Shown here in pieces: positions 1 through 37,724 of a stretch of 37,724 bases of DNA. Every line of letters begins with the position of its first letter. Positions within the stretch are counted from its first letter, which is position 1. Position numbers and translations under genes: made by a program. Origin of the DNA: a virus (Duplodnaviria; Caudoviricetes); IMG/VR virus record IMGVR_UViG_3300020057_000084, positions 1 through 37,724 of that record; one strand, given 5' to 3'. The notes below the pieces were generated by a model, which was given only the letters and a program-made list of their open reading frames with translations, was not told the DNA's origin and did no database searches.

Positions 1-160
1 CTGACACTTGTCCGTCACTTGTCTGACACTTGTCTGACACTTGTCCGTCACTTGTCTGACACTTGTCTGACACTTGTCCGTCACTTGTCTGACACTTGTC
101 TGACACTTGTCCGTCACTTGTCTGACACTTGTCTGACACTTGTCCGTCACTTGTCTGACA
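1..160. repeat. 11-bp tandem array with a 33-bp higher-order period; probable iterons / origin
   Basis: 14 full units of ctgacacttgt or ccgtcacttgt in a repeating pattern, plus a partial unit, inside the initiator gene. Confidence 0.9.
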
Positions 161-499
161 GATCACGCATGTTGGGTAGACACTAGCCTGCACCCTGTCC
201 TCCCTTTGCTTCTGGTAGTCGGACCAGTTAAGAAAATGCACATACACTTCGCCACCTACTTTGAAAAAGTGAATTGACTGAACTTTAGTAATCTCTGTTA
301 GCCATTCTTGCATCTGGTCTTTGGGGATTTCATCGAAGCCAAATATGAGTCTCTTGAGCGAGCCCGCATCGCCCCTGAGGTATCCGTCATCATCAGCATT
401 AGATATCATGCCTATAAAAAGCAATCTAGCTTGGAGACACAACTCGTTAAAAGTTGGGTCCTCCCAGATGTGCGGATCAATCATTCTTTTTCTAGCCAT
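1..499 (-). CDS. Phage replication initiator / replisome organizer; C-terminus runs off the window; not in the ORF track
   Basis: Manual translation from ATG 499: MARKRMIDPHIWEDPTFNELCLQARLLFIGMISNADDDGYLRG...HFLNWSDYQK, which resembles phage replication initiator N-termini. The frame stays open through the repeat array as CQTSDGQVSDK repeats. Confidence 0.8.
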   Translation of the reverse strand, partial: MARKRMIDPHIWEDPTFNELCLQARLLFIGMISNADDDGYLRGDAGSLKRLIFGFDEIPKDQMQEWLTEITKVQSIHFFKVGGEVYVHFLNWSDYQKQREDRVQASVYPTCVICQTSDGQVSDKCQTSDGQVSDKCQTSDGQVSDKCQTSDGQVSDKCQTSDGQVS

Positions 500-540
500 A
501 TAAGTCATCCAAATGTTTTCGCCTACTGACTTTGGACAGG

Positions 541-1233
541 TCAGGTCATGTAATCCGGGTATGTCGCATATTTCGGATTTGTTTGCCAGCTATATCTCTC
601 CCGGAATGGAGGCAAAGTTTTTGTTGCTTCCCATTCAGTCATGGCCTTTTCAAAATCGTCAATTATTTTATCTATCTCTGGTTTAATTTCTTCTGTCTTA
701 TAAATAAATGTTTCAACTCTTAAATCATCGCTGGCAATATAGTCTACTGCGTAATACTCTGAGCCTATCCCAAGTGCATAGAATCCAGCCTGTAATTTGT
801 GTTGCGGATCAGCTCCGTTACCAGGTTTTATTTTAGTACCTACTATTCTTGAGAATTTAGCATTTGTTACACTTTTGATTTCATGGGGTAGGGTTAGCCC
901 TTTAAGCTGTGGCGCATTACCGTTGTAGGTCATTACTGAGTCGACGTAGCCAATACAATCCCTGTAGATTATCTTTAATTGCTTCTTCACTACATTATCA
1001 GCCCAGCTTAAGATTCTTTCTTCCACGTCTTTACCTCGTTGAAAAGTCCTAAGCGTAAACTCATCAAATGGTTTTGCTTCGACACCTGTTATTTTCAAGA
1101 CTTGCCAAAGCGTTGGCCATCCAAGCATTGAAGCCGACAGCTTACCGCTTGATTCATGGGCTAGCCTCTCAAGCCTGTTGATCTCAAGTATCCTTTGTCC
1201 TATTTGTTGATCTAATGTATAATCTCGTATCAT
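541..1233 (-). CDS. PD-(D/E)XK exonuclease (Cas4/RecB/YqaJ-like); probable start 1233
   Basis: Motifs SASMLG, GxxVE, GYVD, EIKS and QxxxY. ATG 1233 lies just after the stop of the upstream small ORF. Confidence 0.75.
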   Translation of the reverse strand: MIRDYTLDQQIGQRILEINRLERLAHESSGKLSASMLGWPTLWQVLKITGVEAKPFDEFTLRTFQRGKDVEERILSWADNVVKKQLKIIYRDCIGYVDSVMTYNGNAPQLKGLTLPHEIKSVTNAKFSRIVGTKIKPGNGADPQHKLQAGFYALGIGSEYYAVDYIASDDLRVETFIYKTEEIKPEIDKIIDDFEKAMTEWEATKTLPPFRERYSWQTNPKYATYPDYMT

Positions 1234-1235
1234 AA

Positions 1236-1397
1236 TTAAGAGACAGATAAAAGCCATAAAGATTCACTTTTCCTGTGCTCACCCTTTTTAAAAGCAGTTT
1301 TAGGCACTAGTCCCGTCTTAATTCCCTTATTCCATGGGATTGCGCCAAGTGCATATTTGTTTCCTAGTCCTAATTTGTTTCCTTTTTGAAATGACAT
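1236..1397 (-). pseudogene. 53-aa remnant of an HNH endonuclease N-terminal DNA-binding region
   Basis: MSFQKGNKLGLGNK...PWNKG...TAFKKG, with no nuclease domain following. Confidence 0.5.
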
Positions 1398-1399
1398 AT

Positions 1400-1540
1400 T
1401 TATTCCTCCTCCTGTTCGTCTATCTCCCTACACTTTGCTTTATAGGCTTCCCATGCTTTGTCCTTGGCATCCTGTGCTGGGACTGCTATTGCTTGGTAGG
1501 TTTCCCATGCCTCGTCTGTCTGTTCTTCTTTTGATTTCAT
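1400..1540 (-). CDS. 46-aa helical hypothetical protein, paralog of 1543..1701
   Basis: MKSKEEQTDEAWETYQAIAVPAQDAKDKAWEAYKAKCREIDEQEEE; GGAGGA upstream; tightly packed with neighbours. Confidence 0.7.
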   Translation of the reverse strand: MKSKEEQTDEAWETYQAIAVPAQDAKDKAWEAYKAKCREIDEQEEE

Positions 1541-1542
1541 AT

Positions 1543-1701
1543 CTATTCCTCCACTTGTTCCTCTATATCCCTGCACTTTACTAGGTAGGCTTTCCGTTCT
1601 TCATCTCGTATTGCCTTGTAGGCTTCCCACGGTAAGGCTACTGCTTCAAGGTAGGCTTTTAGTGCTTTGTTTTTTTGTTCTTCTTTGGTTAGTTTTTTCA
1701 T
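1543..1701 (-). CDS. 52-aa helical hypothetical protein, paralog of 1400..1540
   Basis: MKKLTKEEQKNKALKAYLEAVALPWEAYKAIRDEERKAYLVKCRDIEEQVEE. Confidence 0.7.
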   Translation of the reverse strand: MKKLTKEEQKNKALKAYLEAVALPWEAYKAIRDEERKAYLVKCRDIEEQVEE

Positions 1702-1761
1702 ATTATTGTTTATTCCCTAGTGCCTGGTTCAAGACCTTGCGGTTGAGCCAAGCATCAAGGC

Positions 1762-2088
1762 CTAAGCTGAATAATCTTCCTTATCTGAATCCCCGTTTGT
1801 TTCATTAGGCTGATATACTTCGTATTCTTTCCAGAAGTATCCTCCGTCTTTATATTCTCCAAGCGCTGATTGTGCGCCACATTTACAATTGACTTGTACG
1901 AATACAAACCCCTGCGACCTTCTAGCTGATAGTGACTTGGTAGTTAGCCCTGAATCCTTACAGACATTACAATGACTTCTCGGCGTAGCTAATGCTACAG
2001 CTTTGAGTAGTGCTTCCTTGTCTGCTTTCTCTTCAACCTCGAAGGTAAAAGAAGCGCTCCCTATTGAAAGATTTGAAATTACTTTCAT
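1762..2088 (-). CDS. Hypothetical Zn-binding protein with acidic tail
   Basis: CNVC and CKC motifs; 4-nt overlap with the upstream gene. Confidence 0.65.
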   Translation of the reverse strand: MKVISNLSIGSASFTFEVEEKADKEALLKAVALATPRSHCNVCKDSGLTTKSLSARRSQGFVFVQVNCKCGAQSALGEYKDGGYFWKEYEVYQPNETNGDSDKEDYSA

Positions 2089-2285
2089 GTTAATGCCTGA
2101 GCTAGGTTGTTTAGGCTTTCTTCTTCATAGGTTGGTCTTGCTTCTCTTAATCCCCTTAGTAGAATCTCTGCTATTGCAATATGCGTACTTCCATCATCAA
2201 GTTTTCCATACTCCTGACATTGTGCTGCCTTAGTAAGATGTTTATCGACTAATTTACCTTGATATTCTAAATCTTTATAACTCAT
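2085..2285 (-). CDS. Hypothetical protein
   Basis: Packed in the early operon; GGAGG upstream. Confidence 0.65.
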   Translation of the reverse strand: MSYKDLEYQGKLVDKHLTKAAQCQEYGKLDDGSTHIAIAEILLRGLREARPTYEEESLNNLAQALT

Positions 2286-2477
2286 TTAATTCACCTCCCT
2301 CCGATTGTAGGTTGTCGTTTCTATTGAGTAGTTATTACCGCATCCACGACAAAAGAGTGTCCCGTCCCAATCTTTCTCAAGATAGGTTCCGCATTCACAC
2401 TCATAGTCAGTGAGCATCTCAAGCTCGTTGTCTACCTGTGTCTCGTTTATTACAAACTCATCAAACATTTTCTCCAT
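2286..2477 (-). CDS. Small Zn-ribbon protein
   Basis: CECG and CRGC motifs; GAGGA upstream. Confidence 0.65.
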   Translation of the reverse strand: MEKMFDEFVINETQVDNELEMLTDYECECGTYLEKDWDGTLFCRGCGNNYSIETTTYNRREVN

Positions 2478-2655
2478 CCTCTCTTTGCATGTCCCTGATA
2501 AACTCAGCCTTCTCAGTTAGTTCTTCAGAACTTACATGATCCTCATCTATCTCAACTACTTCGCCTTTGCTTAGCTGTGCTCCGTAAGTAACACATTTGG
2601 AGTAATCTAGTACATCACTTGATACTTTAAGAGCAACTGTGTGTTTACATGTCAT
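2461..2655 (-). CDS. Hypothetical protein
   Basis: Overlaps both neighbours; GGGAGG upstream. Confidence 0.55.
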   Translation of the reverse strand: MTCKHTVALKVSSDVLDYSKCVTYGAQLSKGEVVEIDEDHVSSEELTEKAEFIRDMQREDGENV

Positions 2656-3196
2656 CTAGATACCTCCCTGAAGTGTAGGCTGACCACGGATACCAGCTTG
2701 ATTTTGTGAATATCCAGTAAGCCATAAGTGTATTGTTATAGGGATCATTTAGCCATTCAACTTTATCCTCCAGTGTTTCTCCTGGAATCCTTGACCAATG
2801 AATTTTAGTGTCTTTACTTTGGATATTGATCTGGAAGATGCCTATTGAATCCTCAGCTCCCGTGGTAAGCCTGCAATTTCTTGGATAGTCTCTATGTGAG
2901 GGGCCACACTCGTTATAGTGAACAGCTCTAGCAACTCTCCATTCAGAGCCGAAGATTATTTTAATATAGTTTTCAACAGACTCTTGCTCCGAAGTGTCAA
3001 CAAGACTAACCTCCGGAGCAGGAGTTGTTATCACTACAGGAACCGAGTTATTTTGTGGCTCGGCCTGAGCATTTGCTTCTTTCACTACCACTACCTCACC
3101 CTGTAACCCTTTATGGTTGGTATAAGATAGTAGAGCGATAAATGGGAAGATCAACGCAATAAGGAAAGCAATAGATCCAGCTTTTGAGTCTGGCAT
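2645..3196 (-). CDS. Membrane-anchored lysozyme-like / lytic transglycosylase (SLT-like) protein
   Basis: N-terminal TM helix, candidate catalytic Glu in HYNECG, GIFQIN, DPYNN and WYPWSAY. Confidence 0.75.
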   Translation of the reverse strand: MPDSKAGSIAFLIALIFPFIALLSYTNHKGLQGEVVVVKEANAQAEPQNNSVPVVITTPAPEVSLVDTSEQESVENYIKIIFGSEWRVARAVHYNECGPSHRDYPRNCRLTTGAEDSIGIFQINIQSKDTKIHWSRIPGETLEDKVEWLNDPYNNTLMAYWIFTKSSWYPWSAYTSGRYLDDM

Positions 3197-3408
3197 TATT
3201 GATTACCTCCTTTTTTGAGTTGTTCATGGAGCCCTTGTGGGGAGACATGTTTGATGTCTTCTGCAATTTTGGGGTTTGTCCATTTGCGGGTCAATCGTGC
3301 TATATCACCAACAAACTCATTAAGCTCAGGGTCTTCCCGTAAGAACTTAACAACCTCAGGATGAAGGTTTGCTATCCTTGATGTCTTTTGATATACTTTG
3401 TCGCTCAT
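3196..3408 (-). CDS. Hypothetical protein, first gene of the leftward early operon
   Basis: TAATG overlap with the next gene; lies downstream of a sigma70-like promoter. Confidence 0.6.
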   Translation of the reverse strand: MSDKVYQKTSRIANLHPEVVKFLREDPELNEFVGDIARLTRKWTNPKIAEDIKHVSPQGLHEQLKKGGNQ

Positions 3409-3514
3409 AAGATTTGGTTCTCAAATCTTAAGGTGACTAATTGTTAGTGGTGGTTAAATTTTCTAACCACCCCAACTGCTATTCCTTGAAGATTTAAAGT
3501 TTCCTTCTGTAGGT

Positions 3515-3543
3515 ATTAAATCATATGTATTGATAATTGTCAA
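3515..3543 (-). promoter_or_regulatory. Sigma70-like early promoter
   Basis: TTGACA-17bp-TTTAAT. Confidence 0.6.
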
Positions 3544-3565
3544 CTAGTAAAATGTGTTGTAATAT
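3537..3565 (+). promoter_or_regulatory. Divergent sigma70-like promoter for the integrase fragment
   Basis: TTGTCA-17bp-TAATAT. Its -35 overlaps that of the early promoter within the near-palindrome TTGATAATTGTCAA. Confidence 0.5.
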
Positions 3566-3592
3566 CAATATCTGCCAATTCCATGAGCGAGC

Positions 3593-3991
3593 ATGGACAA
3601 CTTAGAAGGCTTTAAGCTTTGGCTTTACAGAAATGGTAGAGCTAGAAGCACTATAGCCACAAAACTAGACCTTATTGCCCGAATATTAAGGGACGTGAGT
3701 CCTATTAATCAAGGTGGGGTCGAAGAATACCTCTTAACCCTATACGAAGATGGTAGAACAGCTAGTTACCTGAATACTTTTATAGACTCCTTAAGACTTT
3801 ACCAGAGATATTTAAACGAGGAGGAATGGAATATTCCGTACTTCAAAGAGAAGGAAACATTCAAGACATTACTCTCTAATGAGGAAATTAAATCCATCCT
3901 TGAACTAAAACCACCCAGAAACGGTGAGAAAGAGTCTCGGGCAGGGGCTCTTTCTAGTATTCCAGGGTTACACTGGGATTATATACATTAA
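3593..3991 (+). pseudogene. Tyrosine recombinase N-terminal (core-binding) domain; catalytic domain absent
   Basis: FxxWLxxxGRAxSTI, SYLNTFIDSLRLY and LLSNEEIKSIL. The frame then runs into the convergent gene with no R..H-x-x-R..Y residues. Confidence 0.65.
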
Positions 3992-4340
3992 CCACTTCCA
4001 CCCGCTTGCCCTCTCTTTCTTTTACTCTATGATAAGCCTCACTATAACTACCAGTCTGGAATTCATCAGCGGGGAATCTTTGTTGATTCATAGCTACCTT
4101 CTTTGCTACAGCCTCACCAAGATTGATACCACGCTTATTACAGTAATCCGCTAAGAAGTTAAACACGTCTGCTGCCTCAAGCCCCATCTCGGCATGTTCC
4201 CATATTGTCGGGTCATCTCGGTCTGACTGGATTAACTCATCAACTTCTCCCATCAATCTATACAAGGAGGATAGGGGATGACCCTCCTGCATCAATGGCC
4301 TCTCTTCTATAAATTGTTGTTGTAGTCTCTGTTCAATCAT
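3954..4340 (-). CDS. MazG-like nucleotide pyrophosphohydrolase; probable start 4340
   Basis: LMGEVDEL...EAADV acidic motif and INLGEAVAKKVAMNQQRFP. Confidence 0.75.
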   Translation of the reverse strand: MIEQRLQQQFIEERPLMQEGHPLSSLYRLMGEVDELIQSDRDDPTIWEHAEMGLEAADVFNFLADYCNKRGINLGEAVAKKVAMNQQRFPADEFQTGSYSEAYHRVKEREGKRVEVVNVYNPSVTLEY

Positions 4341-4443
4341 TTTTGCACTTATGCTTTCTATAACACTCTTCACAAACAAAGTGTTCCTTTGATTGGCAGA
4401 GTATGTATCCTTTTTGTGGTGAACATCTACAGTGTTTTTTCAT
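4333..4443 (-). CDS. 36-aa Cys/His-rich mini-protein
   Basis: MKKHCRCSPQKGYILCQSKEHFVCEECYRKHKCKND; GAGGGAG upstream; ATGATTGA overlap with the MazG-like gene. Confidence 0.5.
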   Translation of the reverse strand: MKKHCRCSPQKGYILCQSKEHFVCEECYRKHKCKND

Positions 4444-4744
4444 TCATTTTGACTCCCTCTAATAGTTTCTGGAGAGCTGCAAGAGTCCTCCATGCACATT
4501 TTCCCAAATGCAAAATTCCATCCGTATCATATAGATTCCCAGAAGCATGATCAGTTAAGTGTCTAGTGAGTGCGTCTAGTTCATCAGTCGACTTATTTCT
4601 GTCCCAATGCAAGGGAGTACTGGGATGATGTTGATCGTTACCCGCTTGACTAACTTGCGATACATATTTGATAGCATCTGGAAAGTACGCTAAAACCCCG
4701 GAATAAATCGGGGTAGATTTTCTAGCCTTTGCCTCTTTTGTCAT
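4427..4744 (-). CDS. dATP/dGTP diphosphohydrolase domain protein (DUF5664-like)
   Basis: RKxxPxxSGVLxYFPDA, GNDQHHP, LHWDR, DALTRHL, DTDGILH and AWRxLA. Confidence 0.8.
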   Translation of the reverse strand: MTKEAKARKSTPIYSGVLAYFPDAIKYVSQVSQAGNDQHHPSTPLHWDRNKSTDELDALTRHLTDHASGNLYDTDGILHLGKCAWRTLAALQKLLEGVKMNEKTL

Positions 4745-4747
4745 AGT

Positions 4748-4833
4748 GAGCCAGAAAGGGAATGACCCTTATGTAACGGGTCGGCGAAACCCAAATCAAG
4801 CCTTTAGTTACATCGCTACGTTAGCGCTGGCTC
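4748..4833 (-). ncRNA. Putative four-way-junction (cloverleaf-like) RNA
   Basis: GAGCCAG/CTGGCTC closes CGCTA/TAGCG, ATGTAAC/GTTACAT (with inner GGGTT/GACCC) and AAGGG/CCCTT. Confidence 0.55.
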
Positions 4834-4837
4834 TTGA

Positions 4838-4891
4838 TGGAGGTGTGGAGCTTTGCACTCCTTACCTATTACTAGGTCGAATTACACCCCC
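4838..4891 (-). ncRNA. Putative minimal tmRNA-like / tRNA-Ala-like RNA
   Basis: GGGGGTG/CACCTCC acceptor stem with G3.U70 and discriminator A; TTCGAC after the 5' strand; GTAA-capped stem; GGAG-TGCAAAG-CTCC T-arm. Confidence 0.6.
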
Positions 4892-5994
4892 TTGCGAGGT
4901 CTACCCGGACCTCTTTTAACATCTAGTCCAATTTCCTGACGTAGGTTATAATCTTCTCCTGAATACACAACCCCATCTGGTCCTATAAATGCTGGCGTTC
5001 CATGCTTCAAAACAACAGAATATGGCTGTTCACCTACTTTTTTGTCCCAAAAATATACCCCAAAACCCTGTGACCAATTTGAATTGGCTTTTTTTACAAA
5101 ATGAAGGTTATCTCTTGAAAAACCTCCGTGCACTATTCCAGTCTTTAATTCTCCAAGAGCAGTGCGTTCTTCGTGATACTGATTTCTATTTATATGTGCT
5201 GTTGTTACGCTTACTCCTGCATCCTGTACTTCCAATTTAGCTATGTGTGCTTTTGCTCCCGCTCTCTGGCCATGCCAAAAAACTCTATCGTGCCATTTAT
5301 AATACCTACCTTGACCATATGGTACAACTTCCCAGTCGGAGAGTCCCCACATTTCTTCTGGCGATTTAACCCATTCCTCTATACCATCAGTTTTATTAGC
5401 CATATAGTTTCCAAACCTATGGTCATGGTTTCCAAATATAAAAACTCTCTTAGCGTTTGGTAGTTGGTCTGTCATTTTGGAAATAAACCATTGCATGGCT
5501 GCAATTTCATCTGCCATTGTGCCTGCCTGATCAGGGGTAGACCCAAATTTATTGGCTTGCTCCATATCAGCAATATCACCGTTCAATACTAGGTGAGTTA
5601 TTTTCTCCTTATTTGCGTCTACATACTGCATGAAAGCACCGACTGCTTCATCATCAGCATTTCTTAAAAATTGAAAATCATTAGCTACAACCAACATCTC
5701 CGTATATTGTTTTGGGGATTTTTCCTTTAATTCTTTGGCTCTTTTTCTCACCTGTTTCTCTCGCAAAGCTCCAATTGGGGTAGGCTCTTGTGGAGCTATC
5801 CCCTCTAAGATTATTGGGTCAGAAAGAATACCTCCTTCTTCCTGCGTAATTTGCGTGAGCTCTTGTCTAACCTGTTCAATGGTTGTGATGAGGGCAGGTC
5901 TACGGATAGGCTCTGGGGGCATAGGATAGCCCACAACAGAGGTTTCAGGTCTTTCATAGTTAATTGGTTGTTCATGTTGTTGTTGCACTTCCAT
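4882..5994 (-). CDS. Calcineurin-like metallophosphoesterase with C-terminal AT-hook-like motif
   Basis: DxQ, GDxxD, GNHD, WHG and AHxN motifs; terminal KRGPGRPRK. Confidence 0.8.
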   Translation of the reverse strand: MEVQQQHEQPINYERPETSVVGYPMPPEPIRRPALITTIEQVRQELTQITQEEGGILSDPIILEGIAPQEPTPIGALREKQVRKRAKELKEKSPKQYTEMLVVANDFQFLRNADDEAVGAFMQYVDANKEKITHLVLNGDIADMEQANKFGSTPDQAGTMADEIAAMQWFISKMTDQLPNAKRVFIFGNHDHRFGNYMANKTDGIEEWVKSPEEMWGLSDWEVVPYGQGRYYKWHDRVFWHGQRAGAKAHIAKLEVQDAGVSVTTAHINRNQYHEERTALGELKTGIVHGGFSRDNLHFVKKANSNWSQGFGVYFWDKKVGEQPYSVVLKHGTPAFIGPDGVVYSGEDYNLRQEIGLDVKRGPGRPRKGV

Positions 5995-6271
5995 CTTCTA
6001 GGGTCCTTTGCTTTGCCTCATAAATATCTTTAACTACTAAATGATGTCCTTCCGCATATAACTCCTGCCTTGCTCCTGCCTCTATGCCTGTAAAGATCGT
6101 ATAGATGGTGTTATCCACCACTAGCCTTTTATCTTTCCCATGAGTTACCGCGACAGTGTCCTTCTCAGGATGCTCTAGTCTCGCATCTTCATAAACCTGT
6201 CTCACTCTGATTGCATTCCCCAAGGTTACAATGTTATGTAGATCCTTAGGACTGTACCCTTCGATTTCCAT
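5972..6271 (-). CDS. Hypothetical protein
   Basis: 99-aa ORF overlapping the downstream gene. Confidence 0.6.
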   Translation of the reverse strand: MEIEGYSPKDLHNIVTLGNAIRVRQVYEDARLEHPEKDTVAVTHGKDKRLVVDNTIYTIFTGIEAGARQELYAEGHHLVVKDIYEAKQRTLEDGSATTT

Positions 6272-6354
6272 ATTAGTTGGTGGTTTCTAACCCCTTTATC
6301 CACCTAATGCCTGCTGGACTTATCCGAGTTTTTCAAGGGCTCAGGCAATTCTTT

Positions 6355-6597
6355 TTACTGCCCTCCAACTTTCTTGGCAAGCTGGTATGTTCCTGTTCCT
6401 ACTAATGCTGATACTATTCCTGTTTCGATTGTTAATCCGAATACGTGGAAAAATCCTAAGATTATCCCAATTACTAATGCTAATAGAACTCCGAAAACCG
6501 TATTTACATCAACCTCTGTGTAAACCTGCAAAACTGAAACTATCCCTTTAACTATCCCAATAATTGCTGCGACTGCCACTATATTTATCTGATCCAT
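6355..6597 (-). CDS. Holin
   Basis: 80 aa with two to three TM helices and a basic C-terminus; adjacent to the amidase. Confidence 0.75.
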   Translation of the reverse strand: MDQINIVAVAAIIGIVKGIVSVLQVYTEVDVNTVFGVLLALVIGIILGFFHVFGLTIETGIVSALVGTGTYQLAKKVGGQ

Positions 6598-6608
6598 ATG
6601 CTCACCCC

Positions 6609-7559
6609 CTACCTAACCCATTCCCAGAACTTGTCCGAAATAGATTTTCTACTTTTCCCTTTAAATAAGTTTTTCCAGAACTCCTCTAATATCGGCTCGT
6701 AATGATCTATTACTGGCTCGAGTGGAGCTTGTTTCTCTTCTTTTAATTTAGTGATTTGGTTATTAAGTTCTGTAATCTGATGCTCGAGCTCTGTATTCTT
6801 AACCTCAAGATCTCTATCGTGTACAGCATCCTTCTCCATCGCAGCATTAAGATCAATAATTTTGTTGTTAAGCGTTTGATTTGCTGATTTAAGTTCTGCA
6901 ATTTCATCTCTCAACCTCACCACCTCAGTATTAAGATCAAAATTTTCCTTAGTTAATTCGTTAATTTGTTCGGTTTTTGCTTCCAATTCACGTATAGTTT
7001 TTTCAGCTTCAGGTTTATCTACAAACTCTCCAGCTTGTACTCTTACTAAAACATCCACTGCAACCTTCATGGAATCTTTATTGTCTAGGTCGTAACCTTT
7101 ATAACTTGTCATAGAACCACCTCCTTTAGCGATTGAAATTATCTTATCTATATTCATAGTTCCAGGACACTGAGTTGCGGATACTTCTTTATGTCCTACT
7201 ATGTGGGTTCTGTCTAGTGGAATGTTATGTCTTTGACAAATCTCTTTTACTAATTGCCCTGAAGATTGATAGGTTGCCTCACTAGCTACCCTGTCTGGGG
7301 CTGCTGAATGCTCTATGCCGATACTTTTCTGGTTGTAAGCATACTTACCAGCATGATATGCTGTATGTGCCTCATCTACCCATTGAAAAACCGTACTATT
7401 TTCTATTCCATAATGGGCTGATGCTCCCCTTGCTGGGTTCTTAAATGTGGCATCTGCTGACGCTAAACTTCCTACGATCCAGTGAATTACGACATGCGTT
7501 ATCGGCTTTCGGCTTTTATCGTAATTATTTGTCGGTATTGTTTGTTTAACTATATTCAT
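6609..7559 (-). CDS. Endolysin: N-acetylmuramoyl-L-alanine amidase (Amidase_2) plus coiled coil
   Basis: VVIHW, SAHY, AYHAG, SIGIE, GHKE and TQCPG motifs; heptad-rich C-terminal half. Confidence 0.9.
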   Translation of the reverse strand: MNIVKQTIPTNNYDKSRKPITHVVIHWIVGSLASADATFKNPARGASAHYGIENSTVFQWVDEAHTAYHAGKYAYNQKSIGIEHSAAPDRVASEATYQSSGQLVKEICQRHNIPLDRTHIVGHKEVSATQCPGTMNIDKIISIAKGGGSMTSYKGYDLDNKDSMKVAVDVLVRVQAGEFVDKPEAEKTIRELEAKTEQINELTKENFDLNTEVVRLRDEIAELKSANQTLNNKIIDLNAAMEKDAVHDRDLEVKNTELEHQITELNNQITKLKEEKQAPLEPVIDHYEPILEEFWKNLFKGKSRKSISDKFWEWVR

Positions 7560-7972
7560 TTTTTCCTTAGTACATGTCCTTCTTGTATATCGGTAGCCTT
7601 GTCTATTGCTATGTTTCTAGTCTGGTTTATTGTTGTCTGTTTTTCTATTCTGTGCATAAAATTCCTTATTTCTTTGAGTATTTCAACAAGTTCGGGGTTT
7701 CTGTTTTGAAAAATAGTAGTAAGTTCTTCAATCTTCTTATCCTTTTCAATTACTTGACCATTCATCCTAGCAATTTCTAGCTTAAGGTCTTGTAGTTCTC
7801 TATTAGTTCGACTTAGTTGTGCTTCTAGTTGGTCTTGCCTTGTCCGATAATTGTCTATTACCTCTTTAGTTACACCCTTGCCTCCTGTTCTAAACTGCAC
7901 ATAAAAAAATCCTATCCCTAAGAATATAAAGCCGAGTATGTTTAGAAATGGTAAGTATTCCGATAGATTCAT
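7556..7972 (-). CDS. Membrane protein with coiled coil (lysis-associated)
   Basis: One N-terminal TM helix then heptads; overlaps the endolysin start. Confidence 0.6.
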   Translation of the reverse strand: MNLSEYLPFLNILGFIFLGIGFFYVQFRTGGKGVTKEVIDNYRTRQDQLEAQLSRTNRELQDLKLEIARMNGQVIEKDKKIEELTTIFQNRNPELVEILKEIRNFMHRIEKQTTINQTRNIAIDKATDIQEGHVLRKK

Positions 7973-8649
7973 ATAAAATTTTGTAAAAATGCTCCTGTTG
8001 CACCTGATACGTTTACCTCTACTAGTTCGACCCCGATTACACCCAAGTGAGAGGCTGATGCGCTAGCTGTGAAGTCCACCGAGGTGTCATTTGTATCCCT
8101 AAACTGAGTCTGGATAGTCATGCCTACTCCCGCATCATCTGCGCTCGATTCAGCAACCTCAGTAAATCCAGAACCTTCAGTTATGGTTCTTGCGGGTGCG
8201 TTTTGCGTTGCGCAAGCACCAAATGTAGCATTAGCAGGGTTTCCAAAAGCTCCAAGCGTAGCTGATACAGTTAAAGCACCACTGGCTGAGTTCCCTGCGG
8301 ATTGCTTGATTGCTGTGGCTACTGTATTCTTACTATTCGTGACCTCTACAATTGACCATCTACATCTCTCTTGAGTTTCTCCACCAAAATCTATTGTTAG
8401 TGCGCCCGTTCCTGCTGCTATCCCTGCAAATATGCTTAATCTTACGAATCCATTGATGTCCTGTGTTTTAACAAGGGAAAAACTTGTACTTGCTCCAGTG
8501 ATTGTAGGCGTTGCTGGATCTGAGCCTCTGGATGAGGTAACTGCTACTAGGACTAGTTTACCAACCGTTGGAGAAACGGAGGCTGTGGCATATGAGGTAG
8601 CATCCGTTATTGAACCACTTGTTGAAAGGTTTAATACTGTTACTGCCAT
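7969..8649 (-). CDS. Virion structural / tail-associated beta-rich protein
   Basis: Rich in A, S, T, G and V; lies in the tail module. Confidence 0.55.
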   Translation of the reverse strand: MAVTVLNLSTSGSITDATSYATASVSPTVGKLVLVAVTSSRGSDPATPTITGASTSFSLVKTQDINGFVRLSIFAGIAAGTGALTIDFGGETQERCRWSIVEVTNSKNTVATAIKQSAGNSASGALTVSATLGAFGNPANATFGACATQNAPARTITEGSGFTEVAESSADDAGVGMTIQTQFRDTNDTSVDFTASASASHLGVIGVELVEVNVSGATGAFLQNFI

Positions 8650-8652
8650 AGG

Positions 8653-9531
8653 TTAATAATTCTGTCCTACAATAAAGCCAGCAAACTTAGGTAGAGTACC
8701 TATGCAAACAAAACCAAACATATCTGACTTCAGGGTTGTATTGGTAGCCGTAGGCGCTGAACCACCAGACCATGTGATAGAAGCGCTGGTTGCTAGCATC
8801 TTGAGTGAAAGTGAGATGGTTGAAGCATAATTTACTTGAAGCATAGCTACATCTCCCACCGTTGCGTTTGTAGCTAAGAAAGCGTGTTCTCCTGATGTTG
8901 CAATAGTGGTCGTAAATTTGTTACCTTGTGCGAAGTTGATCCACATATTTGCTCCATCTGTTACGGTAACAAAGGGTGCAAGTTGTCCGCTCATAAACCT
9001 GGGCTTGCCTGAGAAAACTGGGAGCGAAGCAAAAGTACCACCCTGTACGTATGGGGTAATCAAGTTAGAGCTTATTTGGGTAAGTGAAGCTGTAGTGCCA
9101 CCATTGTATGTTTTATTGGTAAGGGTTGAAGCTCCTGTAGGTGTTACTACCTTTGTAGTATCCACTGTTCCCGTTGCTGGGTCAAGAATCTCTACAAGTC
9201 CATCAATCACGGATTGCGCCCATAACACGTCAGGTCCGAACTCAACAATTGCTCCAACAGCATGGTCTTGATCTGTCCCTGAAGAATCAGCGTTTCTAGT
9301 AAGAGTAACCACCGTAAGCCCTGATGTTGAATCAAACTGTATTACCTCTCTCTTGCTTGGAGTTTCAACACCATTAGTATCAGTCCTGTCTATAATCATT
9401 ACCCCCGGCTTATTTTGAACACCAGTAAGGTTGTTGAGCGTAGATGAAGCGGTAACACCAGACAACAAGGCTGCCCCCAGCGTCTTTTGCACAAAGTTTT
9501 GCGATGTTGGATATCTAAGTTTCTGACTAAT
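8653..9531 (-). CDS. Tail fibre / spike-like protein; probable ATT start at 9531 (track start GTG 9492)
   Basis: TLTNKT motif and fibre-like C-terminus (ITWSGGSAPT...DMFGF); AAGGAGG lies 8 nt before an in-frame ATT. Confidence 0.6.
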   Translation of the reverse strand: MSQKLRYPTSQNFVQKTLGAALLSGVTASSTLNNLTGVQNKPGVMIIDRTDTNGVETPSKREVIQFDSTSGLTVVTLTRNADSSGTDQDHAVGAIVEFGPDVLWAQSVIDGLVEILDPATGTVDTTKVVTPTGASTLTNKTYNGGTTASLTQISSNLITPYVQGGTFASLPVFSGKPRFMSGQLAPFVTVTDGANMWINFAQGNKFTTTIATSGEHAFLATNATVGDVAMLQVNYASTISLSLKMLATSASITWSGGSAPTATNTTLKSDMFGFVCIGTLPKFAGFIVGQNY

Positions 9532-9571
9532 TTTGGTATCCTCCTTCGTATTGTTTATGTATCATTTGTAT

Positions 9572-9602
9572 AAGATAACTCATAACTAAGGGAGGTTATC
9601 AA
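9572..9602 (-). promoter_or_regulatory. Late-type promoter, 19-bp spacer family
   Basis: TTGATA-ACCTCC..19bp-TATCTT. Confidence 0.65.
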
Positions 9603-11534
9603 CTACACCCTCAACGCCGAAGATAGAGAGTTTTGACCCTGTGAGTTGGCGGTCATCTTTATATTTAAGAGCTCGAAGTTTGAGTTTGCTTCCGTACACG
9701 AAACCTCTATCTGGATGAGCCTACCAGACTTGAATAATTGACCCCACTTTGGGAATTCATCCGAGCCCGTAACTGGATTCCCCCTTAGTTGTCCCCATTT
9801 TGAGCCACCCCACGTAACAGATCCCCAGCCTGAATTTCCAGAGATAGCTGAACCTGCAATAGTAAAAGTCTTAACAGTTGAAGAAGCGCCATTCCTATCC
9901 TCCATGATTATATTGACCGTAACTGAGCCCGTGATGTTTCTAAGTAGTGTATAGAAGAATGATATAATCTTGAGCTGATTCCATTCTCCAAAACCTTCTT
10001 TATTTGTACGAAGGGTCTTAGCGATAGTTTCACCATCATCAGAGTTGACTGACGGTTCAAAGGTGTAGCTTTGATTAGTTGTCGTACCCATGACCCACTT
10101 CTCAGTTCCCGACCCATCAACATATTTCCTCATTTTAGTAATTCCAAACGGGAGCTTCCATATACCCGCAAAAGCTCCTCGCTCTCTGTCATATACTAAG
10201 ACCTCTTTCCTGCCTGGGAAAGATAGAAGATACTTGTTGTCCACATACATTGTGGTTGCATTATTATAGTCATCATCATTTAGGTTCATGAGATATGGCC
10301 TGATCTTAGCGCTTATCTCGTTAGTTCTGATAATTGACAGGAAGTTGGGCTCGTAACCAACTACATATAACCCTTTTCTTCCAAAATAAAATACATCGTT
10401 TTCTACTATTTGAATCGTGTCTGGGTTTGAAGCTCCAATAGCTGTTGATATAGGCTGGTAAGCTGGGTCTAAGACAGTGAAGTTACCGATACTTACCAGA
10501 TCAAGTGAGACTGCGTATGAAGAAAAGTTCTTGAATACTATTATCTTATCTGAACCCTGCTGGATTGAGATACCAGTTATGTCTTGTCCTGAGTCTGGGT
10601 CAATATAGACTGATCCACCACCATCCACCCAGTTAAACCTTGCCTGATTAGGATATCTACCCGATATAAGCAATTTCGTTGGGTCAGCCTGATCCACCAT
10701 GAGGAGTCTGTCATTAAACTTAACTATAAACTGTGATTTCACCCCGCCAGTTGTGTTTGCCAGGGGTGGGAAGATGGTCTCACTAGCCGGATTTCCGAAA
10801 TCTTGATACGAGGTTGTAGAAGCTCCCACGGCTGAAAGCAATGTCTCATCTCCAGGAAGACCCCTATATACCTGGAAGCCTGATAATGAGGCCGCAGATG
10901 GCGCTGACCATGTAATGTTGACCTGTGTTCTTGTTAAATCTTGTGGCAGGTTTGGCAGGATTATGTTTGCTGATCCGGGTGTCTCTCCACCATTAGCACC
11001 AAGCGCCGTAACCTTCCATGACCACTGGAAAACTCCTGTTGCACCTGAGAAATTAGTAGCAGTTAAACCTGTTGGGGCAGAGATTGTTGCAAACACAGCA
11101 AGTGAATTGCCATTGTAGGAGGTAAGCGGCCTTGCTTTACTCACAAAGTATGTGAATCCCCCAAGCTGCTCTGATCTAACAACTGAACCCGAAGGATAGG
11201 ATTGACCCGATATAACATCAGACGATGTGCCATTCTTCTTGGCTAAAAAGCCCTCATCTGAGTAAGCAATTAGTTCATTTGTTAGAGAAGCTGTGTTGTT
11301 GTATGTACCAAATCCCTGGATAGACCCTGTGGCATTAACTGTGAAATAGGTAGAAGTACCCCATCTGCCCGTAGGGACACCGGAACCAACAAGCATTATG
11401 TTGTCAGCCTGAGCAAGTTCGTCTTTACCAAGCTCTGTTGGTCTTAATAAGAGATTTAGACCCTTCCTAAAGGTATCCCATTCCGCCTCAAGACTGGGCC
11501 TCTTTTTGAATGGTGGAGGGCTTCCTACCTGCAT
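9603..11534 (-). CDS. Tail nozzle / packaged-DNA stabilisation protein (P22 gp10 or T7 gp12-like role)
   Basis: 643 aa with beta-propeller-like composition; N-terminal GLN...ADN motif; follows the adaptor. Confidence 0.65.
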   Translation of the reverse strand: MQVGSPPPFKKRPSLEAEWDTFRKGLNLLLRPTELGKDELAQADNIMLVGSGVPTGRWGTSTYFTVNATGSIQGFGTYNNTASLTNELIAYSDEGFLAKKNGTSSDVISGQSYPSGSVVRSEQLGGFTYFVSKARPLTSYNGNSLAVFATISAPTGLTATNFSGATGVFQWSWKVTALGANGGETPGSANIILPNLPQDLTRTQVNITWSAPSAASLSGFQVYRGLPGDETLLSAVGASTTSYQDFGNPASETIFPPLANTTGGVKSQFIVKFNDRLLMVDQADPTKLLISGRYPNQARFNWVDGGGSVYIDPDSGQDITGISIQQGSDKIIVFKNFSSYAVSLDLVSIGNFTVLDPAYQPISTAIGASNPDTIQIVENDVFYFGRKGLYVVGYEPNFLSIIRTNEISAKIRPYLMNLNDDDYNNATTMYVDNKYLLSFPGRKEVLVYDRERGAFAGIWKLPFGITKMRKYVDGSGTEKWVMGTTTNQSYTFEPSVNSDDGETIAKTLRTNKEGFGEWNQLKIISFFYTLLRNITGSVTVNIIMEDRNGASSTVKTFTIAGSAISGNSGWGSVTWGGSKWGQLRGNPVTGSDEFPKWGQLFKSGRLIQIEVSCTEANSNFELLNIKMTANSQGQNSLSSALRV

Positions 11535-11535
11535 G

Positions 11536-12171
11536 TTAAACTCCTAATCCTCTTGTATTCCTTGGCGTATAGTTTGGTCCGCCTCCTGGTGGTTTACTCT
11601 TTCTCCCTATCATGTTCTTAAGCTTCATCTGGGCGCTTGCCTCAATCTGTGGGAATCTCTCGTCAGTTCGAGCCTGTAACACATATGATTTAACCTTCTC
11701 GGTTACATATGAATCATCAGGAAGCTCGCAGATATCTGTTAAGGTCGCGAATCCATTAGGGTATCTTTGATAATCTATGGATAGGGTTACATTAGCTTCG
11801 AGATTGTTAAATGTTATAACATAGCCCTCCATCGGATTACCTGTTACATAACAATATTTGTCTGTATTTTCTTTTGAGAATCTGTCAACCGGGCGTATCT
11901 CTGGGAATTCATCCCAATCAGCCGAGTTTGGTTGCTTAGGCGAAGTCATAAGCTCTCTGTAGTTAATTGGCAATGAAGTTGAAGCGCTTGAGCCTAAGTT
12001 GCGCTCAACTATTTCATGGAACTCTGGGAGCTGAACAATGTCTGCTGCTTCACGCACAGCAGAATCCGCGTAGTTTGTTCTTGTTGAAAGTTCATCGCCC
12101 GTAGGCTGACTTGCATCAAGGTCTGTGTATGCGTTAGCTGCGGTTAGGATTTGTAAAAGGGTACGTGCCAT
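11536..12171 (-). CDS. Head-tail adaptor protein
   Basis: Size, position and the pattern MARTLLQIL...SLPINY...IDYQRYP...ELP. Confidence 0.6.
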   Translation of the reverse strand: MARTLLQILTAANAYTDLDASQPTGDELSTRTNYADSAVREAADIVQLPEFHEIVERNLGSSASTSLPINYRELMTSPKQPNSADWDEFPEIRPVDRFSKENTDKYCYVTGNPMEGYVITFNNLEANVTLSIDYQRYPNGFATLTDICELPDDSYVTEKVKSYVLQARTDERFPQIEASAQMKLKNMIGRKSKPPGGGPNYTPRNTRGLGV

Positions 12172-12177
12172 GAGTCT

Positions 12178-12208
12178 AGCTTAGTTAAGCTATAGGGGAG
12201 GTTATCAA
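12178..12208 (-). promoter_or_regulatory. Late-type promoter, leaderless geometry
   Basis: TTGATA-ACCTCC..19bp-TAAGCT-6nt-ATG (12171). Confidence 0.7.
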
Positions 12209-12270
12209 GTAAATTTTTGTTTGCGTATTAAATAAAGTGGGGTTTGTCAATCTTAGGAGAAGCGAAAGGA

Positions 12271-12969
12271 TTAAGTTTCAAGTGTTCCAGGTTTCATAAC
12301 TACATCTGTGGAATAGGTAGCGTTTGTGATAGTACCTGTGTTTGACCCTGCACTATCGGTAGCTGTGGCTCCGCTTCCTTCGTTAAACTCGTAATTAGCT
12401 ACAATACTCCTCGTAACAAGGCTGGTAAAATATTCCTCTATCACTTCTGCTGGCGTGAGTAATACACTATATACTTTCAACTTATCCATCATTCCTCTGA
12501 AAAAGTCAGTAGAAGTAGTCCCAGCCGCTCCGATTTTAATAGCAGCAGCGGTATCTGACCCAAAAGTAAAAGCCCCCATTGAGTCTACCAGAACTCCGTT
12601 AATATAAAGGTTGGTTGTGGAGGCGTCTTTAGTAATTGCGAAATGATACCAGCTATTTTTAGGGTGAGCATTTCCATATGTGGTAAATGTAATTGTAGAT
12701 CCACTTCTACCTATAAAAAAATTATTTCCATTATTAATAGATATTTGCCATCTCATATCCGTAGGAGCATAGGTATCTCTTTTGGCTAATATTGTCCTGT
12801 TAGTACCTTGTGAAGTAGAATTCACCCACAACCAACCACAAACAGTCAACTCATTACCAGCAGCAATATCTGCATTGCCACAACTTACAAAACTTGAAGT
12901 TCCATTAAAACTTAAACACGTTCCGAAATCTCTAAACATTTGTCTAGTTCCTGCTGTAATTATAGGCAT
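12271..12969 (-). CDS. LamG / concanavalin A-like lectin domain virion protein
   Basis: LSFNGTSSFV, TVCGW, WYHFAIT, LYING, FRGMMDKLKVY and YEFNEGSG. Confidence 0.85.
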   Translation of the reverse strand: MPIITAGTRQMFRDFGTCLSFNGTSSFVSCGNADIAAGNELTVCGWLWVNSTSQGTNRTILAKRDTYAPTDMRWQISINNGNNFFIGRSGSTITFTTYGNAHPKNSWYHFAITKDASTTNLYINGVLVDSMGAFTFGSDTAAAIKIGAAGTTSTDFFRGMMDKLKVYSVLLTPAEVIEEYFTSLVTRSIVANYEFNEGSGATATDSAGSNTGTITNATYSTDVVMKPGTLET

Positions 12970-13043
12970 ATATATGTAATGTACTATATTTATTAGAATG
13001 GGTCAAAAGAATATATTAGACTCTAACCCGCCAATGTTCCTGT

Positions 13044-13727
13044 CTATCTTTTAAATCTCCTAGCTTTAGCAAAGCTATCACACTCTGTTGCTGTGAGAGC
13101 CCTATTCTTAAATATAGCTACTTCATATATGAACCCTCTCGGTAAAGATGTCACATTTTGATCAGCACCCAACTTGATTGTTCCTGTGAGACCAGAAGAG
13201 AACGCACCAGCGTTATTACCCGTTGTGCTACTAGCTTGGACTCCATCAACAATCAACCTTGTTGTGTTATTGCTTGAGTCGTAGCTATATGCAACCCAGC
13301 ATGTTTTGTCGGTTGGTGTATAGCTAGAACTCCATCTAATATTTGTAGTTGCCGTTATAAATGTACTGTTAATTGTACCTTCTCTCAGTACGTGGTCAGA
13401 AAATGGTGATCCTATTACTCTTCCATTATTATTGCCCCCATTACCTACAAAGTTAATTCGTGCAATAATTGTTGCTGCTGTTGCTCCTGAGAAATCTAAT
13501 AATGAACTCGCCGTAATGGTTCCTGTACCAACACTTTGAGATGTTTGATTATATTGAAGTGCATTTCTGCCACCGTGTGATACCCATCGTGGGCTAGTTA
13601 GAGTGAGATTCAGACCCCCCGATACTTCATTTGTGAGTGTTGTTGTTCCAAAATCACTGTTGCGCATACGCCACCAAGCGACTAGTCCCGTTAAATTAAT
13701 TTGTTGTGTTACTGAAGTTCTTGACAT
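13044..13727 (-). CDS. LamG / concanavalin A-like lectin domain virion protein
   Basis: GLVAWW, WVAYSYD, LIVDG and GFIYEVAIFKNRALT. Confidence 0.8.
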   Translation of the reverse strand: MSRTSVTQQINLTGLVAWWRMRNSDFGTTTLTNEVSGGLNLTLTSPRWVSHGGRNALQYNQTSQSVGTGTITASSLLDFSGATAATIIARINFVGNGGNNNGRVIGSPFSDHVLREGTINSTFITATTNIRWSSSYTPTDKTCWVAYSYDSSNNTTRLIVDGVQASSTTGNNAGAFSSGLTGTIKLGADQNVTSLPRGFIYEVAIFKNRALTATECDSFAKARRFKR

Positions 13728-13732
13728 ACATA

Positions 13733-14008
13733 TTATTCGACTGCTTCAGCAGGTACGTTTTTTTGAGAAAGTTTAGTAGCATCTACTGGATAAATTTTAT
13801 TCTTCAAGCTTGAGAGGTTAGGTTTAACACTTACTTCTCTTTGTGGGAGATAGTCTGAGAGCCAACCTTCGACTGAGGCTTTTATTCCATCCTCGTTTGA
13901 AGTGTCAGCCATCATTTTCTTTGCGTACTTAGGAGAGCCATCAGCGAAGTCTACTTCGATTGATACCCATTTTTGATCTTGATTAATGTCTAATATTTTA
14001 TAATTCAT
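13733..14008 (-). CDS. Hypothetical protein
   Basis: Packed in the operon. Confidence 0.65.
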   Translation of the reverse strand: MNYKILDINQDQKWVSIEVDFADGSPKYAKKMMADTSNEDGIKASVEGWLSDYLPQREVSVKPNLSSLKNKIYPVDATKLSQKNVPAEAVE

Positions 14009-14013
14009 AATAT

Positions 14014-14553
14014 TTACCTATAACCGCATGAAACATTTACGTCATTTGTAGTTGTGAACCCGATATAAATCCCTGTAGATATACTATAATCTAAATGTAC
14101 AGTGAAAGGAATAAATGGAGTGGTAGTAAAAGTATGGTTAAATACTTGTGTTCCTGATTCAGCTGTATTGTCATAGATAATAATTGATCCTGCTGTTGGT
14201 ACTGCATCATTACAAGAAAAAGTTACTGTGTGTAAAAACCCTGCCCCAGATTTTACCTGAACATCTGCTACTGCTACGGCTGAGTAAGAAAATCTTTGCT
14301 CAGTCTTTAAGACGTTATTAGTTAAATCTTCCCCAGCTAGCAAGGTATCCTGCGACACCATTAAAGCTCTAGTTGAGGAGGTTCTAACTACTCCATATTT
14401 ACCATCTGCTATTGAAGTTGGGGTAACTTGATAAACTCCCTCTATTGGTACAGCTGTATCTGAGCCTGCGGTAAATGTTCCACCATCTGTAGCACTAGCA
14501 CCAAATGTTTTATTCGCAATGGCTTTAAGTGTTGATAAAATATCAGCATTCAT
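14014..14553 (-). CDS. Virion structural (decoration-like) protein; probable start 14553
   Basis: VKSGAGFLHTV...IIIYDNTAESGT beta-sandwich pattern; ATG lies 7 nt after a family -10 box. Confidence 0.6.
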   Translation of the reverse strand: MNADILSTLKAIANKTFGASATDGGTFTAGSDTAVPIEGVYQVTPTSIADGKYGVVRTSSTRALMVSQDTLLAGEDLTNNVLKTEQRFSYSAVAVADVQVKSGAGFLHTVTFSCNDAVPTAGSIIIYDNTAESGTQVFNHTFTTTPFIPFTVHLDYSISTGIYIGFTTTNDVNVSCGYR

Positions 14554-14560
14554 AATGATG

Positions 14561-14591
14561 AGTATACAGGAGGTCAACTAGAGGTTAGCAA
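14561..14591 (-). promoter_or_regulatory. Late-type promoter, leaderless geometry
   Basis: TTGCTA-ACCTCT..19bp-TATACT-7nt-ATG (14553). Confidence 0.65.
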
Positions 14592-15312
14592 GTGCCTTAT
14601 GGATAGAGCCGTTGCCACAAAATACCTCCTGATTATCAAATCCCCATTCAGCCATAAATACTTTTTTCATGTCTTGGAAGTATGATGATAAGTCAGGAGC
14701 ATGGAGTGTCTGACCTTCTCCGTGCTGTACGCTCATGCCATAATTAACGTATAGTTTGAGTCCTGCACGCATTACCCTTGTCCAGTAATCGTGGTCTTCA
14801 AAATTACAAGGGAAATATAGATCTTCCCTGAAATAACCAGCTTTATCAATTGTGCCCTGGGTTAACATGAAGCAAGCGCCACTAAACCATTTATAATTTT
14901 CAATTATTCCTATCCCAGGAGGCAAGTGTTCAACGTGCGGATTAACAACACCAGCATCAGGCATATCCATAGCCTCCTGCATGGCCTCAAGCCAGCCCTT
15001 CCTTACGATCACGTCATCCCCTATGATTACCTTATATTTACCCCGTGAAGCTAGTAGTCCTGCGTTCCATCCCCTACTTATACCCATATTCTCATCAAAA
15101 CGAATGTAGGTATTACACTTACTAGTCCAGTCATGCCTCTGGGTCGAGCCATTATCAACTATTATTAACTCATAATCCTGACTACTATTCTTAACTGCCG
15201 ATATGCACTCCTCAGCCATTTCAACTAATTCGCGAGTCCTATGGTACATGAGTACGATTACTGAGTATTTGGGCTTCTTAAGATTAGGATTCATATAACT
15301 CCTCCCAATCAA
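14578..15312 (-). CDS. GT2-family glycosyltransferase
   Basis: SVIVL, ELIIVDNGS, NxG...WNAG, GDDV, GACFM and EDHD. Confidence 0.9.
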   Translation of the reverse strand: MIGRSYMNPNLKKPKYSVIVLMYHRTRELVEMAEECISAVKNSSQDYELIIVDNGSTQRHDWTSKCNTYIRFDENMGISRGWNAGLLASRGKYKVIIGDDVIVRKGWLEAMQEAMDMPDAGVVNPHVEHLPPGIGIIENYKWFSGACFMLTQGTIDKAGYFREDLYFPCNFEDHDYWTRVMRAGLKLYVNYGMSVQHGEGQTLHAPDLSSYFQDMKKVFMAEWGFDNQEVFCGNGSIHKALANL

Positions 15313-15958
15313 TAGAGGGCGCCATGTAATCAGCTACCATATGAGTAGCCATGCTCGGTATTGGTACATACAGATTATGTCCCTTAGCTAATAACTCATA
15401 CCATACATCTGCATCTAAATAGCCATATTTTTTAAATATCGCATAGTTGTCTTTAAATATTTTATTCTTAACTGCAAATGTCATAGTATTGCGCTCCGTA
15501 CTTCTCCAATGCGTATCTCCTACTAAATCTATAATTACTTGATTAGAATGTAACTTGTGATCCACGTAAAAATTAAGATGGTCGTAAGGAGAAACCAAAC
15601 CTAACTCATCTAATCCTTTTACAAACTCCTTGCCTATATTTTCTCTATATATATAATCACATTCTTGGAAAAGAATGTCATCGTCTTGATTATAAGCTAT
15701 GTCGTAAGCTTTAAGCATAGTTTCGTTAATGCCTATCTCCGTAAAGTGAATCTCATGTTCAAAAGGAATAATATCTTTAATCAACTTTTCATACTCCGGC
15801 TCACAAAAATCACATAAGAATATAACTTTAGGATCAATATCTCTAAATGCTTCTCTAAAAGACTTAAGACAAATCTTATTTAACATAAATTTATCTTCTT
15901 GGTAAACTGGAGAGGGATTTGTACTTGGAATACCACACATTCTATATACGACTAAGAT
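15284..15958 (-). CDS. GT-A-fold glycosyltransferase-like protein; possible ATC start at 15958 (track start 15940)
   Basis: ILFQECDY (DxD-like), VSPYDH, TMTFA and PIPSMATH; sits inside the glycosylation cluster. Confidence 0.6.
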   Translation of the reverse strand: MLVVYRMCGIPSTNPSPVYQEDKFMLNKICLKSFREAFRDIDPKVIFLCDFCEPEYEKLIKDIIPFEHEIHFTEIGINETMLKAYDIAYNQDDDILFQECDYIYRENIGKEFVKGLDELGLVSPYDHLNFYVDHKLHSNQVIIDLVGDTHWRSTERNTMTFAVKNKIFKDNYAIFKKYGYLDADVWYELLAKGHNLYVPIPSMATHMVADYMAPSIDWEELYES

Positions 15959-16854
15959 ATTTCATTCTCCTCACTAATAATTGGTGGTAAGTTTAAAAAT
16001 TCCCAGGTTTTCTTTAAACCTTCCTCTAGCGGTGTCTCATGGTAGTTAGTCATCGTGTTTAGCTTCTTATGTGAGGCTAGGAAATTCCAAATCTCTTGAG
16101 TTCTGGCAGGCTGATGTACTACCCTAGCTCTTTTGCCTGAAATCTTCTCAATTGTCTCTAGCAGTGTGGCTATCTCTATATCTAGTGAACTACCTACATT
16201 TACGGTCTGATTCCTAAAAGAATCGGTCATCCCCTCTACTAATACATCTACTACATCATCTACATAACTAAATGCTCTTTTCATCTTGCCTTTTCCAAAT
16301 AAGGTAACTTTCTTATCCTCCATAATATTACGCATGATCAAAGCCACTACATTCTTATAGGGATTAGTCATGTCTTGATGAGGACCGTAGATGTTGTGAG
16401 GTCTGAAAATTGTATAGTCAAAGTTATGTACCTTAGCTAGTATCTTAAGTATCTGCTCACAGGCTAGCTTATTGACTCCGTACACATCTTTAGGCTTAGG
16501 TATATCATCCTCGCCATAAGGAACTTCTACCTCTCCATAAACTGCTACGCTTGAGGTATATATAAATCGTTTTACCTTAACATTAATTGAGGGGACTAGA
16601 ACATTTAAGAAGATATTAAGATTACGCTCTGTCATGTCTTGAGGAGATACTTGACCACGACTTTCGGCACTTTGGGCAGCTAGATGATAAACTATATCGG
16701 GCTTGTGATGCTCGATAAATTTCTTTGTTATTTCTTTATCTCGTAAATCTACTCCTAATCTTCTTGAAACAGGTATAACTTTATGATCTTCATGTAAGCG
16801 CTTGTACAAATTAGTTCCTATTAACCCTGTAGCTCCTGTAATTAGTACTTTCAT
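15952..16854 (-). CDS. NAD-dependent nucleotide-sugar epimerase / dehydratase / reductase (extended SDR)
   Basis: TGATGLIG, HLAA, SSVAVYG, YGVNK and RPHNIYGP. Confidence 0.92.
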   Translation of the reverse strand: MKVLITGATGLIGTNLYKRLHEDHKVIPVSRRLGVDLRDKEITKKFIEHHKPDIVYHLAAQSAESRGQVSPQDMTERNLNIFLNVLVPSINVKVKRFIYTSSVAVYGEVEVPYGEDDIPKPKDVYGVNKLACEQILKILAKVHNFDYTIFRPHNIYGPHQDMTNPYKNVVALIMRNIMEDKKVTLFGKGKMKRAFSYVDDVVDVLVEGMTDSFRNQTVNVGSSLDIEIATLLETIEKISGKRARVVHQPARTQEIWNFLASHKKLNTMTNYHETPLEEGLKKTWEFLNLPPIISEENEIS

Positions 16855-18008
16855 GTGTAAAACTCTTTAATCGATTCGATTATATAATCTACCATCTCAT
16901 CTGTTAAGTCCGGATGCACACTTACAAACATTCCCTCAGTCATAACCTTATCTGATATAGGTAATTCTGTAGCTATTCTGCCAAAGTTAAAAAAGCCTGG
17001 TTGTCTTGTAATATTCCCTCCAAAGATAGTTCTAGTTTCTATTTGTCTATTCTCTAAGAACTCTCTTAATGCTCCACGTTTCTTAGCAAATAAAGGAAAT
17101 CCAAACCAACTACAATCAGGATAGTTGTTTAATAACTCAATTTCTGGAATAGATTTTAAACTGTCATATAGTTTATCGTAATTGTGTAGACGTTTCTCTT
17201 TAATAATAGGAAGTTTTCTGAGTTGCGTTCTTCCCATAGCGCACTGCAATTCTAAAGGCTTTACATTAAATCCCATATATTGAAATAGATAGCGTGCCGG
17301 GTAATCTTCCGGGATACCCTTGAGTTTTTTCTTATCATCTATACCGTCATAACCGCCCATTCTTCCCCATTCCCTAAGTGAAGCTGCACGCCTTCCGTAG
17401 TCATCGTTATTAGTAAATACTGCTCCACCTTCTCCCATACAAAGTATGTGTGCAGCATGAAATGAAGTCGCACAGATGTCGAAGTATGATTCAATAGGCT
17501 TTCCTTTCCAAGTGCCTCCAAAGCCATCTGCATTATCAAGAATCGTTATTAAGTTATGCTTTTTAGCAATTTTAAGTATTTTATCTATCTGAGGGATACT
17601 TCCTGCTATCGCTACGACTAAAATAGCCTCAGTTTCTGAAGTAATAGCTTTTTCGATCAAATCAGGGTTCATTCCTAGCGTATCTGCCTCTACATCTATA
17701 AAGACTGGTTTTAGATGATTGTAGTAGAGAGAGCTTATTGTTGTAGGAAAATGAACTGCACCTGTAATAATCTCTGATTCCTCTGGAAGATTAAGTGCTG
17801 CGTAAGCTACCAATAACGCTGAAGAGCCTGAGTTGGTTAGCGTTGCATACTTTAAACCTGTAAACTCTGCTAATTCCTTCTCAAGAGCCTTACCTTCCTC
17901 GTCTATTGTCCACCAATTTCTATCTAAGACTTTTTGAATAGCATCAAAATCTTCCTTGTCCGTAAAAGCTCCGCCATATTTTAGTCTGTCTATTCCTTTT
18001 TTAAACAT
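16851..18008 (-). CDS. DegT/DnrJ-fold PLP enzyme, His-type (ColD/RfbH-like 3-dehydratase)
   Basis: NSGSSAL; TSFHAAHILCMGEGG has His at the position of the usual Lys; TRTIFGGNI. Confidence 0.85.
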   Translation of the reverse strand: MFKKGIDRLKYGGAFTDKEDFDAIQKVLDRNWWTIDEEGKALEKELAEFTGLKYATLTNSGSSALLVAYAALNLPEESEIITGAVHFPTTISSLYYNHLKPVFIDVEADTLGMNPDLIEKAITSETEAILVVAIAGSIPQIDKILKIAKKHNLITILDNADGFGGTWKGKPIESYFDICATSFHAAHILCMGEGGAVFTNNDDYGRRAASLREWGRMGGYDGIDDKKKLKGIPEDYPARYLFQYMGFNVKPLELQCAMGRTQLRKLPIIKEKRLHNYDKLYDSLKSIPEIELLNNYPDCSWFGFPLFAKKRGALREFLENRQIETRTIFGGNITRQPGFFNFGRIATELPISDKVMTEGMFVSVHPDLTDEMVDYIIESIKEFYT

Positions 18009-18474
18009 TTTTAAATCCCATCGTTATTGCTCGTTTTTCAGAAACATGGTCATATTTAACATGGCACTTTCTACATAGCCATATCCAATCTGTTAAATCT
18101 CTTTTATATTCCCCGCTTTTATTAGCGAGATCAAGAGGCTTAACTTCACTGCATAAATTACAAGCTAGAGGTTTAGCTAGTTTTTTATGTACCCATTCAT
18201 GTAAAGCTGAATAACCAACCTTATCACCTTTCCACATAGGATTATTTTTCCCTGAAAATTTATTAGTACCTACAAACCAAGGAATCTGCCCCTTATTAGC
18301 AATACTTATTTTTCTTTTATGGTCTTCGGATAGTTTTAAACCACGGTTATGGTGTCCATGAATATATTGTTTTGGCTGTCCCTTAATCCAGCCATATATT
18401 CTTGACGTATATTTAGCTATTGGTGCGGAATTACCACAATCACATTTACAAAAATTATTTAAATCCTTCTTCAT
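18001..18474 (-). CDS. Free-standing HNH endonuclease with NUMOD3-like motif
   Basis: CKCDCG, SEDHKRKISIANKG, GYSALHEWV, CNLC and LCRKCH. Confidence 0.8.
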   Translation of the reverse strand: MKKDLNNFCKCDCGNSAPIAKYTSRIYGWIKGQPKQYIHGHHNRGLKLSEDHKRKISIANKGQIPWFVGTNKFSGKNNPMWKGDKVGYSALHEWVHKKLAKPLACNLCSEVKPLDLANKSGEYKRDLTDWIWLCRKCHVKYDHVSEKRAITMGFKNV

Positions 18475-20020
18475 ATTTCTCTAACCAAGGCTGTACAATT
18501 TCTAACATATTATCTCTCATCCATTGTACAGTATCTTTATTATCTATTTTAGGTGGTATTGTATATTGTAAATCAATTTGGTCATCTATTTCTTGGGTTC
18601 TTATAAGAGGCAATTTACCTTGTTCTGTCATTTCTTTCATCCACAGAAATTGTGGATCGTTTAAGCGTCTTTCTCTTAACAAACCGTGCTCAGGCGTTCC
18701 CTCAAGAGTTTTCCAGTGATCTATACAAGTAGCTACATTTGTTTCGTCAATCATTATCCTAAAGCCTGACCTTAGCGCCCTATAAGCAAAGTCAGTGTTA
18801 TCAAAACCCAGTCCCTCATCAAAGAACTCCCACCAGCCACCAAGTGCCTCTGCTATGTTTCTTGGTATTGCTCCAAAGTTCTGCTCAAAGTCATAAGGGT
18901 TTTGGGAGTATCTAAGCTCCTTATTTTGTATCCGTACATTCCTGCGCATAAACTTTCCTTTAACATCAAGATTGCCCCTAAACCAATCCTCTGATTCGAT
19001 ATCAGGTTTGATCTTGGGAGTAAAGTACATATCAACTGGCGCAATAAGACAATCCGGATTCTTCCTATGCACACTGACCAATTCTTCAATGGAGGTTGGG
19101 GAGATTAGTATGAAGTCCTGTAGTAGAACCATAAGTTCCCCTGTTGAGTTTTGAAAGCCTGTATTATTAGCGTTCACAAGCCCGTACGTTCGCGCTACAG
19201 CCCTTTTCTTGCCCCTGACGTACTTTATGTCAAGCCCGTACTTTTTAGCATATTCCGAGGCCATGATTGAGCGATCAGTTTTGTAGTCATCAACTATGAC
19301 CCATTCAAAGTTTTTATAGGTCTGTTTTGACAAGTTATCTGCCATGATGTTCCACCACCCACGTCTATTTGTAGGAGTAATGATTGAGACCTTAATAGAT
19401 TGATCCTTGCTCTTAAACTCTTTTGCCCAGTCGATTGCTATCTTATCCCATGTATAATCTTTTGCAGCACCTATCCCTTCAGTTTGTAATTCCTCCCACT
19501 TGTCTTTATTTCCCATTAAATGAAGTAACTCCTTAATGTATTCTTTCTTTACGCTTGAGTTATAAATATCGCCCTTGACTATCACCCTCCCCTCCGTGTA
19601 TTCGCCAAGAGCTGCGAGATCAAGGGTTATTGGCACACAGCCATCAAGTTGTGCTTCCATAGCTGAGATACAAAATATTTCGGTAAAATCACTGGTGTAG
19701 GCTAGAATCCCACACTTTTTCCTTAGATCCTGAAGCTCTTTTTTACCCAATCTGCCATGATGCACAATCCCCTCCTGATCCATTAACGCAGAAACTCTCT
19801 CTTTCCATGCAAGGCGTTCCGTGTTGCCAAGTGTCACTGCGTCGAATAGGTCCCAGCCATAAGCTATGTGAAGCTCTGCATCCTCAAAAGCTTCTTTAAT
19901 CTCTGGCCACATAGTCAAGAGGATATTTAAGCCTCTATCATATGAGGACGCCCATAATAATTTATGTTGTCTTATTGTGCCTGCCATATAATCCTCTCCG
20001 TACAATTTCTCATATCCCAT
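18455..20020 (-). CDS. Glycosyltransferase: C-terminal half of a GT-B enzyme fused to a GT2 domain
   Basis: SSYDRGL and EIFCISAMEAQ (GT-B donor domain), then VSIITPT, EWVIVDD, LQD and GFDNTD (GT2). Confidence 0.85.
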   Translation of the reverse strand: MGYEKLYGEDYMAGTIRQHKLLWASSYDRGLNILLTMWPEIKEAFEDAELHIAYGWDLFDAVTLGNTERLAWKERVSALMDQEGIVHHGRLGKKELQDLRKKCGILAYTSDFTEIFCISAMEAQLDGCVPITLDLAALGEYTEGRVIVKGDIYNSSVKKEYIKELLHLMGNKDKWEELQTEGIGAAKDYTWDKIAIDWAKEFKSKDQSIKVSIITPTNRRGWWNIMADNLSKQTYKNFEWVIVDDYKTDRSIMASEYAKKYGLDIKYVRGKKRAVARTYGLVNANNTGFQNSTGELMVLLQDFILISPTSIEELVSVHRKNPDCLIAPVDMYFTPKIKPDIESEDWFRGNLDVKGKFMRRNVRIQNKELRYSQNPYDFEQNFGAIPRNIAEALGGWWEFFDEGLGFDNTDFAYRALRSGFRIMIDETNVATCIDHWKTLEGTPEHGLLRERRLNDPQFLWMKEMTEQGKLPLIRTQEIDDQIDLQYTIPPKIDNKDTVQWMRDNMLEIVQPWLEKYEEGFK

Positions 20021-21785
20021 TCCCCACTATTAAGAACTTCTCGTCAGGTATCTCTGGCGCACACTCCCTGTGGTACTTACTCTTAACCATGAATTTATCA
20101 ATGTGTGGCAATAATTCTTTATAGTCGACGCCTCCCCAGATATCATGGAGATCAACCAAGAACTTCTTAGCTTTAACTTTATTAGCTAGCCCTCCATTTC
20201 TCCACTGGACAAATATGTTGAAGTTGTCTCTGGGGTTGAAGTGGAAATAGGGTAAGTAAGTAACGCCATTAATAATTCCCTTATCTTGGCCAGGATCACC
20301 ATACACTGTCACCTTATACCCTAGCTTTGTCCATTCCTCAGCCAGTTTGATAACAGCAGTCTCGCTTCCACCAATACCCTTACTCAGAGACTTACCCGAC
20401 CATTCCTCAAAGTGTTTACCAAAGTTTGCAAAGTAACATATCTCATTTGGCTCCCATGTTCTCGGAGTTGAATACTTATTTATAAGTCCATGTGCAAAAG
20501 GCTGAGCAATTATTGCCTCTGGTAGTTCCTTAATTAGTGGCGCGATCCTTTCTGTCTCCCCTATCTCATCTAAGTATCTTGCGAGCTTGTCTACATTCCC
20601 GCATGCTTCATTCAATTTATCTAAACTCTCAAGCATAACGATAGTATCGTAGTTTTGGGGTGTTGGAGCCTCTGAGTAGAGCAGGTTAGCTGACTCAAGG
20701 GCTTTTTTGGTATCTCTCTGGTAGTTATAGTTAAGTTTGAGGGAAAGTTCTGCAAACATTAACTTCATCGCCTTGTAATTAGTAAGGTTTGAACCCTTAT
20801 TATCTATGTTCATATTTGAGGCTATTTCAGCCCAATATTTAGCAAAAGCGTACTCCTTGAGGTTAAAATAAGCTGTAGCTAGTCTTATATATATAAGTGG
20901 CTGATAGGGCCATTCTGCTATTGCCCTGTGGAACACCTCAGTAGCTTCCTTAAACTCCTGTTTCTTACCACAGACTATCCCCATCTGTTCTAATGCCGTA
21001 GCTCGCTCTTCGTTCCAGCCTGATTTAGTCAGATAGTCCTCGCCCATCTCAATGACCTTGCCCCACTGTTCGGGGATGTCCTGCTCTGCATAGATTTTCA
21101 TTAGATAGAGTAGCGTTCTGGGGTCCACCATGTTATTAAGTCGTTCATCCTTTAGCTCAAGCTCTAGTATTCTCTTGTTTCTATCCATCTTGGCCTGAAT
21201 TGCCTCTGGATCTTTAACCTGAGCCGTGTGCATCACCACAATGTCTTGCCCCTTCCCCGGCTCGTATGGATAGGTGGTATAGTTGTTTTTAACACCTGTT
21301 ACGGGTACTGGTGTTTCATGTAGTCGCTTACGCCAAATAGTCACACCTGGTTTAAGTAGGCGCTCTCGCATTTGCTCCATCTCTACGCTTTTTAATGTTT
21401 CTGGGCTTGGCTCTCCACTAAACTCACAGCCATACCAGTATGTGAAGAACACAACATCTTGTGCATTTGCTTTTGCTATTGCTCCAACTTCTCTTAGTTT
21501 CTCTCCACCTATTAAGATATCGTCAGCGTCCATCCAGAAGATAAAGTCAGCATCTTCCTTAACCTGGCTGAAATTAAAAGTACGCATGTCAGCGAAATTA
21601 TCATTCCATTTCTTATAAGAGTAGTTGACTCCTCTTTTCTCCATGTGATACTGGATCTTGTCAGTCTTTTCTCCATTGGCTGTAACGTATACAGCATCAA
21701 CAAATGGCTGCACTGAATCTATCGCCTTGTTAAGGCTAGAAAGCTCTGAGTTGTCTTTAACTATTAGGCAGGCAACAATCTTCAT
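20010..21785 (-). CDS. GT2-TPR glycosyltransferase fused to the N-terminal half of a GT-B enzyme
   Basis: CLIVKD, WNDNFADMR, WMDADD, HE, TPR-like helices, then GIGGSETAV...VTVY...KSKYH...NGI. Confidence 0.85.
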   Translation of the reverse strand: MKIVACLIVKDNSELSSLNKAIDSVQPFVDAVYVTANGEKTDKIQYHMEKRGVNYSYKKWNDNFADMRTFNFSQVKEDADFIFWMDADDILIGGEKLREVGAIAKANAQDVVFFTYWYGCEFSGEPSPETLKSVEMEQMRERLLKPGVTIWRKRLHETPVPVTGVKNNYTTYPYEPGKGQDIVVMHTAQVKDPEAIQAKMDRNKRILELELKDERLNNMVDPRTLLYLMKIYAEQDIPEQWGKVIEMGEDYLTKSGWNEERATALEQMGIVCGKKQEFKEATEVFHRAIAEWPYQPLIYIRLATAYFNLKEYAFAKYWAEIASNMNIDNKGSNLTNYKAMKLMFAELSLKLNYNYQRDTKKALESANLLYSEAPTPQNYDTIVMLESLDKLNEACGNVDKLARYLDEIGETERIAPLIKELPEAIIAQPFAHGLINKYSTPRTWEPNEICYFANFGKHFEEWSGKSLSKGIGGSETAVIKLAEEWTKLGYKVTVYGDPGQDKGIINGVTYLPYFHFNPRDNFNIFVQWRNGGLANKVKAKKFLVDLHDIWGGVDYKELLPHIDKFMVKSKYHRECAPEIPDEKFLIVGNGI

Positions 21786-22174
21786 ATCTTATAATTACTT
21801 GTGCTTAGGAATGGGTATCTTTGTATTAGTAGGTGTAGAAAATCCTTATCGTTCATCTTCTGATCTGGGAGCATGGTTTTGACTAGTTTGAATAATCTGG
21901 TGGGGTATGAGACGGGGAAGTAGCCGAAATCTTTTGCTTCTGCAACACTTCTTTCAACTGAGAGGTCGTATTTTAATTGCTTAATCCAGTCCGTCTTTTC
22001 CTGGGGATAGAATCTAGTCCATATTTCCATTATGGTGTCTAGCATTACCCACCCTGGGTTAGTAGAGCAGTCAGTTGGATTACCTAGCTTATCACTGACC
22101 CTTATTAAGCCAAGCATGACTGCGGTCGAAGGTTTGCTTGCTGATTCGTATTGGATCACAGGCTCTTGCTTCAT
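21782..22174 (-). CDS. Hypothetical protein heading the glycosylation operon
   Basis: 4-nt overlap with the GT2-TPR gene; has its own family promoter. Confidence 0.65.
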   Translation of the reverse strand: MKQEPVIQYESASKPSTAVMLGLIRVSDKLGNPTDCSTNPGWVMLDTIMEIWTRFYPQEKTDWIKQLKYDLSVERSVAEAKDFGYFPVSYPTRLFKLVKTMLPDQKMNDKDFLHLLIQRYPFLSTSNYKI

Positions 22175-22181
22175 TAGGGAG

Positions 22182-22212
22182 ATGGTAAAGCATAGTTTCT
22201 AGAGGTTGTCAA
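22182..22212 (-). promoter_or_regulatory. Late-type promoter, leaderless geometry
   Basis: TTGACA-ACCTCT..19bp-TACCAT-7nt-ATG (22174). Confidence 0.7.
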
Positions 22213-22282
22213 ATTAAGGACAGTTTAGTGTATAAAAGTGATACCAACTATCTAGGCGGGTGTGTCTTCACTGTCAGATACT

Positions 22283-22316
22283 AAAAAGCCCCTACCCGTT
22301 GCATAGGTAGAGGCTT
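22283..22316 (-). terminator. Intrinsic terminator after the major capsid gene
   Basis: AAGCCTCTACC..GGTAGGGGCTT stem followed by a T-run. Confidence 0.8.
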
Positions 22317-22349
22317 ATTTAGTTTTCCGCTATCTTTCGAGGTTAGCGA

Positions 22350-23273
22350 TTAGAGTCCAGTACTGTAACCAGTTCTACGTGCTGATCCGCGTTGTGCGAA
22401 ACCAACAACTGTAAATTCAGTTATATACTGACCGTTATCACGATCACCGTCTTTTGATAGTTCTTCCCACTTTGGTTCTCTTCCTGTTAAGAAAGCGTGT
22501 TTCCAAAGATCTTCCCTAAGAGCGAGTACTGTTACAGTACCAGCTGCAGAGTTTAAGTCTTTATGAGGGATAATCATTACTGATTGTCCAACTTGAGAGT
22601 CATAAACCCTAACTTGATTAACCAATCTCTTAGATGTTGCATCAATATTCCTTGTAAGGTTTGATGTAAATCCTGAGATTCTTCGGCTAATTACCATAGG
22701 GCAAACGATTACGTCAGAGACGTATTCTGAACCCACTTGAGTCCAGACATCATTTAAGATGTCGTTCAATTCTGTTTCTGTAAACGAAGTACCAGATGCT
22801 CTAGCTGTTACGTTTGTAGAGATCATTCCGGTAATACCAGAGAGTCCTCTTGCTACTCCAGAACTTCCTGATGCGAATGCTCCGTTAAGAGTTAACCATT
22901 CCATATCAGCCTTAAGCCTTTTAAGAGCTTCAGATTTCTGAAATACCATTGGATCTTCACCAGTAGCGTTAGATATTGCCTGTACTGTTCCTGAAACTCT
23001 AACAGGTCGTGAAACGATTGCTGTAGCGTTCTGGGTTCTAACAGGAGTATCTAGGTCGCCATAAGTAGCTGCGTCTCCTTCAATAGAAGCTGTAACCGTT
23101 GTAGGTCTAGCTGTATTGTAGGTAACCCACTCGTGCAGAGTGTTTGTAGCTGCTGGAGCTTTGCCTAAATTTGAAACAAAATAATTATCGGTATTAGGAG
23201 ATATGTCTTTTAAGATACTCAAAAGACTCTCCCTTCTATCGGTAGTATTGCTTGATTGCTGTCCAAATGCCAT
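22350..23273 (-). CDS. Major capsid protein (DUF5309 / SU10-like, HK97 fold)
   Basis: RESL..I..ISP, HEW, EGDAA, VSGT, LKADME and GQYITEFT; strong AGGAGG; followed by a terminator. Confidence 0.85.
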   Translation of the reverse strand: MAFGQQSSNTTDRRESLLSILKDISPNTDNYFVSNLGKAPAATNTLHEWVTYNTARPTTVTASIEGDAATYGDLDTPVRTQNATAIVSRPVRVSGTVQAISNATGEDPMVFQKSEALKRLKADMEWLTLNGAFASGSSGVARGLSGITGMISTNVTARASGTSFTETELNDILNDVWTQVGSEYVSDVIVCPMVISRRISGFTSNLTRNIDATSKRLVNQVRVYDSQVGQSVMIIPHKDLNSAAGTVTVLALREDLWKHAFLTGREPKWEELSKDGDRDNGQYITEFTVVGFAQRGSARRTGYSTGL

Positions 23274-23303
23274 TTTATTTATTCACCTCCTTCTTTTTAA
23301 AAG

Positions 23304-24107
23304 CTAGTTACCTGAGGCCTGCAACCTTTTATAGATTGCCTCAGCATCCCCTTGCCTAGTGCCCTCAACCAAGTTATCTTGGTCTAGTGGTTCACTAGAA
23401 CCTGTGCCAGCGCTTGTCTGAGCGCTTGCTTGCTCCCTTGAGGAAATGATTTCTTCTCTCTTAGCTTCTTCAGCTTTTTGAGTAGGGCTTGGATAGTAAT
23501 TCTGCTTAACATTTCGAGCTGCCTTGAGATAGTCTTGTTTGCCTTCTTCTACCAGTTGGCGGGTTAATTCCAGCTTGACTTTATAATCAAACTGTGGATC
23601 AAAGCGATCCCCACTTTCCGCAACAAATTCTGAAAATTCTGCAAACGCTTTTGCTTTTATAAGCTCTAATTTCTCTTGGCGTCTCTCTTGCTGTAGACTA
23701 GCTACTGCATCCTTTGCTTCCTTTGCCTCTCTCTCAGCCTTTGATAGCTTTGAGTTCAAGCGAGCAGTGTCAACGTAACCACCCTCATCAATGAAATCCT
23801 GATCACTAGATGAAGTTTCTCCTGCACTAGGATTTGGTACTTCTGTATCAAATTCCTGGCTGGGTAGGCTTTCGTCTAACATAGGTGGAATAAACTCGAA
23901 GCTCTCTGGATTGCTTCGTGACCCAAGTTGTTCCTTGAGAGCTTTATTAGCTGCTTTTAATTTCTCAAACTCAGCAGTTGTTCTCTCACTCGCCCCGTCA
24001 GGCAGAGTTGGCTCTTGATCTCCCTCTATTGGTTTCTCTTCGCTAGGCATTGGCGTTGCAGTTTGCTCTTCTGCTATATCTTGCCCTTTTAAGTCTGTAT
24101 CCGACAT
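23304..24107 (-). CDS. Capsid scaffolding protein
   Basis: Acidic coiled-coil protein directly upstream of the capsid gene. Confidence 0.7.
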   Translation of the reverse strand: MSDTDLKGQDIAEEQTATPMPSEEKPIEGDQEPTLPDGASERTTAEFEKLKAANKALKEQLGSRSNPESFEFIPPMLDESLPSQEFDTEVPNPSAGETSSSDQDFIDEGGYVDTARLNSKLSKAEREAKEAKDAVASLQQERRQEKLELIKAKAFAEFSEFVAESGDRFDPQFDYKVKLELTRQLVEEGKQDYLKAARNVKQNYYPSPTQKAEEAKREEIISSREQASAQTSAGTGSSEPLDQDNLVEGTRQGDAEAIYKRLQASGN

Positions 24108-24181
24108 GATTTTGACTCCTTTCTTGGTCTTAGGATTGCTCTATTTTAAGACTGAGCATCAGTCTATTAAGACCTAGAGTG

Positions 24182-24212
24182 AGTATGAGGCAAGTATTCG
24201 GGAGGAAATCAA
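24182..24212 (-). promoter_or_regulatory. Late-type promoter for scaffold and capsid
   Basis: TTGATT-TCCTCC..19bp-CATACT. Confidence 0.6.
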
Positions 24213-24221
24213 GAGGGGAAT

Positions 24222-24428
24222 TTAGCCTCGATTAAAGAGTCTCTGAAGCTGTCTGACATCTGGTCCGTACCAGTTATCTCCACACGTACATCTAAGCTCC
24301 GTACTAGAGAATAATGTGGTATTGCTATGGGGACACTTAACAAATTTTAGTTCAGTAGATTCTTTATATCCCTGATTAAGGGCTTCTTCTGATAGTGGTG
24401 GTAAATTCTTACCCTTTGAGTCTGGCAT
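24222..24428 (-). CDS. Small Zn-binding hypothetical protein
   Basis: CPH and CTCG motifs; TAATG coupling with the upstream gene. Confidence 0.6.
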   Translation of the reverse strand: MPDSKGKNLPPLSEEALNQGYKESTELKFVKCPHSNTTLFSSTELRCTCGDNWYGPDVRQLQRLFNRG

Positions 24429-24730
24429 TAATTACCCCCCGCCCAATCCTTTCCAGGGGCCTCTATCTGCTTACTAAACTGATTCATGGCTGACTCTTGT
24501 TGTTCCAGTAGCCTTATGATGTCTGCATAGACAGAGGCTTTAGCAAAAGCAATCTCAACTTCCCTTGTAAAATCTTCACGGGATTTGTAATTGCCTGGGT
24601 CTAATGGTTGTACTCGAGAGAGTTGTTGAAAGACGGGCAAGAGCGTTGATTGATACTCTTTTGACTTATGTAGATTATGTAGGTCTGTTGCCTTGAGTAA
24701 GGATTCTTTTAATTTTGCCTTCTGATCCAT
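24428..24730 (-). CDS. Hypothetical protein downstream of portal
   Basis: Packed, helical 100-aa ORF. Confidence 0.65.
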   Translation of the reverse strand: MDQKAKLKESLLKATDLHNLHKSKEYQSTLLPVFQQLSRVQPLDPGNYKSREDFTREVEIAFAKASVYADIIRLLEQQESAMNQFSKQIEAPGKDWAGGN

Positions 24731-24737
24731 AGTGGAT

Positions 24738-26774
24738 TTATACCATTGGCTGTTGGGTAGTTTGCAAGCCCCCCACTTGAGGCTGTTGAGACATTGGTGG
24801 CATACCCTGTGGATTATTCATAGCGCTTGGGTCTTGTGGCATATCTGGTTCAGGAACCAATGGCGCTCCTGGGGCAATTTCAGGTTGCTGTTGTGGCTGC
24901 ATTGTTGGGAAGAACCTCTCAGCGTCAGTTAGTCCTTTAGACTCAAGATTAGCCACTAACAAGTCTTTTATCTTTGGCTGTATGCCCTCCTGCATTAGCA
25001 TCTGCATTACCTGTGGGTTGAGTATTGTTTCGATAGCAGCTTGTATGCCTCCTTGCATATCCTTATCTGCTCCGCTAGACATTGATCTAACATCAGCTAT
25101 GTAATCATAGTTGCCATTTAGATCTTCAGGCACAACCGACAACTCAGCCCCGTCATTTGTGTCGTTGATCTTCATCTTTGGCTTATATGACAACTCTTCC
25201 GGGTTTTCTACATCTTCATCCTCAAATATAGGATATTTAGGGGTTTGTCCTGCCTCCATCATTTGCAGCATGTCTTCATCTGACACGTTCCCACCCTGAG
25301 ACTGAATGATATCGCCTATTGTCTGCATTGATTCCACAGACACCTCCATCTCATCTAATCCTGCGCGCTGGAAATAATTATATAGATCTGAACCTACAAT
25401 CCTAATTATATATTCCTTCATCCCGGGATCAGCAAACATAAACTGTCTATTGTTGGATAACCACATACTCATCATGTCCTGCAATGCTTCAGCAAGGCAA
25501 GTCTGGTTTCTTTGATCCCTAGTGTTCTGCTGTTGTTGCGTTTGTTTGACCTCGGTTGCTGTCTTGTCTTGTGTGGTTTGATCCAGGTTAGATATGCCCT
25601 GCGAGATATCACCCATAGCATTACTAAAAGACTGAACGAGCGCTGTGTGAGTGGTCTGGAATAACTGCATGGGCTCTCCTGAGCCTTGATATGGCATGAC
25701 TGAATCCTGCCTGTCCACTAGCCACTGCGCGTCTGGCCCATATACAATGGTTTCAATTCTTACCTGACCATCAACAATTTTGAGTGGAGGTCGCATTAGG
25801 ATATTCATTGTGTCTAGGTAGCCACACATATTAGCTTGTATTGCACGCCATAGTGGCAATACTGGCTCTATCTCAGACTCTCCCATAGCATCGCCTGTCA
25901 GTTCGTAATATCTAAGCTGTACGACTGGGATCTTTCCATGAGCATATGGGTTCTCAATGTCTCTTAAGACAACTCTGTATTTGGGAGCAAATGTTATCCA
26001 ACGATCTTTCCTGTATTCCGTAACAATCTCTACTACGGGAAATACCCTATCTTGTCCCACTCTATCTTCTAAACCCTTAAGCCCTAGTGTTCTATTTTCG
26101 TATTCACTATCCCGCCTGTTACTTCTATTATCAGACATCTTAGCTTTGAGCTTATCTAGTCCTGGGTACATTTTTTTACCACCTGGCATATCGTTTTTCT
26201 TGTCTAAAACATCAACTCTTGGCCATTCTCGAACCTGGAACCACGCTGCATCTCTTATGTGAGTTGCTGATGAGGTATCAAAGCCACAATTTCTAATATC
26301 TAGCTTCATGAACTCATTTCCATTAAATATAACCTTACCGTCTTTATCACACTCATATTTCCACTTAGCCAAACCAAAACATGAAGCATATAGCCTTGTG
26401 TCTTGGCTCATCCCATACCACTTTGAAAGCATTGTCCCGCCCTCAATGGCATTATCCCATTGGAAATCCAAGACTGCGTTATTGATCTTGGCCCTAAGCA
26501 TGTCTCCACCCTCACGGGGTACAAGCCTACCTCTTAATTTAGCATTAAGTAGCCTTGAATCTTTCTCAATTACCGAGGTTCTAATACGAGGATCAACTAC
26601 GCGCGACTCATATGGCCAGTCGCTAGGTAGCTTGCCCCAGTATGCGTCAGTGATATCGTTCCAACCATTTTTGCGAGTCCTGCGGGTGTCGTTATCTTCT
26701 TTCCATATATTGTAATGGAACATACACTCACCAATTGGGGAATCGGGTAGGTTTACATTATTATTCTTTGCCAT
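24738..26774 (-). CDS. Portal protein (podovirus-type)
   Basis: 678 aa; NPYAHGKIPVV, GESEIE, KTATEV and a Q/P/M-rich tail; lies between terminase and scaffold. Confidence 0.85.
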   Translation of the reverse strand: MAKNNNVNLPDSPIGECMFHYNIWKEDNDTRRTRKNGWNDITDAYWGKLPSDWPYESRVVDPRIRTSVIEKDSRLLNAKLRGRLVPREGGDMLRAKINNAVLDFQWDNAIEGGTMLSKWYGMSQDTRLYASCFGLAKWKYECDKDGKVIFNGNEFMKLDIRNCGFDTSSATHIRDAAWFQVREWPRVDVLDKKNDMPGGKKMYPGLDKLKAKMSDNRSNRRDSEYENRTLGLKGLEDRVGQDRVFPVVEIVTEYRKDRWITFAPKYRVVLRDIENPYAHGKIPVVQLRYYELTGDAMGESEIEPVLPLWRAIQANMCGYLDTMNILMRPPLKIVDGQVRIETIVYGPDAQWLVDRQDSVMPYQGSGEPMQLFQTTHTALVQSFSNAMGDISQGISNLDQTTQDKTATEVKQTQQQQNTRDQRNQTCLAEALQDMMSMWLSNNRQFMFADPGMKEYIIRIVGSDLYNYFQRAGLDEMEVSVESMQTIGDIIQSQGGNVSDEDMLQMMEAGQTPKYPIFEDEDVENPEELSYKPKMKINDTNDGAELSVVPEDLNGNYDYIADVRSMSSGADKDMQGGIQAAIETILNPQVMQMLMQEGIQPKIKDLLVANLESKGLTDAERFFPTMQPQQQPEIAPGAPLVPEPDMPQDPSAMNNPQGMPPMSQQPQVGGLQTTQQPMV

Positions 26775-26780
26775 GCAAAA

Positions 26781-26811
26781 AGTATGGCTTAAGGGACAGG
26801 GAGGTTATCAA
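26781..26811 (-). promoter_or_regulatory. Late-type promoter, leaderless geometry
   Basis: TTGATA-ACCTCC..19bp-CATACT-6nt-ATG (26774). Confidence 0.7.
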
Positions 26812-27116
26812 GTAAACAGTAAGTCAGTTTTCCTGACAATAACCATAAGGTCAGAGAATTCCCCAATATTGTTCTCAACCCTGACCCCATGACAGCTTTC
26901 ACAGATCTTTATAAACTCACGGGGTACGAACTCGAAGCTATAGGGCTGACCCAGTGTCTGAGTCTGTGAGCAGGCTTGGCACACCCATTCATCGCCCAAC
27001 TTCTCCTGAACTAGTCCAAGATTGACACCACCGTATTTATTCCATCCATACATAGCCTCGGTTAATGGCTTACACCTCTCGGACACAATAATAATTGCAT
27101 TCATGATATCTGCCAC
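26808..27116 (-). CDS. Hypothetical Zn-finger protein
   Basis: CQAC and CESC motifs. Confidence 0.6.
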   Translation of the reverse strand: MADIMNAIIIVSERCKPLTEAMYGWNKYGGVNLGLVQEKLGDEWVCQACSQTQTLGQPYSFEFVPREFIKICESCHGVRVENNIGEFSDLMVIVRKTDLLFT

Positions 27117-27730
27117 TTACCCCTGGCATACGGCCTGACTGTAGTTATTCTTTTATGGTTCTCTGTCTGGAACAGTTGCCACGCTATAGCTGCGCTCATT
27201 ACTAGATCATCAAAAGCACCTGCTTCAGCCTCGGGCTTACCCTGCTTATTGACAATAAATGAATACATCTCAGAGACTGTTGGTTTGTCCCATATCCTTA
27301 TTAATTGGTTATCAACTGCGTCTTTTAGGTCTGCTAACATCTTAGGCCTTGTTGCCATGTTAGTATTCCAACCTAATTGCTTCTCTGTAGCATTATCTAT
27401 TGATCCCTCGTTTTTTGCAAGATAAATCCTAAACTTATTCTCTCTATTTAGCCTCGATAATCGCTCCATCTCAAAAAGCCCACCATTTTGTCTTTCATAA
27501 GCAACAATAGGCTCAACGCCTGTTATTTCGTAGATTCTTTCAAGGACTGGCAGTAATTCGTCAGTCATGGCGGGAGCAATTACATTTCTTTGATATACAA
27601 GGGGGGTATCAAGGTGGGTCTTACTAAAAAAGAGTGCGCATGAGTTGTCCCTACCTCCTGCTGCTGTGTCAACACCTACGACAATAAATTCATCCTTCTC
27701 AAAAGGCCTATATTGGCGAAAACCACTCAT
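27101..27730 (-). CDS. terL: Terminase large subunit, stand-alone C-terminal RNase H-like nuclease domain
   Basis: VGVDTAAG, DNS, YERQNGG, GWNT...TRP and GAFDDLVMSAAIA. Confidence 0.85.
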   Translation of the reverse strand: MSGFRQYRPFEKDEFIVVGVDTAAGGRDNSCALFFSKTHLDTPLVYQRNVIAPAMTDELLPVLERIYEITGVEPIVAYERQNGGLFEMERLSRLNRENKFRIYLAKNEGSIDNATEKQLGWNTNMATRPKMLADLKDAVDNQLIRIWDKPTVSEMYSFIVNKQGKPEAEAGAFDDLVMSAAIAWQLFQTENHKRITTVRPYARGKWQIS

Positions 27731-27742
27731 AGTTTGTTAATA

Positions 27743-27773
27743 AGCATATAGCACATTACTATGAGGTTTTCAA
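27743..27773 (-). promoter_or_regulatory. Late-type promoter for the terminase nuclease gene
   Basis: TTGAAA-ACCTCA..19bp-TATGCT-12nt-ATG. Confidence 0.65.
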
Positions 27774-30700
27774 GTTTCTAACCTTGAGCTTTAATACTTT
27801 TCCCTGTTTTGGGGCCTTCAATTGGTAAGTGCCTAATCTTGCGCCTTTCTTAACTTTTAAGCCATTAAGCTTAATCTCCTTCCCCTTACTTATCTTGATA
27901 CTCTTGATACTCTTGATCTTTGGCGCTTTCTTAACTCTTAGTCTTTTAGCTTTATTAAGGTTCTTACCTGTTTTGTCCACCTTAATTTTCTTTAAAGCCT
28001 TGGCCTCTGCATCGCTCAGCAAGCCCTTTTCATTAAGTTTAGTGATAACTCCATTACTTGCGAATTGAGAGCCTGTAATGCTCACTACACGGCCTGTGAG
28101 GATGTTGTTTATAAGTTCCTCGTGGGATTGACTCTCCTGAGCTAGGTATTGAGCGGATACGTCTTCGTTGTAGCCTGCTAGAGCTGCATATCCGGCGTCT
28201 TTGGGGTCAATTCCCCAGTCCTTAAACACTTTGTTCTTCGTTGCTTGATCTATGCCCTCTAGATTCCAGAGCTTAGCTGCCTGTTTTTCCTTCCAGTTGG
28301 AGTCAACTATTGCCCTGATACCAGTACCACTTGTCTTAGGGGCGAGGTCAAAGGACTCTAGGCTACCATTAGTACCTATGTATTGAATTTTGTTGTCTTT
28401 AATTCCACCCTGCGATGTGCTCGTTGTCTGTGGTGTATTTTTCTGTATCTCTGCAATTCTTTTATCTGCAGTAGCTTGATCTATTTTACCAGTCAACTTG
28501 TCTTTTGTTATTGCATTTATGAGCTTACTATTACCCTCAAAGGCTTGATTGTTAAAGGAAGCTTCCTTCTCACGTTGTTTCTGTGCTTGTTCTGGACCAA
28601 ACTGTGATATCTTTATTCCTCCTACTCTTGCAACAGCTTGTGGAACTGTCTGCGTACTACCATACCTGTTAGGATTGCCATCAGCGGCACTTTTAACATC
28701 AATTATGCTATTTGCAGTTGGTGGTAGATAATTTCCTCCTGCAAATTTAAGTTGATTAATTAGTTTCTCTTGACCCGTTAGTGTTGATGGCTGATATTTA
28801 TTTTCATTAGGATCTTTTATGTTCTTCCCCCTGAAGTCTCTATTAACCAAAAGTTGAACAGGCGTAGACAGTAATGGATCACCAGCGCTTTGAGCTATGG
28901 TAGTTGCAGCGTCTAAGTTGCCTGATTTATCTCTTTTAATATTTGGTACAAATGGAAGAACTTTTAATACATTTGTGGTTTCATTATTGGCGTAAAAAGG
29001 AGAAATGTATCTAGCTGCATTTATCTCTCCAATTGGTGTTTGCCATGTGAGGGGTATATTGAGTCCTGGAATCATTGGAGCACCAAACCTATTTTCTCTA
29101 GTTTGCCTATCTTCTTCTGTCTCCCCAGATGCTTTACTGGATAGTCTTGCAACGCCATACAATGCCCCCAGGAAGCTTATTAATGCTATTGGATTATTAA
29201 CTGCCCCATTCTTTATTATTCTCATTAAATCTCCCTGGAATTTAATAAAGGCCTGACCAAATACAGGAGTCTTAGAATATAAATCGTAAAACTTACCAAC
29301 ACTTGCATAGTTCTGAAATCCATCGGCTACCCTCCTGGTTGCTTCTCCCACTGAGTATCCTTTATCTAGTAATCCTTTGAATGCTGCTGCTTTATAGACA
29401 TCATCAGTACCACCATAAAAAGATTGAGCCTTATCACTTGCTCCCTGGACTACAGCCTTAAGTTTGTTTGTCTTAGTACTTACGCCCTGAGCTAGTGAAT
29501 CAATAGAGCTCAATTTATTAACAAAGTCTGTCCTGGTTATATCTGTTCCTGTGACTCCCTTGCTCATTAAATGATCACTGATTTGTTTATATTCGGCTGG
29601 ATTACTCTTAAATCGTACTATATTTCTATTAAGAGTGAAGGGATTTACCCCAGTAACAAATCCAAACACCTGATCTGAGACTATATTCCCAACATTAGTA
29701 GTAGGATTAAACACAGTTAGGAGTTTCTTCTGTAATTGTCTAATTGGGAGTCTGTCATAGGCTCTAAAAGCGTCATATAGATTTTGCACGCCTTGATTAG
29801 AGAAAAACGCTCCCTTTAGATCTTCGGCAGCACTGTTTAACACATACTTACCCGACAATTCTCCATAAGCAGGAGAATCTGATAACTTTATAAAGCCTGG
29901 CTTTTCAAAATCTGATATTAAATGGGACTGAGTACCCAAGAAATCTGTATATTTTCTGATTGCTGTATTGGTCTGCACTTGAGACAGCCTCTTACCTAAA
30001 GCGTATACTGGATCGTTAAGTGAATTATCTATCTTCCACTGATCTAGTTCTTTTTTTGATTTATACAAATCAGTTGCTATCTTCTTTCCTTGAGTTACAA
30101 ATTGGCTAACTTCGGTTGGCATTTCATACACATCGTACATTCTAGGCGTATATTTACCCATATTGGCCTTATATACATCCGTTGAAATATGTTTATTTGC
30201 ATAAGATATGTCATGTGTTAAATCAAAACCTTGCTTTAACAGCGTATAGACTGCCTTTTCTGACGCACTTAACTCCACTTCTCCTACTTTGATCTTGCTG
30301 ATTCCTGGATCAAGTACTGCATTTATTCTCTCAAGCGATTTCTTGTTACTTCCCAAAGCGTCATATAGAGAAGTCATCACGTCAAAAGCCCTCTGGTTGG
30401 ATGTTCCCATTTCTCCTTTTAAAGTGAATGAAGCTCGTGCTCTCTCGGGAGACATTCCCAGTCCCCTAAAGAAGTTTTGCATTGTGGAAGCAGCAGTCCT
30501 TACTAGCTTATTATCAGAGCCTAGCTTGCCCTCAATTGCCGTCGTTACCTTAGACTGACCTGCTCTAAGAGTCTTAGTATAGATATTAGCCCCTCTGCCT
30601 CCTCCTACTGGCGTTTGAGTGGAATAGCCCGCAGTATCCTTCATAAATTGATCTATTTTTGCGGGTATAGATTTGGCAACTTCTTCAGGTGGTGGTATAA

Positions 30701-32108
30701 TGCCATCTGATGAGCCTTTCGGTAAAGATTTTTCTACTATTACTTTTGATTGCTGGGGTGTGGCTATTGTTTTTTGCCCCCCCAAACCAACCATGCCTGT
30801 ATCAATGTTCTGAGGAAGAGCCGAACGAGGTTTCAATGTAGCCCTAGCTTGTGCTATAATGTCATCAGATGATGCAGATTGTGCCACTTTTAGGTTACCT
30901 CGCTGTTGGGGTAATTGTCCTGTTTGGGATTGTAATGGGTTTGGCTGTTGTCCTAATGCCCCTGAACGAGAAAATGCTGGATTGGCGTTGGCCTCAATGG
31001 AAGCGTTATTCAGCTCTGGCATTAATCGCCCCTGTGGGTTTGTTGGTTGGCTTACTACTCCTTGGATTCTCAAATTTTGACCCGCTTCATTAGCAAGTGG
31101 CGTGTTCCCTACTCCTGCATTCATCTCCTCGCTTATCTGTTTAGCAACATTCCCCTTCATATTGAGAGCCTTTACCCCTGCAATAGGCTGTGGAAGCTGT
31201 GAGGTACGGGGCTTCTTGGGAGATCTTATCGACACCTTAGCTGTGGGATCTATAAATCCTCTCTCATCTCTTGCAACTCTTATTAATCTACTTGCGTTAT
31301 CCCTTACTGCCTCAAACTCTGGAAGATTAAACCTTCTTCCTAGATTAGTATTGATGCTTCTCTCTAATTTCAGGTCATCAACAAAAGTTTTACTAGCTTT
31401 GGCTTGTTTGGCTATACTCAACTCTTTACCAAACTTATATCCTGAATATAGATCCTCAATAGTTTTATATGAGTTCTTGGTATTCTTAATTGAGTCAATT
31501 GCTTCTCTCAATAGGGGCTGATTATTTCTAAGCGTTGTTAAGAACTCACTAATATTTCGTGAATTAGCAGCGACCTGATTAAGTGTAGGGGTAGACTTCC
31601 TTGAGGCCACCAGACCTGCGCCCAACACAAGGTTATCTACATTCCCTAGTGGTCCCGCTGCGGGCACAAGCCCTGCTACATCCCCTACTGCGCCAACCCT
31701 AGTGAGTAGTCCACCCTTCTTTACTTCCGCCCTCCTCTTAGGTGAGGTTAATGCTTCCATGCCTCTTAAAGCAGAAGCTCCTGATAAGGTATCAGTAAGT
31801 CCCTGTACACCCATCTTAAGGGCTGGTTTAGCAAGGGGGGTTATTGGATTTATTGACAGTAATGGTTTAAATGGTTTAAGTGGTACACGGTCTATTTGCT
31901 TATTAATCTTTCCTGAAGCATTCTGGGAGAACTGCTCAGCTAACGGCCTATATGTTGCTGCTCTGTCAGCAAATGTCTTGCCTAGAGTAGGTGGCGCAAT
32001 ATTAGGTCTGCTTTGACCAATAGAATTAAACCCCTGTGGCTGTGGCGCAAAGATCTGCTGAGCCCTCTTCTTAATCTTGTTGATTGAGTTCTGGATTAAA
32101 TGATCCAT
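27759..32108 (-). CDS. Large internal virion / DNA ejection protein
   Basis: 1449 aa with a low-complexity N-terminus, a helical core with a hydrophobic segment, and a very Lys-rich C-terminus. Confidence 0.6.
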   Translation of the reverse strand: MDHLIQNSINKIKKRAQQIFAPQPQGFNSIGQSRPNIAPPTLGKTFADRAATYRPLAEQFSQNASGKINKQIDRVPLKPFKPLLSINPITPLAKPALKMGVQGLTDTLSGASALRGMEALTSPKRRAEVKKGGLLTRVGAVGDVAGLVPAAGPLGNVDNLVLGAGLVASRKSTPTLNQVAANSRNISEFLTTLRNNQPLLREAIDSIKNTKNSYKTIEDLYSGYKFGKELSIAKQAKASKTFVDDLKLERSINTNLGRRFNLPEFEAVRDNASRLIRVARDERGFIDPTAKVSIRSPKKPRTSQLPQPIAGVKALNMKGNVAKQISEEMNAGVGNTPLANEAGQNLRIQGVVSQPTNPQGRLMPELNNASIEANANPAFSRSGALGQQPNPLQSQTGQLPQQRGNLKVAQSASSDDIIAQARATLKPRSALPQNIDTGMVGLGGQKTIATPQQSKVIVEKSLPKGSSDGIIPPPEEVAKSIPAKIDQFMKDTAGYSTQTPVGGGRGANIYTKTLRAGQSKVTTAIEGKLGSDNKLVRTAASTMQNFFRGLGMSPERARASFTLKGEMGTSNQRAFDVMTSLYDALGSNKKSLERINAVLDPGISKIKVGEVELSASEKAVYTLLKQGFDLTHDISYANKHISTDVYKANMGKYTPRMYDVYEMPTEVSQFVTQGKKIATDLYKSKKELDQWKIDNSLNDPVYALGKRLSQVQTNTAIRKYTDFLGTQSHLISDFEKPGFIKLSDSPAYGELSGKYVLNSAAEDLKGAFFSNQGVQNLYDAFRAYDRLPIRQLQKKLLTVFNPTTNVGNIVSDQVFGFVTGVNPFTLNRNIVRFKSNPAEYKQISDHLMSKGVTGTDITRTDFVNKLSSIDSLAQGVSTKTNKLKAVVQGASDKAQSFYGGTDDVYKAAAFKGLLDKGYSVGEATRRVADGFQNYASVGKFYDLYSKTPVFGQAFIKFQGDLMRIIKNGAVNNPIALISFLGALYGVARLSSKASGETEEDRQTRENRFGAPMIPGLNIPLTWQTPIGEINAARYISPFYANNETTNVLKVLPFVPNIKRDKSGNLDAATTIAQSAGDPLLSTPVQLLVNRDFRGKNIKDPNENKYQPSTLTGQEKLINQLKFAGGNYLPPTANSIIDVKSAADGNPNRYGSTQTVPQAVARVGGIKISQFGPEQAQKQREKEASFNNQAFEGNSKLINAITKDKLTGKIDQATADKRIAEIQKNTPQTTSTSQGGIKDNKIQYIGTNGSLESFDLAPKTSGTGIRAIVDSNWKEKQAAKLWNLEGIDQATKNKVFKDWGIDPKDAGYAALAGYNEDVSAQYLAQESQSHEELINNILTGRVVSITGSQFASNGVITKLNEKGLLSDAEAKALKKIKVDKTGKNLNKAKRLRVKKAPKIKSIKSIKISKGKEIKLNGLKVKKGARLGTYQLKAPKQGKVLKLKVRNLKTS

Positions 32109-32114
32109 GGGGAA

Positions 32115-32145
32115 ATGATAGGTTAGTAGTGGGGGAGGTTATCAA
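32115..32145 (-). promoter_or_regulatory. Late-type promoter, leaderless geometry
   Basis: TTGATA-ACCTCC..19bp-TATCAT-6nt-ATG (32108). Confidence 0.7.
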
Positions 32146-33495
32146 TTAGCTGAGAAAATCGAAGGAAGACTTGGGTTTCCCACCCATTGGGCCAACTAAA
32201 CTGCTTATATAGTCATCATCTTTAATACCCATACGCCCTGTCAACCTACCGTTTGTTAAACCTCTATTAGAATTACCAGCAGTGAGATCGGAGGTTGGGT
32301 TTGTGGTCGTATTGTTAATGAAGCTGTCTACTGCTCCACCTGCTGTTCCCGTTGCAGAGCCCAGAGATGAGCTATAACTGCTAAGCTGTTGCTGTGCTGA
32401 CTGTTTCTGTTGTTCTAGGGCTTGTTTAAACTGCATATTCTGTACTTCTATTTGATATACCTGATTCCTCATGTTTTGGAGCGCTGAGAGCCTTGCCTGA
32501 GCTTTATTCATGTTCAAATCTGCTCTGTTTTTGTTGATGTCAAGTAATTTATTCTGAAAATCCCTATTGACCTGGTTAATAGCTTGTTGCTTCTGTTGTT
32601 CAAGTTGCATGATGCCATTGTCATAACTCTTCTGTACTTCCACTCTCTGTCCCTCAATTTGTCTAATTGTATTCCCGAAGTCTTGCTGTAGTTTACCTTG
32701 CTGTTTTTGCTGTTCTACGTTGGCTATCTCACTTGCTGCTCCACCTGCTGAAGAAGCGCCACCAAATCTTTGTCCATATCCCATTTTTAGGTCGCTATAT
32801 AGTCGTCTATTAGCTGCTGCTGCGTCATTCCGTCTTTGTGTAGCTGATACTTCCTGACCTCCTAGTGTTCCAAACGCGCTGTCTTTTTGTGAGCCCAGTA
32901 ATGTGGAATTAACATCATAGTTCCCTTGTGCTTCTTGTAGGTGAGAAGGTAAATCAGATCGTAATTGTCCTTCAGCCTGATTGAGATAATTGAAGGAATC
33001 GTTATATGACTCATCAATAAGTCTTTGATCATCTTGCTGATTCTGATTCATCGAACTGATTAGATCATTGTATTCAGTTTCCTGTGAAGGGTTCCTGTTT
33101 CCACCAATAGCCCTTAGTTGACCAACTCTGTCTAGGGATGGAGCACCATCTGGAACTGGAGATTTTACTCTGGTATCACCATTCACAGAGTTTCTTTCAT
33201 TAGTGAAGCCATTGTTGGGAGTAACTACTGGTGCTGCTTTTCCCGCAGATGGTCTATATCCCGAAAGATTACTGCCTCCATCTGCACTTGCCGGAGCATT
33301 TATCGCTCTGCCTATTCTCTCAGTAATATTAAAATCTTTAGTTCCCCAATTACCTGTATGGGCTCCACTTCTTCCATAAGCTCCAGCTAGAGCACCCACT
33401 ACACCCAAAATATGAGGAAGTTTGGCAATCTTAGCCTCAATCCCTTCGTAATTTGACCTGTCGTGATATAGGGTTTGGTGAGAATTATTTAGCAT
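32146..33495 (-). CDS. Gln-rich coiled-coil internal virion / ejection protein (start uncertain)
   Basis: Long Q/N-rich helical region with G/S/A-rich flanks. Confidence 0.55.
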   Translation of the reverse strand: MLNNSHQTLYHDRSNYEGIEAKIAKLPHILGVVGALAGAYGRSGAHTGNWGTKDFNITERIGRAINAPASADGGSNLSGYRPSAGKAAPVVTPNNGFTNERNSVNGDTRVKSPVPDGAPSLDRVGQLRAIGGNRNPSQETEYNDLISSMNQNQQDDQRLIDESYNDSFNYLNQAEGQLRSDLPSHLQEAQGNYDVNSTLLGSQKDSAFGTLGGQEVSATQRRNDAAAANRRLYSDLKMGYGQRFGGASSAGGAASEIANVEQQKQQGKLQQDFGNTIRQIEGQRVEVQKSYDNGIMQLEQQKQQAINQVNRDFQNKLLDINKNRADLNMNKAQARLSALQNMRNQVYQIEVQNMQFKQALEQQKQSAQQQLSSYSSSLGSATGTAGGAVDSFINNTTTNPTSDLTAGNSNRGLTNGRLTGRMGIKDDDYISSLVGPMGGKPKSSFDFLS

Positions 33496-33518
33496 ATATA
33501 TTTATATAGATTATTAAG

Positions 33519-33549
33519 AGGTTATCTAAAACTAAGGGGAGGTTTTCAA
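33519..33549 (-). promoter_or_regulatory. Late-type promoter
   Basis: TTGAAA-ACCTCC..19bp-TAACCT. Confidence 0.6.
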
Positions 33550-33806
33550 TACACCAAATCATGTGTTAGATGTACAAAGGATTACTGCTTTCAAGAATTC
33601 GCCAGCTTCTAGTTGCCACATTGGCCCCCTACCCCCAGGACATTTCCCTTCTCCAATCTATTCTCCGCATTGAGCCCCCAGCTCCTAGAAATTGTCTAGG
33701 TCAAGAGTGGTCAACATGCGTCTGAATGAGTTGTCAAAGTGGCCTAGTCCGTTTATTACTCGAAAAACCTCAAAGGAAACGGCGGCTGGCCTGTCTTTCT
33801 CCCACT

Positions 33807-33846
33807 AAAAAGCCCCGCAGTAAGGAAAAACTTATTTGCGAGGCTT
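33807..33846 (-). terminator. Intrinsic terminator-like hairpin
   Basis: AAGCCTCGCA/TGCGGGGCTT stem followed by TTT. Confidence 0.7.
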
Positions 33847-33883
33847 AAACTAAATATCTAGTTCAATTTTTCCTTACCAGATT

Positions 33884-33914
33884 AGGATAAGGGAGACTGT
33901 AGGGACGTTTTCAA
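33884..33914 (-). promoter_or_regulatory. Late-type promoter driving a short RNA
   Basis: TTGAAA-ACGTCC..19bp-TATCCT. Confidence 0.55.
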
Positions 33915-35464
33915 TACACCAAATCATGACTGATTGGTTCTTTCGTATTCTCTAGCACTGATTTGAGGGCAAGTACATCAAAGAAACTATCTCCACTAAG
34001 CAAGAATGCTTCTATCGCATTAGATGGATACTCTTGCTTAAAGTACCTACCCAGCTCTTTCTCCTTGCCTAGTAAGAACTGTTGGTCATAGAACTCACTA
34101 GCTCCATAAAATAATGGCTTAAAACCCGTTTCCCCCAGCAATGATCTATCCCAAAAGTCCTTAAGAAAGCCCATACCATTAGCAGTTGTCTCAATTATTA
34201 CTTTCCCATCTGGCACTACGGCTTGCATTACTCCTGCAAATAGCTTCTGGGCATCAGGATAGAACGCAAACTCAGACAAATGTAGGTTAGTAATTGTCTT
34301 ACTCCTACCAAAATCCCTATTATCAGCAGTTCCAATCGTGTAGCGTGAGTTCATGTCCGTATTGTAGAGCTCATATTTTGAGTTGTACTTTAGTGGAACT
34401 GTGGTATCCGCAATCTCTTCAAAAACCTTAATATACCGTTTAACACGATCAAGTAGCTCTGTAGCATTGTCTGATATATCAGCAACAATCACTGAGCGTG
34501 AGTTTTCCTTAGAGAGAAAGTCCTTAGTAAACATTGCCAGGATAAGACTGCTGTTGTGAGACACAAAGCCCTCAGCTATAAAAGTTTTGGTAGAAGTCTG
34601 TAAATCGTACATCTTTTGTTTACCTATAGGCTCAATGTTCTCTATCGTAGTCCAAGCAACAGACGAGCGCTTGCCTGGCATCTCTAAGCCTTCCCACCAG
34701 TTAATAGTTATCAATCTAACAGGTCTGGCCTTGCCTATAATCTCAAAAAGTTCATTCATGCGACAGAATGATATTGTACCCACAGGCTTGTTTGCCCGAT
34801 GATCTCTATAGTCCCAGTCAACTCTAGTAGAATAAGGCTCGGCATACAGGCTCATTTTATCCCATACAGCTCCAGCCACCTGTGTTACCTGTAATGATGC
34901 TCCACCTGATGACTTAGCCCGAAGATGAGCTTCACCATCAAGTAATCCACCAAACCACGCATCAAAGTGTGTAGGCTTATCCCAAGGGTAGGCAATGTGT
35001 CGTATAGCATAACCTGGCTTGAGGCTCTGTACTTCCCTCCATTTAATGTTTGTAGGTGACTTAGGCGGGTGGGTAAGGAACCTGTGTTGGCCTGTCGCAA
35101 TCAGTATCCGTCCGTCTGACATAGTTATCTTATAAGCTTCTTCATGAACTGTACGGATACCCTCAACGACTGAGGTACGCATCTTCCTGCCTATGCCTCT
35201 CGTGCCTGAGTTTTCGTCAACGCCTATTAGCTCCTGTCCTACCCTGGCATCCTTGATAGGTATCCACCTTAAGTCTTTAGTCAGTATTTGAGTATTGCCA
35301 TCAAGACAAAACCCCTGCTGTCTTGCTTTAATTATTAGATCACGCCCGGTAAGATCCTGAGTTAGATACCTATCCTGTATAGTGTTTAGCTCAAATGGGA
35401 CCTCAGCACCAGACTTGTCTATGATCCTGAAATACTTTTCTATAAAGTCCTTAGTTTTCATCAT
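33911..35464 (-). CDS. terL: Terminase large subunit, N-terminal ATPase domain, intein-containing
   Basis: LNxxQ, Walker A KARQQGF|SS, Walker B LHLSE, ETTANG and FKQEYP; no nuclease domain. Confidence 0.9.
   Translation of the reverse strand: MMKTKDFIEKYFRIIDKSGAEVPFELNTIQDRYLTQDLTGRDLIIKARQQGFCLDGNTQILTKDLRWIPIKDARVGQELIGVDENSGTRGIGRKMRTSVVEGIRTVHEEAYKITMSDGRILIATGQHRFLTHPPKSPTNIKWREVQSLKPGYAIRHIAYPWDKPTHFDAWFGGLLDGEAHLRAKSSGGASLQVTQVAGAVWDKMSLYAEPYSTRVDWDYRDHRANKPVGTISFCRMNELFEIIGKARPVRLITINWWEGLEMPGKRSSVAWTTIENIEPIGKQKMYDLQTSTKTFIAEGFVSHNSSLILAMFTKDFLSKENSRSVIVADISDNATELLDRVKRYIKVFEEIADTTVPLKYNSKYELYNTDMNSRYTIGTADNRDFGRSKTITNLHLSEFAFYPDAQKLFAGVMQAVVPDGKVIIETTANGMGFLKDFWDRSLLGETGFKPLFYGASEFYDQQFLLGKEKELGRYFKQEYPSNAIEAFLLSGDSFFDVLALKSVLENTKEPISHDLVY
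34553..35308 (-). mobile_element. 252-aa intein with a LAGLIDADG-like motif
   Basis: Starts CLDGNT; block B ATGQHRF; WFGGLLDGEAH; ends MYDLQT...VSHN before Ser+1. Confidence 0.92.
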
Positions 35465-35807
35465 TTATTCCCTTGATGACTTCTTTGTAATTATTGTTTT
35501 GGATTAGCGTCATTGGCTGTGGTTTAAAATCAGGGTGTCTATTTTTAAGATAGAACATAACAGCAGTCATGTCCCCTTCTCCTGCCTTCTTAACCAACAC
35601 TTCCCTTATGTCATCATTCAGCTCGTACTCGGCCTCAAGTATCTTACTGCGAAAGTCCTCATCGTTGTCTATCCAGTTGTAGTAAGTCTTGCGAGCTATC
35701 CCCACAGTCCTACAGGTATCACTAATGTGTCCAAAGAGCAGGCTATAAGTCTCAACAAACTTCTCTTTTTTAATAAACTGTGTAATCTGTGTGTTTTTAT
35801 TACTCAC
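35451..35807 (-). CDS. terS: Terminase small subunit (HTH)
   Basis: GHISDTCRTVGIARKTYYNW...D..F and GDMTAVMFYLKNR; directly upstream of terL. Confidence 0.8.
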   Translation of the reverse strand: MSNKNTQITQFIKKEKFVETYSLLFGHISDTCRTVGIARKTYYNWIDNDEDFRSKILEAEYELNDDIREVLVKKAGEGDMTAVMFYLKNRHPDFKPQPMTLIQNNNYKEVIKGINDEN

Positions 35808-35956
35808 TGTTCTTTTTTAAACATATAATATATGGTCCAGTCTACTCCCTCGGCTGTCAGACCTCCTTGTAGGCTCCCATGTCTGATCCTTGCCTCAATA
35901 GCTGACAATATTGTCTTGAGTATCTTTTTCTCTTCCCCGGACAGTTTCTTATCCAT
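35804..35956 (-). CDS. 50-aa hypothetical protein; not in the ORF track
   Basis: MDKKLSGEEKKILKTILSAIEARIRHG...KKEQ; GTGA overlap with terS. Confidence 0.5.
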   Translation of the reverse strand: MDKKLSGEEKKILKTILSAIEARIRHGSLQGGLTAEGVDWTIYYMFKKEQ

Positions 35957-36000
35957 ATTTAGTTTGTAACACACGAGTACTAGTCGTTTGCAAAATCACC

Positions 36001-36216
36001 CTATTCCTCTGTTTTGTTTAAATCAGTCATAGTATTTTCCTCATACCCATTACGTCTAGAGAAATGTATGTGTTTAAGCTTAGGCATTATACAAAGTAAC
36101 ATCTCCTTGTGATCTCCATAAGTCCACTGTGGAAACCTAGTACCCTTGCCATAACAAATACCCATCTTGTATTCTATTCCTAGTGGATGGTGTAATCGTC
36201 TAAATAGTTTTTTCAT
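36001..36216 (-). CDS. Hypothetical protein
   Basis: Starts within the shared junction repeat. Confidence 0.5.
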   Translation of the reverse strand: MKKLFRRLHHPLGIEYKMGICYGKGTRFPQWTYGDHKEMLLCIMPKLKHIHFSRRNGYEENTMTDLNKTEE

Positions 36217-36566
36217 ATAAGTAAAGGTTTAATTAACCACCTTCTCTTTGGATTGAATATCCCTCATCCGATATAAGCATTGTGCCGTATGTAAACATCC
36301 CCCAAAACAATGTTGTGCATTTTTTGCACTAGTTGTACTGTCATTGTCATCTACTAATTTGTTACTAAGAAGATGGAAATTACCAGTAGCTGTCTGAAGC
36401 TCTATTAGTTTAAACTTCTCCGAGGACTTGACACTAGACTTTACAATAGACTCTTTTCTCTTGACAGTATCTGTTAGTTTAAGCTCCTCATCCTCAAACC
36501 GTGACATTTTGTAACGGGTTGGTTCTTGTTTAGTTAGTTTTTTCATATAAGTAAAGGTTTAGTTAA
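36205..36566. repeat. 32-bp direct repeats (36205-36236 and 36535-36566, one mismatch); 16-bp partial copy at 37217-37232
   Basis: tagttttttcatataagtaaaggttta(a/g)ttaa. Confidence 0.9.
36229..36546 (-). CDS. Hypothetical protein flanked by 32-bp direct repeats
   Basis: 105-aa ORF with a Cys/His cluster near the C-terminus. Confidence 0.5.
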   Translation of the reverse strand: MKKLTKQEPTRYKMSRFEDEELKLTDTVKRKESIVKSSVKSSEKFKLIELQTATGNFHLLSNKLVDDNDSTTSAKNAQHCFGGCLHTAQCLYRMRDIQSKEKVVN

Positions 36567-37222
36567 GTATTATCTTTATAAAATGCCCGTGCAAAACCTT
36601 GTGGGGTAATGCTTCTCCTTGCTTGCCTATTGAATTTCCCAAATGCTTCTGGGTGTATGTCCTTACTTCTCATATAGTCAAACTTTGGTAATGGTTGAGA
36701 GTTAGTCTTGTGAAGTTGTTGCTGTTGTTGTGTAAGAATACTATTTATGTCTGTAACTGTTTTAATAGGAAGATTATAATATCCCCATATAGCGGTTTTT
36801 TTCTTATAGGCATCGCCAAACTCCCATGGATTAAATGTAAATGACGGGTGTCCTAAAAACCATTTAAGCCTTCCGTACCAAGGGTTTTCTAGCGCCCAAA
36901 ATTTAAGAGGACTATATTTTTGCTGATCACTTATTGTTTTATATTGAAAATATCTAATTATCCTAAGACAAGCCTCGACTATTTCATACCCTCCCTCTAA
37001 ATCCCTTGGTGTTTTAGCATTTGTTCTTGCGTCTGAAAACATCGTACAGGGTGGAGCTGCTAAAATCCCGTATACATTTTCAGGTGGCTCATAAGTTCTA
37101 ACGTCATTATCCGGTAACGTAATTAGTCTCACATCATAGCCAGCATCTTTATATGGTTTTGACCATGAGCCAGTACCACCACACAAGTCCAGTATTATTT
37201 TGTTTGAATTATCGTCTTTCAT
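36563..37222 (-). CDS. C5 cytosine DNA methyltransferase-like protein (short phage type)
   Basis: ILDLCGGTG (motif I), APPC (motif IV), ENP (motif VI) and a terminal RSITPxGFAxAF. Confidence 0.8.
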   Translation of the reverse strand: MKDDNSNKIILDLCGGTGSWSKPYKDAGYDVRLITLPDNDVRTYEPPENVYGILAAPPCTMFSDARTNAKTPRDLEGGYEIVEACLRIIRYFQYKTISDQQKYSPLKFWALENPWYGRLKWFLGHPSFTFNPWEFGDAYKKKTAIWGYYNLPIKTVTDINSILTQQQQQLHKTNSQPLPKFDYMRSKDIHPEAFGKFNRQARRSITPQGFARAFYKDNT

Positions 37223-37232
37223 ATAAGTAAAG

Positions 37233-37724
37233 TTATTTCTCTAATCCATTCTTTTTAGTAAAGATAGTCTTTCCGTTCCACCCACACCCACACTCTTTTT
37301 TATGTAACTTCTCAAGAGCTGGCATGTTATCTTGGTATGCTTTATCCCATGCCTGGTTTGCTTTAGCCCATACCTGGTATGCTTTATCCCATGCCTGGTA
37401 TGCTTTATCCCATGCCTGGCTTGCTTTAGCCCATACCAGGTTTGCTTTATCCCATGCCTGGCTTGCTTTAACCCGTGCTTGGTATGCTTTATCCGATGCT
37501 TGGTATGCTTTAACCGATGCTTGGTATGCTTTAACCCATGTTTGGCTTGCTTTAACAAACTCACCAGGTAACTTACCCTTAACTGGTTTGATAAGTTTTA
37601 GCCTTAACTCAATCTCATCCTCTGGCTTCTCTTCCTTAATATATTTAATCCTGTTCTTTAAGGGTTCAGTTAATGACTCCACCAGTATTTCGTGGTGGAT
37701 ATGGAAATAGTATTTTAATTTCAT
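37233..37724 (-). CDS. Heptad-repeat hypothetical protein; ATG is at the window edge, so the start may lie further upstream
   Basis: FHIHHE N-terminal motif, about 11 repeats of AWDKAYQ, and LHKKECGCGW. Confidence 0.7.
   Translation of the reverse strand: MKLKYYFHIHHEILVESLTEPLKNRIKYIKEEKPEDEIELRLKLIKPVKGKLPGEFVKASQTWVKAYQASVKAYQASDKAYQARVKASQAWDKANLVWAKASQAWDKAYQAWDKAYQVWAKANQAWDKAYQDNMPALEKLHKKECGCGWNGKTIFTKKNGLEK
37332..37556. repeat. 21-bp coding tandem repeat, about 10.7 units
   Basis: Consensus (c/t)tggtatgctttatcccatgc. Confidence 0.9.

Follow-up and report, generated by a model that had tools for sequence, protein, structure and literature searches.

The minus strand of a phage contig carries, at positions 4838-4891, a 54-nt element (element 1) that takes the form of tmRNA's tRNA-like domain (TLD), with alanine identity elements and no mRNA-like domain; its sequence, its fold, a descriptor match and a covariance-model match identify it as a mini-tmRNA variant consisting of the TLD only. 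Element 1 is a real RNA-shaped feature, and it probably works like the RNA of phage DS6A, as a derived variant of that type. By analogy with such RNAs, it is tentatively read as a processed, alanylated competitor of the host tmRNA for SmpB, a role whose chances are judged to be a little below even.

The window, which is the whole stretch of DNA that was analysed, is a linear phage contig of 37,724 nt that is 86% complete, and no match to an SmpB gene is found in it. Elements 1 and 2 (the latter is described below) sit in a 137-nt gap on the minus strand between a metallophosphoesterase gene (4882-5994, minus strand; PF00149, phrog_221, 370 aa) and a dATP/dGTP diphosphohydrolase gene (4427-4744, minus strand; PF18909), which lies directly downstream of the RNA pair and is the same neighbour as in a sister phage. 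The stop codon of the metallophosphoesterase gene lies inside element 1, whose 5' strand covers the last 10 nt of that ORF (5994-4882), in agreement with the original prediction of an overlap with its last codons. A promoter scan returns 5 sites against 7.7 expected, none of which is on the minus strand upstream of element 1 in 3300-6700, and no terminator is found behind element 1. As no promoter stands out, both RNAs are likely released from the operon transcript. Elsewhere in the window, several other features are apparent: a terminase-like ORF (33911-35464, minus strand) with an apparent intein-like insertion (Cys start, His-Asn end), seen in translation only; a cluster (14578-21785, minus strand) whose translations resemble glycosyltransferases, an NAD-dependent epimerase and a sugar aminotransferase; at the left end (19-186), a 36-bp repeat in tandem; a protein of 7-residue repeats at the right end (37233-37724); and a 132-aa ORF (3593-3991, plus strand) that resembles the N-terminal part of a tyrosine integrase, runs against the operon direction and has no Pfam or PHROG match at the cut-offs used.

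The 54-nt sequence is present at 4891-4838 exactly as originally quoted, and the parts that had been named in it are all found, namely G3.U70, the discriminator A, the UCGA end, a GUAA-capped 5-bp stem, G53-C61, U54 and A58. From sequence and fold, the 5' strand of the acceptor (4884-4891) runs from G1 to U8, with G3 at 4889, and overlaps the phosphoesterase codons. The D region (4877-4883), delimited by sequence and family comparison, is 7 nt long (8 nt in the 7-bp register) and ends in UCGA. In the fold, it is followed by a closed helix-2 stub (4865-4876) that replaces the mRNA-like domain and consists of 4 bp and a GUAA loop, with a fifth A-U pair possible. The sequence then gives a 3-nt linker, UAA (4862-4864), and a T arm (4847-4861), also supported by the model match, with a 4-bp stem and a 7-nt loop containing U54, C56 and A58. 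The 3' strand of the acceptor (4838-4846, all parts being on the minus strand) places U70 at 4841 and the discriminator A73 at 4838, so that sequence and fold together give an acceptor with G1-C72, G3.U70 and A73. UCA stands where CCA would be encoded, which bears out the expected lack of CCA. The D region is stemless and leads into the closed helix 2 without a tag frame, and none of the three frames read through the element gives a plausible tag. A 151-nt contig from a second study (depth 2.3) agrees with the window throughout 4848-4998, so the odd features of the D region, the linker and the T-loop are unlikely to be assembly errors; run X1, possibly the source of the window itself, likewise shows no differences at the site.

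Element 1 folds as a three-way junction with a minimum free energy of -24.2 kcal/mol and an ensemble frequency of 0.78. The fold has a z-score of -4.64 (about -4.6) and is equalled by none of 200 shuffles, and the pair probabilities of all helices are 0.90-1.0 in a 270-nt context. In the favoured fold, an 8-bp acceptor and a 4-bp T stem make up 12 bp and leave the 3-nt linker; the 12-bp acceptor-T stack, with G53-C61, U54 and A58 kept, is thus reached as 8+4 and not as 7+5. The A.A mismatch previously described in the T stem is real in the 7+5 register only, as U8 pairs with that A in the favoured 8+4 fold (probability 0.90). The UAA linker of this fold sits exactly where tmRNAs carry GAC. A TLD descriptor gives one match in the window and none in 150 first-order random genomes of equal size, a lenient test because the descriptor was written after element 1 had been seen.

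Standard annotation does not call element 1. ARAGORN finds no genes in the whole window, and Rfam gives no matches in the window at E values up to 5 or in 4700-4950 at E values up to 10; neither RF00023 (tmRNA) nor RF02544 matches element 1, and no permuted (two-piece) tmRNA is matched in the window. The Infernal/Rfam and ARAGORN runs suggested earlier therefore come back empty for it. A two-piece tmRNA is also rejected because the 5' end of element 1 precedes its 3' end within one closed fold. A tRNA-Ala is rejected on the lack of a D stem, a 4-nt loop in place of the 7-nt anticodon loop and the lack of an ARAGORN call, and a standard tmRNA (RF00023) is rejected since helix 2 closes after 4 nt and no resume codon, tag or pseudoknots are present. 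The silence of ARAGORN and Rfam would also be expected if element 1 were no RNA gene but a fold arising by chance, a terminator or what is left of an integration site. However, ARAGORN is likewise silent on the TLD of each of the 23 family loci submitted to it, the descriptor has no match in the random genomes, no U-tract terminator is present on the minus strand, and a TLD also occupies this site in the sister phage. An attachment-site fragment would, moreover, be unlike element 1, in which the two tmRNA ends are joined by a closed hairpin. This explanation is largely refuted by the random-genome and sister-site results, and it is considered extremely improbable.

A search of a viral collection with a pattern of tmRNA end motifs, on which no pairing rule was imposed, yields 119 viral loci from 28 of the 64 collection parts, and 90 of the 119 have perfect stems (7/7 acceptor and 5/5 T-stem pairs). 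When at least 6/7 acceptor pairs and 5/5 T-stem pairs are required, 93 loci remain, corresponding to 70 unique sequences of 59-73 nt; CCA is encoded in 62 of the 93 and absent from 31. Fifty-two of the 70 unique members were aligned, with near-duplicates and the integrase-adjacent L077 left out. In this alignment, 99.2% of the cells are paired and 11 of the 16 pairs show changes on both sides. The acceptor and T stems of the aligned members were selected for pairing, whereas helix 2 was not, and helix 2 is 96.5% paired with both-side changes in 4 of 4 pairs. G3.U70 is invariant across the 52 members, in part by construction of the pattern. No neighbour gene common to the family is found with PHROGs, and blastn of the member L003 returns T-arm or attachment-site pieces only. 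Among the family loci, L003 also contains a RAGATH-24 RNA (RF03049; L003:43-114, plus strand) 2.4 kb upstream of its mini-tmRNA, and the mini-tmRNAs of L038, L068 and L071 (TLD at 2501, 2501 and 799) begin 0-6 nt past the stop codon of a DnaB-like helicase gene.

The covariance model built from the 52 aligned members (R1) matches element 1 over the full length of the RNA (model positions 1-66) with a marginal score of 30.8 bits (E = 1.7e-4), the published TLD-only RNA of DS6A with 50.5 bits, and the sister phage TLD with 35.1 bits. Among 80 rescored loci, the perfect-stem members, most of which are training sequences, score 49-77 bits, and element 1 falls below every one of them except L077 (23.8 bits). 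True tRNAs in the same search reach at most 23.3 bits (a tRNA-Leu of L018 called by ARAGORN), which is below element 1. RF00023 matches all 9 canonical members on which it was tested (DS6A among them), 7 of them above the gathering score, and gives no match at the sister locus L152. The view of element 1 as a tmRNA tRNA-like domain without a message domain thus has support from one model that covers it, a covarying phage family and DS6A, and from an alanine TLD at the same site in the sister phage. The covariation expected of it is seen in the stems of the family, with the TLD kept at the site in the sister phage, and not for the exact 54-nt form, for which no other phage copy was found.

A comparison with the family reveals where element 1 departs from it. 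The D region is 7-8 nt long in element 1, compared with 10-14 nt in all 70 unique members and 9 nt in L291. The linker is GAC in 57 of the 70 unique members, CAC in 6, GAU in 4 and one of three singletons in the others, and it is UAA in none; the middle A is kept in the UAA of element 1. With its 54 nt, short D region, UAA linker and lack of encoded CCA, element 1 is the shortest and most deviant copy seen, and because of the D-region length and the lost GAC linker it is classed as a derived variant and not as a canonical member. Compact forms exist independently of element 1: L291 and L323 are 55-56 nt long, have a 9-nt D region and a 4-bp tetraloop stub, keep GAC and do not encode CCA. A short-form pattern returns 20 loci, none with both stems intact, and a T-loop-free version of it returns 73 loci, of which only L291 and L323 are TLD-shaped and the rest look like reverse-strand tRNAs or chance. 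A pattern with the T-loop of the sister type gives one match and blastn of the region against GenBank phages one 35-nt match, both attributable to chance. Throughout these searches, the exact 54-nt form is found in this strain group only and in no other phage.

Element 2 (4747-4833, minus strand), which had escaped the original prediction, begins 4 nt after element 1 and ends 2 nt before the next start codon. Its 87 nt fold into a tRNA/TLD shape with a 7-bp acceptor carrying G3-C70 (non-alanine) and A73, a four-way junction and a shortened T-loop; the fold has a z-score of -3.3, 1 of 200 shuffles is as good, and neither Rfam nor ARAGORN calls it. A 29-nt loop of element 2 (4778-4806, minus strand) is identical at 28 of 29 positions to the inner loop of the sister TLD. 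A search for this arm pattern in viral contigs gives a single match inside a coding sequence, judged to be chance, and the arm has no further copy there. Several roles for the arm were considered and rejected: as a relic of tmRNA pseudoknot 1, it is no better than shuffles (67 of 200); as an antisense RNA to the phage genome, its longest complementary-strand match is 8 nt; and as a mini tag frame, the 10-codon frame of the sister ends in a stop that is absent from the window, and a loop of 29 nt is probably not large enough to go around the 30S head. A comparison of the arm with the phage genome gives one 12-nt same-strand match. The combination of a non-alanine twin and a shared 29-nt arm beside a TLD-only element is new here.

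The sister phage was obtained from a metagenome scan with a phosphoesterase alignment, which returned 11 loci comprising the window contig, the sister phage (L152, L153) and 8 more distant loci; a single-protein scan of viral contigs with the phosphoesterase finds no relative. The sister phosphoesterase is 83-90% identical to the window protein; the phosphoesterases P0003-P0008 are 69-78% identical, and P0004 and P0091 are each encoded on a contig of 38,598 nt. The sister lacks the 54-nt form of element 1; the corresponding site, immediately ahead of the diphosphohydrolase gene, holds a single 98-nt alanine TLD (L152:4570-4667), whose D region is 12 nt long, whose linker is CAC and whose T-loop has U58. 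Relative to this TLD, the acceptor of element 1 has pair 6-67 changed on both sides, and the acceptor of element 2 has four pairs changed on both sides, with G3.U70 replaced by G3-C70 and 7 of 7 pairs still formed. These sequences suggest that an ancestral long TLD was duplicated, with element 1 having kept the alanine acceptor and element 2 the inner arm, although recombination with another tRNA-like gene may provide an alternative history.

In either history, element 1 might be a decaying spare copy of a sister-type TLD with no current function. It has the second-lowest R1 score among the TLD-shaped phage elements tested, is not matched by Rfam, is absent from the sister phage and is found in this strain group only, all of which would fit decay. 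However, neutral decay would break pairs, and is disfavoured for this reason: every helix is perfectly paired, and the acceptor changes relative to the sister are two-sided in one pair of element 1 and four of element 2, in which one further pair is changed on one side with all 7 still paired. A functionless copy is rated unlikely.

The surroundings of the TLD vary. Among 81 family contexts, the window included, 4 have a tRNA-shaped neighbour within 15 nt: two are ordinary tRNAs, one is a second alanine-acceptor element (L059) and one is element 2. In L059 (1252-1386, plus strand), two anticodon-less elements with alanine acceptors (G3.U70) stand in tandem, 2 nt apart. No TLD is present at 8 more distant phosphoesterase loci (6 from the metagenome scan plus L120 and L141), L157 ends just after the gene, and R1 finds no TLD-only RNA in the records behind L120 and L141. 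Since R1 also has no match at 80 dGTP-diphosphohydrolase loci, the TLD-only RNA is not tied to the diphosphohydrolase gene. In the sister phage, an HNH endonuclease gene lies on the opposite strand between the phosphoesterase gene and the TLD, and turnover of the site driven by homing is possible. This HNH gene (L152:4039-4530 and L153:910-1401, both minus strand) replaces the C-terminal RGRPRK motif of the phosphoesterase and element 1. L020 and L067 have HNH genes as well, 171-301 nt downstream of their TLDs.

A close relative of the phosphoesterase (46%) is found in one cellular genome, G002, which is also the only one of 401 genomes of its class matched by a phosphoesterase profile; the link of the host to this class rests on one bin and is weak. 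Genomes of the class are 0.5-1.8 Mb (G002, 1.3 Mb), a tmRNA is present in 40 of 41 of them, and SmpB in 5 of 5 tested. CCA is encoded in 9 of 30 class tmRNAs and lacking in 21, A58 is present in 10 of 26 with 7-nt T-loops (L254-L282, L247), and three T-loops appear by eye to have 5-6 nt, so a missing CCA, and T-loops as odd as those in the sister TLD and element 2, are within the range of the class. Element 1 leaves this range in its short D region and its UAA linker, as the D region is 10-13 nt long in 28 of 30 parsed class tmRNAs and a UAA linker occurs in 0 of 30. Class-wide patterns match 1 of 401 genomes each, which is chance level given 5 and 4 matches in the controls. A 42.5-kb phage-like contig of G002 (L141) carries a 90-nt tRNA-Thr-like call opposite the operon.

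The reading of element 1 as a competitor of the host tmRNA involves the following steps. Both elements would be transcribed within the minus-strand operon and freed by RNase P cleavage at 4891 and 4833, and host enzymes would trim the 3' ends and add CCA. Element 1 would then be alanylated through G3.U70 and A73 on its 12-bp minihelix, bind SmpB and compete for SmpB and stalled ribosomes, by which trans-translation would be inhibited and the tagging and destruction of phage proteins damped, as in the analogous case of the DS6A-like RNA. RNase P is known to make the 5' ends of tmRNA, and G3.U70 and A73 are the keys for AlaRS (PMC3968760). A DS6A-like TLD inhibits tmRNA, perhaps through SmpB titration (PMC4131195, PMC11915505, citing Mao 2009). 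The pairing within the family, the covariation of helix 2, the R1 matches to DS6A, the sister TLD and element 1, and the independent compact forms L291 and L323 are consistent with this role, and the missing CCA and odd T-loops are ordinary. The lack of an RF00023 match, the score of 30.8 bits, the lack of a second 54-nt copy, the absence from the sister phage, the lack of a TLD at the 8 more distant phosphoesterase loci and the 80 diphosphohydrolase loci, and a host link based on one bin count against it. The GAC linker belongs to the SmpB site, and its loss from element 1 argues against SmpB binding. Additionally, SmpB docks at the elbow and keeps the D-loop in an extended form (PMC3968760), so the short D region and UAA linker both affect the SmpB site.

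These changes could instead mean that SmpB binding has been lost and that element 1 is an alanine-accepting minihelix, serving as an RNase P processing signal, a sink for AlaRS and EF-Tu, or a decoy against defences that target tRNAs. Element 1 keeps an intact T-loop, G3.U70, A73 and 12-bp acceptor-T helix while its D region and linker are not intact, as such a minihelix would allow. A processing signal would free element 2 and cut the phosphoesterase message 10 nt before its stop. The phosphoesterase stop indeed lies inside element 1, a geometry also described for Carsonella smpB/ssrA (PMC4131195), and at 53 loci with enough flank, the window included, the upstream ORF ends inside the TLD in 7 and within 30 nt of it in 7 more; however, the other 6 ORFs that stop inside a TLD have no PHROG match and may not be genes. 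Against this, element 1 retains the UCGA end and the closed helix-2 stub, both superfluous in a plain minihelix, and no defence target has been identified. A minihelix without SmpB binding is possible but somewhat unlikely.

Element 1 could also be a tag-less rescuer, in which the alanyl-TLD and SmpB enter non-stop ribosomes and add alanines, releasing phage proteins without a degradation tag. Polyalanine synthesis in vitro by SmpB and a TLD fragment needs no mRNA (PMC3929946, citing Shimizu and Ueda 2006), and mitochondria and some plastids have retained tmRNAs that lack a CDS (PMC11915505). Such a rescuer would need a second rescue factor because no stop codon in a readable message recruits release factors; it is subject to the same defects in the SmpB site, and the only in-cell test cited showed inhibition. 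This function is regarded as quite improbable. A more elaborate proposal treats both elements as a module split from one mini-tmRNA into a 54-nt 8+4 alanine acceptor and an arm-bearing non-alanine twin. A cut at 4891 would strip the phosphoesterase stop codon from the message, so that release by RNase P would make phosphoesterase output track the shutdown of host tagging, an RNA-only feedback switch reading ribosome rescue in a phage that maybe infects ultra-small (Patescibacteria-like) bacteria. A switch of this kind is decidedly unlikely.

The novelty implied by the original prediction was too high, since a TLD-only phage tmRNA is already known and published, that of Mycobacterium phage DS6A (JN698994.1, 28478-28557; tmID 11587; PMC4131195, PMC11915505). 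Like element 1, the DS6A RNA is phage-encoded, has tmRNA ends joined by a closed helix 2, carries G3.U70, A73 and a UCGA-ended D region without a tag frame, and matches R1. It differs in being 80 nt long in place of 54, with a 7+5 and not an 8+4 stack, a 13-nt D region against 7-8 nt and a CAC linker against UAA, and it reaches RF00023 (43.2 bits), which element 1 does not; the stop-codon overlap and the non-alanine twin are features of element 1 only. Standard tmRNA (RF00023), which acts with SmpB, shares the alanine acceptor, the stemless D region, helix 2 at the variable-arm position and the T arm, whereas element 1 is about one seventh of its length and has no mRNA-like domain, pseudoknot ring, resume codon or tag. 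The CDS-less organellar tmRNAs (RF02544) also have a TLD without a tag frame, and the plastid genes of Mallomonadaceae (~65 nt) are similar in size (PMC11915505); however, these are the only tmRNA of their organelle and mostly permuted (PMC11915505), while element 1 is phage-borne, its host likely has a full tmRNA, and it does not match RF02544. In Carsonella smpB-ssrA, the TLD likewise contains the stop of the upstream gene, and RNA maturation would thereby yield a non-stop mRNA (PMC4131195); element 1, by contrast, is tag-less and has a phage metallophosphoesterase gene upstream. In the open-access literature, no paper on a broad phage TLD-only family, the 8+4 form or a non-alanine twin was found. 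The part of the PMC11915505 supplement consulted contains no phage or Patescibacteria names, and the full database could hold short entries.

The curated tmRNA database (2025) counts 9 'standard, no CDS' genes, with one phage example named (PMC11915505), whereas a single scan here gives about 90 TLD-only RNAs in under half of the viral collection, most of them invisible to ARAGORN. Being the smallest form seen and having no GAC linker, element 1 offers a natural means to learn which features SmpB, AlaRS and RNase P require. The role of the arm is directly testable, since the pair of elements, set against the single RNA of the sister phage, separates the acceptor from the inner arm. If these RNAs do damp trans-translation, they would represent an RNA-based route by which phages protect their own proteins.
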